Positions 1 to 64,000 of a stretch of DNA of 64,000 nucleotides are shown here, piece by piece. The stretch is from Candidatus Eiseniibacteriota bacterium. Lineage in GTDB: Bacteria > Eisenbacteria > RBG-16-71-46. The stretch covers positions 3,392,001 through 3,456,000 of the forward strand of contig OY970178.1 in the NCBI GenBank assembly GCA_963707915.1, in the 5' to 3' direction. A program made the position numbers and the translations under genes. The first letter of the stretch is position 1, and every line of letters starts with the position of its first letter. The notes below the pieces were generated by a model. That model made no database searches and was not told the DNA's origin. It saw nothing but the letters and a program-made list of their open reading frames with translations.

Positions 1-212
1 CCAGCGCGGGCGGCGGCATGGTCAAGGCGGTGGTGGACGGCAAGCAGATGCTCAAGGAACTCAAGATCGGCCCCGAGGCGCTGAAGGAGGGCGACGTCAC
101 GCTGCTCGAGGACCTGGTCCTGACGGCGGTGGGCGAGGCCCAGCGCGCCTCCGAGGCGCACATGCAGGAGACCATGGGCAAGCTCACCGGCGGCCTCGGG
201 CTGCCGTTCTAG
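1..212 (+). CDS. ybaB: YbaB/EbfC nucleoid-associated protein (5' truncated by window edge)
   Basis: SAGGGMVKAVVDG...LLEDLVLTAV...GGLGLPF; directly upstream of recR. Confidence 0.9.
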   Translation, partial: SAGGGMVKAVVDGKQMLKELKIGPEALKEGDVTLLEDLVLTAVGEAQRASEAHMQETMGKLTGGLGLPF

Positions 213-227
213 CGCCCGGCCCCCGAC

Positions 228-827
228 ATGTACTCCTCCAAGTTCCTCGAATCGCTGATCGAAGAGCTGGTCCGGCTGCCGAGCGTGGGCCAGAAGAGCG
301 CGCAGCGGCTGGCGCTGCACCTGATGCGCGTGCCGCGCGAGGAGGCGCTGCGCCTGGCCGAGGCCATCCGCGCGGCGCGCGAGAAGGTCGGCTTCTGCAG
401 CGTCTGCGGCCTGTTCAGCGAGGAGGACCCCTGCCTGATCGACCGCGACACGCAGCGGGACCCGCACCTGGTGTGCGTGGTCGAGCAGCCGGCCGACGTC
501 CTGGCGTTCGAGCGCACCGGCTCGTTCCGCGGTCGCTACCACGTGCTGGGCGGGGCGCTCTCGCCGCTCGCCGGGGTCCAGCCCGAGGACCTGCGCATCC
601 GCGAGCTGATCGAGCGGCTGCGCACCGAGCCGATCCAGGAGATCATCCTGGCCACGAACCCCAACGTGGCCGGCGAGGCGACGGCGCTCTACCTGTCGCG
701 GCTGCTCGCACCGCTGGGGGTCAGGGTCACGCGCATCGCGCGCGGCGTGCCGATGGGCTCCGACCTCGAGTACTCCGACCAGGTCACGCTGGCCCGTGCG
801 CTCGAGGGCCGGCGCGAGTTCGACTAG
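228..827 (+). CDS. recR: Recombination mediator RecR
   Basis: [13 protein letters not shown], Zn-finger, Toprim [26 protein letters not shown]. Confidence 0.97.
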
Positions 828-854
828 GCCGCCGAGCGAGCGAATACCCCGGCC

Positions 855-2057
855 ATGAACCTCTACCTGCGCGACGCGCTCTTCCTGGTGAGCGTCTTCG
901 TGCTGATCGCGCTCAACGCCTTCTTCGTGGCGGCCGAGTTCGCGCTGGTCACGGTGCGCTGGACGCGGGTCGAGGAGATGGTCGAGCGGGGCCGCTTCGG
1001 GGCCCGGGCGGTGGCCCGGGCGCTCGAGAACCTGGACGACGCCATCGCCGCCACCCAGGTGGGGATCACCTTCGCGAGCCTGGCGCTGGGCTGGGTGGGC
1101 GAGCCCGCGCTGGCGCACCTGCTCCAGCCGCTGTTCGGCGGCATGCCGCAGCTCTGGGGGACGGTGGCCGCCCATGCCACCGCGGTCACGCTCGCCTACG
1201 TGCTGCTCACCTACCTGCACGTGGTGCTGGGCGAGCAGGTGCCCAAGATGCACGCGCTCGACCGCGCCGAGGACGTGGCGGTGATCGTGGCCGGCCCGCT
1301 GCTCGCCTTCGCGCGGGTGTTCCGCCCGTTCATCTGGTCGGTGGGCTGGGGCAGCGAACTGGTGGTGCGCATGCTGCGGCTGCCGGCGCCGCGCGCCGAG
1401 CAGGACATCCACTCGGTGCGGGAGCTGGGTATGCTGGTCGAGGAGACCGCCGAGGCCGGCATGATGCCGGCCGAGCAGGCCGAGTACGTGCGCAACGTGT
1501 TCCGCCTGAGCGGCAAGCGCGTGCACGACGTCATGGTGCCGCGCGAGAAGGTGGTGACGCTGTCGCTGGGGGCCTCGCCCGAGGACGTGCTGGCGACCTG
1601 CCGCGAGACGGCGCACACCCGCATGCCGGTGTGGGAGGGCCAGCCCGACAACATCGTGGGCATCGTCAACTCCAAGAACCTCTTCCACCTGTTCAGTCAG
1701 TACAAACTCGTGCTGCTGGAAGACGCCATGTACCCGCCCATCTTCGCGGAGCCGGACCTGTCGGTGGGCCGGCTGCTCGGCATCTTCCGCCGGGCGCGCC
1801 GCCCGATGGCGGTGGTGCGCGATGCGAGCGGCCGCTTCCTGGGCATCGTGACGCTCGAGGACATCCTCGAGGAGATCGTTGGCGAGATCGAGGACGAGCA
1901 CGACGTGCCGCCGCCCGCGCCGCCCGTCCCGGTCGTCCCGGCACCGGCCTCGCGACCCGGCTCGGCGCTCGCCACCGGCCCGGTGGCGACGCCCGGGCGG
2001 ACCCCGCCGGCCGCCCCGGGTGGCCCGTCGACTCCGGGCGGAGCCGCGGGCGGCTGA
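855..2057 (+). CDS. Hemolysin/CNNM (DUF21)-CBS domain membrane protein with Pro/Ala-rich tail
   Basis: NAFFVAAEFALV, QVGIT, GEQVPK, tandem CBS, GIVTLEDILEEIVGEIEDEHD. Confidence 0.9.
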   Translation: MNLYLRDALFLVSVFVLIALNAFFVAAEFALVTVRWTRVEEMVERGRFGARAVARALENLDDAIAATQVGITFASLALGWVGEPALAHLLQPLFGGMPQLWGTVAAHATAVTLAYVLLTYLHVVLGEQVPKMHALDRAEDVAVIVAGPLLAFARVFRPFIWSVGWGSELVVRMLRLPAPRAEQDIHSVRELGMLVEETAEAGMMPAEQAEYVRNVFRLSGKRVHDVMVPREKVVTLSLGASPEDVLATCRETAHTRMPVWEGQPDNIVGIVNSKNLFHLFSQYKLVLLEDAMYPPIFAEPDLSVGRLLGIFRRARRPMAVVRDASGRFLGIVTLEDILEEIVGEIEDEHDVPPPAPPVPVVPAPASRPGSALATGPVATPGRTPPAAPGGPSTPGGAAGG

Positions 2058-2238
2058 CCCCGGTTCGCGGGAACCGGGCCCGGCCGCAGGGTTCGGGCGT
2101 CCCGCCTCCGCCCGGCCAAACGCAAATCCCGCACAACTTTGTCTTGTCGCCGCGGCCCGGGCGTGGTACCCCTTCTTCCGGTTCACACGGACGTGCCAGG
2201 AGTCTGAACCGGCTAAGCCCAATTTGGCAGGGGGATTC

Positions 2239-2748
2239 ATGCCGCAATGGACTCTTTTCGAAAACGACTTTCGCTCCATCGACGGGGTCCTGAACGAGTT
2301 GCTGGAGCGCACCAACGCGCTCTCGGTGCACCTCGTGGATCGCTCCGGCCAGCTCATCACCTCGGCCGGACGCACCGGTGACTTCGATGCCACGGCGTTC
2401 GCCAGCCTGGTGGCCGCGGATTTCACGGCCAACGCGGAGCTTTCCCAGTTGCTCGGCGAGGAGGGTTTGGCGGCGGTGGTGAGCGAGGGACGCGAGCGCT
2501 CGGTCCACTCGTGCCTGCTGGCGGGCCGGGTCATCATGTGCACCGTCTACGACCGGCGCAGCACGCTGGGCCTGGTGCGGTTCCGCGCGAACCGCGCGGC
2601 GCGGGAGCTGACCGGCATCTTCGAGGGCCTGTTCGAGAAGGTGGGCCTGTTCGAGCCCGACCTGCAGCCCGGCGTGGAGATGGAGCCGACCAGCCCCGAG
2701 TTCGCGCTGGCCGCGAGCCAGGAAGTCGACGCGCTCTTCGGGGACTAG
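2239..2748 (+). CDS. mglB: MglB-like roadblock/LC7 GTPase-activating protein
   Basis: LVDRSGQLI...FASLVAADFTANAELSQLLGE...STLGLVRFR; ATG after GGGGA; adjacent to mglA. Confidence 0.9.
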   Translation: MPQWTLFENDFRSIDGVLNELLERTNALSVHLVDRSGQLITSAGRTGDFDATAFASLVAADFTANAELSQLLGEEGLAAVVSEGRERSVHSCLLAGRVIMCTVYDRRSTLGLVRFRANRAARELTGIFEGLFEKVGLFEPDLQPGVEMEPTSPEFALAASQEVDALFGD

Positions 2749-2787
2749 CCGCACTTCGCAATCCCACCGAACCACGCGGAGGGTCTC

Positions 2788-3462
2788 ATGGCGCTCATCA
2801 ACCACCGGGCGCGCGAGATCCACTTCAAGATCGTCTATTTCGGGCCCGGGCTGGGCGGCAAGACCACCAACCTGCGCTTCCTGCACGAGCGCCTGCCCGC
2901 CGAGCGGCGCGGCCGGCTCCTCTCGATCGCGACCGACCACGAGCGCACGCTGTTCTTCGACTTCCTGCCGGTGGACCTGGGGCAGGTGAACGGCTTCCTG
3001 ACGCGCTTCCACCTCTACACCGTGCCCGGGCAGGTCTACTACCGGCTGTCGCGGCGCGCCGTGCTGCAGGGGGCCGACGGGCTGGTCTTCGTCGCCGATT
3101 CGCACCCGGCGCGCGAGCAGGCGAACGTCGACTCGCTCGACGACCTGGCCACGCACCTGCGCTCGATGGCCCTGACGCCGGTCCAGCTCGAGCGCATCCC
3201 GCGCGTCTTCCAGTGGAACAAGCGCGACCTGCCCGGGGCGCTGCCGGTCGAGCGGCTGCACGCGGCGCTCAACCCGCGCGGCGCGCCCGAGTTCGAGGCG
3301 GTGGCCAGCGAGGGACGCGGCGTGAGCGAGACGCTGCGCACCATCTGCAAGGCCGTGCTCGGCCGGCTGGTGGTGGGGGAGCGTGCGCCCCAGCCCGCGG
3401 CGGCCGCGCCGGTGCCGCGCCCGGCCTCGGCCCCGGTGCCGGTGCCGCAGACGCAATCTTGA
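2788..3462 (+). CDS. mglA: MglA-like small Ras-like GTPase
   Basis: KIVYFGPGLGGKTTNL, RTLFFDFLP, HLYTVPGQVYY, QWNKRDL. Confidence 0.93.
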   Translation: MALINHRAREIHFKIVYFGPGLGGKTTNLRFLHERLPAERRGRLLSIATDHERTLFFDFLPVDLGQVNGFLTRFHLYTVPGQVYYRLSRRAVLQGADGLVFVADSHPAREQANVDSLDDLATHLRSMALTPVQLERIPRVFQWNKRDLPGALPVERLHAALNPRGAPEFEAVASEGRGVSETLRTICKAVLGRLVVGERAPQPAAAAPVPRPASAPVPVPQTQS

Positions 3463-3926
3463 GGGCCCTCGCGCGCTTCGTCGCCACGCTGGGCCCGGTC
3501 GGCTCGGCCCCGCTCGCCCCGGCGACGGCCGGCAGCGCCGTGGTGGTCCTGGTGGGCTGGTTCCTGCCGGTCCCCGCGCTCTGGGTGACCCTGCTGCTGA
3601 TCCTGGCCGGCTCGGCGCTGGCCGTCTGGAGCGCCGGCGAGGCCGAGGCGACGCTGGGGCACGACGCCAAGCCGATCGTCATCGACGAGGTGGTCGGCCA
3701 GAGCCTGGCCCTGCTCTTCGTGCCGCACCACCCGCTCGCCTTCTTCGCCGCCTTCCTGCTGTTCCGCGTCTTCGACATCCTGAAGCCGCTCGGCGCGCGC
3801 GAGATCCAGCGGCTCCCGGGCGGCTGGGGCGTGGTCGCCGACGACGTGGTCGCGGGACTCACCGCCTGCGGGGTCTTCCACCTCGGCTGGTGGGCCCTGC
3901 AGCGGCTCGGGTTGCTGGCGGGCTGA
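3459..3926 (+). CDS. pgpA: Phosphatidylglycerophosphatase A
   Basis: APATAGS, HDAKPIVIDEVVG, FRVFDILKP, GGWGVVADD; TTG start overlaps mglA stop. Confidence 0.9.
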   Translation: MRALARFVATLGPVGSAPLAPATAGSAVVVLVGWFLPVPALWVTLLLILAGSALAVWSAGEAEATLGHDAKPIVIDEVVGQSLALLFVPHHPLAFFAAFLLFRVFDILKPLGAREIQRLPGGWGVVADDVVAGLTACGVFHLGWWALQRLGLLAG

Positions 3927-4159
3927 CCGGCCCGCCGGGATTCTCCTCATGTCCCGGGCGACCCCGGCCGATACTCATGGTGTCTTCGGTTGGCTCTGGA
4001 TGTGCAGCAGACGTTCGATTCCGCCAGGGACACCTGGCGGATTTTCGTTTGAAGGCACCCCGGCCGGGCGAAGTGCGGTCATGGTGGCCGGACGTCGCCG
4101 TCGCGTGATGAGACGGCAGAACCAAGGGATCTTCGGATCCCGGCATCAAGGAGTTCCAA

Positions 4160-4360
4160 GTGGCTCGTGGCACGGTGAAGTGGTTCAACGAGGCGAAGGG
4201 TTTCGGATTCATCACCCAGGAAGGTGGCGAGGACGTGTTCGTGCACTTCTCGGCCATCGTCGGCGAAGGCTTCAAGACGCTCGCCGAGGGTGAGACGCTC
4301 GAGTTCGACGTCACGCGCGGGCCGAAGGGCCTGCAGGCGGCGAACGTCCGCAAGGTGTAG
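4160..4360 (+). CDS. Cold-shock protein (CspA family)
   Basis: [39 protein letters not shown]. Confidence 0.97.
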
Positions 4361-4549
4361 CCCCGGGGGACCACCTCGATCCGCGGGCGGCATCCGCAAG
4401 GGTGCCGCCCGGACCGTTGCCGCGCGCAGCCCGGGCCCCCGTCCCGGCCGCGACGGCCGCGGGGCTTCGCGCAGTTGCGCGCCCACCCGGCCTTGCGTCA
4501 CAGTCCCGCCACCCACGGAACGCAGCGCCACCCAACGGACGGGGCCGCC

Positions 4550-5962
4550 ATGCAGATCGAGATCGTCACCATCGGCAACGAAGTGCTCTCGGGCCGCACC
4601 GTGGACACGAACTTCGCCTGGCTGGCGCGCGCGCTCGAGCGGGCCAGCGTGCAGGTGGCCTGGCATTCCACGGTGGGGGACGCGCCCGAGCGGATCGGCG
4701 AGGCGCTCAAGCGCGCGCTGGAGCGCGCCGACGGCGTGGTGATGACCGGGGGGCTGGGGCCCACGCCCGACGACCTCACGCGCCGGGCCGTCGCCACGGT
4801 GCTCGCCCGCCCGCTCCAGCTCGACGAGACGGTGCTCGCCCACGTGCGCGAGCGGGCGAAGCGCTCCGGTCGGCGGCTGCCGGCCTCGATCGAGAGCATG
4901 GCGCTGCTGCCGCGCGGTGCCGAGGCGTGGCTCAACCCGCAGGGCTCCGCGCCCGGGATCCTGGTCCTGCAGGGCGAGAAACCGGTGATCCTGCTGCCCG
5001 GCGTGCCCCACGAGATGGAAGCACTCGCGACCGAGCGCGTCGTCCCCTACCTGCGCCAGCGCACCGGCCGCACGGTCGAGACCTTCACGTTGCGCACCTT
5101 CGGCGCGTTCGAGAGCCAGCTCCAGGAACGGATCGGCGCGCGGCCGCAGCGCTGGAGCGGCGCCTCGCTGGCCTACCTGCCGAGCTACTTCGGCGTGGAC
5201 CTGCGCGTGACCGTGGCCGGTGCGAACGAGACGCAGGTGAGGGAGACGGCGGACCAGGCCTGCGCCGAGCTCCGGTCGCTGGTGGGCGGGCTGGTCTACG
5301 CCGAGGGCGAGCGCTCGATGGAGGACGTGGTGGGCGAGGCGCTGCTGCAACGCGGCTGGCGCGTCGCCACCGCCGAGTCGTGCACCGCCGGGCTGCTCGC
5401 CAAGCGCCTCACCGACGTGCCGGGCGCCTCGCGCTACTTCGACCGCGGCTTCGTCGCCTACACCAACGAGGCCAAGGCCGAGTTGCTGGGCGTGAGCGAG
5501 GCCGACCTCGCGGCGCAGGGCGCGGTCAGCGCGGTGGTGGCCGGGCAGATGGCGCACGGGGCGCGGCACCGTGCCGGCGTGGACCTCGGACTGGCGATCA
5601 CCGGCGTGGCGGGGCCCGACGGTGGCACCGCCGAGAAGCCCGTGGGGCTGGTCTTCGTCGCGCTCTCCTCGGGCGAGGGCGAGGTCGTGCGCCGCTTCCA
5701 GTTCTCGGGGACGCGCTCCACCATCCGGGAGCGCACGGTGCAGGTCACGCTCGACCTGGCGCGCCGGCTGGCGCTCGGCCTGACGCTCGACCCGGTGATC
5801 GAGGAGGAGCCGGCCGCTTCGAGCCGGCCGGCCGCGCGCCGCACCGCGAAGGTGGCGGACGTGGTCGCGCCCGCGCCGGAGCCGGTGGCGGAGGCGAAGC
5901 CCCGGCCGGCGCCGCGCCGGCGCACGCCGCCCCCGGCCGGCGGAGAGCGCAACGGCGGCTGA
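4550..5962 (+). CDS. cinA: Competence/damage-inducible protein CinA (MoCF + NMN deamidase)
   Basis: IGNEVLSGRTVDTN, GGLGPTPDDLT, AESCTAG, GAVS, ITGVAGPDGG. Confidence 0.95.
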   Translation: MQIEIVTIGNEVLSGRTVDTNFAWLARALERASVQVAWHSTVGDAPERIGEALKRALERADGVVMTGGLGPTPDDLTRRAVATVLARPLQLDETVLAHVRERAKRSGRRLPASIESMALLPRGAEAWLNPQGSAPGILVLQGEKPVILLPGVPHEMEALATERVVPYLRQRTGRTVETFTLRTFGAFESQLQERIGARPQRWSGASLAYLPSYFGVDLRVTVAGANETQVRETADQACAELRSLVGGLVYAEGERSMEDVVGEALLQRGWRVATAESCTAGLLAKRLTDVPGASRYFDRGFVAYTNEAKAELLGVSEADLAAQGAVSAVVAGQMAHGARHRAGVDLGLAITGVAGPDGGTAEKPVGLVFVALSSGEGEVVRRFQFSGTRSTIRERTVQVTLDLARRLALGLTLDPVIEEEPAASSRPAARRTAKVADVVAPAPEPVAEAKPRPAPRRRTPPPAGGERNGG

Positions 5963-5963
5963 G

Positions 5964-6524
5964 ATGCGATTGTTCCTGGCGGTCTTCCCGCCCGCCGCGG
6001 TCCAGCGTGCGGCCTTCGCCTGCATCGAGGCGCTGCGGCGCCCGGGCGACGGCGTCTCGTGGGTGAAGCCCGAGAACCTGCACTACACGCTGCGCTTCCT
6101 CGGCGAGCTGGGAGAGGACGGCGCGCGCCGGGCGGGCGAGGCGGCGGGCGAGGCCGCGGCGCAGTCCCGCGCCTTCGCGGCCGCGCTCGGCGGCCTGGGC
6201 GCGTTCCCGGACGCCCGGCGCGCGCGCGTCATCTGGGCCGGCATGAGCGAGGGCGCCGAGGCGCTGGTGACGCTCGCGCGCGACCTCGACCGGGCGCTGG
6301 CGAAACGCGGCTTCGGCGCGGCCGACAAGCCCTTCTCCGCCCACCTCACGCTGGGGCGCGTGCGCACGCCGGGGACCGACTGGAGCGCGGCGCTGGCCGC
6401 GCAGCGGGTGGCCGCGCCGCAGGCGGGCTTCGGGGTGGAGCGGATCTGCGTGGTGGAGAGCCGGTTGAGCCCGGGCGGCTCGATCTACACGGTGCGCACG
6501 GCGGCCCCGCTGGCGCCGGCCTGA
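5964..6524 (+). CDS. thpR: RNA 2',3'-cyclic phosphodiesterase
   Basis: MRLFLA, two HxT motifs ([14 protein letters not shown]). Confidence 0.93.
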
Positions 6525-6720
6525 GCGCCGTTCGTCTCATCATCTCGTTGTGCCCGTTGATGTTATCGGTTCAGAACATACCGCTTTCCATCTACTGCCC
6601 AAATGTGTAGTATGCGGCCGCAATCGGACCCGTGACCCCGGGGAGCGAGTCACCTATCTTGTGCGGGTCGTCCCCGCTCCGCCCCGGAACGTGCAGCCCC
6701 TGCGAAGGAGACGCTGGACC

Positions 6721-8922
<2,202 letters not shown>

Positions 8923-8993
8923 CCGAGCGAGACGTCATCCCGGGCCCGGCTACCGTGGACGGGCCCGGCACACTCCCCCGACAGGAGGTCTCC

Positions 8994-9518
8994 ATGCGAT
9001 TCCCGAGTGGATGCTGGGTACTCACCCTGGCGCTCGCCACCGTCCTGGCCGGGGGGTGCGCGACGGGCCGCAGGCCGGCGACGGCGGCGGACACCGCCGC
9101 CATCGAGGCCGCCGCGGACAGCCTCACGCAGGCCGAGAACACCGCGATCGCGGCGCGCGACACCAACGCCATCGCCGATTGCTACACCGCCGACGCGCGC
9201 ATGCTGCCGCCGAACCTGCCGCGGGTGGAGGGGAGGGACGCGATCCGGGCGACGTGGGCCCGGATGCTGGCCATGCCCGGCCTGACGCTGACGCTCGCCT
9301 CCGGGCAGAAGCTGGTGTCCGAGAGCGGCGACCTGGTCGTGGACCTGGGGACCTACGCGTTCACCGCCCGGGGTCCGAAGGGCAAGCCCCTGCAGGACAC
9401 CGGCAAGTACGTGACCGTGCTGAAGAAGGTGGACGGGCGGTGGAAGATGGCGGTGGACGTCTGGAACAGCGACCTGGCCGCGCCGGGGACGGCGAAGCCG
9501 GCGACCGCGCTTCCGTGA
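8994..9518 (+). CDS. DUF4440/SnoaL-like (NTF2 fold) lipoprotein
   Basis: LAGGC lipobox; YTADARMLPPN...GRDAIR...DTGKYVTVLKK.DGRWK. Confidence 0.8.
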   Translation: MRFPSGCWVLTLALATVLAGGCATGRRPATAADTAAIEAAADSLTQAENTAIAARDTNAIADCYTADARMLPPNLPRVEGRDAIRATWARMLAMPGLTLTLASGQKLVSESGDLVVDLGTYAFTARGPKGKPLQDTGKYVTVLKKVDGRWKMAVDVWNSDLAAPGTAKPATALP

Positions 9519-9576
9519 CCTGGCCGGCATCCTTCCACTCGCGGGCCCCCGCCGGCGCCACGCGCGGGGGCCCGTC

Positions 9577-10254
9577 GTGAGCGCGACGCGCGGGCTGCCT
9601 CCCGTGCGCCAGCTCGTGGGCATCCCGCTCAACGTGCTGTTCTTCCTGCTCCTCATGGTGCTGGCCTGGGGGAGCTGGTCGGGCTTCGTCGCCAGCCCGG
9701 TGCGGGTCGGCGTCATCGTGCTCCACGTGCTCATGATCCCGGTCATGACGCTGAGCACCTCGGGCCGCAGCAAGGGGCTCGAGCACGCGCCCGACTGGAA
9801 GCCGTTCTTCCCGCTGCTGGTCTTCCACTCGCTCTTCACCGCCTACGCGATGCCCTACATGGACGCCCGCGACCTGTGGGTGCTGCCCGGCGGCGACGTC
9901 ACGCGCTGGGCGGGCCTGGTGGTGCTGACGGCGGGCGTGGCGCTGCGTCTCGGGCCGATGCTCGCCCTCGGCCGGCGTTTCGCCTCGGTGGTCGCGCTGC
10001 AGCCGGACCACACGCTCACCACCACCGGCTTCTACGCGCGCGTGCGGCATCCATCGTACCTGGGGATCCTGCTGATGGACGTGGGCTTCGCCGGGGTGTT
10101 CCGCAGCGTCCCGGCGGTGGCGCTGCTGCCGCTGGTCCTGTGGATGTTCAAGCGCCGGATGGACGTCGAGGAGGCGTTCATGATCGGGCGCTTCGGCGAC
10201 GAGTACCGGGACTACGCCGCGCGCACCGCCCGGATCCTGCCCGGGATCTACTGA
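9577..10254 (+). CDS. Isoprenylcysteine carboxyl methyltransferase family membrane protein
   Basis: HTLTTTGFYARVRHPSYLG, EEAFM...FGDEYRDY. Confidence 0.88.
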   Translation: MSATRGLPPVRQLVGIPLNVLFFLLLMVLAWGSWSGFVASPVRVGVIVLHVLMIPVMTLSTSGRSKGLEHAPDWKPFFPLLVFHSLFTAYAMPYMDARDLWVLPGGDVTRWAGLVVLTAGVALRLGPMLALGRRFASVVALQPDHTLTTTGFYARVRHPSYLGILLMDVGFAGVFRSVPAVALLPLVLWMFKRRMDVEEAFMIGRFGDEYRDYAARTARILPGIY

Positions 10255-10256
10255 GC

Positions 10257-10784
10257 ATGCGCGGACGGCCTCCCGCCCGGCTCGCCGAGGGCGAACGCTC
10301 GGCCGACTCCGGGGCCTGCCGCGAGGCGGCGCTGCGGCTGCTCGAGCGGCAGCGCCGCACCCGGGCGGACCTCGAGCGGCGGCTGCGTGACAAGGGCTAC
10401 GCCGCCGCGACGGTCGCCGGGGTGCTCGACCGGCTCGGCGGCGTGGGGCTGGTGGACGACGTCGAGTATGCCCGGGCCTTCATGGCCGGCCGCCGGGCGC
10501 GCCGCTCGGCGGGCGCGCGCCGCATCGAGCAGGAGCTGCGCGCGCGGGGCGTGAGCGCCGAGGACATCGGGGCGGCGTCCGCCCGGCTCGACGCCGAGCA
10601 GGGCGGGATGGACGAGCTCGCGGCGGCGCGCAAGGTGATCGCCCAGGCCGAGCGTCGCAGCCGCGGGATCGAGCCGCGCCTGCAGCGCCAGCGGCTATAC
10701 GCGCTGCTTGCCCGGCGCGGGTTCGACGGCGACGTGATCCGCCGCGCGCTGGACCTGCCGGAGGAGGCGGGGCCGGAGGAATAG
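10257..10784 (+). CDS. recX: Regulatory protein RecX
   Basis: ALRLL..RRT..L..RL..KGY, GLVDD.EYA, L.RRGF; between recA and alaS. Confidence 0.9.
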   Translation: MRGRPPARLAEGERSADSGACREAALRLLERQRRTRADLERRLRDKGYAAATVAGVLDRLGGVGLVDDVEYARAFMAGRRARRSAGARRIEQELRARGVSAEDIGAASARLDAEQGGMDELAAARKVIAQAERRSRGIEPRLQRQRLYALLARRGFDGDVIRRALDLPEEAGPEE

Positions 10785-10838
10785 CGGAGCCGACCGGGGC
10801 GGGCCCGGCGGGCCCGGATCCCACCGGGGTGCCCCGGG

Positions 10839-10868
10839 TTCAGAGACCGGGCGGCCATCCTGTATAGT
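10839..10868 (+). promoter_or_regulatory. Putative sigma70 promoter of alaS
   Basis: TTCAGA-N18-TATAGT. Confidence 0.4.
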
Positions 10869-10962
10869 CCCCCGATTCGACGCCCGAGGCCCGCGGCCGT
10901 GCGACCCGCTCGCCGTGGCCGTGGCTTCCGGGACCGTGCGCGCCACCGACTTCGGAGACTGG

Positions 10963-13689
<2,727 letters not shown>

Positions 13690-13720
13690 GGACGGTGGAC
13701 TCCACGAGAGGGGATCTGCG

Positions 13721-14845
13721 ATGAAGGCCCTGGTACTGGCGGGGGGCCGCGGCACGCGGCTCCGTCCGATCACGCACACCGCCGCCAAGCAGCTCGTGCC
13801 GGTGGCCAACAAGCCGGTGCTGTTCTACGGGCTCGAGGCGCTGCGCGACGCGGGGATCCGCGAGGTCGGCATCGTGGTGAGCGACCCGCGCGAGATGCTC
13901 CAGCCCGATTCGCGCACCGGCGAGCGCCACACGGTGATGGTGAACAGCCAGGCCGAGATCCGCCAGGCGGTGGGCGACGGCTCGGCCTTCGGCCTGCAGG
14001 TCACCTACATCGAGCAGGAGGCGCCGCTCGGGCTGGCGCATGCGGTGAAGATCTCCGAGGACTTCATGCGCGGCGATCCGTTCGTGATGTACCTGGGCGA
14101 CAACCTGATCAAGGACGGCATCACCCCGTTCGTGCGCGAGTTCGAGGCCGAGAAGCCCGACGCGCAGATCCTGCTGGCCCACGTGAAGACGCCGTGGGAG
14201 TTCGGCGTGGCCGAGCTGGAGGGCGACCGGGTGGTGCGGCTCGAGGAGAAGCCCAGGCAGCCGCGTTCCGACCTCGCGCTGGTCGGCGTCTACCTGTTCA
14301 GCGCCTGCGTGTTCGAGTCGGTGAACGCCATCCGACCGGGCCGGCGTGGCGAGCTGGAGATCACCGACGCCATCCAGCACCTCATCGACTCGGGCCGCCG
14401 CGTGCGCTCGCACATCATCAGCGGGTGGTGGAAGGACACCGGCAAGGTCGAGGACATGCTCGAGGGCAACCGGATGATGCTGATGGGACTGCAGACCGAC
14501 ATCCGGGGCCAGGTGGACAAGGACAGCGAGATCGAGGGCCACGTGGCGATCGGGCCGGGGACCGTGGTCGAGCGCTCGCGCCTGCGCGGGCCGCTGGTGA
14601 TCGGCGCGGGCGCGCGCATCAGCGACTCCTACGTCGGCCCGTTCACCTCGCTGGCCGACGGCGTCGTGCTGTCGCGCTGCGAGATCGAGCACTCGATCGT
14701 GCTGGAGCGCAGCCGCATCGAGGACATCCCCGGCCGGATCGAGTCGAGCCTGATGGGCAAGGACGTGGTGGTCTGCGGCAAGGAGACGCGCCCCCGCGCG
14801 CATCGGCTCATGCTCGGGGACTCGAGCCGGCTGGAGCTTTCGTGA
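13721..14845 (+). CDS. rfbA: Glucose-1-phosphate thymidylyltransferase (long form)
   Basis: LAGGRGTRLRPIT..AAKQLVPVANKP, GELEITDA, WWKDTG. Confidence 0.92.
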   Translation: MKALVLAGGRGTRLRPITHTAAKQLVPVANKPVLFYGLEALRDAGIREVGIVVSDPREMLQPDSRTGERHTVMVNSQAEIRQAVGDGSAFGLQVTYIEQEAPLGLAHAVKISEDFMRGDPFVMYLGDNLIKDGITPFVREFEAEKPDAQILLAHVKTPWEFGVAELEGDRVVRLEEKPRQPRSDLALVGVYLFSACVFESVNAIRPGRRGELEITDAIQHLIDSGRRVRSHIISGWWKDTGKVEDMLEGNRMMLMGLQTDIRGQVDKDSEIEGHVAIGPGTVVERSRLRGPLVIGAGARISDSYVGPFTSLADGVVLSRCEIEHSIVLERSRIEDIPGRIESSLMGKDVVVCGKETRPRAHRLMLGDSSRLELS

Positions 14846-15717
14846 GGGTGCTGGTCACCGGCGCGGCCGGCATGCTGGGCCGGGCGGTGATGCCGGCGCT
14901 GGCGGCGGCCGGCCACGCCGCGGTGGGGCTGGACCTGCCGGAGCTGGACGTGACCCGGTACGAGGGCGTCGCGCGCGCGGTGGCGGACCACCGGCCGGAG
15001 TGGGTGATCCACCTGGCGGCGTTCACGCAGGTGGACGAGTGCGAGAGCCGGCCGGAGGAGGCGCTGCGGGTGAACGCGAAGGGCACGCAGAACGTGGCGC
15101 TGGCCGCGGGCGGCTGCCGGGCCGCGGTGCTCGCGCTCTCGACCGACTACGTCTTCGACGGCACCGCGACGCGGCCGTACCGCGAGGACGACCCGCCGAA
15201 TCCCGTCTCGTCCTATGGCGTCTCCAAGTGGGCCGGGGAGCAGGCCGTGCACCTCGCCGCGCAGCAGACGGGCGGCCGCTGCGTCATCGCGCGCACCTCG
15301 TGGCTGTTCGGCCCCGGCGGGACCAACTTCGTGGACACCATCCTGGCGAAGGCCCGCGCGGGCCAGCCGCTGCGGGTGGTGGACGACCAGCGCGGCTCGC
15401 CCACCTTCACGGCGGACCTGGCGCAGGGCCTGCTGCGGCTCATGGCCGCCGGGCAGCCGGGGACCTACCATTGCACCAACTCGGGGGATTGCACCTGGTA
15501 CGACCTGGCGGCCCACGCGCTCGGCTGCGCCGGTCTCGACGTGCCGCTCGAGCGCGCGGACACGGCGTCGTTCCCGCGACCGGCGAAGCGTCCGGCGTAC
15601 TCGGTGTTGTCGAACGAGCGGTTCGAGCAGGTGACGGGCTGGCGGATGCCGGCGTGGCGGGATGCCGTGGGGCGGCATGTCGCGGCCACGGCCGGAGCAA
15701 CCGGGAGGAACCCGTGA
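14842..15717 (+). CDS. rfbD: dTDP-4-dehydrorhamnose reductase
   Basis: VTGAAGMLG, STDYVFDG, YGVSK, DQRGSPT, AKRPAYSVL. Confidence 0.95.
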   Translation: MRVLVTGAAGMLGRAVMPALAAAGHAAVGLDLPELDVTRYEGVARAVADHRPEWVIHLAAFTQVDECESRPEEALRVNAKGTQNVALAAGGCRAAVLALSTDYVFDGTATRPYREDDPPNPVSSYGVSKWAGEQAVHLAAQQTGGRCVIARTSWLFGPGGTNFVDTILAKARAGQPLRVVDDQRGSPTFTADLAQGLLRLMAAGQPGTYHCTNSGDCTWYDLAAHALGCAGLDVPLERADTASFPRPAKRPAYSVLSNERFEQVTGWRMPAWRDAVGRHVAATAGATGRNP

Positions 15718-16358
15718 AGCAGGTGACGATGAAGCGGAGGAAGCGGCCTTCGAGGACCGGCTGGCTCGAGCGTGACGCGCGCGCCGGGCTGCGCGCGGCG
15801 GGCCGCTCGCTCGCGCGGCTGGAACGCCACGCCACCCGCGCGGTGGCCGCGGCGGCCGACGTGGTCGTGGCCTCGCTGGAGTCGGGCGGCACGGTCTACT
15901 TCTGCGGCAACGGGGGCAGCGCGGCGGACGCCCAGCACCTCGCCGCGGAGCTGGCGGGCCGCTACCTGGTGGATCGACCGGCGCTGGCGGCGGTGTCGCT
16001 CACCACGAACAGCTCGGCGCTCACCGCCATCGGCAACGACTTCGGCTTCGAGCAGGTGTTCGCGCGCCAGCTCGAGGGACTGGGGGTCGCGGGGGACGTG
16101 CTGGTGGCGGTCAGCACCAGCGGGGCCTCGCCGAACGTGCGGGCCGCGATCGAGGTGGCCCACCGGCAGGGCATGACCGTCGTCGGGATGACGGGGCTCA
16201 AGGGACGCGACTTCGCCGCCCTGTGCGACCTCGCGCTGGTCACCCCGAGCGACTCGACCCCGCGCGTGCAGGAAGGACACATCGCCATGGGCCACGTGCT
16301 CTGCGAGTTGGTGGAGCGCGCGTTGTTCCCGGCCCCGAAGAAGGCGGCGCGCCGGTGA
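15714..16358 (+). CDS. gmhA: Phosphoheptose isomerase (SIS domain)
   Basis: CGNGGSAADAQHLAAEL, TAIGNDFG, STSGAS.NV, RVQEGH. Confidence 0.92.
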   Translation: MKQVTMKRRKRPSRTGWLERDARAGLRAAGRSLARLERHATRAVAAAADVVVASLESGGTVYFCGNGGSAADAQHLAAELAGRYLVDRPALAAVSLTTNSSALTAIGNDFGFEQVFARQLEGLGVAGDVLVAVSTSGASPNVRAAIEVAHRQGMTVVGMTGLKGRDFAALCDLALVTPSDSTPRVQEGHIAMGHVLCELVERALFPAPKKAARR

Positions 16359-17245
16359 TCGGGGCCCTGATCCAGGAGCTGCGCCCGCGGCAGTGGACCA
16401 AGAACCTGCTGTTGTTCGCCGGCGTGCTCTTCTCGCAGCAGGCCGGTCACCCCGAGTTGCTGCTGCGGGCCGCGGGGGGCTTCCTCGCCTTCTCGCTGCT
16501 GGCCGGAGCGGTCTATCTCCTCAACGACCTGCGGGACGTCGAGCAGGACCGGATGCACCCGAAGAAGCGCAAGCGCCCAATCGCCTCGGGCCGCCTGTCC
16601 CCCACCGTGGCGTGGGTCGCGGCGGCGGTCCTGCTGGTCATCGTCTGGGAGCTCTCGACCTGGCTCGGCCTGCAGTTCTCGGTCGTGGCCGTGGCCTACC
16701 TGCTCATGAACTTCGCCTACAGCCACGGCCTGCGGGACCAGGTCCTGCTCGACGTGTTCTTCATCGCCCTGGGCTTCGTGCTGCGGGCCATCGCCGGGGT
16801 CGAGTTGCTGCGCCCGCTCTCGCCCGAGACCGCGCTGTCGCCCTGGCTGCTGGTGTGCACCTTCTTCGGGGCGCTGTTCCTGGCGCTGGCCAAGCGCCGC
16901 CGCGAGATGGCGAACGCGGGCGAGGATGCCGGGCGGCGCCGGGCGGTGCTCGCGCACTACACCCCCGCGCTGCTCGACGGGTTGCTGGTCGTATCGGCGG
17001 CCTCCAGCATCATGAGCTATGCGCTCTACACCATCTGGCCCGCCACGGTGGCCAAGTTCAACACCGAGGCCCTGCTCTACACCGTGCCGTTCGTGACCTA
17101 CGGCATCTTCCGCTACCTGTACCTGGTGCGGGCCTCCGAGAGCACCGAGGACCCCTCGCACGTGCTGCTCACCGACCGGCCGCTCATCGTCTGCGTGCTG
17201 CTCTACCTGCTGACGGTCATCGTCATCCTCTACGCCGGCGCATGA
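16355..17245 (+). CDS. Decaprenyl-phosphate phosphoribosyltransferase-like UbiA family protein
   Basis: RPRQWTKN, YLLNDLRD...DRMHPKKRKRPIASG, KRRRE. Confidence 0.88.
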   Translation: MIGALIQELRPRQWTKNLLLFAGVLFSQQAGHPELLLRAAGGFLAFSLLAGAVYLLNDLRDVEQDRMHPKKRKRPIASGRLSPTVAWVAAAVLLVIVWELSTWLGLQFSVVAVAYLLMNFAYSHGLRDQVLLDVFFIALGFVLRAIAGVELLRPLSPETALSPWLLVCTFFGALFLALAKRRREMANAGEDAGRRRAVLAHYTPALLDGLLVVSAASSIMSYALYTIWPATVAKFNTEALLYTVPFVTYGIFRYLYLVRASESTEDPSHVLLTDRPLIVCVLLYLLTVIVILYAGA

Positions 17246-18180
17246 ACCTGCCGCGCCGGGTCCGGGTCGAGGCGCGCGCCAAGCTCAACCTCGGGCTGGC
17301 GGTGGGGCCCAGGCGGCCGGACGGCTACCACGAGTTGGCGACGGTGTTCCAGTCGGTGACCCTGGCGGACACGCTCCTGGCCGAACGGCGCCGGAGCGGC
17401 TTCAGCCTCGAGGTGCGGCACGAGGAGGCGGCCGTCCGCGGCACGCTCTCCGCGGGCGCGCGCCGGGCGGTCCCCGCCGGTCGCGAGAACCTGGCGCTGC
17501 GCGCCGCGCGCCTCGCCGCGGATCACGCCGGGATCGCCGGTGGGGTTCATCTGCACTTAACGAAGCGGATCCCCGCGCAGGCGGGACTCGGCGGCGGTAG
17601 CGCCGATGCGGCCGCCGCGATGGTCGCGGTCTTCGCGCTCTACGGCGTGCGCGTCCCGCCGGCCGTCCGGCGGGCCCTGGGGATGCAACTCGGAGCGGAC
17701 GTTCCGTTTGCATTGTTTGGTGGTACTGCTCTCGGGTATGGGCGCGGCGAGCGACTCGCGCGAGTGAGGCCGGGTCGTTCGTTCCGGGCGATCATCGCGG
17801 TGCCGGCGTGGCGCGTGTCCACCACGGAGGCGTTCCGGCGGCTCGATGTCGGGAGAAATGGCTTGACACGGTGGAATGGCAAACTAAGATTCTCCATGGC
17901 TGTAAGAGGTATAGGGCCGTGGCCGCAACGGGTTCTGAGACTGGGCAACTCGTTCGAGCGGGTGCTCGGACCGAGGTTGCCGGAGTTTGCGGGTCTCTGC
18001 GACCGTTTGCGAGCGGCTGGAGTTCGGGAGCCCCGCATGACGGGCAGCGGTTCGGCTGTGTTCGGTCTGCTGGGGCCTCGCGGTTTCGCACGGTGCTTCT
18101 TCGACCGCTTCAGCGGGAGCGAGACGATCTACGTCGTCCGTTCCGCCGGGAGCGGACTCGGGATCAGGAGGCTGTCCTAG
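17242..18180 (+). CDS. ispE: 4-diphosphocytidyl-2-C-methyl-D-erythritol kinase
   Basis: AKLNLGL...DGYHEL, KRIPAQAGLGGGSADAAA, GADVPF, MTGSGSAVFG. Confidence 0.95.
   Translation: MNLPRRVRVEARAKLNLGLAVGPRRPDGYHELATVFQSVTLADTLLAERRRSGFSLEVRHEEAAVRGTLSAGARRAVPAGRENLALRAARLAADHAGIAGGVHLHLTKRIPAQAGLGGGSADAAAAMVAVFALYGVRVPPAVRRALGMQLGADVPFALFGGTALGYGRGERLARVRPGRSFRAIIAVPAWRVSTTEAFRRLDVGRNGLTRWNGKLRFSMAVRGIGPWPQRVLRLGNSFERVLGPRLPEFAGLCDRLRAAGVREPRMTGSGSAVFGLLGPRGFARCFFDRFSGSETIYVVRSAGSGLGIRRLS
17863..17890 (+). promoter_or_regulatory. Putative sigma70 promoter embedded in ispE
   Basis: TTGACA-N16-TAAGAT in an AT-enriched patch of ispE. Confidence 0.55.
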
Positions 18181-18297
18181 CCTGCCTCGCGCAGGAACGT
18201 CAGGTGCGATTCGACAGGAGTCGGGTTCACCAAAACGGTCGGACGGTAGCATGCCAGCAGCCGGCGCTCCCCTCAGGGAAGGGTCCAGGGCGACACG

Positions 18298-18612
18298 ATG
18301 ATCGAGATCACCGAGGTTAGGATTTCGCTGCGGGACGACGACAAGCTGAAAGCCTTCGTCAGCATCACCCTGAACGACTCGTTCGTGATCCGGGGCCTGA
18401 AGGTCATCAAGGGCAACACGGGTGTCTTCGTGGCCATGCCGAGCCGGAAGCGGCCCGACGGCCAGCACCAGGATCTTGCCCACCCGATCAACGACGTGAC
18501 GCGCAAGTACCTGACCGACAGGGTGATGACGGAATACGAGAACGAGTTGAAGCACCCCTCGTCGGCCCGCAGGGTCCAGGTCGAGACCGAGTCCGAGTCC
18601 CAGATCTATTGA
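18298..18612 (+). CDS. spoVG: SpoVG family protein
   Basis: EITEVRI...KLKAFVSIT...GLKVI.G..GVFVAMPSRK...D.AHPIN. Confidence 0.95.
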   Translation: MIEITEVRISLRDDDKLKAFVSITLNDSFVIRGLKVIKGNTGVFVAMPSRKRPDGQHQDLAHPINDVTRKYLTDRVMTEYENELKHPSSARRVQVETESESQIY

Positions 18613-18684
18613 TGACCTCCGGCGCGGGCGCCCCCGACCCCCGTGCCCCCCGTCGGGCTGGCCGTCCCGGCGGTCCCGCCCCGT

Positions 18685-18713
18685 TTGACTCGCGCTGCCG
18701 ACCCCGCTAGTCT
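18685..18713 (+). promoter_or_regulatory. Putative sigma70 promoter for tRNA-Gln/prs
   Basis: TTGACT-N17-TAGTCT. Confidence 0.65.
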
Positions 18714-18814
18714 TCCAGCGCTTCTCCTCCAGCAGTGACTCTCTGGGCCTATAGCCATCCACCCCGACCTTGCCTTCGCGAGGGCGGACCGTGACGGAAA
18801 TCCCGTTCTGTTGG

Positions 18815-18889
18815 TGGGGCGTGGCCAAGCGGTAAGGCACGAGACTTTGGCTCTCGCATACGGAGGTTCGAATCCTCCCGCCCCAGCCA
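18815..18889 (+). tRNA. tRNA-Gln (TTG)
   Basis: Acceptor TGGGGCG/CGCCCCA, anticodon stem CGAGA/TCTCG with CT-TTG-GC loop, GGTTCGAATCC T-arm, encoded CCA. Confidence 0.97.
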
Positions 18890-19071
18890 GCCGATGGCGG
18901 GGCATTCGCTGCGTTGGCTCGGTCGCGTCGTGCTCGACGTATCTTCCGATACGTCTGCGCGCGACGCTCGGTCGCCGCCTTGCGACTGCCCCGCCCTCGG
19001 CTGGCTTCCGTGCTTGGCTGGGACGCTCCCTTGCATGGGCACTGCCCGAGGTGGGCCGCGTTGGAGTGGGC

Positions 19072-19195
19072 GGGCTGCGCTTCGCTGGCCCTGGGCCCGG
19101 CGCCGACGGCGGGGCTGCGCTTCACTGGCCCGGCGCCGACGGCGGGCTGCGCTTCGCTGGCCCCGGGCCCTACGGCGGGGCTGCGCCGCTGGCCC
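19072..19195. repeat. Cluster of four REP-like imperfect palindromes GGGCTGCGCTTCGCTGGCCC
   Basis: Copies at 19072, 19112, 19144 and a shorter one at 19178; GGGC/GCCC ends. Confidence 0.7.
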
Positions 19196-19292
19196 GGCTT
19201 CGTTGGCGGTTGGCGTGCTGAATCCACCTGTTCTCTCCGCGGCCGGGTTGGGGCGCGGGCGCTTCGGGACTCTTCTCGGGGAGTAGAGCGAC

Positions 19293-20225
19293 TTGGATCC
19301 CTGTCGGATCTTTTCGGGGAATGCCAGCCGAGGGTTGGCGCAGGCCATCTGCGAAAAGCTGAACGTCCCGCTCGGGGACGCGACGGTGTCGCGCTTCGAG
19401 GACGGAGAGGTGTCGGTCAAGTTCAACGAGAACATCCGGGGCGGGGACGTCTTCATCGTGCAGGCCACGGCGCCGCCCGCGGACAACCTGATGGAGCTGC
19501 TGGTCATGCTGGACGCGGCCAAGCGCGCCTCGGCGCGCCGGGTGACGGCGGTGCTCCCGTACTTCGGCTACGCCCGGCAGGACCGCAAGGACCAGCCGCG
19601 CGCGCCGATCTCGGCCAAGCTGGTGGCCAACCTCATCGCGGTGGCCGGGGCCGACCGGGCGTTGACCATGGACCTGCACAGCGCGCAGATCCAGGGCTTC
19701 TTCGACATCCCGTTCGACCACCTCTACGCGGCGCCGGTGCTCATCGACTACTTCATCCAGAAGGAGATCTCCAACCCCATGGTGGTGGCGCCGGACATCG
19801 GCAGCGTGAAGATGGCGCGCGCCTATGCCAAGCGCCTCGGGGCCGAGCTGGGCCTGGTGGACAAGCGCCGCCCGAAGCCGGACGCGGTCGAGGTCATGAA
19901 CATCATCGGCGAGGTCGAGGGGCACAACGTGGTGCTCTTCGACGACCTGGTGACCACGGCGCGCACGCTGTGCCAGGCGGCGGAAGCGGTCCGCCGCAAC
20001 GGTGCGAAGGACGTCTACGCGGGCGTGACCCACGGGGTGTTCGCCCCGGGGGCGATGGAGTGCCTGGCGAAGTCGTGCATCAAGGAGTTGGTCGTCACGG
20101 ATACGATCTGCCATCCCCCGGGCTCGATCGGCCCCACCGTGCGGGAGCTGTCGGTGGCCGGACTGCTGGGGGAGGCGGTGGAGCGCATCCACGAGGAGCG
20201 CTCGCTCAGTTCGCTGTTCGTCTGA
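19293..20225 (+). CDS. prs: Ribose-phosphate pyrophosphokinase
   Basis: FEDGE, PYFGYARQDRK, DLHSAQIQGFF, DKRRP; TTG start. Confidence 0.96.
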   Translation: MDPCRIFSGNASRGLAQAICEKLNVPLGDATVSRFEDGEVSVKFNENIRGGDVFIVQATAPPADNLMELLVMLDAAKRASARRVTAVLPYFGYARQDRKDQPRAPISAKLVANLIAVAGADRALTMDLHSAQIQGFFDIPFDHLYAAPVLIDYFIQKEISNPMVVAPDIGSVKMARAYAKRLGAELGLVDKRRPKPDAVEVMNIIGEVEGHNVVLFDDLVTTARTLCQAAEAVRRNGAKDVYAGVTHGVFAPGAMECLAKSCIKELVVTDTICHPPGSIGPTVRELSVAGLLGEAVERIHEERSLSSLFV

Positions 20226-20318
20226 ACGCGCGTCCGGCCCACGGGGCGCCCGCCGCGGCGGGTCCGGGGTCGAGGCGCGATGGACGCGGGGCTCGCCCCG
20301 CTTGAAGGAGGAATCGGA

Positions 20319-21077
20319 ATGCCCGTCATCCCACTGACCGGCACGCGCCGGGACGACATCGGCAAGGGCGGTGCCCGCAAGGCACGGGCCGCCGGCCGCA
20401 TCCCGGGTGTGCTCTACGGACACGGCGAGGCGCCCATCGCCTTGAGCGTGTCCGCGCGCGAGTTCGAGCTGGCCACCCGCAAGCAGGGCAGCAACCCCCT
20501 CATGGGGCTGGGGCTGGACGGGAGCGAGCACACCGCCCTGATCCGCGGGGTGCAGTACGACCCGATCTCCCATGACATCATCCACCTCGACTTCCTGCGC
20601 ATCTCGCTCACCGAGACGATCGAGGTCGAAGTGGCCATCCACCTGATCGGCACGCCGGTCGGCGTGAAGGACGGGGGCGGCATCCTCGAGCCCATCCTGC
20701 GCGATCTAAAGGTCCGCTGCCTGCCGACGGCGATCCCGTCGTTCGTGGAAGTGGACGTCACCGAGCTCAACATCGGCGACTCCGTGCACGTGAGCGCGAT
20801 CCTGGCGCCGGGGGTCGAGGTCGTGACCGACGCGGACGTCACGGTGGCGACGGTGGTGCCGCCGACGGTGCAGGTCGAGGAGAAGCCGGCGGAGGAGGCG
20901 GCGGGCGCCGCGGCGACCGCGGCGGGTGCGACGGCGGCCGAGCCCGAGGTCATCGCCAAGGGCAAGAAGGAAGAGGGCGAGGCCGAAGAGGGCAAGGGCG
21001 GCAAGGAAGGCAAGGGCGGGAAGGAAGCCAAGGGCGGGAAGGAAGCCAAGGGCGGCAAGGGCGGCAAGGAGAAGTAG
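20319..21077 (+). CDS. rplY: 50S ribosomal protein L25/Ctc
   Basis: GKGGARKARAAGRIPGVLYG, HLDF, GVKDGGG, LNIGDSVHV; tail of GGKE(G/A)K repeats. Confidence 0.95.
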   Translation: MPVIPLTGTRRDDIGKGGARKARAAGRIPGVLYGHGEAPIALSVSAREFELATRKQGSNPLMGLGLDGSEHTALIRGVQYDPISHDIIHLDFLRISLTETIEVEVAIHLIGTPVGVKDGGGILEPILRDLKVRCLPTAIPSFVEVDVTELNIGDSVHVSAILAPGVEVVTDADVTVATVVPPTVQVEEKPAEEAAGAAATAAGATAAEPEVIAKGKKEEGEAEEGKGGKEGKGGKEAKGGKEAKGGKGGKEK

Positions 21078-21083
21078 CCGCCC

Positions 21084-21668
21084 GTGTCGCTGGTGCTCGG
21101 CCTCGGCAACCCGGGTCCACGCTATGCGCGCACCCGGCACAACGTGGGCTGGCGCGTGCTGGACCGGCTGGTCGGGCGCTGGGGCGCCACTCCGGCCGGA
21201 GAGCACGGGACGTGGCGGGCCTGGCGCGCCGAGCGGGCGGGCGGGACCGTGGACCTGCTCCAGCCGCTCACGTACATGAATGCGAGCGGCGCGGCGCTCG
21301 AGGCGTGGCGGGAGCGCCACGGGCTCGACGTGGCCGGGATGCTGGTGGTGGTGGACGACGTCTACCTGCCGGTCGGCAGGCTCCGGTTGCGGGCCGCGGG
21401 CTCGAGCGGCGGCCACCGCGGGCTCGAGTCGCTCGAGCAGGTGGTGGGGGCGGATTTCGCCCGGCTGCGCATCGGCGTCGGGGCCGCGGTGGACCCGGCG
21501 GGGCTGCGGGAGCACGTGCTGGACGAGTTCGACGTGGAAGAGGAGACCGCGGTGGACGAGGCGCTCGAGCGCGCTGCGGACGCCGTGGAATGCTGGGTGG
21601 CCGAGGGAACCCTCGCGGCCATGAACCGCTTCAATCGCAGGAACCGCAGGGAGGAACCCGAGTCGTGA
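21084..21668 (+). CDS. pth: Peptidyl-tRNA hydrolase
   Basis: GLGNPGPRYARTRHNVG, PLTYMNASG, GGHRGL, RLRIGVG. Confidence 0.96.
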   Translation: MSLVLGLGNPGPRYARTRHNVGWRVLDRLVGRWGATPAGEHGTWRAWRAERAGGTVDLLQPLTYMNASGAALEAWRERHGLDVAGMLVVVDDVYLPVGRLRLRAAGSSGGHRGLESLEQVVGADFARLRIGVGAAVDPAGLREHVLDEFDVEEETAVDEALERAADAVECWVAEGTLAAMNRFNRRNRREEPES

Positions 21669-22018
21669 CCAAATACGAAACCACCTTCATCCTCGAACCG
21701 GGGCTCGACGAGAACCGGGTGAACGAGGAGGTCGAGCGCGTATCGCAATGGATCCGGGAGCTGGGCGGCGAGGTGCTGGAGGTCCAGCGCTGGGGCAAGC
21801 GCCGGCTGGCCTACGAGATCAACAAGAAGCGCGACGGCATCTACACGCTGGTCCTCCACCTGAGCCCGGGCCCGGTGGTCAAGGAGATCGAGCGTCGGAT
21901 GAGCCTCAACGAGTCGTACATCCGCGTGCTGTCGGTGATCCACGTCCCGCCGGAGTTGACGCGGGCGCAGGCCGACGCCGAAGCGGTGGCGGCAGCGGCG
22001 GACGACCGGGACGACTAG
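21665..22018 (+). CDS. rpsF: 30S ribosomal protein S6
   Basis: KYETTFIL.P, WGKRRLAYEINK. Confidence 0.95.
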   Translation: MTKYETTFILEPGLDENRVNEEVERVSQWIRELGGEVLEVQRWGKRRLAYEINKKRDGIYTLVLHLSPGPVVKEIERRMSLNESYIRVLSVIHVPPELTRAQADAEAVAAAADDRDD

Positions 22019-22194
22019 CGCCGGGCCGGGCGGGAGCCCCCGCACGGGGGGCGATCGACCCGGGACCGGACGGAGCGGCGAACACCATGGAGCGGGCCCC
22101 GAGTGCAGCGGAGCGGCCGGGGCCGGGGATCCCGCAGCGGACCGATGGGGGCGGCACGGTGCCGTCCTGATCGACGGAGGCAAGAGAGCGACAC

Positions 22195-22437
22195 ATGGCC
22201 AAGGAACGAGAAGGCAAGAGCGTCAAGAAGAAGTACTGCAAGCTGTGCCTCGAGAAGATCGGCATGATCGACTACAAGGACGAGAAGCGGCTCGGCCGGT
22301 TCGTCACGGACCGGGGCAAGATCGTGCCGCGGCGCGTCTCGGGAGCGTGCGCCCGCCACCAGAAGCAGCTCACGGTCGCGATCAAGCGTGCGCGGGTGCT
22401 GGCGCTGCTGCCGTTCACCAGTGACTTCTATCGCTGA
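22195..22437 (+). CDS. rpsR: 30S ribosomal protein S18 (Zn-binding type)
   Basis: CKLC, IDYKD, GKIVPRR, CARHQ, AIKRAR..ALLP. Confidence 0.97.
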
Positions 22438-22477
22438 GCCGCGCCGCCAGGCGGGGCCGGAGTTCGTCTCCGGTGGA

Positions 22478-23452
22478 GTGGTCGGCAAGCACCCGACGTG
22501 GGTGAGTGCGGTCCTGCTCGTGGCGGTCCTCGGCGCGCTGGCGCTCCAGAGCCCGGCGCCGTGGTCCTGGCTGTGGCTGGCCGTGCCCGTCGCCGTCGCG
22601 GTGGCGTTGCTGCTGTCCTGGCGCTTCGGCGTCGCGGCCCTGGCGGTCGTGGCGGTGTTCGCCGGGGCGGTGGTGGCGGCGGGGCCGGGGCAGGGGCTGT
22701 GGGCCTGGTGGATCCCGGCGGCGGCCCTGGCGGGATCGTGGATGGGACTGCGCGAGGAAGGCGCCGGCTCGAACGCGGGAGAGCGCGCGTGGATGCTCGT
22801 GCCGGCCCTGGCGCTGGCCGCGCTGCTGCCGTGGCTGGCCCACTACCGCCAGCTGGTCGCGGGGGTGGAGCGCGAGCTGACGGCGGGCGACGCGCAGTTG
22901 ATCGAGTTGTTGCGGCAGGTGGGCACGAAGGCCGAGCGGCTGGGGGCGATGCAGAAGACCATGACCGAGAACGCGGCGCTGCGCCGCACCGCGCTGCCGC
23001 TGGTCATCCCGACGGTGCTCTTCCTGTGGACCGGGCTGCTGGTCTCGGCGGGCCGCGCACTGGCGGCACGCACGGCCGGGGCGCTGCGCTGGCCGCGGTT
23101 GTCGCGGGCGAGCCTGCGCGACTGGCGACTGCCGGACGGTGCGCTCTGGGTCTTCCTGGCCGGGCTCGCCCTGCTGGTGGCCCCGTGGCCGACCTGGGCG
23201 CCGACCGGCTGGACGCTGCTCCTCAACGCGGGGCTGGGGTATTGTGTGCAGGGGGTGGCCGTCGCCCAGTCGTACCTCCTGGCGCGGGGAGTCCCGTCCC
23301 CGGTCATCATCATGACCCTGTTGTTCTTCTTCATGATCGCCATGCCGATGTTCGTCCTCTCCACGGCGGCGCTGGGGCTCAGCGACGTCTGGCTGGACTA
23401 CCGAAGGCTCGAGCCCGTCCCTGACGGGGATCCGAAAGAAGGAGATCGCTGA
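22478..23452 (+). CDS. DUF2232/YybS-like membrane protein (start uncertain)
   Basis: Multi-TM; WRLPD, QGVAV, GLSDVWLDYRR; conserved position between rpsR and rplI. Confidence 0.75.
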   Translation: MVGKHPTWVSAVLLVAVLGALALQSPAPWSWLWLAVPVAVAVALLLSWRFGVAALAVVAVFAGAVVAAGPGQGLWAWWIPAAALAGSWMGLREEGAGSNAGERAWMLVPALALAALLPWLAHYRQLVAGVERELTAGDAQLIELLRQVGTKAERLGAMQKTMTENAALRRTALPLVIPTVLFLWTGLLVSAGRALAARTAGALRWPRLSRASLRDWRLPDGALWVFLAGLALLVAPWPTWAPTGWTLLLNAGLGYCVQGVAVAQSYLLARGVPSPVIIMTLLFFFMIAMPMFVLSTAALGLSDVWLDYRRLEPVPDGDPKEGDR

Positions 23453-23895
23453 TGGATGTCATCCTGCTGGAAGACTTGAAGGGTGTGGGCGCAAAGGGCG
23501 CCATGGTCCACGTGAAGCCGGGATTCGCCCGCAACTACCTGCTGCCCCAGCGGCTCGCCATCTCCGCCGGCGACAAGGCCGCGAACCTGTACAAGGAGCT
23601 GGAGCGCCAGAAGCAGTTCAAGGAGGACAAGCTGGTTGCGCAGGCGCGCGAGCAGGCCGCGCGGATCGAGGGCGTCGAGGTCAACATCCCGACGCAGGCC
23701 AACGAGGAGGACACGCTGTTCGGCTCGGTGACCAACGTCGACGTGGCCGAGGCGCTCGCCCGGGCCGGGCACACGGTGGACAAGCACCAGATCGAGATTG
23801 GTGAACACATCAAGCAGCTCGGCCGCTACGACGTGCCGGTCCGCTTCTTCGGCGGCGTGAGTGCGACGGTGAAGGTCTGGGTGGTGCGCGCATGA
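23452..23895 (+). CDS. rplI: 50S ribosomal protein L9
   Basis: VILLED, VKPGFARNYLLP, LFGSVT, IKQLG. Confidence 0.97.
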   Translation: MDVILLEDLKGVGAKGAMVHVKPGFARNYLLPQRLAISAGDKAANLYKELERQKQFKEDKLVAQAREQAARIEGVEVNIPTQANEEDTLFGSVTNVDVAEALARAGHTVDKHQIEIGEHIKQLGRYDVPVRFFGGVSATVKVWVVRA

Positions 23896-25199
23896 GTGCT
23901 CGGCCGGGTCCGCGTGCCGCCGCCGCCCTGGCGGTGATGCTGCTGTTCGCCGGTGCCGGGACGCTGGCGCTGGCGGGTGTCACGAAGGCTCCGAAGGTCA
24001 CGAAGCGCGTTCCCCGGGCCGGGGTCACGGCGATCGCCGCGCCGGCCGACACGTCGCCGGTGCTGGCGCGCGTCGGCGGCCAGGCGCTCACGGTGGAGGA
24101 CGTCCGCCGGCGGCTCGAGGAGATCCCCGCGTCCGCGCGCGGGAACTTCTCGACCCCCGAGGGACGCCAGCAACTCCTCGACCGCATGATCGAGGAGCGG
24201 GTCTGGCTCGTCATCGCCGAGCAGGGCGGTGTGGCGGACCGGCCGCAGGTGAAGCAGCAGCTGGAGCAGCAGCGCCGCGACCTGCTCATCCGCACCTACC
24301 TCAACGAGGTGATGTCGGCGAACCCGGCGCCGGCCGATTCCGAGGCGCTCGCCTACTACAACTCCCACCTGGGCGATTACCGCACCCCGGCGGGGGTGAC
24401 GCTGCGCCACATCCAGACGAAGACCGAGGCCCAGGCCCGGCAGGTGCTGAAGCTGGCCCTGGGCGGGCAGGACTGGATGAAGCTGGCGCAGAAGTACTCC
24501 GTGGACACGCTCACGCGGGCGAAGGGCGGCTCGCTCGGGACGGTCACGCGCGACGGGCTCTTCCCGGCAATCGGCCGGCAGCCCGCGCTGGCCGAGTCCG
24601 CGTTCGTGCTGGGCGCCGGCAAGGTCGGCGGGCCCTTCCGGTCCGACCGGGGCTGGCACGTGATCCAGGTGGAGGAGATCCGCCCCGAGGGCGCGCGGCC
24701 CTACGAGTCGGTGAAGCCGATGATCCAGCGGCAGCTCGGCAGCCAGCGCGGCCAGGAGTTCTACCGGAAGCTGCTGGAGGAGGCCCGCCAGAAGCTGGGC
24801 GTGACGGCGGACTCCGCGGCTGTGAAGCAGTTCGTCTCGCAGAAGCGGGACGTGCGCGAGATGTTCAAGGCGGCCCAGGAGCTGGGGCCGCCGGGGGAGC
24901 GCATCGCCGCGTACCGCGACCTGCTCGACGCGTACCCGGACAGCGAGGTCAGCCCGCAGGCGCAGTTCATGATCGGGTTCATCCAGTCCGAGGAGCTCAA
25001 GGACTATGATGGGGCGGAGAAGGCCTTCCGCGAGCTGCTGAAGCGCTATCCACGGTGCGAGCTCGCCGGCTCGGCCCAGTGGATGGTGGACCACATGCGC
25101 AGCGAGGAGGCGCCGCCGTTCGACCTGTCGGAGGCGGATTCGAGCAAGGGCGCCCCGCCGTCGCCGGGCGCCGTCAAGGGCTCGGCCGTGAAGCCGTGA
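23892..25199 (+). CDS. Exported parvulin-type peptidyl-prolyl isomerase with C-terminal TPR-like region
   Basis: Signal peptide, LRHIQ, LAQKYSVD...GGSLG, GWHVI; AQFMIGFI...DYDGAEKAF. Confidence 0.85.
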   Translation: MSARPGPRAAAALAVMLLFAGAGTLALAGVTKAPKVTKRVPRAGVTAIAAPADTSPVLARVGGQALTVEDVRRRLEEIPASARGNFSTPEGRQQLLDRMIEERVWLVIAEQGGVADRPQVKQQLEQQRRDLLIRTYLNEVMSANPAPADSEALAYYNSHLGDYRTPAGVTLRHIQTKTEAQARQVLKLALGGQDWMKLAQKYSVDTLTRAKGGSLGTVTRDGLFPAIGRQPALAESAFVLGAGKVGGPFRSDRGWHVIQVEEIRPEGARPYESVKPMIQRQLGSQRGQEFYRKLLEEARQKLGVTADSAAVKQFVSQKRDVREMFKAAQELGPPGERIAAYRDLLDAYPDSEVSPQAQFMIGFIQSEELKDYDGAEKAFRELLKRYPRCELAGSAQWMVDHMRSEEAPPFDLSEADSSKGAPPSPGAVKGSAVKP

Positions 25200-25729
25200 A
25201 AGTCGTCGAAGCCCGGGTCAACGGTCTCCTGCTCGAGCAGAAGACCCAGCAGAACGTCATCATCCTGAAGGAAGTCGGGGGCGAGCGCATCCTGCCCATC
25301 TGGATCGGCCCCGGCGAGGCGCACGCGATCCGGCGGATGCTCTCCGGCGAGCCCTTCCCGCGGCCGCTCACCCACGACCTGCTGGTGCTCATCGTCGAGG
25401 GACTGAAGGCCCGGGTGTCCCGGGTCGTGATCTCCGACCTGCGCGAGAGCACGTTCTTCGCGACCGTGATGGTGCAGCGCGACGGCGAGGTGCTCTCCAT
25501 CGACGCCCGCCCGTCGGACTCCATCGCCGTGGCGTTGCGCGCCAAGGCGCCGATCTTCGTGAACGTGGAACTGCTGCAGGAACCGCCGCGGCGCGTCGAG
25601 GCCGAGGGCGGGGGCGAGGCACCTCCCGAGGCCCCGCCGCCGGAGCCCACCGACGAGGAGAAGGCCGAGCAGTTGCGGCGCTTCCTCGAGAAGCTCAACC
25701 CCGAGGACTTCGGCAAGTTCCAGCTGTAG
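25196..25729 (+). CDS. Bifunctional nuclease (DUF151) family protein
   Basis: LPIWIG..EA.AI, RPLTHDL, IDARPSDSIAVALR. Confidence 0.92.
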   Translation: MKVVEARVNGLLLEQKTQQNVIILKEVGGERILPIWIGPGEAHAIRRMLSGEPFPRPLTHDLLVLIVEGLKARVSRVVISDLRESTFFATVMVQRDGEVLSIDARPSDSIAVALRAKAPIFVNVELLQEPPRRVEAEGGGEAPPEAPPPEPTDEEKAEQLRRFLEKLNPEDFGKFQL

Positions 25730-25730
25730 G

Positions 25731-26441
25731 TCAGTCGTAGATCTTGAAGTCGAAGCGGATGATGGCGTATGCCTCGGTGACACGGCCCGCGATGCGGTAG
25801 GGCCGGAAGCGGTATCTCCTCGCCGCCCCGATCGCCGCCGCTTCGAGCTCGCGGTCCCCCGGGCTCGACACCAGGTCCACGCGCGTGACCGCGCCGGTCG
25901 TGTCGACCACCGCCCCCAGCGCCACGAGCCCTTCGCTGTTCCGTTCGAGCGGGCCCGCGGGGTACTCCGGCCGCTCCATGTGCTCGACGATGAAGTCCTC
26001 CGACCTCATGACCGGGCCGCTGCCGCCGTAGATGACGCGCGCCCGGGTCACCAGGTCCTCCTGGGAATCACCGGCCCCGGTGCCCGGGCGGCGCGTCTCG
26101 GGCCGCGCGTGCGGATCGTCGGAGGTGGTGGTCTCCGTGCGCCCGCCCTTCACCGCCCGTGCCGAACGGTAGAGGATGGTGGGGCGCCCCGGCACCGGCC
26201 CGGGCGGGCCGCTGGTCTCGAGGATGATGCGTCGCACGTACTGCTCGGGGCCCTCGAAGCCGAAGCGCCGCGGGTGGTGCGGGTCCCCGAGGATGCGTTC
26301 CGTCACCGAGTGCCGCACGGTCGGCAGGAGGAGCAGGGCCTCGAACGACAGCAGCACGAGACTCACCCCCGCGCAGATCAGGGAGAGGCGCCGCTCGAAG
26401 CGGGCGCGCTCGTGGAAGAACCTCTGGCTGCCGTGGACCAT
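25731..26441 (-). CDS. Energy transducer TonB family protein
   Basis: N-terminal TM; PEYP......EG.V.L...VDTTGAV..V...LEAAA..AARRYRFRP. Confidence 0.75.
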   Translation of the reverse strand: MVHGSQRFFHERARFERRLSLICAGVSLVLLSFEALLLLPTVRHSVTERILGDPHHPRRFGFEGPEQYVRRIILETSGPPGPVPGRPTILYRSARAVKGGRTETTTSDDPHARPETRRPGTGAGDSQEDLVTRARVIYGGSGPVMRSEDFIVEHMERPEYPAGPLERNSEGLVALGAVVDTTGAVTRVDLVSSPGDRELEAAAIGAARRYRFRPYRIAGRVTEAYAIIRFDFKIYD

Positions 26442-26467
26442 CGTGCGGCTCCCGGGGCGGCCGCGGG

Positions 26468-28894
26468 TCAGCGGCCGGGCGTCCCGGTCAGCACTGCACC
26501 CCGCTGTGATTCTAGCAGGATTCCGCGGAATGGGGAGCGCGGATCCTCGACCACCACACCGATAGGCCCCGGCTCGGTGCGGAAGAAGCGGATGCGGCCC
26601 GACGCGTCGGTCACGAGGACGAGCGCGCCCCCCAGCGTCACCGCTGCGTCCGCCACCGGGAGCCCGGCCGGGTCGAGCAGGGTGAGCGAGTCGGCGGGCC
26701 AGGCCGCCTGCGGGGCCCACTCGCGCGCCAGTGCCGTGAACAGGGCGTAGCCCTCCGCGCGCAGGGCGCCCGGCGCGAGCAACCGCGCCTCGGCGGCTTC
26801 GTCGCCGAGCGAGCCCGGCGAGGCGAAGAGCGCGGGGCAGGAGGTCTGCTGGATCACGTACAGCGCCTCCCCGGCCACCTCCGGCGCGGCGAGGCCGAGC
26901 CCGGCCAGCGCCTGGGCGCTGCGTTCCGCCCAGGCCTGCCCGGCCGGACTGGCGGGGTGGTGGCCGAGCCGGGGGGGCGTGGCGCGGTGCGCGATGCGCA
27001 GGAAGCGCTCGGCCCGGAACGCCTCGCTCGCCTGTACGCGCTCGACCTCCGAGAGGGCGAGGTCGCCGTCGCGCGTGAGCCTCACCTCGGCGCCCGCGGC
27101 CGCGAGGAAGCCGGCGAGGATGCGCGCGCTCTCGAGGTTGAGCGAGGCCGCGCGGGTGCCGCCCGGGCCCTGCCCGGCCGCGTCCTCGCCGCCGCCCTCG
27201 GGATCGAGCACGATACGCCGGCCGTGCAGGGCGCCGCCGGCGATGGCGACGAAGCGCGGAGGGAACGTGGAATCCGCGGGCCAGGCCCGGTAGCCGGGCA
27301 GCGTCGGCACGTGCACCGCGCCCACCGGGTCGCGTGGCAGGCAAACGAATCCGTCGCGGTCGATCCAGCGCAGCGCGGGCGTCAAGCCGGCCGTCCCCGG
27401 GGCCTCGCGCAGCGGCTCGGCCCCGGGCATGCGCAGGGCGAAGCCGGTGCGGGACGGAGTGGAGAGCCCTTCGACGACCCGCACGTCGGCATGGGTCCGG
27501 TATCGCGGTGCGATCTCCGCATCGAGCATCGTGGGCGGGTCCTCGACGACGTAGAGACCGAGCTTCCCCTGCTTCGGCGGCGTCTTCGGCGTGCGCCCGC
27601 TGAAGGGCTCGCGGGGGAGCACCCGCCCGTCGCGGAAGTAGACCCGGCCCACGCCGCCGGTGACCGTGATGGTCGTGTCCTCCGGGGTGACGGCGACATC
27701 GCCGTCCGCCTGCACGCGCACGGACGTGGAATCGGTGAAGGGCGATCCCGCCTGGTCGAAGACCCGCAGTTCGAGTCCCAGCGGCTGGCGCCCGTCCCAG
27801 GCCGGCTGGCCCGGGAACGACGCGGAGATCGAGCCGGGCGGCAGCCAGATCGTGAACTCCACCGCCCGCTCGCGGGAGGAGCCCTCGCCGGAGAGCGCGA
27901 CCTGCAACGTCGCGCCGTGGCGGCCACCCGCGAGCGGCGCAGGCGCCTTCCAGGTCAGCTCCGCCCCGATGCGCAGCGGCGCGACCTCCTGCCGGTCCAC
28001 GGTCATGCGGATGCGGTCGAACGCTCCGCGCACGGTCGCTTGCAGCGTCGGGGCGGCCGGGGCCCGCGGCGGGTCGCCGGCCACCCCGGGTTCCTCCGTC
28101 CCCCGGACCACGAGCTCCTCGATCACCGGCACCTTGCGCGCGAAGGTGCGCGCCAGGCCGAGGAAGATCGCCTGGGCCTCCAGCTCCTGCTTCTCGGGCA
28201 GCCGCAGCCGGGCCTCGACGTCGGGGTTCGTGATGTAGCTGGTCTCGGTGAGCAGCGCCGGCGCGGCGCTGCTGCGCAGCATGTAGAAGTTGCCGGGCAC
28301 GACCTTGTTCACCCGGATGCCCACGTTGCGCACCAGCGCGCGGTGCACGTCCTGGGCGGCGTCGAGCGAGGGGCCGTCGTCGCCGAGCTTGTAGTAGGTC
28401 TGGGTCTCGTTGACGTCGTGGGCGCCGCGCGGGTCGGCGTTGTGGTGGATCGAGACCAGCAAGTCGGGCGCGAACGCGGCGACGAGCCGGGCGCGCTCGG
28501 CCAGGTCGGCCCGCAGCGTGGAGTCGGCGGGGGAGAGGAAGTCGCGGTCGGTGGTGCGCGTCAGGAACACCTCGGCGCCGCGCGCGGCCAGCAGGTCGCG
28601 CAGGCGCAGCCCCACGCCCAGGTTCACCTCGGCCTCGGCGAGGCCGCCGACGCCGAGCGCTCCGCGGAAGACTCCGCCGTGCCCGGGGTCGAGCGCGATG
28701 CGGTGCCCCGCCAGCCCCCGCGCGTCCGCGGCGGGGAGCGTGTCGCGCAGGCGCTCGTAGCCGGGTGCGGGGCGTGGCGGCACGGGCGGGCGCCGCGGGA
28801 ACACGGCGCAGCCGCTGCCGGCGAGGGCGCCGAGCGCGAAGGCCAGGACCACGGCCGGCCGGGCGCGCATCCCTGCGCGGAGGACGTACTTCAT
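26468..28894 (-). CDS. N-acetylmuramoyl-L-alanine amidase lipoprotein with two Amidase_3 domains (start uncertain)
   Basis: LAGSGC lipobox; IALDPGHGG, EAEVNL, SIHHN, ALLTE; second degenerate IVLDPEGGG domain. Confidence 0.85.
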   Translation of the reverse strand: MKYVLRAGMRARPAVVLAFALGALAGSGCAVFPRRPPVPPRPAPGYERLRDTLPAADARGLAGHRIALDPGHGGVFRGALGVGGLAEAEVNLGVGLRLRDLLAARGAEVFLTRTTDRDFLSPADSTLRADLAERARLVAAFAPDLLVSIHHNADPRGAHDVNETQTYYKLGDDGPSLDAAQDVHRALVRNVGIRVNKVVPGNFYMLRSSAAPALLTETSYITNPDVEARLRLPEKQELEAQAIFLGLARTFARKVPVIEELVVRGTEEPGVAGDPPRAPAAPTLQATVRGAFDRIRMTVDRQEVAPLRIGAELTWKAPAPLAGGRHGATLQVALSGEGSSRERAVEFTIWLPPGSISASFPGQPAWDGRQPLGLELRVFDQAGSPFTDSTSVRVQADGDVAVTPEDTTITVTGGVGRVYFRDGRVLPREPFSGRTPKTPPKQGKLGLYVVEDPPTMLDAEIAPRYRTHADVRVVEGLSTPSRTGFALRMPGAEPLREAPGTAGLTPALRWIDRDGFVCLPRDPVGAVHVPTLPGYRAWPADSTFPPRFVAIAGGALHGRRIVLDPEGGGEDAAGQGPGGTRAASLNLESARILAGFLAAAGAEVRLTRDGDLALSEVERVQASEAFRAERFLRIAHRATPPRLGHHPASPAGQAWAERSAQALAGLGLAAPEVAGEALYVIQQTSCPALFASPGSLGDEAAEARLLAPGALRAEGYALFTALAREWAPQAAWPADSLTLLDPAGLPVADAAVTLGGALVLVTDASGRIRFFRTEPGPIGVVVEDPRSPFRGILLESQRGAVLTGTPGR

Positions 28895-28975
28895 GCGCGG
28901 GCACGATAGCACCGGGCTCGCGGGAGCGGTAACCGGCGGGCCGGGCCGGCCCCCGCAGCGTCGGGGACCCGCCGG

Positions 28976-31477
28976 CTACGCCGCCTTCCGCGTCTCGGCC
29001 TGGCTGGCGGCGAGCCGGACGGCGCGCATCACGTCGTCGATGGTGAACGGCTTGGCGAGCACCAGGTCGGCGCCGGCCGCGTCGGCCGCGCGCCGGTCCA
29101 CGTCCTCACCCCACCCGGTCACGAAAGCGATGGTCATGGCGGGATCGAGCGCGCGCACCTTCCCCGCCAGCTCCCAGCCCGTCATGTTCGGCATGCCCAG
29201 GTCCGTGACCAGCAGCTGGAAGGCGCCCGGCCGCAGCTCGCGCAGGGCCTCCGCGCCGGAGGAGAACGCGACGGCGCGCTGCCCGAGGGCGAGCGCGATG
29301 TCGCGCAGCACCTCGCGTACCGGTTCCTCGTCGTCCACGATCATGACGTCGAGGGTGGGCAGCGTCTCCGCGGCGGCCTCGGCGGGCGCCGGGGCCCGGG
29401 GAGCGGCGGTCAGGGGGAAGGTGAGCTCCATGCGGGTCCCGGCGCCGGGCCGCGTGACGACCTCGATCCTCCCGCCGTGCCGCTGCACGATGCCGTACAC
29501 GACGGACATGCCCAGGCCGGTGCCCCCCGCGCCCTTGGTGGTGAAGAACGGGTCGAACAGCCGGCGCTCGGTCTCCTCGTCCATGCCGATGCCGTCGTCG
29601 GCGATCGTCGCGATCACCTGCTGTCCCTCGGTGCGGACGGCGGCGCGGATGGTGCCGCCCTGCGGCAGCGCGTCCACGGAGTTGAGGATGAGGTTCGTGA
29701 AGATCTCCCGCAATTCGTTGGCGCGGCCGGCCACCCAGGCGCCGGGCAGGGAATCGAGCACCACGTCGATGGTGTTCCCGGACACGTGCGCCTCGTCCTC
29801 CCAGCGCGGCCGCGTGAACTCGATCGCGTCCATGAGCATGACGTGCAGGTCCACGGCCTCCGTGGCCGCCGGCTGGGACGACTGCCCGAACTGGCGCATC
29901 CGCCGGCTGGTCTCCCGGCCGTCATGGGCGGCCCGTTCGATCACCGCGAGCGCGGACGCCAGCTCCGCGGTGGAGAGGCCGCCGGAGTCGAGTTTGCGCG
30001 CCAGCAGCTGGGTGCGCCCGACGATGGCGCCGAGGATGTTGTTGAAGTCATGGGCCACGCCGGCGGCCATCTCGCCCGCGATGCGGAGCATCTCCGAGTG
30101 CACCAGGTAGTCGTGGGCGCGCTGCAGCTCCTCGATGGTCGCCTCGAGACGCGCCTCGAGCTGTCCGGCGTGCAGGGCCGAGGACAGGTGGCTGGCCAGC
30201 GCGATGACGACGTCGGTCTCCCGCTCGGGGAACGCGTCGGGATCGTCGGAGAGCGCGAACAGCACGGCGGCCGGCGAGTCGGGCAACTGCAGGGGCACCG
30301 CCAGGCCGCGGTGCAGCCCTTCGGCGATCATCGCGCGGCAGTACGGGCAGTCCGAGTCCGGGTCGGGAGCGAAGCGCGCGGCGGCCTCGCTCATGCCATC
30401 CAGCCGGCCGAGGAGGTGCTCGTGCGCGGGCGTGCCCGGACGCAGTCCCGCCCACGGCGCGGGCGGGTCGAAGTGGACGAACACCGGGACCTGCGAGTCC
30501 GGGGACGGGACCGCCAGGGCCACCCCGCGCGCCCGCGTGACGCGCCTGACCTCGCGCGCCACGGTCTCGAAGATGCTGTCGGGGTCGTGGGCCACCCGGC
30601 TGGCGCGCGCGATGCTGAGCACGGCGGACGAGGCCGTCCGCATCGCCTCGGCCTCCGCCTCGGTCTCGCGCCGGGCCGCCTGCAGCGCGGCCGCCATGGT
30701 GTTCATCGAGCCCGCCAGGTCGCCCAGCTCGTCGGAGCTGCGCACCGGCAGCCGGCGTTCGAGCTGCCCGGAGGCGATCGCGCGAGCCAGGCCGCCGGCC
30801 TCGCGCAGCGGACGGATGATGAAGCCGACGAAGAGCGACACGGCGAAGTAGCCGAGGACCGCGGTGAGCACGAGGAGCAGCAGGCCCATGTGGGCCGCGG
30901 TCCGCACCGCCCGGTGCGCCTGTTCGGTCGAGACCACCAGCCGCACCCAGCCCAGCCGCCCCCCGGCCGGGGTGCTCGCGGGGGCCGGGAAGCCGAAGAG
31001 CTGGCTCACCTCGTCCGGCGCATCGGCCCGGCCCAGGCGTGTGATCGGGGCCATCACGTCGATCACCTCGCGGCCGTTCACCCGCCGGCGCATCACGATC
31101 GTGGCGCCGGGCGCCGCCCCATCCCCCGGGTTCCCCAGCGCCGTCCACAGCGTGGCGTCGGGCGCGAGCCGGGCCAGCGCCGGGCCGCGCTCGGGGTAGA
31201 TGGCCGCCGCCTGCAGGTCGGGCTCGCCGAGGGCGCGCTGCACCTGGCGCTCGAGCTCGGAGCGGTCGTTCACGACCAGCGGCGTCGTCGCGCGCTCCGC
31301 CATCAGCCGGGCGAGCGAGCCGGCCCGCGACTCCAGCTGCCGGTACTCGCGGTTCCACGTCAACGTGGTGAGGAGCACCTCGAAGCCCACGCCGGAGAAC
31401 AGCACGCCGGCCGTCAACAGGACGGTCATGCGCGTCCCGAGGTCGTGTCGGTGCCGGGTGGGGGAGCGGAGCCTCAC
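28976..31477 (-). CDS. Hybrid sensor histidine kinase (TM-HAMP-GAF-HisKA-HATPase-REC)
   Basis: DELGDLA..MN HAMP, GVAHDFNN, NLILNS.DA, FDPFFTTK..GGTGLG, LVTDLGMP; GTG start overlapping upstream stop (alternative ATG 31429). Confidence 0.92.
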   Translation of the reverse strand: MRLRSPTRHRHDLGTRMTVLLTAGVLFSGVGFEVLLTTLTWNREYRQLESRAGSLARLMAERATTPLVVNDRSELERQVQRALGEPDLQAAAIYPERGPALARLAPDATLWTALGNPGDGAAPGATIVMRRRVNGREVIDVMAPITRLGRADAPDEVSQLFGFPAPASTPAGGRLGWVRLVVSTEQAHRAVRTAAHMGLLLLVLTAVLGYFAVSLFVGFIIRPLREAGGLARAIASGQLERRLPVRSSDELGDLAGSMNTMAAALQAARRETEAEAEAMRTASSAVLSIARASRVAHDPDSIFETVAREVRRVTRARGVALAVPSPDSQVPVFVHFDPPAPWAGLRPGTPAHEHLLGRLDGMSEAAARFAPDPDSDCPYCRAMIAEGLHRGLAVPLQLPDSPAAVLFALSDDPDAFPERETDVVIALASHLSSALHAGQLEARLEATIEELQRAHDYLVHSEMLRIAGEMAAGVAHDFNNILGAIVGRTQLLARKLDSGGLSTAELASALAVIERAAHDGRETSRRMRQFGQSSQPAATEAVDLHVMLMDAIEFTRPRWEDEAHVSGNTIDVVLDSLPGAWVAGRANELREIFTNLILNSVDALPQGGTIRAAVRTEGQQVIATIADDGIGMDEETERRLFDPFFTTKGAGGTGLGMSVVYGIVQRHGGRIEVVTRPGAGTRMELTFPLTAAPRAPAPAEAAAETLPTLDVMIVDDEEPVREVLRDIALALGQRAVAFSSGAEALRELRPGAFQLLVTDLGMPNMTGWELAGKVRALDPAMTIAFVTGWGEDVDRRAADAAGADLVLAKPFTIDDVMRAVRLAASQAETRKAA

Positions 31478-32376
31478 GGCAGCACCTCGATGCCACCGTC
31501 CACCGTGGACGGCAGCAGGCAGCCCAGCGCGCGTGCGGTCGCGGGATTGAGCACCACGCGCGTGCGCCGCAGCGGCAGCACGTTGATGTCGCCGGCCCGT
31601 TCGCCGTTGTGGATGCGGCGCACGATCCCCGCGGCCTGCGTGCCCATCCAGGCGTAGTCGGGAGCCGCGGCCACGAGCGCGCCGGAGCGGACCAGCGACT
31701 CCGAGAAGACCAGCAACGGCTTGTGCTGCGCCAGCGAGAGCTCGAGCAGGGCGCGGAAGGCCTCGGGCGTGGCGACGGTCGGGTCGGCCGGCAGCCACAG
31801 GGCGTCCACCCTGCCGGCCAGGTCGCGGGCCACCTGCTGGAAGTCCGACAGGTCCCCGACCGGCGCCTCGACCAGCGTGATGCCGGCGGCATCGGCGGCG
31901 GCGCGCGCCCGGCGTGCCAGGGCGGCGCCGCTCGTCTTGCCGAAGAGCAGCCCCACGCGCTTCACGCCGGGCAACGAGGTCCGCAGCGCGGCGAGGTCGC
32001 GCTCGGGCGGGACGTCGGCCGACACGCCGGTGATCGAGCCGCCCATGAGGTCGAAGTGCTCGTAGTTGGGCACCACGCAGAAGACCAGCGGGACGCGGGG
32101 CAGACGGTCGCGGGCGAAGAGAGCGGCCTTGAGGCCGACCGCCACCACCACGGCGGGGCGCGCGAGCTCGATGCGGCGCTGCAGCACCTCCGGTTCGCGC
32201 TCGTCGAGCATGAACGCCGCGACCGGGTCCGTGCAGGCCGCCCTGAACGCGGCGGTGGCCTGCTCGTACGGCGCCAGCGGACCGCTCTCGATCAGCGCCA
32301 CGGTCGCGGCGCGGCCGGCGGCCGGCGCTCCGAGGCACAGGGCGGCGAGCAGGGCCGCCGCCCGCCACGCGCGCAT
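31474..32376 (-). CDS. ABC-type periplasmic substrate-binding-like protein (ABC_sub_bind)
   Basis: Signal peptide; VVAVG..AA, PLVFC.V, ITGV, VDALWL..D..V, MGTQAA, LNPATARALG. Confidence 0.8.
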   Translation of the reverse strand: MRAWRAAALLAALCLGAPAAGRAATVALIESGPLAPYEQATAAFRAACTDPVAAFMLDEREPEVLQRRIELARPAVVVAVGLKAALFARDRLPRVPLVFCVVPNYEHFDLMGGSITGVSADVPPERDLAALRTSLPGVKRVGLLFGKTSGAALARRARAAADAAGITLVEAPVGDLSDFQQVARDLAGRVDALWLPADPTVATPEAFRALLELSLAQHKPLLVFSESLVRSGALVAAAPDYAWMGTQAAGIVRRIHNGERAGDINVLPLRRTRVVLNPATARALGCLLPSTVDGGIEVLP

Positions 32377-32516
32377 CCCGGCCCGGCCGACGAGCGCGCT
32401 CGCCCCGGCCTGGACCTCCGCCGGACGGGTGCGGCACGGCGACCGCGCGGGCCCCGGAAGACCGGGCCCCGCGGGCGCCGGCACCGGGCCGGGCCGCGGA
32501 CGCGAGGGGCGGACGT

Positions 32517-32930
32517 TCACCGCGGGCCGGGCACGAGGTAGGTGAGGCCGACGAAGAAGGTTCGGGAGTCTTGCATGATCTGGTCCTGGAGATGCTCCTT
32601 CGATCCCGGGTCGCCGTAACGTGCGTCGAACAGGTTGCGGACCTCGAGCCCGGTCGTGAGTCCCGGCGCCAGGCGCAGGCCGAGCCGGGCGTCGCCGAGC
32701 GTCTGGTAGCCCATCGCACGGATCTCGGCGGCCGGGATCACCGTCACCGAGGAGGGCGTCTCCGAGAGCGGCAACGGACGCTTGCTGACCCCGGTGACCA
32801 TCTGCTCGCGCAGGAGGGAGAAAGCCGCGTCGTCGGGCTCCGCCGCCGAAGCGGGAACTCGCGACAGGGACGCGAGCAGCGCCCCGGCGAGCAGCGCCTG
32901 CAGGAGGGCCCGTCCGCGGGGCAGGCTCAT
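32517..32930 (-). pseudogene. Internally deleted TonB-dependent receptor (N-terminal plug start fused in frame to last beta-strands, 137 aa)
   Basis: N-terminus nearly identical to 34926-34689; fused at GDA to RNLFDARY.DP...QDSRTFF C-terminus. Confidence 0.8.
32687..32900. repeat. About 214-bp direct repeat, second copy at 34689-34902
   Basis: Manual alignment at offset 2002; five mismatches seen, all synonymous third positions. Confidence 0.9.
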
Positions 32931-34926
32931 CGGGGCTCCGACGCGCGGAAGGAGAACGTGACGAAGAGACTGCGCGGGTCCTGGGCGATCAGGTCCTGCG
33001 GTGTCTCGACCCATCCCGGATCGCTGTACCGCGCGTCGAACAGGTTGCGAGCCTCGATCCCGACCGTGACGCCGCGCACGAGCCGTCGCGACACGCGCGC
33101 GTCGCACGAGAGGGTCGCGGTGGTGCGCAGGTCGTTCCCCGCGATCCGCGGCGAGAGGTAGCGCAGGCCCGCACCCAGGGCCGTCCGGCCGTCGCGCCCG
33201 GTGTGGAAGGCGAGCAGGTGCGCGTTCCAGCGCGGCGAGTTCGTGATCTCCGCGCCTGTGCGGCTGTCCTCGCTCCGCTGCCAGGCCACCGCCACCCGCG
33301 CGTGGGTCCCGGCCCCGGGGGTGACGCGCACGCCGGCCTCGAGACCGCGGCAGCGCACGCGCTGCTGGTTCCCGTAGTTCGACGCTCCGGACTCGTCCAA
33401 CTGCACGAGGTCGATGAGGTCCCGGATGCGGCTGGCGTAGGCGGTGAGGAAGGTCCGATGGGGCCCGATCTCGTGCTCGAGGGTCCCCTCGACGGTGAAG
33501 ATCCGCTCGGGAGTGAGCCGGCCGCCGGCCAGGGCGGGGCCCATGGCGTAGGACTCGGTCTCCCTGGCGAAGGGGCACGGAACGCGGAACCGCCCAGCAG
33601 CTTGAGCCGGGTGGCCGGCGCCATGGTCCACACCAGGTCGGCCCGCGGACTGACGACGGCCCGGTAGCGCGAGTCGTTGTCGAGACGCGCGCCCGCCGTG
33701 AGGATCAGCCGTCGGCCGAGGCGCGCCTCGTCCTGCAGGTAGAGGGCCAGTGCGCCCCCGGTGAGGCTCCGGTCGTAGTACAGCTCGTAGGGGGCGACGT
33801 CGTAGTTCAACAGGCGCCCGCTCACCATGCGCTGGGCTTCCAGGCCGAGCGTGAGCGTCTGCATGGTCGCGATCGACCAGATGGCACGGCCCTCGGCGCC
33901 CACCACGTCCGCGTTCCCGAAGTCCAGGTTCACGAGCGGCTCGGACCCCGGTTCGGAGAGGGAGACGAACCGGGCGCGGGTGCGCGACCCGTCCCAGTAG
34001 GCGCGGCCCGACAACTCGAGCGCGGGGGTCGTGCGCCGCGTGGCGGAGAGCTCGACGAAGTCGTGCCCGTCCCAGGCCGGGGAGGAGTTGTCGCTGACCG
34101 GCATCGTGTAGGAGGCGGGCATCTGGGCCTTCTGGCGCTCGTTGAACTTGACGACGAGCCGGACGGGTCCCCAGTCCGCGTCCCCGAAGAAGGCCAGGGC
34201 GCGCTCGTGGTCGCGGGCCACGGCCAGGCCGGGGTACTCGACGCCATCGATCGAAGCGGGCAGGGCGAGCTCGCGGCCCCGGGCCTCGAGCCACGAGACG
34301 CTCGCTCGCCACTCCGCGCGGCCCGGTCGTGCCGAGGCGATCGAGGCGTGCGTGCGCCACTCGTTGGCGCCGCCGGCGCGCACGTCCACCCGCGTGCCGG
34401 GATCGCTGCGGGGCTGGCGGGTCACGACGTTCACCACCGCCAGCACGGCGTAGCTGCCGTAGAGCGCCGAGCCCGGGCCGCGCGCGATCTCGATCCGCTC
34501 GACCTCCTCCATGTCGAGTCCCAGCTCGGGCCCGATCAGCGCGTCGCCGTAGACGCTGCCGTTCATCGTGTGGCCGTTGATGGTGAGCAGGAGCTTGTTG
34601 TTGAAGTCGCCCGGACGCTGCAGCCCCCGCACGCCGACGTTGGTGTAGGTCCGGTCGTAGGTGACGAACACCCCCCGGACCCAGCGCAGGGCGTCGCCGA
34701 GCGTCTGGTAGCCCATGGCACGGATCTCGGCGGCCGGGATCACCGTCACCGAGGAGGGCGTCTCCGAGAGCGGCAACGGACGCTTGCTGACCCCGGTGAC
34801 CATCTGCTCGCGCAGGAGGGAGAAGGCCGCGTCGTCGGGCTCTGCCGCCGAAGCGGGAACTCGTGACAGGGACGCGAGCAGCGCCCCGGCGAGGAGCGCC
34901 TGGAAGATGGTTCGTCTGTGGGACAC
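32927..34926 (-). pseudogene. TonB-dependent receptor with a single frameshift near 33565
   Basis: Plug motifs VRGL..PGDFNNKLLL.ING, ERIEIARGPGSALYG; frame switches after GSAFRAPSP to ETES...LTPERI...RNLFDARY; GGAGG RBS before GTG. Confidence 0.85.
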
Positions 34927-35264
34927 GTCCCGACCTCCGTGTCGATGTCGGTGGGGGATTCCTTTGCCTGCTCCCAGGGAGCACCGGGGCCACGTCGAAG
35001 TCATCGGCCACCGGCGCCCCGGGGCTTAGGCTGGAGTGCCGGTTCGAGCGGGCCGAGCAGGAGGCAGGACCGCCGCGGGCTACCCGTGCCTCGCACCCGA
35101 CCTGCCTGGGCGGGATGCCCCGACGCTGGGGCCTCGCCCCGTGCTCTCCAGCGCCATTTCACCACGGGCGGGAGCGCGGCCGTCGTGCCGGCGGGTGCGC
35201 GCTGGCCGCGCAGTCCGCTCCTGCGCAGCGACTTGCGTGCGCGGTGCCGCCGCCGCGGGCGGTG

Positions 35265-35280
35265 TGGCCCGGCCCTTGCG
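35265..35280 (+). promoter_or_regulatory. Putative sigma54 promoter for flp/tad
   Basis: TGGC-CCGGCCC-TTGC with exact -24/-12 spacing. Confidence 0.6.
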
Positions 35281-35290
35281 AATCCCCTAA

Positions 35291-35386
35291 TCGGAACGTG
35301 CCTCCGAGGCCGGGACCCGCAAGGCGAAAATCCCGGTAGGACACGCCCTCGGCACCGACGATAACGGAGACAGCCGAGATTGCCCG
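35291..35386 (+). ncRNA. Candidate structured 5' leader (riboswitch-like) of flp
   Basis: Stems CGTG/CACG, CCT/AGG, CCGGGA/TCCCGG with GCAA tetraloop, CTCGGC/GCCGAG enclosing CCG-ACGATAA-CGG. Confidence 0.4.
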
Positions 35387-35440
35387 CTCCGGCCCCAGGC
35401 CGGGAACTGTTGCCCTCGCATGCAGAGGAGTCAGACCAAC

Positions 35441-35614
35441 ATGATGAACGCCATCCGCAATTTCGTTCGTGACGAGCAGGGCGAAGACCTGATCGAGTAC
35501 GGCCTCCTCGCCGCGTTCGTGGCTGCCGTCGCCGTCGCCGTGCTGAGCAATGGCGGCCTGCGCGCCGCGCTGAGCGAGGTCTTCGCGCGGGTGATCGCCG
35601 ACCTGGCGATCTAG
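35441..35614 (+). CDS. flp: Flp family type IVb pilin
   Basis: FVRDEQG|EDLIEYGLL + hydrophobic helix; GAGGAG RBS. Confidence 0.93.
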   Translation: MMNAIRNFVRDEQGEDLIEYGLLAAFVAAVAVAVLSNGGLRAALSEVFARVIADLAI

Positions 35615-35659
35615 TCGCCTCCGGGTCAGACGCAGGGATGCTTCGTCAGGCAACGGTTC

Positions 35660-35694
35660 GGCCCGGGGGGCGGCCTTGAAGCGGCCCCCCGGGC
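35660..35694 (+). terminator. Strong GC hairpin after flp (terminator/attenuator or stabiliser)
   Basis: GCCCGGGGGG...CCCCCCGGGC; no clear U-tract. Confidence 0.45.
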
Positions 35695-35806
35695 GCGGTA
35701 TTCCGCCCGCGGCCAAGTGCCGTCGCCCGGGTCCCGCGCCGCGGGACGCCGGCCCGCTCGCGGCGCCGCGCGGTTCGTATCGTCCCGGTGCACGGAGGCC
35801 CCGGTC

Positions 35807-36325
35807 GTGAACGCCCCACTCTGGGTCTCGATCCCCGTCGTGCTGTTCATCCTCCTGGCCGCGCGCGAGGACCTGCGGACTCGACGGATCCCGAACCTCA
35901 TCACCGGGCCCGCGTTCCTGCTCGGGCTGGCGGTCCACCTGGTGATGGGGGGGCCAGCGGGCCTGCTCGGCGCCCTGTTCGCCGGCGTGCTCGCCGGCGC
36001 GATCCTGCTTCCCGGCTGGTTCATGAAGTTCATGGGGGCCGGCGACGTCAAGCTCATGGCGGCCATCGGCGCGTGGCTCGGGGCGCCCGGGCTGGCGCTC
36101 TACGCCGCCCTCTTCTCGCTGATCGCCGGGGGGATCATCTCGGTCGTCGCGGCGGCGCGGCTGGGCATCCTGTCGCGGACCGTCCGCAACGCCGCACGGC
36201 TCCTCCCGCGGGTGGTCGCCGCGAGCGGCCCGGCCGGGGCCCCGCTGGAGACCTCGGGGGTGCGCGTTCCCAAGGCCCTGGCCTTCCTGGCCGGGACGCT
36301 TTTGTCCTTATGGTCGAGGACCTGA
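35807..36325 (+). CDS. cpaA: A24 prepilin peptidase (CpaA/TadV)
   Basis: EDLRTRRIPN, MGAGDVKL.AAIGAWLG. Confidence 0.9.
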   Translation: MNAPLWVSIPVVLFILLAAREDLRTRRIPNLITGPAFLLGLAVHLVMGGPAGLLGALFAGVLAGAILLPGWFMKFMGAGDVKLMAAIGAWLGAPGLALYAALFSLIAGGIISVVAAARLGILSRTVRNAARLLPRVVAASGPAGAPLETSGVRVPKALAFLAGTLLSLWSRT

Positions 36326-36552
36326 CGGCCGATAGAGGGGCATAACGCCCAGAGCCCGCCAGGCGGGTTCGGGGCCGGAGTGGAGGGCGTCCCGGCAGGC
36401 GCGCCCGCCCGTCCGGTCCGCGACAAGGATGACGCAGCGATCAGGCTCGGCCCGTGGGATGCCCCGCCTCCAGCGACGGACGGCCTCCACTCCCACACTC
36501 GATGACACAGGCGCACTCGCGCGCGTGGACTGAGGAAGGAAGGGACAAGAAC

Positions 36553-37416
36553 GTGACCGCGAACAAGGGACAGGCATTCATGGGGCTGGCCGTCGTCCTC
36601 GGTCTGGCGGCCGCCGTCGTGGGCTACTTCGGCCTCAGCGCGGTGTCCACCCAGGCCCGGCGCGCGACCATGGGCGAGACGCAGGACGTCGTCGTCACCT
36701 CCGGCGACGTCACCTACGGCGAGAAGCTCGAGAAGAGCATGCTGCGCACGGTGCGCTATCCGCGCGAATCCGTTCCCGCGGGGGCCTTCTCGACGGTGGA
36801 CTCGGTCGTCGGGCAGACCACCAAGATCTTCATGACCGCCAAGGAACCGGTGACGGCCATCAAGCTCTCCTCGCTCGGCGGCGGCCTCTCGATGCTGGTG
36901 CGCCCGGGGATGCGCGCGGCCTCCGTCGAGGTCAACCAGGTCTCCGGCGTGTCGGGCTTCATCCTCCCCGGCGACCGCGTGGACATGCTGGTCACGGTCG
37001 AGAAGGTGGCGAACCCCGAGGACGCCTACACCCAGACGATCCTGCAGGACATCGAGGTGCTGGCTGCGGGCATGAAGACCACGACCCAGGACAACAAGCC
37101 GCTCGCCGTGCAGGCGGTTACGCTGCTGGTGGATCCCAAGGGCGCCGAGGTCATGGCGCACGCGCAGCGGCAGGGCTCGATCACGCTGGTGCTGCGCGCC
37201 CGCGACGACAACGCCCAGGTCTCCAAGACCACGCCGATCCGCACCGCGGACCTGCGCGGGAAGCCGGCGGTCGCGGCCCGCGTGGCCCGGGCGGCCGAGC
37301 CGGTGGTGCGCGTGGTCGAGCGCAAGCCGGCGGAGCCGCAGAAGGTGACCATCATCCGTCGCACGAGCAAGTCGGAGGAATCCCTCCCGGGCGACAGCGC
37401 GAACGCGAAGCGGTAG
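36553..37416 (+). CDS. cpaB: Flp pilus assembly protein CpaB
   Basis: SAF domain, GMRAASV.V..VSGVSGFILPGDRVD, VTLLV. Confidence 0.92.
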   Translation: MTANKGQAFMGLAVVLGLAAAVVGYFGLSAVSTQARRATMGETQDVVVTSGDVTYGEKLEKSMLRTVRYPRESVPAGAFSTVDSVVGQTTKIFMTAKEPVTAIKLSSLGGGLSMLVRPGMRAASVEVNQVSGVSGFILPGDRVDMLVTVEKVANPEDAYTQTILQDIEVLAAGMKTTTQDNKPLAVQAVTLLVDPKGAEVMAHAQRQGSITLVLRARDDNAQVSKTTPIRTADLRGKPAVAARVARAAEPVVRVVERKPAEPQKVTIIRRTSKSEESLPGDSANAKR

Positions 37417-37461
37417 GACGGACCCGTCACTGCTCTCCACCGAATCGAGGAGGCACGTCTG

Positions 37462-38583
37462 ATGTCACTCGCCCATCCCAGGGACGCGATGCGAGGTGCC
37501 GTTCTGGCGGCCCTCTTGATGCTGGTCCCGGCGGCCGCCCTGTCCGCCGACGCGACCGAGAAGCTGCGGATCCCCGTCGGGCACGCGCAGGTCGTGCCGT
37601 CGCTCGACGACGTCCGCACCGTGGCGATCGCCGAGCCCGACATCGCGGACGCCGCGGTCGGCTCCGCGCGGACCGTGATCGTGACCGCGAAGTCGGCCGG
37701 CTCGACCAACCTGGTGGTCTACACCGACGGCGGCCGCTACCGGATCTTCGAGATCGAGGTCTTCGTGCCCAACCAGGAGAAGCAGGTCCTCCTGCGCTGC
37801 ACGGTGGCCGAGATGACCGATGCGGCGCTGAAGGAGCTCGGCTTCGACTTCTACGGCACCGGCAGCACCGCCAATCGCCTGGACGGGACGCTCGGCGGCG
37901 GGCTCTACACCACCAAGGTGGAGCCGCCCACGTACCCGCTGCTGCCCGAGCCCAAGCCGGGCGATATCGTGACCGTGCCCAACGCGAGCGGATTGCTCAA
38001 GTACGCCAGGAACGGCGCGGGCCTGAGCCTCCAGATGGAGTGGAAGGCGCTCGAGGAGCGGGGCGACATCCGCATGCTGGCGAACCCCTCGCTGCTGGCG
38101 AGCAGCGGGGAGAAGGCCGCGTTCCTGGCCGGCGGCGAGTTCGCCTACCAGATCATCTCGGGCTCCGGCTCGGGGGCGGCCCCGGCGATCGCCTTCAAGG
38201 AGTACGGCGTGCGCGTGGAGTTCACCCCGTTCGTCCAGGAGGACGGGAGCATCCGGCTGAAGGTGGCCCCCGAGGTCAGCGAGCCCGACTGGTCGCGCTC
38301 GGTCTTCGGCGTGCCGCCGCTCAACAGCCGCAAGGCCTCCACCACGGTGACGCTGCAGGCCGGCGAGTACCTGGTCATCGGCGGGCTCAAGCAGACCGTC
38401 AAGAACAAGCTCGTCCGCAAGGTGCCCGTGCTGGGGCACCTCCCGCTGCTCGGCGCCCTGTTCACCTATTCGCGGGACGAAGTCTCCAACAAGGAGCTCG
38501 TCATCACCGTCTCGCCGGAACTGGTCGCGGCCGGGGGCGCCGCGCCCGCGTTGCCCACCGACAAGCCCGACGCCACCCGGTAG
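37462..38583 (+). CDS. cpaC: Tad secretin CpaC/RcpA
   Basis: VAIAEPDIAD, LANPSL...SGEKA.FLAGGE, FKEYGV, KVPVLG.LP.LG.LF. Confidence 0.9.
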   Translation: MSLAHPRDAMRGAVLAALLMLVPAAALSADATEKLRIPVGHAQVVPSLDDVRTVAIAEPDIADAAVGSARTVIVTAKSAGSTNLVVYTDGGRYRIFEIEVFVPNQEKQVLLRCTVAEMTDAALKELGFDFYGTGSTANRLDGTLGGGLYTTKVEPPTYPLLPEPKPGDIVTVPNASGLLKYARNGAGLSLQMEWKALEERGDIRMLANPSLLASSGEKAAFLAGGEFAYQIISGSGSGAAPAIAFKEYGVRVEFTPFVQEDGSIRLKVAPEVSEPDWSRSVFGVPPLNSRKASTTVTLQAGEYLVIGGLKQTVKNKLVRKVPVLGHLPLLGALFTYSRDEVSNKELVITVSPELVAAGGAAPALPTDKPDATR

Positions 38584-38787
38584 GAGCTGGCCGCCATGGC
38601 ACGTCGTCCGCCCGAGCCGGCAGACCGGGAGCGGGGCATCGTTCCCGGCCGGGGCCCGGCCCGCGCGGGCGGGGTCCCGGAGAGCCGATCCCCCGACGAT
38701 CACGACCTGCCGGCCGCCCCCGGGGGCGGCGCGGCACGAACCGCGCGAATGCCGCGACGGACCCGCTAGCATCCAGGGAAGGAACGC

Positions 38788-39999
38788 ATGTCCACGCCCA
38801 TCACCGTCGTCCTGGTCCATCGCAACGAGATGGAGCGCACCGCGCTGAAGACCGCTCTCGAGGCGCTGCCCGGCGTGCAGATCGGGGGCGAGCGCGCGGA
38901 ACTCCGCGCCGGGCTCGCGCTGGCCCACCAGGTGCGGCCCACCATCCTCGTGCTCGAGCTGGCGGTCCCGGTGGACGACACGCTCGGCGCGGTCGCGCAG
39001 TACAAGCTGGACCACCCCGACGTCGCGATCTTCCTCTCCTCCGAGCTGCTCGATCCCGACACCCTGCTGCGCGCGATGCGGGCGGGGGTCTCCGAGGTGC
39101 TGCGCCGTCCGTTGGACCGCGGCGCCATCGGGCAGGCGGTCGAGCGCGTGGCCGCGATGAGCGCGCGCGCCAAGGGCGGCGGGATCGCCCGCCACGTGTT
39201 CACCGTGTTCGCCAGCAAGGGCGGACAGGGAGTGAGCACGATCGCCAGCAACGTCGCGCTCAGCATCCGCCACGCCGCCCGGCGCGAGGTGGCCCTGGTG
39301 GACTTCGACTACCAGTCCGGCGACGTGGCCTTCATGCTGGGGCTCAACCCCAAGCGCTCGCTGGGCGACGTCATCGCCGCCCCGCGCATCGAGGCGACCA
39401 CGCTGCAGGACGCGCTGGCGAAGCACGAGAGCGGCGTGTTCGTGCTGGCCCAGCCCGAGCACCTCGATCGCGTCGACGGGCTCACCGCCAACCAGGTCGG
39501 CGGCGTGCTGGAGATCCTCGGCTCCACCTTCGACGTGGTGGTGGTGGACGCCCCGCACGTCATCAACGAGATCACGCTCGAGGTCTTCGACCGCTCCAGC
39601 ACCATCCTGCTCACGATCGAGCCCAGCGTGTCCTCGGTGCGGGCCGCGCGGCGTTCGCTCGAGATCTTCCACAAGCTGAACTACCTGACGATCCCCGATC
39701 GCGTGCGCCTGGTGCTGAACCGCCGCACCGAGCAGGAGTCGATCACCCCGGCCCAGCTCGAGGACACGCTCGGGCTGCCGGTGTTCGCCAGCGTCGCGAA
39801 CGACTACGCGGTCGTGAACCAGGCGATCAACATGGGCAAGCCGCTGTGCGGCGGCCCGGTGCCCGAAGGCCGCGCGGGCCGCGACCTCGCGAATCTCGCC
39901 CGGCTGCTCGTGCCGGTCGACGAGTCCGCCCAACCAGTGCCCACCGAAGAGGCCCCACCTCGGCGGTCCGGCGGGTCACGCTTCTTCCGAAGGGGGTAG
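38788..39999 (+). CDS. cpaE: CpaE/TadZ pilus assembly protein (REC-like + MinD-like ATPase)
   Basis: AMRAGV.E, SKGGQGVSTIA.N, VVVD.P, AIN.GKP. Confidence 0.88.
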   Translation: MSTPITVVLVHRNEMERTALKTALEALPGVQIGGERAELRAGLALAHQVRPTILVLELAVPVDDTLGAVAQYKLDHPDVAIFLSSELLDPDTLLRAMRAGVSEVLRRPLDRGAIGQAVERVAAMSARAKGGGIARHVFTVFASKGGQGVSTIASNVALSIRHAARREVALVDFDYQSGDVAFMLGLNPKRSLGDVIAAPRIEATTLQDALAKHESGVFVLAQPEHLDRVDGLTANQVGGVLEILGSTFDVVVVDAPHVINEITLEVFDRSSTILLTIEPSVSSVRAARRSLEIFHKLNYLTIPDRVRLVLNRRTEQESITPAQLEDTLGLPVFASVANDYAVVNQAINMGKPLCGGPVPEGRAGRDLANLARLLVPVDESAQPVPTEEAPPRRSGGSRFFRRG

Positions 40000-40005
40000 G
40001 TCATC

Positions 40006-41381
<1,376 letters not shown>

Positions 41382-41385
<4 letters not shown>

Positions 41386-42347
41386 ACCTGGTCCTGCTCT
41401 TCAGCTTCCTGCTGTTCCTGGCCGTGACGCTGGCGGTGATCGGCGTCAGCGTCCACCGCAGCGGCGCGACCGAGCGCGCGCTCGACCGCCGGCTGCGCGG
41501 CCTGGCGGCCGCCCCCGAGCGCGTCCTGCCGCGGGTCGAGGTGGAGCGCGACAGCCGCTACAGCGTCGTGCCCTGGCTCGACCGGCTGCTGCGCGGCTTC
41601 AACCTCGGCGAACGGCTGGAGCTGATGCTCTACCAGTCGGGGGTGAACCTGAAGGCGGGCGTGCTGGTGCTGCTCGTCGCGGTCTTCGCGCTGGGCGGCT
41701 ACATCGTCGGCCTGGCCGTGACCGGCAGGATCCTGCCCGGGCTGCTGACGATGGCGGTCGCGGGCCCGCTGCCCTACTTCTACGTGGTCCTGCGCAAGGG
41801 ACAGCGCATGCAGGCCTTCGCCCACGAGTTCCCCGACGCGCTCGACCTGCTGGTGAGCGCGCTGCGCGCGGGGCTCTCGTTCTCGGCGGCCATGCAGATG
41901 GTGTCCGAGGAATCGCCCGAGCCCATCCGCAGCGAGTTCGGCGTCACGGTCGAGGAACAGGCGCTGGGCCTGGACTTCCGCGAGGCGCTGGTGAACCTGA
42001 CCCGGCGCGTGGACTCGCTCGACCTGCGCTTCTTCGCGACCGCCGTCATCCTGCAGCGGGAGACCGGCGGCAATCTCGCCGAGATCCTGGAGAACACCGC
42101 GCGGCTCATCCGCGACCGCTTCCGGGTGCTGGGCGACATCCAGACCTTCACCGCGCAGGGGCGGCTCACCGGCGCGATCCTCGTGCTCCTGCCGCTCGCG
42201 ATGGCGCTCTACACCTACGCGATCAACCCCGACTACTTCAAGCCGATGCTCGAGTCGGGTGGCGGCCGCACCGGCCTGGTGGCGGCCGGCGGCATGCAGC
42301 TGATCGGCATGTTCGTGATCCACAAGATCGTCTCGATCAAGGTATAG
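41382..42347 (+). CDS. tadB: TadB inner-membrane platform protein
   Basis: FPDALDLL..ALRAG, QRETGGNLAEIL, TAQGR. Confidence 0.92.
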
Positions 42348-42349
42348 CC

Positions 42350-43264
42350 ATGTTCCTCCTGATCTTCTCGGTGCTGATCTTCGCCGCCATCGCCCTCGGG
42401 GCGTACGCGGCCTACGTGGACTCGGTGACCAACCGCAGCCCGGTGGCCGTGCGGCTGCGCGAGCTGCGCTCGCAGCGGACCGGCGGGGTCGTGAACTACG
42501 GCGACCGGCCGCCGGCGCTGCTCAAGCTCGTGGCGCAGCTCGGCGGCTTCATGCCCGCGCAGGACGGGCGCGACGCCCTGCGCACGGGGCTCGTCCGCGC
42601 GGGCTTCCGCCGCCGCGAGGCGGTGCTCGCCCTGCTGGGCTCCAAGATCGTCCTCGCCGTCGGCGTGCCGCTGCTCTGGCTGGTGGTCGCGTATTCGACC
42701 GGGCAGCCGGGCGGCCGCGTGTTCCTCGGCGCCGTCCTGGGCGCCGTGCTCGGCTTCTACCTGCCCACACTGTTCATCGCGTACCGGCAGTCCGCGCGGC
42801 ACGACACGGTGCTCACCTCGCTGCCCGACGCGCTCGACCTGCTGGTCATCTGCGTCGAGGCGGGGCTCGGGATCTCGGCCGCGCTCCAGCGGGTGGCGGT
42901 GGAGATGCGCATCGCGAGCCCGGTGCTGGCCGCGGAGCTCGTCCTAGTGAACCAGGAGATGCAGACCGGCGTCTCGCGCACGGACGCCCTGCGGAACCTG
43001 GCGGAGCGCACCGGCGTCGACGAGGTGTACTCGCTGGTGGCGATGCTCATCCAGACCGACCGCCTCGGCACCAGCGTGGGACAGGCGCTCCGGGCCCACG
43101 CCGACTCGATGCGCACCAAGCGGCGCCAGCGGGCGGAGCAGCTGGCCCGGAAGGCGACCGTGAAGCTGGCGTTCCCGCTCGTGCTCCTGATCTTCCCGGC
43201 CCTGCTGCTCGTGCTGCTGGGCCCGGCAGCGATCCAGTTGATGCGGGCGTTGACCGCTTCGTAG
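42350..43264 (+). CDS. tadC: TadC inner-membrane platform protein
   Basis: LPDALDLL.ICVEAGLG, QTDRLGTS, KL.FPLVL.IFPA. Confidence 0.92.
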   Translation: MFLLIFSVLIFAAIALGAYAAYVDSVTNRSPVAVRLRELRSQRTGGVVNYGDRPPALLKLVAQLGGFMPAQDGRDALRTGLVRAGFRRREAVLALLGSKIVLAVGVPLLWLVVAYSTGQPGGRVFLGAVLGAVLGFYLPTLFIAYRQSARHDTVLTSLPDALDLLVICVEAGLGISAALQRVAVEMRIASPVLAAELVLVNQEMQTGVSRTDALRNLAERTGVDEVYSLVAMLIQTDRLGTSVGQALRAHADSMRTKRRQRAEQLARKATVKLAFPLVLLIFPALLLVLLGPAAIQLMRALTAS

Positions 43265-43309
43265 GCAGTCCAGTCCCGGTAGATCCAGCCAGGAAGGGAG
43301 GGAAGCGCC

Positions 43310-43411
43310 ATGTCGTCCATGATGTCGTACGTCCTCTTCGGTGTCGCGGTCGTCCTGCTCGTGCTCTGGGTGATGCGCCGCTCCGCGAACACGCGTTCCA
43401 GGGGGCGCTGA
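43310..43411 (+). CDS. 33-aa single-TM small protein
   Basis: GGGAGGG RBS; MSSMMSYVLFGVAVVLLVLWVMRRSANTRSRGR*; host-like codons. Confidence 0.6.
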   Translation: MSSMMSYVLFGVAVVLLVLWVMRRSANTRSRGR

Positions 43412-43489
43412 AGCCCCTGCCCCGGGGGCCCGCCGGCCGCGGGCCCGGTGCTGGCCGTCCACCGCCCGGCAGGCTAGAGTGCCGGGGCG

Positions 43490-44896
43490 ATGACGTCCCG
43501 CCCGAGGTCCCTGCGCGGCCTGCCGGCCGTCGAGATGCTGCTGAGCCACCCCGCGCTGGCCGCGGCCGGGGCGGACGTCCCGCGCCTGCTCCTGGTGGAA
43601 TCCGTGCGGGCCGAGCTCGCCCGGGAGCGCGCGCGTCTCCGTTCGGGGCCGGTCGAGCCCGCGGCCGCCGACGTGCTCGCCGCGCGCGCCGTCCGCCGCG
43701 CCCGCGAGGCCTGCCGCCCGCTGCTGCGGCGCGTGCTGAACGCCACCGGCGTGGTCCTGCACACCAACCTGGGCCGCGCCCCCCTGGCCCCCGCCGCGCA
43801 AGCCGCCGTCGCCACCGTCGCCGGCGGCTACAGCTCGCTGGAATACGACCTCGCATCCGGGCGGCGCGGCGACCGCGGCGCCGGGATCGAACGCTGGCTC
43901 ACGCGCCTCACCGGGGCGGAGGCGGCGCTGGTCGTCAACAACGGGGCCGCGGCCGTGCTGCTGGCGCTCTCGGCGCTGGCGGCGGGCCGCAAGGTCCTGG
44001 TCTCGCGCGGGGAGCTGGTCGAGATTGGCGGCTCCTTCCGCATTCCCGAGATCCTCGAGCGGAGCGGCGCCACGCTGGTCGAGGTCGGGACCACCAACCG
44101 CACGCACCTGCGCGACTACGAGCGCGCGCTCGAGCGCGAGGCCGGCGTGGCCGTCGTGCTGCGCGTCCATCCGAGCAACTTCCGGGTCGAGGGCTTCACC
44201 GCCCGGCCCGCGCTCGCGGAGCTGGCCGCCCTGGCCCGCCGGCGCCGGGTGGCGCTGGTCGAGGACCTGGGCAGCGGGGCGCTCGTCGACCTGGCGGCCT
44301 TCGGGCTCGAGCACGAGCCGACGGCGGGGGAGAGCCTCGCGGCCGGCTGCGACGTGGTCACGTGCTCCGGGGACAAGCTGCTGGGCGGCTCGCAGGCCGG
44401 GCTCGTGCTGGGGAAGCGGAAGTGGCTCGCCCGGCTGAAGCAGGACCCGCTGGCCCGCGCGCTGCGGCTGGACAAGCTCGCGCTGGCCGCGCTCGAGGCC
44501 ACGCTGCCGCTCTACGCCGATCCCGCCGGCGCGGCCCGCATGGTGCCGGTGCTGGCGATGCTGCGGCAGGGGCCCGCGGAACTCGAGGCCCGCGCCCGCC
44601 GCCTCGCGGCCGCACTTTCGGCACGGATCCCGGGGCTGCGGACGTCGGTCGCCCGGGGCTGGGGCGAGGTGGGCGGAGGCGCGCTGCCGACCCAGCGGCT
44701 GCCCGGCTGGGTGGTCGAGGTCGAGCAGGAGGGGCGCGACCCGCGCGAACTCGAGGCGCGCGCGCGCGCCGCCGAGCCGCCCGTGATCGGCACGCTGCGC
44801 GCGGGCCGCTGGCGGCTCGATCCGCGCACCCTCACCGAGGCCGAGTCGGACGAGGTGGTCGAGGCGCTGGCGCGGGCATTCGCCCCCGGCACCTGA
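43490..44896 (+). CDS. selA: L-seryl-tRNA(Sec) selenium transferase
   Basis: NATGVVLHTNLGRA, SRGELVEIGGSFRIP, EVGTTNRTH, EDLGSG, SGDKLLGG.QAG. Confidence 0.96.
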   Translation: MTSRPRSLRGLPAVEMLLSHPALAAAGADVPRLLLVESVRAELARERARLRSGPVEPAAADVLAARAVRRAREACRPLLRRVLNATGVVLHTNLGRAPLAPAAQAAVATVAGGYSSLEYDLASGRRGDRGAGIERWLTRLTGAEAALVVNNGAAAVLLALSALAAGRKVLVSRGELVEIGGSFRIPEILERSGATLVEVGTTNRTHLRDYERALEREAGVAVVLRVHPSNFRVEGFTARPALAELAALARRRRVALVEDLGSGALVDLAAFGLEHEPTAGESLAAGCDVVTCSGDKLLGGSQAGLVLGKRKWLARLKQDPLARALRLDKLALAALEATLPLYADPAGAARMVPVLAMLRQGPAELEARARRLAAALSARIPGLRTSVARGWGEVGGGALPTQRLPGWVVEVEQEGRDPRELEARARAAEPPVIGTLRAGRWRLDPRTLTEAESDEVVEALARAFAPGT

Positions 44897-44997
44897 GCCG
44901 CCGCGGCCGGGGCGCGTTCCCGCTCCGGGCCCCGCGGCCGCGCCGGCGGCGGGCGACCTCGTGCCCGCGGACGCCCGGGATCCGCCGCGGGAATCTG

Positions 44998-45026
44998 TTG
45001 ACCCCCGCGCCGCGCCCCCGTAATCT
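44998..45026 (+). promoter_or_regulatory. Putative sigma70 promoter of smc-ftsY
   Basis: TTGACC-N17-TAATCT. Confidence 0.65.
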
Positions 45027-45172
45027 CCGTCGCTGCGGGTCGCCGGCCCAGCCCGGCGCCCCCTGAGACAGCGCTCACGCAGCCTGCTTCCCACCGAAGT
45101 CTCGGACACGTTCGCACTCGGTCCCGCCCCGGCCGCCTGCCCCCGGGGGGGCCGAGCGAGAGGGGAACAAGG

Positions 45173-48100
45173 ATGTTTCTGCACCGGCTCGAGATCCAGG
45201 GTTTCAAGTCGTTCGTCGACAAGACCGAGTTGCTGTTCGGCGAGGGCATGACCGGCGTCATCGGGCCCAACGGCTGCGGCAAGACCAACGTCTCGGACGC
45301 CATCCGCTGGGTGATGGGCGAGCAGAGCGCCAAGCAGCTGCGCGGCGACTCGATGGAAGACGTGATCTTCAACGGCTGCCCGTCGCGCAAGCCGCTCGGC
45401 ATGGCCGAGGTGCACCTCACCTTCAAGAACGACCGGGGCATCCTGCCGGTCGAGTTCTCCGAGGTCACGGTCTCCCGGCGCGTGTTCCGCTCGGGCGTGA
45501 GCGAGTACTCCCTCAACAAGGCCCCGTGCCGGCTCAAGGACATCCGCGACCTGTTCTCCGACACCGGCATGGGCAGCCACGCCTACTCGGTGATCGAGCG
45601 CGCCATGGTGGACCACGTGCTGTCGGACAGTTCGGGGCATCGCCGCTTCCTGTTCGAGGAGGCCTCCGGCATCACCAAGTACAAGGCGCGCAAGAAGGAG
45701 GCGCTCAACAAGCTCGACGCCACCGAGACCGACCTGGTGCGGCTCAACGACATCGTCTTCGAGCTCGAGCGCGAGCTGCGCTCGCTCGCCCGCCAGGTGG
45801 GCAAGGCCCGGCGCTTCCAGCGCTGGCGCGACGAGATCCGCGACCTCGACCTGACGCTCACCGCGGGCCACGTCGAGGCCCTGAAGCGGAAGGAGGCCGA
45901 GGCGAAGGAGCAGTGGGAGGAGGAGTCGGTGAGGCGCGTGGGCGTGACCACCGCCCTCGACGGGCTCGAGGCCACGCTCAACGACCGCAAGCTCGTCCTG
46001 CTCGAGCTCGAGCGCGAGCTCTCGACCTCGCAGGGCGGCCTGCGCGACCGCGAGGAGGCGCGCACGCAGGCCGAGCACCAGGTCGTGCTGTTGCGCGAGC
46101 GGGGGTCGGGGCTGCGCGGCCGGGCCGACGAGGCGGTGACCGAGGCGCGCGCCCTGCGCGAGCGGCTCGACGAGGTGATCGCCCGCGAGGCCGAGGCCGC
46201 CGCGCACCTGGCGGCCCTGCGCACCGAGCGCGACGCGGCGCAGGCGGCGGTCGAGTCCAGCCGGCAGGCGCTGGGTGCGGTCGAGACCGAGCTGCGCGAG
46301 CGGCGCGAGGTCGCCAGCCAGCGCAAGCAGTTGTCGCTCGACCTGTTCTCCACCGAGGCCGACAAGCGCGGCACGCTCGAGAACCTGCGCGCCCGGCGGC
46401 TGTCGCTCACCGAGCGGCGGGACGCGGCGGCGGCGCGGTGCGACGAGCTCGAGGCGCGGGTGGCCGAGTTGGCCCGGCTGGCGGCCGAGCGCAGCGCCAC
46501 GCGCACCGGGCTCGAGGCCGAGCGGGAGGCGGCGCGCACCGCGCTGGCGGCGGTGGACGAGCAGATCCGCGCGGTCGCGGCCGGCCTCGAGGAGGCCGGG
46601 GCCCGGCTGGCGGACCTGCGACAGCAGTCGGCCGCGGCCGAGTCGCGGCTCGAGACGCTGCTGGACCTCAAGCGGAACTTCGACGGCGTCTCGGAGGGTG
46701 TGAAGGCCCTGCTGACCGGGGACCGCCGCTCGGCCGGCACGCTGGGCATGATCTCCGACGTGCTCGAGGTGCCGGCGCGCTACCTCGACGCGCTCGAGGC
46801 CTCGCTGGGCGAAGCGGCCGCCTTCGTGCTGGTCGCCGACCACGCCGCGCTCGACGCGGCGCTCGGTCACCTGCGCGGGCTGGAGAGCGGGCGGGCCACG
46901 CTGGTGGACCTGGCGGGCATCAGCCCCGGGACGCTGCACGACGTGCCGGTGGGTGAGGGCGTGGTGGGCCGGGCCTCGGACCTGGTGCGCTGCGAGGAGC
47001 GCTTCCGCGCGCTGGTCGAGCGCCTGCTCGGCGCGGTCGTGGTGGTCGAGGACCGCGCCAGCGCGGCGCGGCTGGCCGGGCATTCCGAGGCGGGGCTGCG
47101 CTTCGTGAGCCTGGACGGCGAGGTCTGGGAACGCGGGCGGGTGCGTGCCGGGTCGGCGCGCAACCTGAGCGGGCTGCTGCACCGCGAGAACGAGATCCGC
47201 GAGCTGACCGGCGAGCTGGCCGAGCGCCGGCTCGCGCTCGAGGCGCTGGAGCACGAGCGCGGCGCGCTGGAGGCGGGCCGCCAGGAGACGCTGGTCCGGC
47301 GCGAGGCGGCGGCGGCCGCGCTCGAGCAGGCCCGCACGGCGCTCGAGGCGCTGGAGCGCGAGCTCGAGGCCGGCGAGCGGGAGAGCCGCTGGGCCGGCGG
47401 CGAGGCCGGCGAGCGCCGCCGCGAGATCGAGCTGCACGAGGCCGAGCGGGACACGCTCGAGCGGGCCCTGGCCGAGGCCGAGGCCGACCTGGCCGACTAC
47501 CAGCTGCAGGTCGAGAGCGCGCGGGCGCAGCTCGCGGACCTCGACGGGACGCTGCGCGGGCTCGAGACCCGCCGCGAGGAGGCGGCCTCCGCCGCGCGCG
47601 CCGCGGGGGAGCGGCTGCTGCAGCTGGCGCGCGACCAGGGGGAGTGGGAGAGCCAGTGGGCACGCGCCGAGCAGACCCGGCGCGAGCTGGAGGCCGGCAT
47701 CGAGGCGCGCGAGCGCGAGGACCGCGAGGCGCGCGCGAAGGTGGCCGAGATCGAGGCCGAGGTCGCCGGGCTGGCGGCCGGGCTGACCGGGCTGCTGGAG
47801 TCGGAGTCCACCCAGCGCGAGCGCGTGGTCGAGCTGCAGAAGCGCTTCGCGGCCCGGAAGCAGGAGGTGCAGGCCGGCGAGGAGGATGCCCGCCAGCTGC
47901 GCTTCCAGCAGGCCGAGCTGAGCGAACTGATGCACCAGGTCGAGCTGGACCGGGTGCAGACCCACGCCGAGCTGGAGCGCACCTTCGAGCGCCTGCACAC
48001 CGAGTACGACCTGGAGGTGGCCGCCTGGGAGCCGGCGCCGCCGCCCGAGGGCTTCGATGCCGACGACGGCCGCCGCCGGCTCGAGGAGATGCGCGCGCGC

Positions 48101-48760
48101 TACCGCGCGCTCGGCCCGGTCAACCTGCTGGCGGTGGACGAGTACGCGAAGAAGAAGGAGCGCTGGCAGTTCCTCACGCAGCAGCGTGCCGACCTGACCA
48201 GCGCGAAGGCCCAGCTGCTCGAGGCCATCGAGAAGATCAACGTCACCGCGAGCGAGATGTTCCGCGAGACCTTCGCGAAGGTGCAGGGCCACTTCCGCGA
48301 CGTCTTCGGCACGCTGTTCGACGGCGGCGATTCGGAGCTGCGCATGGTGGGCGACGATCCGCTCGAGTGCGAGATCGAGATCGTGGCCAAGCCGCGCGGC
48401 AAGCACCTGCAGAGCATCAGCCTGATGTCGGGGGGCGAGCGCGCGCTCACCGCGATCGCCCTGTTGTTCGCGCTCTACCTGGTGAAGCCCTCGCCCTTCT
48501 GCCTGCTGGACGAGGTGGACGCGCCGCTCGACGACGCCAACGTGGACCGCTTCATCAAGATGCTTCAGCGCTTCAGCGACAAGACGCAGTTCGTGGTCAT
48601 CACGCACAACAAGCGGACCATGGAGTCCGCGCGCTGCCTCTACGGCGTGACCATGGAGGAGCTGGGCGTCTCGAAGCTCGTCTCCGTGCGTTTCGACGGC
48701 CAGCCCCGCAGCGGGGACCGGAACGGCAACGAGCTGGCGGGCGTGGCCGCGGAGAAGTGA
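45173..48760 (+). CDS. smc: Chromosome segregation protein SMC
   Basis: GFKSF, GPNGCGKTN, coiled coils and hinge, MSGGE, LDEVDAPLD, ITH. Confidence 0.97.
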   Translation: MFLHRLEIQGFKSFVDKTELLFGEGMTGVIGPNGCGKTNVSDAIRWVMGEQSAKQLRGDSMEDVIFNGCPSRKPLGMAEVHLTFKNDRGILPVEFSEVTVSRRVFRSGVSEYSLNKAPCRLKDIRDLFSDTGMGSHAYSVIERAMVDHVLSDSSGHRRFLFEEASGITKYKARKKEALNKLDATETDLVRLNDIVFELERELRSLARQVGKARRFQRWRDEIRDLDLTLTAGHVEALKRKEAEAKEQWEEESVRRVGVTTALDGLEATLNDRKLVLLELERELSTSQGGLRDREEARTQAEHQVVLLRERGSGLRGRADEAVTEARALRERLDEVIAREAEAAAHLAALRTERDAAQAAVESSRQALGAVETELRERREVASQRKQLSLDLFSTEADKRGTLENLRARRLSLTERRDAAAARCDELEARVAELARLAAERSATRTGLEAEREAARTALAAVDEQIRAVAAGLEEAGARLADLRQQSAAAESRLETLLDLKRNFDGVSEGVKALLTGDRRSAGTLGMISDVLEVPARYLDALEASLGEAAAFVLVADHAALDAALGHLRGLESGRATLVDLAGISPGTLHDVPVGEGVVGRASDLVRCEERFRALVERLLGAVVVVEDRASAARLAGHSEAGLRFVSLDGEVWERGRVRAGSARNLSGLLHRENEIRELTGELAERRLALEALEHERGALEAGRQETLVRREAAAAALEQARTALEALERELEAGERESRWAGGEAGERRREIELHEAERDTLERALAEAEADLADYQLQVESARAQLADLDGTLRGLETRREEAASAARAAGERLLQLARDQGEWESQWARAEQTRRELEAGIEAREREDREARAKVAEIEAEVAGLAAGLTGLLESESTQRERVVELQKRFAARKQEVQAGEEDARQLRFQQAELSELMHQVELDRVQTHAELERTFERLHTEYDLEVAAWEPAPPPEGFDADDGRRRLEEMRARYRALGPVNLLAVDEYAKKKERWQFLTQQRADLTSAKAQLLEAIEKINVTASEMFRETFAKVQGHFRDVFGTLFDGGDSELRMVGDDPLECEIEIVAKPRGKHLQSISLMSGGERALTAIALLFALYLVKPSPFCLLDEVDAPLDDANVDRFIKMLQRFSDKTQFVVITHNKRTMESARCLYGVTMEELGVSKLVSVRFDGQPRSGDRNGNELAGVAAEK

Positions 48761-48797
48761 GCGCGCCGCCGCGGCCGGCCGTGCGGCGCCCGACGCC

Positions 48798-49709
48798 ATG
48801 AGCCTGTTCTCGCGATTCCGCGCCGGGCTCGCGCGCACGCGCGAACGCCTGGTCGAGCAGGTGGGCGGGCTGCTCCAGCGCCGCGGCGCCGTGGACGCGG
48901 CCGCCCTGGCGAGCCTCGAGGAGGCCCTGCTCGCCGCCGACGTCGGCCCGGCGACCACCGAGCGGCTGATCGCCCGCGCCCAGGAAGCGCTCCAGCGCTC
49001 GCCCGAGCTCGACCTGCGGGGCGCCCTCGAGCAGGCGGCGGCGGCGCTGCTCGGGGCCGGCGCGGCCCCCGGCGCGCGTTTCGAGCCCGCGGGCGGCAGG
49101 CCCTGGGTGGCGCTGCTGGTCGGCGTGAACGGGGTGGGCAAGACCACGCTCGCCGGCAAGCTCGCCGCCCGCTTCGCGCGCGAGTCGCGCCCGACCCTGC
49201 TGGTGGCGGCCGACACCTTCCGCGCTGCGGCCACCGAGCAGCTCGAGGTCTGGGCCGGGCGGGCGGGCGTCGAGCTGGTGCGGGCACGCTCCGGCTCGGA
49301 CCCGGCGGCGGTGGTGCACGACGCCCTGAGCGCGGCCGTGTCGCGGGGCACGGAGGTCGTGCTGGTGGACACCGCGGGCCGGCTGCACACCAAGCACAAC
49401 CTGATGAACGAGCTGGAGAAGATCGGGCGCGTCTGCGCGCGCGTCGTCCCCGGCGCGCCGCACCACGTCCTGCTGGTGCTCGACGCCACGCTGGGCCAGA
49501 ACGGCCTGCAGCAGGCGCGCGAGTTCCAGCGCGCGCTGCCGATAACCAGCCTGGCGCTCACCAAGCTCGATGGGACCGCCCGCGGCGGCGCCGTGCTCGC
49601 CATCGTGGACCAGTTGGGGCTCCCGGTCAGCGTGGTCGGGATCGGCGAGGGGCTGGACGACTGGGAGCCGTTCGACCCCGCGGCCTTCGCCCGCGGCCTG
49701 TTCGAGTAA
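48798..49709 (+). CDS. ftsY: SRP receptor FtsY (short, NG domain only)
   Basis: GVNGVGKTT, DTFRAAA, DTAGRLH, TKLDGTARGG. Confidence 0.96.
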   Translation: MSLFSRFRAGLARTRERLVEQVGGLLQRRGAVDAAALASLEEALLAADVGPATTERLIARAQEALQRSPELDLRGALEQAAAALLGAGAAPGARFEPAGGRPWVALLVGVNGVGKTTLAGKLAARFARESRPTLLVAADTFRAAATEQLEVWAGRAGVELVRARSGSDPAAVVHDALSAAVSRGTEVVLVDTAGRLHTKHNLMNELEKIGRVCARVVPGAPHHVLLVLDATLGQNGLQQAREFQRALPITSLALTKLDGTARGGAVLAIVDQLGLPVSVVGIGEGLDDWEPFDPAAFARGLFE

Positions 49710-49730
49710 CCCGTCTCCGGAGGGACCCGG

Positions 49731-51218
49731 ATGCCGATCACCAGCGAACAGCTCACGCCGCTGCAGCGGCGCCTGGTGCCGAGCCTCACCGACGTGCTGT
49801 TCGCGGGGCTCGCCGCCGGGCAGTTCCACCGCGCCATGTTCGCCGACGGTGACTCGGGCTGGCACCTCTGGGCGGGCTTCGACGTGCTGGTCCACGGTCC
49901 GCGGGCCATCCCCGACACGCTCTCGTTCACCCGTGCGGGCGTGCCCTGGCGGAACATCGAGTGGCTGGCCGACGCGATCATCGCGCTGTGCTACCGGCAC
50001 GCCGGGTACTTCGGCGTGACCGTGCTCATGGGCCTGGTGTTCGCGGTGGTCTGCACCTGGCTGTACCGCATCCTGCTGCGCGAGACCGGTCACGTGCCGG
50101 CCTCGGCGCTGACCATGGGCCTGGCCGGGGTCGTGTTGCTCCTGCAGTTGCTGGCGCGGCCGCTGGTGTTCTCGTTCCTGCTGGTGCTGGCCGCCTGGGA
50201 ACTGGTGCGGGTGGCGGGGCGCGAGCGGCTCGCCCTGTGGCTGCTCCCGCCGCTCACCGTGCTGTGGGCCAACCTGCACCCCACCGCCTTCCTGGCGCCG
50301 GCGCTCGCCGGCTTCGGCTGGCTCACCCGGGGCCGGGACCGCCGGCTCGCGCTCGCCGCGCTGCTCTCGCTGGCCGCGCTCGGCGCCACGCCGTGGGGAT
50401 TCGGCTGGCTGCGCGATATCGCCCCGGCCGGGGAGAACCTCGCGCTGCTGGGTCGCATCGACGAGTGGCAGACCCCGCGATTCAGCGACCCGCGCTTCGC
50501 CTTCGTGCTGGCCTACCTGCTGCTGGCGGTGGGAGCGCGGCGCTGGGGCCCGCGGCTGGCGTGGAGCGAGGCGCTGATGGGCATGGCCTGCCTGGCCGGG
50601 ACGCTGTTCGCGGCGCGACTCGGGCCCATCGCGGCGATCCTCTGGGCGCCCTTCCTCGCGCGCGACCTGGCCTGCTGGTCGCGCGAACGCGGTGGCTGGG
50701 TCTTCGGGCGGCTGTGGCGTGCCGCGCAGGACACGCTGGCGCCCTTCGAGCGGGTCTTCCGGCCGGGGCTCTGGCCCGCACTGGTCTGCGTGCTCGCCCT
50801 GGTCCTGGCGCCGCGCCTGTCGCGCGTCTTTCCCGAGGGTGCGGGCGACTTCCGCGTGGATTCGTTCCCGCACCGGGCCCTGGCCGCGGCCGACCGCCTC
50901 GGGCTCGGGCCGCGCGTGTTCAATAGCTACGCCTGGGGCGGCTTCGTCTCGTGGACCCGCGTCGGGCGCTACCGGGTCTTTATCGACGGCCGCGCCTGCT
51001 TCTTCGGCAGCGGTACGCTGGCCGACTACTTCGCGGTCCTCGAACTGCGCCCGGGCTGGCAGGAGGCGATTGCGCGGGCGCGGGCGGACTGGATCCTGGT
51101 GCCGAAGGAGGCGCCGCTGGTGGAAGCGGCCCCGCTCACCGGTCGCTGGCGCGTGGCCTACCGGGACTCCATGGCCGCGATCCTCACGCCGGTCGCTCTG
51201 CCCGCTCCCGCGCGCTGA
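49731..51218 (+). CDS. Polytopic membrane protein, possible GT-C glycosyltransferase-like
   Basis: DGDSGWHL..G, D..SFT...W...EWL, ARP..F, LWANLH, I.EW, FN.Y.WGG, FIDGR. Confidence 0.65.
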   Translation: MPITSEQLTPLQRRLVPSLTDVLFAGLAAGQFHRAMFADGDSGWHLWAGFDVLVHGPRAIPDTLSFTRAGVPWRNIEWLADAIIALCYRHAGYFGVTVLMGLVFAVVCTWLYRILLRETGHVPASALTMGLAGVVLLLQLLARPLVFSFLLVLAAWELVRVAGRERLALWLLPPLTVLWANLHPTAFLAPALAGFGWLTRGRDRRLALAALLSLAALGATPWGFGWLRDIAPAGENLALLGRIDEWQTPRFSDPRFAFVLAYLLLAVGARRWGPRLAWSEALMGMACLAGTLFAARLGPIAAILWAPFLARDLACWSRERGGWVFGRLWRAAQDTLAPFERVFRPGLWPALVCVLALVLAPRLSRVFPEGAGDFRVDSFPHRALAAADRLGLGPRVFNSYAWGGFVSWTRVGRYRVFIDGRACFFGSGTLADYFAVLELRPGWQEAIARARADWILVPKEAPLVEAAPLTGRWRVAYRDSMAAILTPVALPAPAR

Positions 51219-51239
51219 GGCGCGGGAGCGGGCCGGGGC

Positions 51240-52148
51240 TCAGCGGGTCGGACGGCCGGGCTTCGCCGCGGGGGCCTTCGGCCCGGGCGCCGGGGCGGCG
51301 CGCTGGGCGGCGAGGGAGCGGCGGAACTCCTTGGGGACGAGCGTGGCCTCGACGCCCCCGGTCCCGTAGTCCCCCAGCTCCATCACCGTGCTCGTACGGT
51401 CGATGAGCCGCAGCGGGCTCGATGCCTGGGAGTGGCCGGTGAGCCAGGTGCGGCTCGAGTTCGAGAACTCGATCTCCTCGCGCGCCTTGCCCGTGACCGG
51501 CACCTGCGGGGTCTGCCAGGACACGCGCACGTCGCGGGTCTCGGTGTAGCGGGAGCTGTCGGCGCTCTGCGAAGTGGTCGTGGTGCCCTTCTCGTTGCGC
51601 ACCTTGAGGCAGAACAGGGCGCCCCGGGCGAACTGGAGCGTATCGACCCCGAGCGTGTCCACCAGCGTGGTGAGGCCCGGCTTGGCCGGCGTGCGGGTCT
51701 TGATCGCTCCCCGCCCGCGCCGCATCGTCTGTTGCAGCGGCTGGCCGTTCTCGTCGAGCTCCGCGATCCGCTTGCGCTGGTAGAGCAGGATGTTCTTCAG
51801 CGGCAGGCTGTCCTCGAAGATGGACATCGACATCAGGGTGGCGGCGGACGTCGTGGCCCCCTTGGGCCACTGCGTCGTGGTCTCGACCCAGAAGCACTCC
51901 TCGCCCCACCACTCCTCTTCTCCCGCGATCATCACGGTCGCGGTGTAGTCGTCGGTGACAACTCCGTCCCGGCGTGCGACCACGTGGTACCTGGCCCACG
52001 ATCCGACCTGGAGGACGGACCGGCCGTGGGCGTAGTCCACCTCGCCGATGGCGTCGAACAACTGGCCGCTCTGCGCGGCCGCCGATCGCGCGGTGAGGGC
52101 GAGGAGCGCTGCGGCGAGGAAGCCGACCAGAACGCGGGAACGACTCAT
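51240..52148 (-). CDS. Exported hypothetical protein
   Basis: Signal peptide; VGSWARY, GEECFWVE; host-like codon usage. Confidence 0.7.
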   Translation of the reverse strand: MSRSRVLVGFLAAALLALTARSAAAQSGQLFDAIGEVDYAHGRSVLQVGSWARYHVVARRDGVVTDDYTATVMIAGEEEWWGEECFWVETTTQWPKGATTSAATLMSMSIFEDSLPLKNILLYQRKRIAELDENGQPLQQTMRRGRGAIKTRTPAKPGLTTLVDTLGVDTLQFARGALFCLKVRNEKGTTTTSQSADSSRYTETRDVRVSWQTPQVPVTGKAREEIEFSNSSRTWLTGHSQASSPLRLIDRTSTVMELGDYGTGGVEATLVPKEFRRSLAAQRAAPAPGPKAPAAKPGRPTR

Positions 52149-52280
52149 GCAATGGGTCTCCGGTGACGGGTGATCCGGCGCCCGCGGCCCCGCCCGGTTT
52201 CACCCGGCGTCCCCGCAGGCAAGATGGCCCCCATTATCCACGACCCGGCCCGGCCGCCCAAGCGGGCCGCCAGGAGACCG

Positions 52281-52985
52281 ATGTCCGCGAGCCAGCCCGC
52301 GCCGCACGCGCCCGACGAGCCCGGACGGCCCCTGCGGCCCCCGCGGGGCCTGCGGCCCCGGGAGAAGCTGCGCGCCCGCGGGCCGTCCGCGCTGGCCGAC
52401 GCCGAGCTGCTCGCGCTGGTGCTGGGATCGGGCACGGCCGGACGCAGCGCGCTGCGCATCGGGCGTCACCTGGCCCGCCGCAGCCCGCAGGAGCTGGGCG
52501 CCTGGTCGAGCGCGCGCTGGCTGCTCGTGCCCGGCGTCGGTCCCGCGCACGCGGCCGCGCTGGCGGCGGCCTTCGAGCTGGGACGCCGGGCGGCCGAGGG
52601 AGCGCCCGGCGGCGCGGCGATCCGCGGCCCCGAGGACGTGCTCGCCCAGGTGCGCGACCTGCCGCGCGCGCGCAAGGAGCACTTCGTCGTGTTGCTGCTC
52701 AACGCGCGCCACGAGATGCAGTGCCGCGAGGTGGTCTCGATCGGCAGCCTCAACGCGTCCATCGTGCACCCCCGCGAAGTGTTCCAGCCCGCCATCCTGC
52801 ACTCGGCCGCCGCCGTGGTGCTGGTGCACAACCATCCCAGCGGCGACCCGGAGCCCAGCGAGGAGGACCTGAGCATCACCCGGCGGCTGGTGCAGGTGGG
52901 GGAGGTGGTCGGCATCGCGGTGCTCGACCACGTCATCGTGGCGATGCGCGGCCTGGTGAGCCTGCGCGCCCGGCAACTGCTCTGA
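52281..52985 (+). CDS. radC: RadC/JAB-MPN domain protein
   Basis: PREKL...G..AL.DAELLA, EHF, GSLNASIVHPREVF, HNHPSGD.EPS.ED, LDHVI. Confidence 0.95.
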   Translation: MSASQPAPHAPDEPGRPLRPPRGLRPREKLRARGPSALADAELLALVLGSGTAGRSALRIGRHLARRSPQELGAWSSARWLLVPGVGPAHAAALAAAFELGRRAAEGAPGGAAIRGPEDVLAQVRDLPRARKEHFVVLLLNARHEMQCREVVSIGSLNASIVHPREVFQPAILHSAAAVVLVHNHPSGDPEPSEEDLSITRRLVQVGEVVGIAVLDHVIVAMRGLVSLRARQLL

Positions 52986-53129
52986 AGCCGGCTCCACGCG
53001 GCCGTCTCCTCGCGCCGCGGCCCGCGGCGTCCCGGACGACCGGTGGCGCCGTCGCTCGTGCCGTGTCGCGTGTTCGCGGGACGCCGGGCGCCGCTTGCCG
53101 GGGCGCCTGCGACGGGCCATGCTCCGGGC

Positions 53130-53549
53130 ATGGCAGAAGGCCACGGCACGTTCGACCACACCGGCGACCTGGGTCTCGAGGTCCGGGCCCCGAGCGCCGC
53201 GCGGCTCTTCGCCCTGGCGGCCGAGGCCCTGATGGCGCTGGTCGCGGACGCGCGCGGGGCCCCGCCCGACCTGGAGCGGGCCGTGCGCATCACCGGGGAC
53301 GACCCCGAGGACCTGCTGGTGCACTGGCTCAACACCGTGCTGCTGGAGTCCGAACTGGCGAAGGTGGTATGGACCAGCGCGGAGGTGCGCGTGCTGACGC
53401 CGACCGCGCTCGAGGCGACACTGCGCGGCTCGCGATTCGACCCCGCGCGCCAGACCTTCCTGCGCGAGGTCAAGGCCGTCTCCCTGCACGCGCTCGAGCT
53501 GGACCTGCACGAGCCGGACTGCCGCTGTCGCCTGGTGCTCGACCTCTGA
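53130..53549 (+). CDS. Archease
   Basis: FDHTGDLG, LLVHWLN, EVKAVSLH, VLDL C-terminus. Confidence 0.88.
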   Translation: MAEGHGTFDHTGDLGLEVRAPSAARLFALAAEALMALVADARGAPPDLERAVRITGDDPEDLLVHWLNTVLLESELAKVVWTSAEVRVLTPTALEATLRGSRFDPARQTFLREVKAVSLHALELDLHEPDCRCRLVLDL

Positions 53550-53571
53550 GCGCGCTCCATCGTGGCCCCCA

Positions 53572-53658
53572 ATTCGGCAACGGGCGCGGCGTCGGTCTGG
53601 GCGGCCCCGCACCCTGGCGCGAATCGTCGGCGTTTTCGAAGACGGCTCTGGAGTCTGA
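53572..53658 (+). pseudogene. Decayed 3' remnant of the double-HTH gene (left end of cassette 1)
   Basis: RGVGL/RPRTLARIVGVFEDGSGV* aligns in register with RGVGIPRPCTLAGMAAALEVDLRA* of 59354-59794; DNA similarity continues to 53709 (equivalent to 59858). Confidence 0.6.
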
Positions 53659-53736
53659 GACCAGGCATGCCAGCCTTTCCGAGGGATGTGGCCACCTGTC
53701 CGACATCGGCGAGGACGTGCGGTTTGGCCTTGCGTC

Positions 53737-53748
53737 GGGGGGGGGGGG
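53737..53748 (+). repeat. G12 homopolymer in the putative promoter region of the large cargo gene
   Basis: TTGCGT-C-G12-TATGTGCTACT. Confidence 0.8.
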
Positions 53749-53887
53749 TATGTGCTACTCGTCCAGAGGTCCTTGATCGCGAGCACGGAGAAGCACGTAC
53801 GTCGCGGGGCGGCTGATTCGGCCGCCGTAGCACGTGGGCCGTCTTCGATGCTCGACAGGTCAGGGACCTTCCTCGGAGGCCGCGCAC

Positions 53888-56800
53888 ATGTCCCACCGTT
53901 TCCTGCCTGCCCTGGCAGGCATGCTGGTCTTTGCTGCCCTCGTCCCCTCTACTGCCTCCGCCGGCAACAACGCCGGCGGTCGGGCGTTCCTCAGCTGGGA
54001 CCGCGCAGGTATGGATTCCGTGCTCACCGAGGTTCCAGTGGCGCCCTTCCCTCTGTTCCTGAACCTGCGCGACGCTCCCGACGTGCACGCGCTTGCGGCG
54101 CGGATCATCTGGACCACGAACACCGAGGGCGCCCCGCCGTGCTACATGCTCGTTTCGGCGAGCGCGCCCGACGCGGCTCCGGCCCCAGACAGCCTGGGTG
54201 GTTGGGCCTTTGACTCGCGTCCCGGCCAGGACTTCAACGGTGACACGACCTACACCTGGACCATAGCCTTCGACGCCAACGACAGTTCGAAGGACCGCAT
54301 CGAGTACCGGGTCAGCGGAGCATCGTGCGCCGACACGGCGCACGCCGAGTTCCTGGCGGCGAGGGTGATGGTGATGGATGCCCTCGGCCGCATCGACACA
54401 CTGATTGTGACTGGGGGAGTCCGGATCGCACCACGGATCATCGACCTTGCGGTTGAGCAGGTCTCACCGAGGCGGGTCCCCGTGCGGCAGGCCACGGACC
54501 TCTCGATCATCGGTCGTGGCTTCGAGCCGGGCTCGCGCGTCTTCCTGCAACGTGGCGGCCAGCGCATCGAGGCGAGCCACGTGGTCGTGTCGGATCTGAC
54601 CGAACTCATGGCGCGGGTAGTGTCGCCCTTCTCCGGCGATGATTCGCTCGACCTGGTCGTCGAGCACCCGGTGGGCGTGGAAGCGAGCTTGCCTTCGAGC
54701 CTGCGGTCGACCGGCGCCGAACAGGACTCCTTCTATCGCCCCACGAATGACGACTTCGCGTTCACGCAGATCCCGCTGCGCGCGACGACAAGGGAGCAGA
54801 ATGAGTACCTGCAGGATCCGGTTACGCATCTCGAGTGGCCCGGTTGGCTGGACGGACCGAAACTGCGGGTAATCCGTGCGCCGGGTGATACCGTCGCGAT
54901 CATGCTGAGCCAGCCTTACAACGGAATCGGGCTACAGTCGAACCACTACGAGGCCTCATCATGGGTCCGCCTGCACCTGGACCCACCCCGGCTGGCGACG
55001 TCACTCGCAACGCTCGTCACGTCGGGAAAGACGTTCAAGCACGAGTCGGTGGACTTCCAGGACGGCGGCAAGCCGATCCTGCGCGTGCAGGTCAACTACG
55101 TGGACGGGGACTCGCACGTCACGCAGCTCGTCATCGGGACCAATGTGCGGAACTGGATATCGGGGCAGATGTTCTGCGGCGGTCAAGTGCGTCCTTTCTA
55201 CGACACGCCCCCCGCCGACCCGCTCGGGTCCTGTGCCCAGATCTACTCCGGTCCCGGTCAGACGGGCAGTCCGCCGCCGACAGTCCACTATGACCTGCAG
55301 GAAATCCCGCTCCCGGCATCGAAACGTGCCAAGCGCATCGAGTCGGTCGAGTTCCTAGCTGAGCCGGTCTACCATGTCTGCGGCAACTACTACGATGGCA
55401 CTAGCGGGATCTTCGGACTCGCGGTATGGCCTGAGTTCAAGGCCACTGACGCCGAAGGCGACACGGTCTCGCGACTGAGCCAGAACACGAACCAATCCCA
55501 CGGCGGCTACCTGTTCGGTAGCGAGGCGGTCGGGACGAGACGAACGACAGACGACACGGCGTGCCAAGTCGCCTCGGCGGCGATGAACTACTCGTTCCTC
55601 GGGGTGCCCTGCGCAGTGGACAGCTTGAACAACTTTCTGAGGCGCAGCCGCGGCTACTTCCCTGAGGACGTCGCCTTCGTCTCCAGGGTCTCGACCTCGG
55701 GCGACACGATCGAATTCAGAGGACCCGCTCTGGCCGACAGAATCAACTGGAAGCAGGACCATACCTTCCTCGTCGAGCGCGGAAGGTACGTCCACCCGAT
55801 CGCCACCTTCAGGATCTTGCCCGGAGAGCCCCGCCGGGCCGTTGTTGAAACGCGGCACGATCTCTCCTCCGCGGTCGCGGTCGGAGACACGGGACGGGTC
55901 TACTGGAGCATGAATCCCACAAGGGCCGATCGCTTCACACGGGACGCGAGCGGCCAGCCTCGCCTGCGCACGGTTGAGATCCCCGGTTCCCCAAGTCTCG
56001 CGGCGAAAGTGGAGAGCCTGCTGGTGCGTGGTATCCCGGTTCAGGTGAACACGCATGGGCACATGGTCGTGGCCGATGGCTGGGTGCCTTCGTTCCGCCC
56101 GGATACAACGGCTCGCGGTACCTATGCGATCCAGGATCCACTCGATCGCAGGAACTACCGGCGGCTGATCCAAGGGAAGTACCGGAACGAGTTCAAGCTA
56201 GCGCGCTACGTTGTCGCGGTCGGGGGTGGCCCGGGTCCGAACGCCCTCGCCGGGCTGAACGAGGCGGGAGACGAGCATGGCCTATCGATCGTCGTGGGCC
56301 ATGCAAGCAACGTGACGATCACGGACCCGATGGGTAGGAGCATCGCTCGCGACCCGGGGACAGGCCTCTACTCGAGCAGCATCCCGGACGCGTGGGTGAT
56401 CGATGACATCGTCGCCGATCACGATGTGGATGACGGGCTCGATGGCCCGCCGGTGATGCATCAGTTTCACCTGCCCGCTGCCGTCGATGGCCACTACACC
56501 GTCCGCGTTGATTCCGACGGCGGCATGGCCGTCTCCGTGGCCGCATTCGACACCGGTGGCGTTGTTGCCGCCACGGCTGCAATGGACACATCGCAGGCGC
56601 CGAGTGGGAACAGCTACGATGTGACGTACTCGGCCGCCACGTCATCGGTCGCGATCGCATGGCTCGGGCCAATCGCGGTGGAGGTCCGTTCCCCGGTGGA
56701 GCCTCGGTTCCGGGTGCTGCGCAACCCGACCAGCGGTCCCGTTCAGTTCGAGATTCGATCTGCCGAAGACACAGAGGCGGACCATCTCGAAGTATTCGAC

Positions 56801-56962
56801 CTTTGCGGCAGGCGAGTGGCCGCGCTCGACATCGGATCAGCGAGCCTGCGCGGCAGCGTCGTCACCTGGGACTGGCGAGGCGCTGGATGCCGCGCGGGGG
56901 TCTACTTCGCACTCCAGCGGTCCCGCGCCCGCGGCGTCGTGCGGTTTGTTGTACTGCGATAG
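53888..56962 (+). CDS. Large secreted multidomain protein: IPT/TIG, C39-like peptidase, beta domain, FlgD/T9SS-like C-terminal domain
   Basis: Signal peptide; VSP...IIGRGF.PG (IPT); TACQVASAAM, GHMVVADG, AIQDP (C/H/D); NP...EVFDL.GRRV...W....AGVYF...RFVVLR. Confidence 0.75.
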   Translation: MSHRFLPALAGMLVFAALVPSTASAGNNAGGRAFLSWDRAGMDSVLTEVPVAPFPLFLNLRDAPDVHALAARIIWTTNTEGAPPCYMLVSASAPDAAPAPDSLGGWAFDSRPGQDFNGDTTYTWTIAFDANDSSKDRIEYRVSGASCADTAHAEFLAARVMVMDALGRIDTLIVTGGVRIAPRIIDLAVEQVSPRRVPVRQATDLSIIGRGFEPGSRVFLQRGGQRIEASHVVVSDLTELMARVVSPFSGDDSLDLVVEHPVGVEASLPSSLRSTGAEQDSFYRPTNDDFAFTQIPLRATTREQNEYLQDPVTHLEWPGWLDGPKLRVIRAPGDTVAIMLSQPYNGIGLQSNHYEASSWVRLHLDPPRLATSLATLVTSGKTFKHESVDFQDGGKPILRVQVNYVDGDSHVTQLVIGTNVRNWISGQMFCGGQVRPFYDTPPADPLGSCAQIYSGPGQTGSPPPTVHYDLQEIPLPASKRAKRIESVEFLAEPVYHVCGNYYDGTSGIFGLAVWPEFKATDAEGDTVSRLSQNTNQSHGGYLFGSEAVGTRRTTDDTACQVASAAMNYSFLGVPCAVDSLNNFLRRSRGYFPEDVAFVSRVSTSGDTIEFRGPALADRINWKQDHTFLVERGRYVHPIATFRILPGEPRRAVVETRHDLSSAVAVGDTGRVYWSMNPTRADRFTRDASGQPRLRTVEIPGSPSLAAKVESLLVRGIPVQVNTHGHMVVADGWVPSFRPDTTARGTYAIQDPLDRRNYRRLIQGKYRNEFKLARYVVAVGGGPGPNALAGLNEAGDEHGLSIVVGHASNVTITDPMGRSIARDPGTGLYSSSIPDAWVIDDIVADHDVDDGLDGPPVMHQFHLPAAVDGHYTVRVDSDGGMAVSVAAFDTGGVVAATAAMDTSQAPSGNSYDVTYSAATSSVAIAWLGPIAVEVRSPVEPRFRVLRNPTSGPVQFEIRSAEDTEADHLEVFDLCGRRVAALDIGSASLRGSVVTWDWRGAGCRAGVYFALQRSRARGVVRFVVLR

Positions 56963-56981
56963 AGGGAGACGGAGGGCGACT

Positions 56982-57632
56982 ATGGGGAAGGGTTGTTGGG
57001 TACCGCTCTTGGTGCTGTTCTGGGCGCTGCTCGGTGGGTGTGCGGCGTCCAGCCCGCAAGCCCTCCGACCGTATTCGGTGCTCTCGGAGGTCAGGATCGA
57101 TGTCTGGGGAGGGGACACGCACCACGTAGGAGTCGTACTCGTGGACAGGACGGGCAGACGCTGTGGATGGGAGGCTGGCGCGGTTCTCCAGGACCTGTTC
57201 TGGGATTGCACGTACGACAACGCGGAGCCGGGCATCCCAGATGAGTTTCCACCCATGGACGACACGATTGGGACGTTGAGGTCGCTGGCCTGGGACGACT
57301 CTGCAACCACGGGTGAGTCGGGGTTGATGGCCTCCGAACAGCCGCCGATATCTAGCAGTTTCGTCATTGCGGCGCATGAGAATGGCACCGGCTTACTCAC
57401 CGCGGGCAAGTGTGAGCTGTGGGTTGTTCCGATCCAGACAGGCCCGGTGACCTTTCAGATTCGCGCCAAGCGCGGCTCGCCGCAACACTGTGGTAGCGCC
57501 GAATTCGTGGATTCGCTGCAATCTGGATTCCGCTACCGCTACTGCGCCGCGTGGAAGTCAACGGCCGACAGTTGCAGTGTCCGGATCAGCCTGGCGGCGC
57601 GTGAGAAGGTCGGGGAGAACTCCAAGAAGTAG
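56982..57632 (+). CDS. Lipoprotein partner of the large cargo gene
   Basis: GGAGGG RBS, LLGGC lipobox, VVLVDRTGRRCG motif. Confidence 0.7.
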   Translation: MGKGCWVPLLVLFWALLGGCAASSPQALRPYSVLSEVRIDVWGGDTHHVGVVLVDRTGRRCGWEAGAVLQDLFWDCTYDNAEPGIPDEFPPMDDTIGTLRSLAWDDSATTGESGLMASEQPPISSSFVIAAHENGTGLLTAGKCELWVVPIQTGPVTFQIRAKRGSPQHCGSAEFVDSLQSGFRYRYCAAWKSTADSCSVRISLAAREKVGENSKK

Positions 57633-57706
57633 CACTACAGTCCGGACAAGCTCCGTGCCTCGTGCGCCCGGTACTGCAACGCCTCCGCCAACGCGCGCAC
57701 GCTGAT

Positions 57707-58942
57707 TGATCCGCTACCCGCCACTGGAGCAGCCGGGCACGCTCAAAGCGAGTTCCTCGGGCGCCTCGGCTCCTTCGACCTCGGCACGATACTCCGCCGG
57801 GGTCCGCTGCCCCAAGCTCCCGTGGGGCCGTCGGTTGTTGTACTCCTCCCGCCAGGCGTCGAGCGACACCCGGGCGTCGATGACAGACAGAAAGTAGTGT
57901 TGCGATAAGCACTCACGCCTCAGCTGGGCGTTGAAGCTCTCGATGAAGGGGTTGTCGGTCGGCTTGCCCGGACGGCTGAAGTCCAGCCGCACGTGATTGA
58001 CGTAGGCCCAGTGGTCGAACGCCTTCGAGGTGAACTCCGTCCCGTTGTCCACGTGAATCACCGCCGGCAACCCGCGCCGTACACCTTCGCGCGTCAGCAC
58101 CCGGGCGACCTCGGCGCCGCCGAATGAGCCGCTGACCTCGAGGGCCACGCACTCGCGGGTGAACGTGTCGAGCACCGTCAGCACCCGCAGCTTCCGGCCA
58201 TCCGCCAGCGCATCGCTCACGAAGTCCATCGCCCAGAGCTGGTTGGTCCCGGTGGCCGTGAGTGTCTCTTGCCGGCGCACCGCACTGCGGCGCCGCTTGG
58301 GCCGTTTCGACCGCAGACAGAGCCCTTCTTCCCGATATAGCCGGTACGTCCGCTTGGCGTTCACCTTCCAGCCTTCCCGACGCAGCAACACCTGCACGCG
58401 GCGATACCCGTAGCTCACCCGGGTCGTCGCGATCTCCTTGATCCTCTGGCGCAGCGGGGTCTGATCCGGCCGGACCGGGCGGTACAGCATCGAGGACATT
58501 GCCGTTCCCGAGGCGCGGCAGGCCTTGCGCAAGCTCACGCGGTAGGCCTCCTGCATCCAGCGGGTCACGGCGCGGCGCTCGACCGGCCTTACCACTTTTT
58601 TCGGAGCGCCTCCTGCAGCATCGTCCGGTCCAGCGTCAGGTCCGCGACGACGGCCTTGAGGCGTCGGTTCTCGTCCCGCAGCTGCCGCAGCTCCCGCAGC
58701 TCCGGTGAGGAGATCCCACCGAACTTCTTCTTCCAGCGGTAGAACGTGGTCTCGGTGATGCCCAGCTCCCGGCAGACCTCCCCGACCACCACCCCGCCCT
58801 CGACCCGCTTCAGGGCCTGGGCAATCTGCTCGACCGTGAACTTGCTGGTCTTCATCCTGGGTCCTCCTCCTTGCGGTTCAGGAGGCCCCGAGGTTAGCTC
58901 ATTGCGACAGTCCCGCTGCTCCAGGAAACGGGGAGCGGATCA
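57707..58942 (-). mobile_element. IS3-family insertion sequence copy 1 (1236 bp, IS407-like), 4-bp TSD TGAT
   Basis: TGATCCGCT...AGCGGATCA imperfect terminal IRs; TGAT at 57703-57706 and 58943-58946. Confidence 0.95.
57714..58855 (-). CDS. IS3 transposase OrfA (58589-58855) and OrfB (57714-58595), -1 frameshift fusion
   Basis: HTH OrfA; DDE motifs WAMDF, DNGTEF, IESFN; A-AAA-AAG slippery site. Confidence 0.95.
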
Positions 58943-59335
58943 TGATGCACTCACCGCCCGCGAGGTCGGCGATCGTGCGCGCCACGCGCATGGCGCGATG
59001 CACAGCGCGCGCGCTCATGCCCCCACGGTCCACGGCGTCGGCGACGAGCCGTCGCCCGGCCTGATCCAGCGCGCAGCACTCATCGAGCCGCGACGGCGGC
59101 AGCAGCGCGTTCAGGCAGCCGCGCTCGCGCTGACGCGCCCGCGCCGCGAGCACACGCGCCCGAACCACGGCGCTCGACTCGCCCGCCGACGCCGCCTGCA
59201 GCTCGCGCGAGGTGAGCGCCGGCACCTCGACCTGCAGGTCGAGCCGGTCCAGCACCGGCCCGCTCACCCGGGCGTGGTAGTGCGCGATGTCGGTCGGCGT
59301 GCAGCGACAGCCGCGTTTCGGGTGCCCGAGCCACC

Positions 59336-59353
59336 CGCAACGGCACCGTTGCG
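59336..59353. other. Putative att site: CGCAACGG-CA-CCGTTGCG at the comM homology breakpoint
   Basis: Perfect 8-bp inverted repeat around a 2-bp core; homology to comM ends exactly at the core (59345 corresponds to 62221). Confidence 0.7.
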
Positions 59354-59794
59354 TTGCCTTTCTGCAACCTCCGCCTCCGTGGGCGCCGACCGCGAGTAAT
59401 CCCAAGGGGTTATCCGCAGGAGCCTCGGACGCTTGGTCAGCAGATCCGCCGGCGGAGGATAGACCTGGGGCTGACGCAACGAACCCTCGCTGAGCGGCTG
59501 GGCTGCTGCTTGGAGACGGTGGCGGGATGGGAGCAGGACGAGAGCGTGCCCCTGGCCCGGCGCTGGCCGGCGATCGAATCCGCCCTCGGCCCCGGGCTCG
59601 TTCCGGAACGGGACGGCCTCCCGGGGCGGGTCCTGGCCGCCCGGCTCCGGCTGGGGCTCACGCAGGAGGCCTTGGCGAAGCTCGCGGGCGTGGACCTCAG
59701 GACTGTTCGCAACGTGGAGCGGGGCGTCGGGATTCCCCGTCCTTGCACCTTGGCGGGGATGGCCGCCGCCCTCGAAGTGGACCTCCGTGCCTGA
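59354..59794 (+). CDS. Tandem double XRE-type HTH protein
   Basis: (L)PFC...YPQEPRTLGQQIRRRRIDLGLTQ..LA..LG....V..WE; second HTH RLRLGLTQEALAKLAGVD..TVRNVERG. Confidence 0.85.
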   Translation: MPFCNLRLRGRRPRVIPRGYPQEPRTLGQQIRRRRIDLGLTQRTLAERLGCCLETVAGWEQDESVPLARRWPAIESALGPGLVPERDGLPGRVLAARLRLGLTQEALAKLAGVDLRTVRNVERGVGIPRPCTLAGMAAALEVDLRA

Positions 59795-59858
59795 GACCGG
59801 GTTCGCCCACACCCATGGCTGGGGAGGATGTGGCGGGCGCCCTGCCATTCGATATCGG

Positions 59859-61094
59859 TGATCCGCTCCCCGTTTCCTGGAGCAGCGGGACTGTCGCAAT
59901 GAGCTAACCTCGGGGCCTCCTGAACCGCAAGGAGGAGGACCCAGGATGAAGACCAGCAAGTTCACGGTCGAGCAGATTGCCCAGGCCCTGAAGCGGGTCG
60001 AGGGCGGGGTGGTGGTCGGGGAGGTCTGCCGGGAGCTGGGCATCACCGAGACCACGTTCTACCGCTGGAAGAAGAAGTTCGGTGGGATCTCCTCACCGGA
60101 GCTGCGGGAGCTGCGGCAGCTGCGGGACGAGAACCGACGCCTCAAGGCCGTCGTCGCGGACCTGACGCTGGACCGGACGATGCTGCAGGAGGCGCTCCGA
60201 AAAAAGTGGTAAGGCCGGTCGAGCGCCGCGCCGTGACCCGCTGGATGCACGAGGCCTACCGCGTCAGCTTGCGCAAGGCCTGCCGCGCCTCGGGAACGGC
60301 AATGTCCTCGATGCTGTACCGCCCGGTCCGGCCGGATCAGACCCCGCTGCGCCAGAGGATCAAGGAGATCGCGACGACCCGGGTGAGCTACGGGTATCGC
60401 CGCGTGCAGGTGTTGCTGCGTCGGGAAGGCTGGAAGGTGAACGCCAAGCGGACGTACCGGCTATATCGGGAAGAAGGGCTCTGTCTGCGGTCGAAACGGC
60501 CCAAGCGGCGCCGCAGTGCGGTGCGCCGGCAAGAGACACTCACGGCCACCGGGACCAACCAGCTCTGGGCGATGGACTTCGTGAGCGATGCGCTGGCGGA
60601 TGGCCGGAAGCTGCGGGTGCTGACGGTGCTCGACACGTTCACCCGCGAGTGCGTGGCCCTCGAGGTCAGCGGCTCATTCGGCGGCGCCGAGGTCGCCCGG
60701 GTGCTGACGCGCGAAGGTGTACGGCGCGGGTTGCCGGCGGTGATTCACGTGGACAACGGGACGGAGTTCACCTCGAAGGCGTTCGACCACTGGGCCTACG
60801 TCAATCACGTGCGGCTGGACTTCAGCCGTCCGGGCAAGCCGACCGACAACCCCTTCATCGAGAGCTTCAACGCCCAGCTGAGGCGTGAGTGCTTATCGCA
60901 ACACTACTTTCTGTCTGTCATCGACGCCCGGGTGTCGCTCGACGCCTGGCGGGAGGAGTACAACAACCGACGGCCCCACGGGAGCTTGGGGCAGCGGACC
61001 CCGGCGGAGTATCGTGCCGAGGTCGAAGGAGCCGAGGCGCCCGAGGAACTCGCTTTGAGCGTGCCCGGCTGCTCCAGTGGCGGGTAGCGGATCA
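59859..61094 (+). mobile_element. IS3-family insertion sequence copy 2 (1236 bp), no TSD
   Basis: Near-identical inverted copy of 57707-58942; flanks TCGG and CCCG differ. Confidence 0.95.
59946..61087 (+). CDS. IS3 transposase OrfA (59946-60212) and OrfB (60206-61087)
   Basis: Same as copy 1; CGA-AAA-AAG-TGG-TAA frameshift window. Confidence 0.95.
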
Positions 61095-61209
61095 CCCGCA
61101 GCGGCTGGCCTCTTGATCTGTACCAGCGTTGGGGGCTACGTCAATCAGGCTGGCAACGGAGAACGTCGCGATCACGCGGCGCGTGGTCGTGCTTGGCGGG
61201 AGGCACTGA
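61095..61209 (+). pseudogene. C-terminal remnant of a FlgD/T9SS-like cargo gene
   Basis: GGYV/IRLATENVAITRRVVVLGGRH*; stop overlaps next start (TGATG). Confidence 0.55.
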
Positions 61210-61730
61210 TGAGGCTTCTCGGCGTTATGGCGATTGTGGTTGCGGGGTGCGCCCTGGTGGGCTCGAGCACGGCGGGTTCGGCAGGGAAGCGGAGCACTGC
61301 AACTGACCGGCTCTACATCGTCGTGCATGGTGGCGCGCACGTGGTCCTCACCGACGCGAGGGGGAGGACGTCAGGTGACTGTGATACCACGGGAGTCCGC
61401 ATCCCCGCTTGCGAGTATAGAACGGACGTGGCGTTGTTTGCTCCTCGTGCGACGGAGAAGCGAATGGTCATGTTCATCCTCGGGCCTCCTTCCCCTGGGC
61501 GTTACCGGCTCGGTGCTGAGGTAGCGGACAGCGGTGGGGTCTTCGTCGAGTGTGCGTGGCAGAGTGCAGGGGGTGGCGGGACGTCGGCTGGCGGTCTCCC
61601 TGCTGAAATCGGTACGCACGGTGTCTGGAGCATCCAGTGGGTCCAGGGCAGTCATGGGAAGCCCTCCACGCTGCAGTCGCGACGGATTGAGCCCCCGGAC
61701 ACCTCCGGGGCGACGTCGCCTAGGCGCTGA
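61209..61730 (+). CDS. Small exported protein, paralogous to the beta domain of the large cargo protein
   Basis: Signal peptide; LYIVVHGGAHVVLTDARGRTSG...IP...P.PGRYRL. Confidence 0.7.
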   Translation: MRLLGVMAIVVAGCALVGSSTAGSAGKRSTATDRLYIVVHGGAHVVLTDARGRTSGDCDTTGVRIPACEYRTDVALFAPRATEKRMVMFILGPPSPGRYRLGAEVADSGGVFVECAWQSAGGGGTSAGGLPAEIGTHGVWSIQWVQGSHGKPSTLQSRRIEPPDTSGATSPRR

Positions 61731-61732
61731 CT

Positions 61733-63262
61733 TCACGACGTCCTTCCCGGATGAGTGCCGGCTATGAGTCTCCCCTCGTACGCCCGGTACTGCAACGCCT
61801 CTGCCAGCGCGCGCACGATGATGCGCTCCTCGCCTGCCAGGTCCGCGATGGTCCGCGCCACGCGCATGGCGCGGTGCACGGCGCGTGCGCTCATGCCGCC
61901 GCGGTCCACGGCATCGGCGACGAGCCGTCGTCCGGCCTGATCCAGCGCGCAGCACTCATCGAGCCGCGACGGCGGCAGCAGCGCGTTCAGGCAGCCGCGC
62001 TCGCGCTGACGCGCCCGCGCCGCGAGCACCCGTGCCCGCACCGTCGCGCTCGACTCGCCCGATGTTGCCGCCTGCAGCTCGAGCGCCGTCAGCGCTGGCA
62101 CCTCGATCTGTATATCAATCCTGTCCAACACCGGCCCGCTCACCCGCGCGTGGTGCTGTGCGATCTCGGTCGGCGTGCACCGACAGCCCCGTCGCGGATG
62201 CCCGAGCCAACCGCAGCGGCAGGGGTTCATCGCCGCGACCAGCAGGACGCTCGCCGGGAACTCGCTGGCGCCGCTGGCGCGCACGATGGTGACCGTGCCG
62301 TTCTCGAGCGGCTGGCGCAGCGCGTCCAGCAGTCCGCGCGCGAACTCGGAGAGTTCGTCGAGGAACAGCACGCCGTGGTGGGCGAGCGAGATCTCGCCGG
62401 GGCGCGGCGGCGAGCCGCCACCCACCAGCCCGGCGGAGGAGACCGTGTGGTGCGGGGCGCGGTAGGGGCGGCGGGTCATCAGCCCGCGCCCGGGGCGGCG
62501 CAGCCCGGCGGCCGAGTGCAGTCGCGTGACCACCAGCGCCTCCTCGGGCTCGAGCGGCGGGAGGATGCCGGGCAGCCGTCTCGCGAGCATGGACTTGCCG
62601 GCGCCGGGCGGGCCGACGTAGAGCAGGTGGTGTCCGCCCGCGGCGGCGATCTCGAGTGCGCGGCGCGCCACCGCCTGGCCGCGCACGTCGCAGAGATCCT
62701 CGCTCCTCGCGGGCTCCGGATCGGGCGGCGCCGGGGCCTGGCAGGGCCGCTCCGCTCCGCGCAGCCAGTCGATCGCCTCCTGCAGGGTGTCCACGGCGTG
62801 CACGGCCAGCCCTTCGACGAGGGCGGCCTCCGGGGCGCAGCCGGAGGCGCACAGCAGGGTCGTCACGCCCGCGCGCCACAGCGCCTCGGCCAGTGGCAGG
62901 GTGCCGCGCACGCCGCGCAGGCGGCCGTCGAGTGCCAGTTCGCCCAGCGCGGCCGCGCCGTCGAGCCGCTCACGCGGGGCCTGCCCGGTGGCGACCAGCA
63001 CGCCCACGGCGACGGCGAGGTCGGTCGACGAGCCCTCCTTGCGGCGCTCGGCGGGGGCGAGGTTCACGGTGACCTTGCGGTCGGGCAACTGGAAGCCGGC
63101 GTTGCGCAGCGCGGGCCAGACCCGGTCGCGCGCCTCGCGGCCGGTGGCGTCGGGCAGGCCCACGAGGACGAAGCCGGGCAGGCCGGGCCCGACGTCCACC
63201 TCGCACTCGACCGGGAGCGCCTCCAGCCCCCACAGGGCGGCGGTCCGCACGCGGCTCAGCAT
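61733..63262 (-). CDS. comM: YifB/ComM Mg-chelatase-like AAA+ ATPase
   Basis: VGLPD...E.R.RV, NLAPA...KEG, GPPGAGKSM, RAPHH, PGEISLAHHGVLFLDE, AAMNPCRCG. Confidence 0.95.
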   Translation of the reverse strand: MLSRVRTAALWGLEALPVECEVDVGPGLPGFVLVGLPDATGREARDRVWPALRNAGFQLPDRKVTVNLAPAERRKEGSSTDLAVAVGVLVATGQAPRERLDGAAALGELALDGRLRGVRGTLPLAEALWRAGVTTLLCASGCAPEAALVEGLAVHAVDTLQEAIDWLRGAERPCQAPAPPDPEPARSEDLCDVRGQAVARRALEIAAAGGHHLLYVGPPGAGKSMLARRLPGILPPLEPEEALVVTRLHSAAGLRRPGRGLMTRRPYRAPHHTVSSAGLVGGGSPPRPGEISLAHHGVLFLDELSEFARGLLDALRQPLENGTVTIVRASGASEFPASVLLVAAMNPCRCGWLGHPRRGCRCTPTEIAQHHARVSGPVLDRIDIQIEVPALTALELQAATSGESSATVRARVLAARARQRERGCLNALLPPSRLDECCALDQAGRRLVADAVDRGGMSARAVHRAMRVARTIADLAGEERIIVRALAEALQYRAYEGRLIAGTHPGRTS

Positions 63263-63436
63263 GGGAATGGCTCCGCGGGGGCGGGCGGTAGGGGGACGCT
63301 CGCAGCTATGCAAACGGCGGGCCCGTTCGAGCCTGCGCCGCACCCCGCGTCGGCGGGCGGTGCTGCCCGCCTTCGTCCGCCCCGCCCGTCCGCCGGCCCG
63401 CGGACGTCCGGGGCGGATCTGCGCCCTGCTGCGGGC

Positions 63437-64000
63437 CTACGTCCCGGTGACCGCGCTCTTCACCAGCGCCATCATCTCGTCGAACGGGAGCCGCTGGCCG
63501 AGCAGGGCCATGCGCACCACGCCCTGGCGGTCGATCAGCACGAACCCCGGCCGCACCTGCCGCATGCGGGAGTCGTACAGCCCGTAGACCTGGCTGATCT
63601 CCCCGGTGACGTCCGAGAGCAGGACGATCGGCAGGTTCTCGCGCTCGGCGTGGGACTTCAGGACGTGCGCCTTGTCGGCGCAGATGCCGTAGGGCTTCAC
63701 GCCCAGCCGGCGCAGGTCGGGCTCGATCTCCTTCAGGGGCGTCAGGTCCGCGCGGCGGTCGGCGAAGACCAGCAGGATCCAGTAGCCCTTGAGGTGCGAG
63801 AGGCGCACCGGCCGCCCCTGCGAACCGTCGAGCTCGAAACCGGGCGCCGGTTCACCCACGTAGACCTGGCTCAGGATGTGGCTCTCCTGCGCGGTGGGGG
63901 AGACCGGGCTCTGGGGCCCGGCGGGGGTCGCCACGGGGGTCCTGGCCTTGCTCGTCTCGTCGGCGCGCGTCGCGCCCGCCAGCGCCAGCAGCATCACCAC
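63437..64000 (-). CDS. AhpC/TSA redoxin-fold exported protein lacking the peroxidatic Cys (5' truncated by window edge)
   Basis: VGEPAPGFEL....G..VRLS.LKG, LLSD..G.I...YG, FVLIDRQGVVR. Confidence 0.75.
   Translation of the reverse strand: MVMLLALAGATRADETSKARTPVATPAGPQSPVSPTAQESHILSQVYVGEPAPGFELDGSQGRPVRLSHLKGYWILLVFADRRADLTPLKEIEPDLRRLGVKPYGICADKAHVLKSHAERENLPIVLLSDVTGEISQVYGLYDSRMRQVRPGFVLIDRQGVVRMALLGQRLPFDEMMALVKSAVTGT

Follow-up and report, generated by a model that had tools for sequence, protein, structure and literature searches.

Two units stand at a single comM site in the window, by which we mean the whole 64,000-nt stretch of DNA that was analysed, and each of them ends in a copy of the comM 3′ tail. 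With a probability of roughly 65%, we read them as recombinase-less, comM-restoring units that were left at a known large serine recombinase (LSR) hotspot and are relics in this genome. The comM gene aids the uptake of foreign DNA by transformation, and most serine-recombinase elements at comM break it. In the mechanism that we propose, LSR integrative elements would use an attB whose crossover point is the TG in the first Cys codon of the comM CxCG stretch. The LSR gene would end at one side of attP and the double-HTH gene would begin at the other, and each unit would combine the HTH-side end of an element with cargo and a comM tail copy. The comM-proximal unit provides the tail in use (B2), and the earlier tail (B1) is displaced behind the HTH gene of that unit (HTH2); comM stays whole because the units carry a spare copy of its tail. 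The locus collects recombinase-less units, and the cell may keep their cargo without losing comM function.

Layout of the two units

The features of the array and its flanks are collected in Table 1. The radC-archease flank is also present in G004, a genome of the same genus. Most of the architecture described in an earlier note on this DNA held. It had reported an intact comM with a second 3′ copy, and Pfam places ChlI, Mg_chelatase and Mg_chelatase_C in the intact gene, while the copy lies in two pieces, of which the main one contains the end of Mg_chelatase and Mg_chelatase_C. It was also right about the intact HTH gene of unit 2, the two cargo ORFs of unit 1 and the supply of the 3′ end of the working comM by unit 2. 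The decayed HTH gene that it saw in unit 1 is real, though only the last ~80 nt are left.

Table 1. Coordinates of the comM array and its flanks in the window
Feature	Position	Strand	Basis or remark
radC	52170-52985		directly upstream of archease; Pfam RadC, E = 4.3e-40
archease	53043-53549	+	native flank, far end of the array; Pfam Archease, E = 5.8e-29
HTH1 remnant (3′ end of older HTH gene, stop included)	53584-53665	+	nucleotide alignment
Unit 1 large cargo, 1042 aa	53834-56962	+	ORF, signal-peptide-like N-terminus
Unit 1 small cargo, 228 aa	56946-57632	+	ORF, lipobox-like start
B1 distal piece (displaced comM 3′ copy)	57658-57706	-	45/49 nt identical to 61774-61822
IS3-family IS, copy 1	57707-58942	-	orfA 58589-58855, orfB 57714-58595; Pfam HTH_Tnp_1, rve/rve_3
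B1 main piece	58943-59345	-	starts at TG of first Cys codon of CRCG
attR-like junction	59344-59357	.	CA crossover on + strand (TG on comM strand), then arm CCGTTGCGTTGC
HTH2, 146 aa	59354-59794	+	Pfam HTH_3, two stretches, E = 9.2e-19
IS3-family IS, copy 2	59859-61094	+	occupies the position of unit 1's large gene
Right end of second IS type, 49 nt	61095-61143	+	100% identical to ends of two ~1.22-kb genome copies
Unit 2 small cargo	61197-61730	+	ORF, lipobox-like start; no Pfam family
B2 (3′ part of intact comM from TG on, tail in use)	61733-62221	-	
comM (yifB-like), intact	61733-63343	-	Pfam ChlI, Mg_chelatase, Mg_chelatase_C; likely start 63262

The HTH1 remnant is identical to HTH2 (59719-59801) at 54 of 83 nt and scores 34.7 bits, against a maximum of 28.4 bits in 200 shuffles, and, translated in frame 1, it closes in a sequence resembling the C-terminus of HTH2. 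Deletion has removed the 5′ part of HTH1 together with its att arm and whatever comM tail originally went with it. Unit 1 thus appears to retain its right-hand site only, with the left end deleted. HTH2 itself, with two predicted XRE-type HTH domains, appears to be the end gene of an element family. Its relatives are found in 20 of 61 related genomes, and 69 loci are spread over several phyla.

Low-scoring island genes are overlooked by the codon-score gene finder. For the 1042-aa protein of unit 1, a Pfam scan matched no family and a search of a protein atlas gave no usable match. The FlgD/T9SS tail that had been ascribed to it was not recovered, as the best match of its C-terminal 100 aa is only CHU_C at E = 0.14. 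The large proteins in the same position in G004 and G005 are 26-39% identical to it. The small protein of unit 1 matches N_NLPC_P60 only below threshold and is 24-28% identical to small ORFs of the G004 units, the small protein of unit 2 is 31% identical to a small ORF of the G005 unit, and sequence comparison detects no similarity between the two. The signal-peptide-like and lipobox-like starts of the unit 1 proteins were judged by eye. Cargo elsewhere consists of peptidases, pumps or defence genes; in the window it appears to consist of secreted proteins.

Two statements on the content of the units have to be replaced. A large secreted gene had been placed in unit 2, where we find an IS3 element and the 49-nt end of a second IS type, and unit 1 had been called continuous, whereas the other IS3 element interrupts the comM copy there. 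These IS copies, overlooked in the earlier note and 1236 bp each, lie as an inverted repeat 916 nt apart and belong to an element with three genome copies at 99.8-100% identity, with the ends TGATCC...GGATCA, orfA (HTH_Tnp_1) and orfB (rve DDE domain). Copy 1 is flanked by tgat on both sides, a TGAT target duplication, and the comM sequence is continuous across it. Copies 2 and 3 have no target duplication, and copy 2 is flanked by tcgg and cccg. Judged by orfA/orfB, the TG...CA ends and the 3-4 bp duplication at copy 1, both elements appear to fit the IS3 family. Homology between the units extends to the insertion point of copy 2. The second IS end marks a nested insertion followed by deletion, and the large gene of unit 2 was probably lost by deletion. 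The IS3 transposases in the units are later insertions.

With near-identical IS copies so close together, a mis-join could be suspected behind either the extra comM tail or the pair of inverted IS copies. Such an artefact is highly improbable, since the genome is one 3.62-Mb contig and since the two tails differ at 50 positions and so cannot be collapsed or duplicated reads. Additionally, short exact contigs of runs X1 and X2 cover parts of the region, one contig (61065-61198) runs from IS copy 2 into the remnant of the second IS with 1 mismatch and 2 gaps, and the architecture is repeated in G004 and many other assemblies. The public runs gave shares of at most 0.13 and low-depth contigs only. 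A single X5 contig joins 53549 to 61774 (side 37, <95% likeness); this joint is weak and may come from a relative with archease next to comM.

The junction at the comM TG

In the resident comM, the TG stands at CDS nt 1042. In B1, the CA at 59344-59345 adjoins a conserved motif that begins at 59346 and occurs once in the 3.62-Mb genome. Both window junctions (62221/62220 and 59345/59344) therefore lie on TG, and the borders drawn in the earlier note, with both comM 3′ segments starting at CRCG (62221/62220; 59344-59346), are exact to the base. The stretch at the unit 2 junction forms the palindrome CGCAACGG-TG-CCGTTGCG. The HTH/comM junction GCAACGC-N5-TG recurs at the identical base in many genomes of several phyla, a coincidence on which the earlier note had made its reading depend. 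GCAACGC is found 5 nt before TG at 25 of 46 fragment junctions exactly, a count that rises to 32 when one mismatch is allowed, and in 0 of 24 resident comM genes.

Several relatives carry an LSR at this site. In G035, a 533-aa protein with Resolvase and Recombinase domains leads into ...GCAACGCAACCT-TG, where the comM tail follows, and in G022, G039 and G055 LSR orthologues (64-69% identity) lie against the 5′ part of comM, again at this TG. G022 also has an HTH/tail junction on a separate contig, which indicates a full layout of 5′ part/LSR...HTH/tail. The reconstructed attP of G035 reads GCAACGC-N5-TG-N5-GCGTTGC, with dyad symmetry. That of G022 is the same with a CA centre, and in this comparison of two elements the G022 element is inserted in the opposite orientation, as would be expected if the 2-bp core sets polarity. 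When the comM/HTH and LSR/tail junctions of G035 are compared with intact comM, the TG alone is common to them. At locus L068, LSR, attP and HTH are found in the unrecombined state. From these comparisons, the HTH/comM junction of the window appears to be an arm of an LSR attP, which speaks against the integron-like cassettes of the earlier note. The HTH/tail junction has one attP-type arm and one attB-type arm and is therefore attR-like. Unit 2 would then be bounded by att-derived sites, an intact attB at 62221 and the attR-like junction at 59344-59357. The att arms, read here base for base, offer a candidate site pair with which a new integrase could be tested. A cultured host exists, Sediminibacterium goheungense DSM 28323 (locus L075).

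The recombinase itself was sought inside the units, across the genome and in relatives. Pfam gives no Resolvase or Phage_integrase match inside 53572-62221. The single Resolvase match of the genome (3354744-3355175), a 23%-identical LSR, lies outside the window, ~98 kb away. None of the seven Phage_integrase matches of the genome lies in the window, and the nearest (3385943-3386341) is ~60 kb away. The cognate, G035-type LSR has 0 matches in this genome at E <= 1e-10. The statement that the units have no recombinase is thus correct for site-specific recombinases and incorrect in general, as two DDE transposase gene pairs are present; the proposed mobilisation in trans finds no support, and the cognate LSR type is absent from this genome.

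Among relatives, an LSR stands beside the att site in G035, G022, G039, G055 and L068, so that serine recombinases do occur in cis in some loci. They do not occur in all: complete units in relatives also have none, so that an integrase in cis at every homologous locus, which the earlier note had named as refuting its reading, is not what is seen. When four recombinase queries were run by tblastn against the complete units with comM pieces at their borders, no LSR appeared in any of them (those of the window, L061, L063, L071, L075, L076, L094, L101, L112, L015, L022 and L088), and Pfam likewise gave none in the subset whose ORFs were scanned. The HTH gene, itself present in 20 of 61 genomes, accompanies the close LSR orthologue in each of the 5 genomes that have one. 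The comM-site LSR is 24-27% identical to phage integrases, for example that of phi105. Database searches with the LSR-HTH protein of L068 gave matches in 370 plasmid and 660 phage records, all of which covered less than 80% of it and involved only distant LSRs, and a search of a protein database for fused LSR-HTH proteins gave 2 matches, neither of them fused. The HTH alignment gave only 7 weak generic XRE matches among viral contigs, which provides no hint of known phages in these elements.

Possible origins of the units

There are several possible explanations for how the units came to stand at comM. The first follows the earlier note in holding that a circle closing 62221 to 59346 integrates at the comM TG by a recombinase acting in trans, in the manner of an integron. 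The exact and recurrent unit borders would suit such a process, as would the HTH-side att arm kept across phyla and the multi-unit arrays at L076 (two units and an intact comM), L080 (three tails) and L101 (two or three). In Binatia, the same HTH family forms arrays beside a 3′ fragment of a MoxR-like AAA+ gene. The G005 array, with the order tail-cargo-HTH/element with two serine recombinases/tail-radC, has its LSR element at the HTH/tail junction, and a site other than a plain attB has thus been used at least once. We nevertheless regard integration of such circles as unlikely. The HTH/tail junction is attR-like, and an LSR integrase alone is known to pair attP only with attB; no circle was seen in the low-depth contigs of the public runs; a defined cassette end is difficult to reconcile with the variable distal end of the tail; and the cognate LSR is absent from this genome.

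This variation is considerable. Across loci, the distal end of the duplicated tail lies between -35 and +177 nt around the stop codon, and in a Sediminibacterium isolate the tail copy reaches about +770 nt, where a 1255-bp repeat (97.3%) flanks a 3.1-kb insert. Such ends would be easier to reconcile with homologous or illegitimate recombination than with another specific site.

A broader form of mobility is just as doubtful. The LSR-less units could be a living cassette system, in which the recombinase of a visiting element would insert units of HTH, cargo and tail into comM, and into one further AAA+ gene at the least, and remove them again, swapping secreted-protein or defence cargo across many phyla while the target gene is kept working. 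The recombinase gene of the free element would read through attP into the HTH domains, so that integration would split the gene and might thereby decide in which direction the reaction runs.

Somewhat more weight, though still well short of an even chance, goes to the opposite extreme, a single ancient LSR integration followed by homologous recombination only. The arrays would then have grown and changed by unequal crossing-over, by insertions of the Campbell type via the 0.5-kb tail and by the replacement of alleles through transformation, and the units would be scars with stranded cargo. The direct repeat around the Sediminibacterium insert is a classic product of a single crossover or tandem duplication, the distal borders vary, B1 and B2 form a mosaic and the tails always resemble the host's own comM type, phylum by phylum. 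In the mosaic, the B1 main piece aligns with the resident tail without gaps at 353 of 403 nt, with a 99-nt identical tract between regions of ~80% and ~92% identity. On the other hand, the units of congeneric genomes are not orthologous. Identity to G004 and G005, of the same genus, is only 70% for the HTH and 26-39% for the cargo, against 92-93% for the comM 5′ part, a difference that we read as probable turnover of units. The junction is also found in many phyla with phylum-specific HTH sequences, which would require many independent founding events anyway. Finally, LSR elements occupy the regenerated attB of such arrays in G035, where an LSR element stands beside an LSR-less unit (5′ part/HTH...LSR/tail-cargo-HTH/tail), and site-specific events therefore continue at such loci.

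The least credible origin, already contradicted by the data, is one in which an ancestral HTH-cargo-comM neighbourhood was duplicated locally in tandem and then inherited vertically, with no mobile element. It would explain why there are only two comM tails and two HTH traces, with the leftmost HTH trace adjoining archease without a third tail, and why G004 shares the two-unit layout. It does not explain a junction that is an LSR att arm and recurs in other phyla, the patchy spread of the HTH gene (20 of 61 relatives), the unrelated cargo proteins of units 1 and 2 or the 12% difference between B1 and B2, in which most changes are silent. The 50 differences in 403 nt affect only about 14 codons by hand count, which indicates that the tails diverged while both were still parts of working genes. 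Between this genome (G000) and G004, comM identity is 90.4% before the TG and 85.1% after it. In a tree of comM tails, both tails of the window fall within the genus clade in unresolved positions, so no donor can be named. Most of the related genomes are metagenome bins, in which mis-binning can mimic transfer, as may be the case for the tail pair of G010:C38 that groups with genus g1. A clean empty site was not found in the same genus: in G006, unrelated sequence separates radC from comM, and the contigs of G007 break in comM.

We thus favor relics of recombinase-less units at an LSR hotspot, which would have arisen or spread by accretion along one of two plausible routes. In the first, an LSR element would integrate at the intact attB and later leave with or without the neighbouring unit, much like cis-mobilisable elements and pseudo-SCC. 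In the second, a segment spanning attR and the comM tail would be duplicated in tandem, and the LSR element would then be excised precisely. Whichever route was taken, the units could later have been shuffled further through homologous exchange among relatives. Several points weigh against this reading. The cognate LSR is missing from this genome, the distal ends of the tail copies vary, and most of the genomes compared are bins open to mis-binning. Conservative site-specific recombination cannot duplicate the comM tail, so that an extra, unobserved step is needed, and unit 1 has no att arm, so that its origin can be read only from the 83-nt HTH remnant and the comM copy. With the cognate LSR absent, the IS damage and the loss of HTH1 and its att arm, the units are decayed here and most likely immobile now.

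Comparison with known systems

The earlier note had put the locus forward as an undescribed system. Both of its components have precedents in the literature: comM is a reported LSR target (PMC10083194) and recombinase-less tandem islands have been described (PMC3146451). According to Durrant et al. 2022 (PMC10083194), homologues of Mg-chelatase (comM-like) are the commonest LSR target, at 12.4% of predicted site-specific LSRs, and target genes are described as disrupted upon insertion. The elements at comM agree with the LSR elements at Mg-chelatase genes portrayed there in target, Resolvase+Recombinase domains, 2-bp core, dyad symmetry of attP and polarity set by the dinucleotide. They differ in that the window units have no LSR and that a 0.5-kb tail copy, brought or retained, keeps comM whole. 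AbaR and other Tn7-like islands in Acinetobacter comM, as presented in PMC11472951, likewise make comM a hotspot for mobile islands, often with defence or accessory genes. There they inactivate comM in the Mg-chelatase domain, whereas here the site is an apparent LSR attB and comM is intact.

Closer in arrangement are the ssrA islands of Dehalococcoides, which according to McMurdie et al. 2011 (PMC3146451) lie in tandem downstream of a single conserved gene. A repeat of the 3′ end of that gene bounds every island, and the integrase is a ~540-aa serine recombinase. Fifteen ssrA islands without an integration module are read there as cis-mobilisable elements formed by accretion. The ssrA repeat is 20 bp of a tmRNA gene, compared with about 490 bp of a protein-coding gene here, and the end genes and hosts differ. 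A limited literature search found no publication describing comM-restoring, LSR-less arrays. Integron cassettes are likewise recombinase-less and stacked at one site, the newest nearest the entry point. In contrast to them, the window shows no IntI, a tyrosine integrase, next to the insertion point, the closest Phage_integrase match being the one ~60 kb off, and its units are multi-gene, run in both directions, contain a regulator-like gene of their own and meet comM at an LSR-type arm.

In staphylococci, SCCmec, pseudo-SCC and composite islands are inserted by serine recombinases near the 3′ end of rlmH/orfX, which stays functional. SCC elements, which PMC3146451 also mentions, stack in tandem, and some units without recombinase genes rely on a neighbour. 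Their repeats are about 15-20 bp, compared with a 0.5-kb gene tail here, their CcrAB recombinases and target differ, and no HTH end gene is known in SCC elements. On our reading, the window units resemble pseudo-SCC or cis-mobilisable elements more than integron cassettes. With the former they share bounds that appear att-derived and the absence of a recombinase of their own, while a tandem position with an autonomous element at the same site is found in G035 and G005 and not in the genome of the window. If the units are mobile, they would form a widespread cargo-exchange system in hard-to-study soil and sediment phyla, comparable to the SCC islands.

Two units beside an intact comM

We read the locus between radC and comM as a decayed, IS-ridden array of two recombinase-less, comM-restoring units at a known hotspot of large serine recombinases (LSRs), each unit being an HTH gene with cargo and a copy of the comM 3′ tail. 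The genome is a single 3.62-Mb contig, of which the window covers bases 3392001-3456000. Along the comM strand, the sequence is ...GCGATGAACCCC-TG-CCGCTGCGG in the intact gene (T = 62221) and ...GCAACGCAACGG-TG-CCGTTGCGG in the displaced copy B1 (T = 59345), where TG belongs to the first Cys codon of CRCG, and both unit borders proposed in the earlier note are thus exact. B1 and the resident tail in use (B2) are identical at 353/403 nt in a gap-free alignment. The decayed HTH gene noted in unit 1 is real but small, with 54/83 nt identical and a score of 34.7 bits against a shuffle maximum of 28.4 bits (n=200 shuffles). The large secreted gene attributed to unit 2 is now absent, an IS3 copy and a 49-nt IS stub being found there (both IS3 copies had been overlooked), and the FlgD/T9SS tail attributed to the unit 1 large protein is without Pfam support.

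Features of the comM locus (window positions unless a contig is given)
Feature	Position	Strand	Remark
radC	52170-52985		upstream of archease
archease	53043-53549		beside radC
HTH gene 3′-end trace (83 nt), unit 1	53584-53665
Large ORF, unit 1	53834-56962		1042 aa, signal-peptide-like start
Small ORF, unit 1	56946-57632		228 aa, lipobox-like start
B1, copy of comM 3′ part	57658-57706 + 58943-59345	minus	two pieces, interrupted by IS3-family element
IS3-family element, copy 1	57707-58942		1236 bp, inside B1
HTH2	59354-59794		intact 146-aa protein, two HTH_3 domains
IS3-family element, copy 2	59859-61094		inverted relative to copy 1
Terminal 49 nt of different IS	61095-61143		directly after IS3 copy 2
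Small ORF, unit 2	61197-61730		177 aa, lipoprotein-like
Intact comM	61733-63343	minus
Only LSR of the genome (521 aa)	G000:C1:3353631-3355193		outside window, ~37 kb ahead of its start

Each of the two IS3 copies carries orfA with HTH_Tnp_1 and orfB with rve (Pfam); they share 99.8-100% identity, and the genome has a third copy elsewhere. Copy 1 inserted simply into B1, leaving a TGAT duplication; no duplication accompanies copy 2, which adjoins the stub of the other IS. Because homology between the units extends right to where copy 2 is inserted, and because units in two genomes of the same genus (G004 and G005) have both a large and a small gene besides the HTH gene, we infer that unit 2 formerly held a large gene and lost it by IS-mediated deletion. 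The 916 bp between the inverted IS3 copies contain the whole of HTH2 and the bulk of B1. The arrangement is composite-transposon-like and might also invert by homologous recombination.

A recurrent junction and units without a recombinase

Relatives of the HTH protein occur in 20/61 related genomes, often in multiple copies, and an alignment scan of species-level genomes returned 69 loci spanning Eisenbacteria, Thermoanaerobaculia, Binatia, Verrucomicrobiota, Gemmatimonadota, Bacteroidota, Elusimicrobia, Planctomycetes and others (taxa as labelled in the records). For the 53 HTH copies with their N-terminus on the contig, a comM fragment starting from the same codon lies head-to-head with the HTH gene in 18 by automatic flag and in 3 more by eye (L061, L080, L089). 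Comparison of the junction base in other genomes, which the earlier note had proposed, found comM fragments starting at the same codon: when 46 comM-fragment junctions from all non-redundant loci were aligned on TG, GCAACGC stood exactly 5 nt ahead of it (GCAACGC-N5-TG) in 25, or in 32 with at most one mismatch, as against 0/24 resident comM genes. The other 14 comprise fragments in which a short stretch of 5′ part persists, more divergent arm variants and two mis-registered alignments (L024, L051).

The array habit extends beyond comM, since in Binatia members of this HTH family face, head-to-head, the 3′ fragment of another AAA+ gene (L084:4362; L091:4474 and 10730; L073:41 and 4186), which looks MoxR-like by eye from its translation; a 1001-nt repeat (85.7%) in L091 makes a two-unit array. 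Verrucomicrobial contigs have three HTH copies in L096 (3552, 10001, 13857) and two in L097 (3049, 6582), each preceded by a common ~75-nt stretch that is not comM. Units in L083/L019 (G010:C2), L021 (G010:C146), L062, L067 and L078 consist of a short comM-5′-like arm against the HTH gene, cargo, a comM tail and a 10-40 nt 5′ remnant; they are flanked by unrelated genes (e.g. thiolase, AbiEii), and their outer arms are mutual inverted copies. Mis-binning or rearrangement is a possible source of this odd form.

Units without an LSR are the rule among complete units. With four recombinase queries, tblastn detected no LSR in complete units bounded by comM pieces, namely those of the window (2 units), L061/G004, L063/G021, L071, L075, L076 (2 units), L094, L101, L112/G031, L015, L022 and L088, and Pfam detected none in the subset of units with scanned ORFs. 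The search for a cis-encoded recombinase in relatives, also suggested earlier, did not refute the idea of recombinase-less units: complete comM-bounded units are without an LSR, and LSR-bearing elements occur at the same TG in four related genomes (G035, G022, G039, G055). Cargo varies between units and includes GH32/43-like proteins with FlgD_ig tails, beta-propellers with Por_Secre_tail, S8 and C25 peptidases, RND pumps and a SIR2-STAND pair with a SMODS protein, among others. No tyrosine recombinase was found in the window, and no match to the G035-type LSR in its genome, where the sole Resolvase match is an LSR of another subtype ~98 kb from comM. That LSR lies in a low-scoring gene stretch that looks like another island; its identity is 55% to a second LSR within the comM element of G035 and 53% to an LSR 7.6 kb from an HTH copy in L074.

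LSR elements and attachment sites in relatives

A 533-aa protein of G035, carrying Resolvase and Recombinase domains, runs directly into ...GGCAATTGGCAACGCAACCT-TG/tail, and in G022, G039 and G055 its orthologues (64-69% identity) end against the comM 5′ part at the same TG. Read from this LSR end and a matching HTH/tail junction on a separate contig, the complete G022 element is 5′ part/LSR...HTH/tail, with comM split. The G035 element is opposite in orientation (5′ part/HTH...LSR/tail), its interior spanning two contigs bridged via the second LSR gene. The attP reconstructed from both ends is GCAACGC-N5-TG-N5-GCGTTGC in G035 and identical in G022 except for a CA centre; a 2-bp core with polarity following orientation is a hallmark of serine integrases. 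In form, the HTH/B1 junction of the window accordingly matches an HTH-side arm of such an attP fused to the comM side of attB.

A close LSR orthologue is present in 5 genomes, 5/5 of them belonging to the 20 in which the HTH gene occurs, and a ~1035-aa TrwB/TraG-like ATPase and defence-type genes lie upstream of the LSR in 3/3 loci with enough sequence. A single locus, L068, holds an unrecombined LSR, attP and HTH. There (8408-10780, plus strand) LSR and double-HTH share one 791-aa open frame (Resolvase, Recombinase, HTH_3), and the reconstructed attPs of G035 and G022 are likewise in frame; integration would split such a fused gene. A search of 5.8 billion proteins for the fusion gave 2 matches, neither fused. 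In G005 (L048:7116-7257, contig C231), the comM 5′ part stops 5 nt short of TG (...GCGATGAAT/GAGAGG...) and unrelated sequence continues to the contig end, which may reflect another insertion beside the att site.

Possible exchange of units, origin of the extra tail and known systems

The comM 5′ part of the window genome is 92-93% identical in protein to that of G004 or G005, whereas the HTH proteins are 70% and the large proteins 26-39% identical, so the units of the window genome and of these two are not orthologous. DNA identity to G004 is 90.4% ahead of TG and 85.1% after it, with the best change-point 35 nt ahead of TG (log-likelihood gain 12). B1 and B2 differ at 50/403 nt, yet at only ~14 codons (hand count), which means that they diverged while working genes, in different lineages. 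Fragment and resident comM are 72%-96% identical at 10 other loci. Judged from sequence identity, the tails may travel with the units or be replaced by homologous exchange; recent in-place duplication in the window genome does not fit the B1/B2 and unit identities.

In the tail tree, both comM tails of L015 (2808-3278 and 8587-9060; G010:C38) cluster with genus g1 (support 100/99), and G010 belongs to another genus; this is either unit transfer or a mis-binned contig. L071, in a record titled Brevundimonas, has 39% G+C, shares its unit layout and junction with a Bacteroidota isolate (L075, Sediminibacterium), and is probably mis-binned. In G006, of the same genus as the window genome (L046:207-1098, G006:C222), there is no archease between radC and comM; an antisense open frame there resembles, by eye, a portion of an IS110-type transposase.

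Conservative site-specific recombination cannot provide a second comM tail. The duplicated tail has no fixed far end, and cultured Sediminibacterium goheungense has a 1255-bp repeat (97.3%) around a 3.1-kb insert, resembling the product of a single crossover or of tandem duplication. Two routes require nothing beyond ordinary reactions. By accretion, which also occurs in SCC elements, an LSR element would enter the intact attB of the array and later exit with or without the neighbouring unit; composite arrays of an LSR element and an LSR-less unit are present in G035 and G005 and would be feedstock. Alternatively, tandem duplication across the HTH/tail junction would be followed by precise excision of the LSR element via the nearer junction. 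The stricter idea of the earlier note, that a unit circle integrates directly via its own HTH/tail site, would need a recombinase that accepts an attR-like site as partner for attB, and we consider it unlikely.

Our searches of the literature found no description of LSR-less units that preserve comM via a 0.5-kb tail copy across several phyla. The earlier observation and interpretation of the locus each stand in part: recombinase-less units do occur at a fixed comM base, but neither "integron-like" nor "undescribed" is supported as a label. LSR elements are well documented in Mg-chelatase-like genes, which 12.4% of predicted site-specific LSRs target (PMC10083194), comM is a hotspot for other islands too (PMC11472951), and tandem recombinase-less islands have been reported at an LSR site (PMC3146451). 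The accretion route proposed here for comM units is likened to the accretion that the last of these describes for ssrA islands.

Follow-up and report, generated by a model that had tools for sequence, protein, structure and literature searches.

The window analysed here is a stretch of 64,000 nucleotides in which part of the gene comM occurs twice. The intact comM gene (61733-63343, minus strand), with an AhpC/TSA gene upstream of it (63437-64000), encodes a protein of 536 aa with the Pfam domains ChlI, Mg_chelatase and Mg_chelatase_C. The second copy, recognized by alignment to comM, is a displaced 3' end on the same strand, which begins with the codons for CRCG (58943-59345) and ends in a tail (57658-57706) that is collinear with the first part across an insertion sequence. 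Its counterpart within intact comM, the homologous 3' part at 61774-62221 (minus strand), is best read as a surrogate 3' end supplied by an inserted cassette, and with it comM is left intact; no third comM copy was found in the genome. Between the two copies lie a gene for a double XRE-type HTH_3 protein (59354-59794, plus strand; Pfam HTH_3, E 9e-19), the first gene of what is referred to below as the younger cassette, and ORF217 (61077-61730, plus strand), a small putative lipoprotein of 217 aa for which no Pfam match was found. ORF217 is the remaining cargo of the younger cassette and weakly matches a small cargo protein of the related genome G004 (E 0.001).

Two copies of an IS3-family element interrupt this arrangement. 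The element is 1236 bp long and present three times in the genome (third copy at C1:451222-452457), with 99.8-100% identity between copies. Copy 1 (57707-58942, minus strand) lies within the displaced comM copy and is the only one with a clean 4-bp target duplication (TGAT); the other two have none, copy 2 (59859-61094, plus strand) being bordered by TCGG and CCCG. The IS copies that are devoid of a target duplication suggest IS-mediated deletion or rearrangement and, judged by the cargo order in relatives, copy 2 occupies the place of a missing large cargo gene.

To the left of the displaced comM copy, and converging on it, are two genes of cargo type (53834-57632, plus strand) for a secreted protein of 1042 aa and a lipoprotein-like protein of 228 aa, with homologues in cassettes of other genomes. 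They are followed further left by the host flank, consisting of radC and an archease gene (52167-53546, plus strand), with about 90% aa identity to the flank downstream of comM in G004, G005, G007 and G010; the RadC and Archease Pfam domains were found on the G010 orthologues, and in tblastx comparisons of the left flank, which gave mostly G+C-rich noise, the usable matches were those to radC (about 90% aa identity). The only homopolymer of at least 10 in the window, a run of 12 G (53737-53748), is located in the intergenic region directly upstream of the gene for the 1042-aa secreted protein and could cause slipped-strand variation. Elsewhere in the window, exact direct repeats of 107 bp are found at 32716-32822 and 34718-34824, 2002 bp apart.

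Where the displaced comM copy meets the younger cassette, a perfect 8-2-8 palindrome is found (59336-59353, CGCAACGG-CA-CCGTTGCG; full string CGCAACGGCACCGTTGCG), which forms the core of a recombinant joint. On the minus strand its central TG provides the first two bases of TGC, the codon with which C-R-C-G starts in the comM 3' copy. In a local alignment the comM fragment shows 88% identity to intact comM over 404 nt, with the end at 59345 corresponding to 62221; the comM homology thus breaks, exact to the base, at the central dinucleotide of the palindrome (59344-59345, TG on the minus and CA on the plus strand), the putative crossover dinucleotide. The equivalent site in intact comM (62212-62229, CGCAGCGGCAGGGGTTCA) is asymmetric. 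In these respects the preliminary description was accurate: direct reading of the letters recovers the palindrome at 59336-59353, the CA does represent the first two bases of the Cys codon in CRCG, the comM alignment does stop there, and its sequence confirms that the site in intact comM lacks the symmetry.

The palindrome alone has little meaning, because such palindromes are common in a genome of 72% G+C: the perfect 8-2-8 form occurs 7 times within the window and 439 times across the 3.62-Mb genome, or about 1.2e-4 per position. It could thus be a functionless chance feature of G+C-rich DNA, and the rarity of the perfect form among comparable junctions (2 of 24, see below) points the same way. 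However, we estimate the chance that such a palindrome is centred to the base on the homology break at about 1e-4, or at about 4e-3 when an offset of a few bases and spacers of 0-6 are tolerated, and one of its arms is conserved across 25 genomes. Base-exact centring together with the recurrence of the non-comM arm at the same place in other genomes is unexplained by chance, and an origin by chance alone is hardly credible.

This recurrence became apparent in a survey of comM fragments in 31 genomes (the window genome, G000, and 30 relatives), in which many fragments start at residue ~371-375 and several contigs break there. The non-comM side GGCAACGCAACGG is located directly 5' of the TG in the window, in G004 and, twice, in G010, with a variant in G005. 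Searching 206 genomes of the phylum for GGCAACGCAACGG-TG-YNNNTGYGG with up to 2 mismatches yielded 39 matches in 25 genomes, compared with 4 for the reversed control, all of them in an evidence base of metagenome-assembled genomes of which several are fragmented exactly at this repeat. Same-strand sets of matches spaced 5-8 kb apart occur in G127, G100, G031, G032 and G034. All 24 distinct comM-type junctions among the loci fetched break at the same TG. Their palindrome scores, by contrast with the invariant breakpoint, are scattered, with 8/8 symmetric positions in 2 junctions, 7/8 in 3, 6/8 in 3, 5/8 in 8, 4/8 in 6 and 3/8 in 2. The two perfect cases are the window and one site in G032, where a variant of the arm (CGCAGGGG) is the mirror image of CCC codons for Pro. 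Symmetry is found at the outer CGCA/TGCG positions in 19-24 of the 24 junctions, and at the inner four in only 2-13. Hence the insertion point and the element arm are conserved and the perfect palindrome is not; of the conservation which the preliminary description had proposed to look for in aligned junctions, the CA/TG core and its position hold throughout (24/24), but the symmetry of the arms does not.

The conserved arm on the element side, referred to here as the P arm (59346-59367, minus strand), reads TTGCAGAAAGGCAACGCAACGG toward the core, contains the conserved core GGCAACGCAAC and carries the motif GGCAACGC at positions -13 to -6. It is kept in the window and in G004, G010, G127, G100, G113, G115 and G156, and a near-identical arm adjoins genes of large serine recombinases (LSRs). 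At the window joint the motif GGCAACGC is present in the element arm only: the comM arm at +6 to +13 reads GCGGGTGG, which by eye matches the mirrored motif at 3 of 8 positions. Because the comM arm is devoid of the recombinase motif, the window joint is in its half-site composition a hybrid, attR-like site and not a true attP. Coding sequence of comM makes up the left half of the palindrome, and its right half would be the recombinase half-site of the cassette, whose inner 8 bases mirror one particular spelling of CRCG (TGC CGT TGC G). The symmetry is perfect in the window solely through the codon choice of this comM copy, which has just this spelling; the perfect palindrome is thus a coincidence of codons added to a site that is partly symmetric by itself. 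Read from the P arm across the core, the right arm is comM coding sequence regardless of whether this sequence came from the host or from an older cassette. The earlier suggestion that the symmetry marks an attP-like joint between two elements therefore finds no support in a perfect form seen in just 2 of 24 junctions and a motif confined to one side. Just past the archease stop codon, at 53560-53590, we noticed CCCCCAATTCGGCAACGG, which resembles the A/T-flanked GGCAACG half-site but has neither the register nor the orientation that a joint would require; this is probably chance, possibly a decayed arm.

The position of the P arm at the start of the HTH gene raises the question whether it is instead an operator, promoter or 5' coding end of this gene, with the palindrome as a repressor-binding site. 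XRE-type regulators bind palindromes, the putative TTG start of the HTH gene is located inside the P arm, the homologues of this gene begin at the junction in every unit examined, and the variation between arms, as read by eye, includes third-codon positions (CCT/CCA, TTC/TTT). Nevertheless, the same arm is found beside LSR genes in both orientations to comM, at loci where it is not adjoined by this HTH gene; one half of the palindrome belongs to comM and varies among junctions; and the end of the arm invariably coincides with the break in comM homology. A role in regulation as the explanation of the arm is thus improbable; the roles of operator and recombinase site are not mutually exclusive.

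A pointer to the enzyme comes from the LSR genes themselves. One LSR family, whose members in G100 and G021 are 69% identical, is represented by one gene each in 16 of the 206 genomes. The 3' end of these genes is followed by [A-rich][G/A]GCAACGCAAC, essentially the arm seen in the window, and in 14 of the 16 loci comM adjoins at the very same dinucleotide. In 10 loci the arm is followed by CA and the reverse-complemented comM 5' part, in 4 by TG and the comM 3' part; in the remaining two, L096 (G155:C205) and L108 (G014:C178), it is followed by another gene. The same half-site is thus found with the core flipped between the two orientation classes, which places the crossover at TG/CA. The polarity of serine integrases is set by the core alone, and a reversed core with the same half-site leads to insertion in the opposite orientation; a 2-bp core that occurs flipped in two orientations is consistent with this prediction. 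At L096 and L108 the other gene is the start of a peroxiredoxin-like gene (MATSL...KPAPDF in our own translation), and this neighbour may represent a second target site or an unintegrated form.

Details of individual LSR loci agree on the position. In G100 the LSR-side arm and the arm that follows the comM 5'-TG match at 13 of 23 positions, with TGGCAACGC in both at mirrored distance; unlike the window joint, these arms carry the half-site motif on both sides. A different LSR of 574 aa in G005 (Resolvase, Recombinase, Zn_ribbon_recom) abuts AACCGCAACCG-TG-comM 3', and on another G005 contig an HTH-type arm with TG is followed by an imperfect inverted LSR-side arm (20/30) and the start of the LSR gene. 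Dethiobacter has a locus at which comM is split behind the same NP codons, and the gene that converges on this comM 5' part encodes an LSR with 46% identity to the G005 enzyme. Three LSR lineages therefore abut the same comM dinucleotide. With 24 of 24 junctions, 14 of 16 LSR loci and the flipped core, the part of the preliminary description that took the palindrome for a serine-recombinase joint with a 2-bp CA/TG core is supported by comparison. In five genomes (G045, G047, G031, G044, G136) no comM 3' copy and no close HTH gene were found in the 6-40 kb beyond the LSR, where the far end of such an element would be sought. The window genome contains one gene with a Resolvase domain, an LSR (L033) located about 96 kb away, which we considered as the cognate enzyme and rejected; it shares 21-24% identity with the LSRs in question, is not related to the families that target comM, and is not flanked by a GGCAACG motif. 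No G100-type LSR was found in the window genome.

The younger cassette itself encodes no recombinase, a feature it shares with comparable units elsewhere. We examined seven units bounded by arm-TG joints in five genomes, namely three in tandem behind intact comM in G127 and one each in G100, G113, G115 and G156, and recombinase or transposase families were detected in none of their 95 ORFs of at least 150 aa. In each unit a double-HTH gene adjoins the arm, and one or two secreted proteins of large size are encoded as well (GH32/43-like, DUF5122 propeller or FG-GAP), which end in FlgD_ig or Por_Secre_tail domains; the gene order from the arm is HTH gene, large protein, small protein and a converging comM 3' copy. 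The G100-type LSR is absent from four of the five genomes; in G100, an LSR joint is followed in tandem by an HTH unit. The unit in the window, with bounds of attachment type and no recombinase, has the make-up of a cis-mobilizable cassette, and the window locus represents, in decayed form, a family of cassettes found widely in the phylum.

A replacement gene end carried by an element is typical of tyrosine integrases, many of whose islands carry the 3' end of their target. Since the cassette brings along about 450 bp of comM-like sequence, it might have been joined to comM by a tyrosine recombinase, or else by homologous recombination or a segmental duplication of the comM tail; a 100%-identical stretch within the two comM copies (bins of 95-98% identity) does suggest gene conversion. 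However, no tyrosine recombinase was found in the window region or among the 95 unit ORFs, three LSR lineages abut the same dinucleotide, and the same arm with a flipped 2-bp core in both orientations corresponds to the polarity of serine recombinases; a duplication is further contradicted by the identical breakpoint in 24 junctions. Origins of this kind are thus very improbable.

Whether the younger cassette entered next to another cassette or into an otherwise untouched host gene is less clear-cut. Tandem accretion, as proposed in the preliminary description, is real in relatives, as seen from G127, G100, G031, G032 and G034. For the window it is also rather likely, because genes of cargo type sit left of the comM fragment: an older cassette would then have left this fragment as its surrogate tail and would have lost its far end. 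Homologues of the 1042-aa protein are located inside units of G004, G127, G022 and G005:C171, those of the 228-aa protein in G004 (twice) and G022, and the order of genes left of the fragment is that of a unit minus the HTH gene and the arm. A profile search with the 228-aa protein recovered just its four training members (six rows, of which two are duplicate DNA), and this small cargo gene is thus not a general mark of the units.

The alternative is a single insertion, with the displaced comM copy (59345 down to 57658) as the host's own 3' end, the joint as an ordinary attR and the genes at 53834-57632 as native. It draws on the presence of just two comM 3' copies in the genome, which leaves the tandem reading without a third copy, on the host genes radC and archease that follow 4.1 kb further on as in relatives, and on what the supposed older cassette is missing, namely an HTH gene and a P arm belonging to it as well as the host end of comM, with no remnant of an HTH gene or P arm upstream of the 1042-aa gene. 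G004 has a similar, truncated layout, so that two independent losses would be needed if an older cassette is assumed. On the other hand, homologues of the 1042-aa and 228-aa proteins occur within comM-bounded units (G004, G127, G022, G005:C171), and in G005 a comM fragment and radC are separated by about 190 bp, a stretch that contains neither of the two genes. Furthermore, the small proteins after the fragment in the window genome and G004 are 29% identical, compared with 91% for the comM 5' part (protein level), which argues that they were imported and are not vertical orthologues. On balance a single insertion seems rather unlikely. We also attempted to tell host-native from imported comM 3' ends by their identity, using a matrix and bins for 15 of the 17 3' ends extracted, and had to abandon this approach: genus-type copies are 75-88% alike and mosaic, which makes the two indistinguishable. 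Identity between the window genome and G004 changes across the junction from 90.7% on the 5' side to 86.1% on the 3' side, a weak signal with no drop in G007 and G006.

Taken together, we regard it as probable that the palindrome is a recombinant joint left by site-specific insertion of a cassette into comM, catalysed by an LSR acting in trans, and likely a joint between two cassettes. A small cassette would have inserted at the TG that opens the first Cys codon of the NPCxCG motif of comM. This cassette would comprise positions 59346-62221 (2876 bp including the IS copy), with the P arm, the HTH gene, cargo and the surrogate comM 3' end, the last of which would keep comM whole. The candidate enzyme is an LSR from the family whose genes adjoin this arm in 16 related genomes; its action in trans is suggested because the cassette is without a recombinase and the genome without that family. 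Since an older cassette, with the genes at 53834-57632 as its cargo, is the most likely source of the displaced comM copy as a surrogate end, the joint would be one of cassette to cassette. The younger cassette appears to be missing its large cargo gene next to IS copy 2, the one without a target duplication. IS3-family elements have damaged both cassettes, and the site is probably a fossil.

This reading has a consequence for the chemistry of insertion. According to the textbook rule, serine integrases join attP with attB partners. As judged from its half-sites, a free circle of the cassette would carry a hybrid site of the P/B' type, and entry of such a site into comM is outside the canonical attP x attB chemistry of serine integrases. 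The HTH protein might serve as a directionality or specificity factor.

Insertion of serine-recombinase elements at comM as such has precedents. Among the predicted site-specific LSRs, 12.4% target a 'magnesium chelatase' gene (comM), according to Durrant et al. 2022 (PMC10083194), and phage WO sr1WO is described as integrating into the magnesium chelatase gene of Wolbachia (PMC9203015). The likeness to our loci extends to the target at the level of the gene, to the enzyme class and to the LSR gene that adjoins the attachment site in relatives; the unit in the window differs in that it is without a recombinase, measures only 1.6 kb without the IS copy and has a surrogate comM 3' end. A closer parallel in organization is offered by Dehalococcoides, for which tandem islands with a CcrB-like serine recombinase are described at ssrA, and islands without an integration module are proposed to be cis-mobilizable and gathered by accretion (PMC3146451). 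Common to both are the tandem position downstream of a single-copy gene, repeats of the gene 3' end and an element-side motif next to the repeat. In Dehalococcoides the target is an RNA gene with a repeat of 20 bp, compared with a protein-coding surrogate end of about 450 bp here, and most islands keep their integrase, compared with none of the seven units examined here.

Stacking of recombinase-less elements beside others is also familiar from staphylococci, where SCC and pseudo-SCC elements are inserted at rlmH (orfX) by Ccr serine recombinases and cassettes devoid of ccr are stacked beside those that bear it; use of one site at the 3' end of a conserved gene is common to both systems, and the recombinase subfamily and the target are different. 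In integrons, small or promoterless cargo cassettes that lack a recombinase accumulate at one site through an enzyme encoded outside them, a tyrosine recombinase acting on folded single-stranded attC. The units described here differ in that they measure 5-8 kb, have a regulator gene of their own and duplicate part of the target gene. It is conceivable, as a tentative proposal less favoured than the joint itself, that a phylum-wide, integron-like cassette system exists, which depends on an LSR supplied in trans and in which newcomers stack at one comM dinucleotide and each restores comM. Under this proposal a cassette of 5-8 kb would be devoid of a recombinase and might combine a single half-site with genes for an XRE-type regulator and for secreted proteins of large size, together with a surrogate tail of comM, and if it holds true, insertion needs a combination of partners outside the canonical attP x attB rule.

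Within the literature searched, cassettes at comM that are devoid of a recombinase were not described in any paper. The targeting of comM by serine recombinases has been published before; the addition made here is a family of recombinase-less cassettes which share the half-site of the recombinase, are stacked in tandem at one dinucleotide and each bring a replacement comM tail, with which the host gene survives. If these cassettes move, they would represent a gene-capture system based on a serine recombinase that delivers genes for secreted proteins across a poorly known phylum, and they raise the testable question of which site pairs such an enzyme joins. Compared with this, the perfect palindrome itself is a minor point.

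In a look-up among public reads, the best holder contained a share of 0.25 of the sampled words; conserved parts of comM were covered only by short contigs from other organisms, and the joints listed had sides of 21-34 letters at 90% likeness. Two further comM loci of relatives deserve mention. At about 7110-7125 of L029 (G005:C231), the comM 5' part ends in ...GCGATGAAT and is followed by unrelated sequence; this break lies 5-6 bases before the usual TG and is thus a different breakpoint, perhaps of another kind of insertion. At L014 (G010:C38, position 9048) a comM tail is found detached from its gene, with no comM 5' part upstream; the 3' copy is preceded instead by GCAATGAATCCG, corresponding to comM-like AMNP codons, and before that by a transketolase-like gene.
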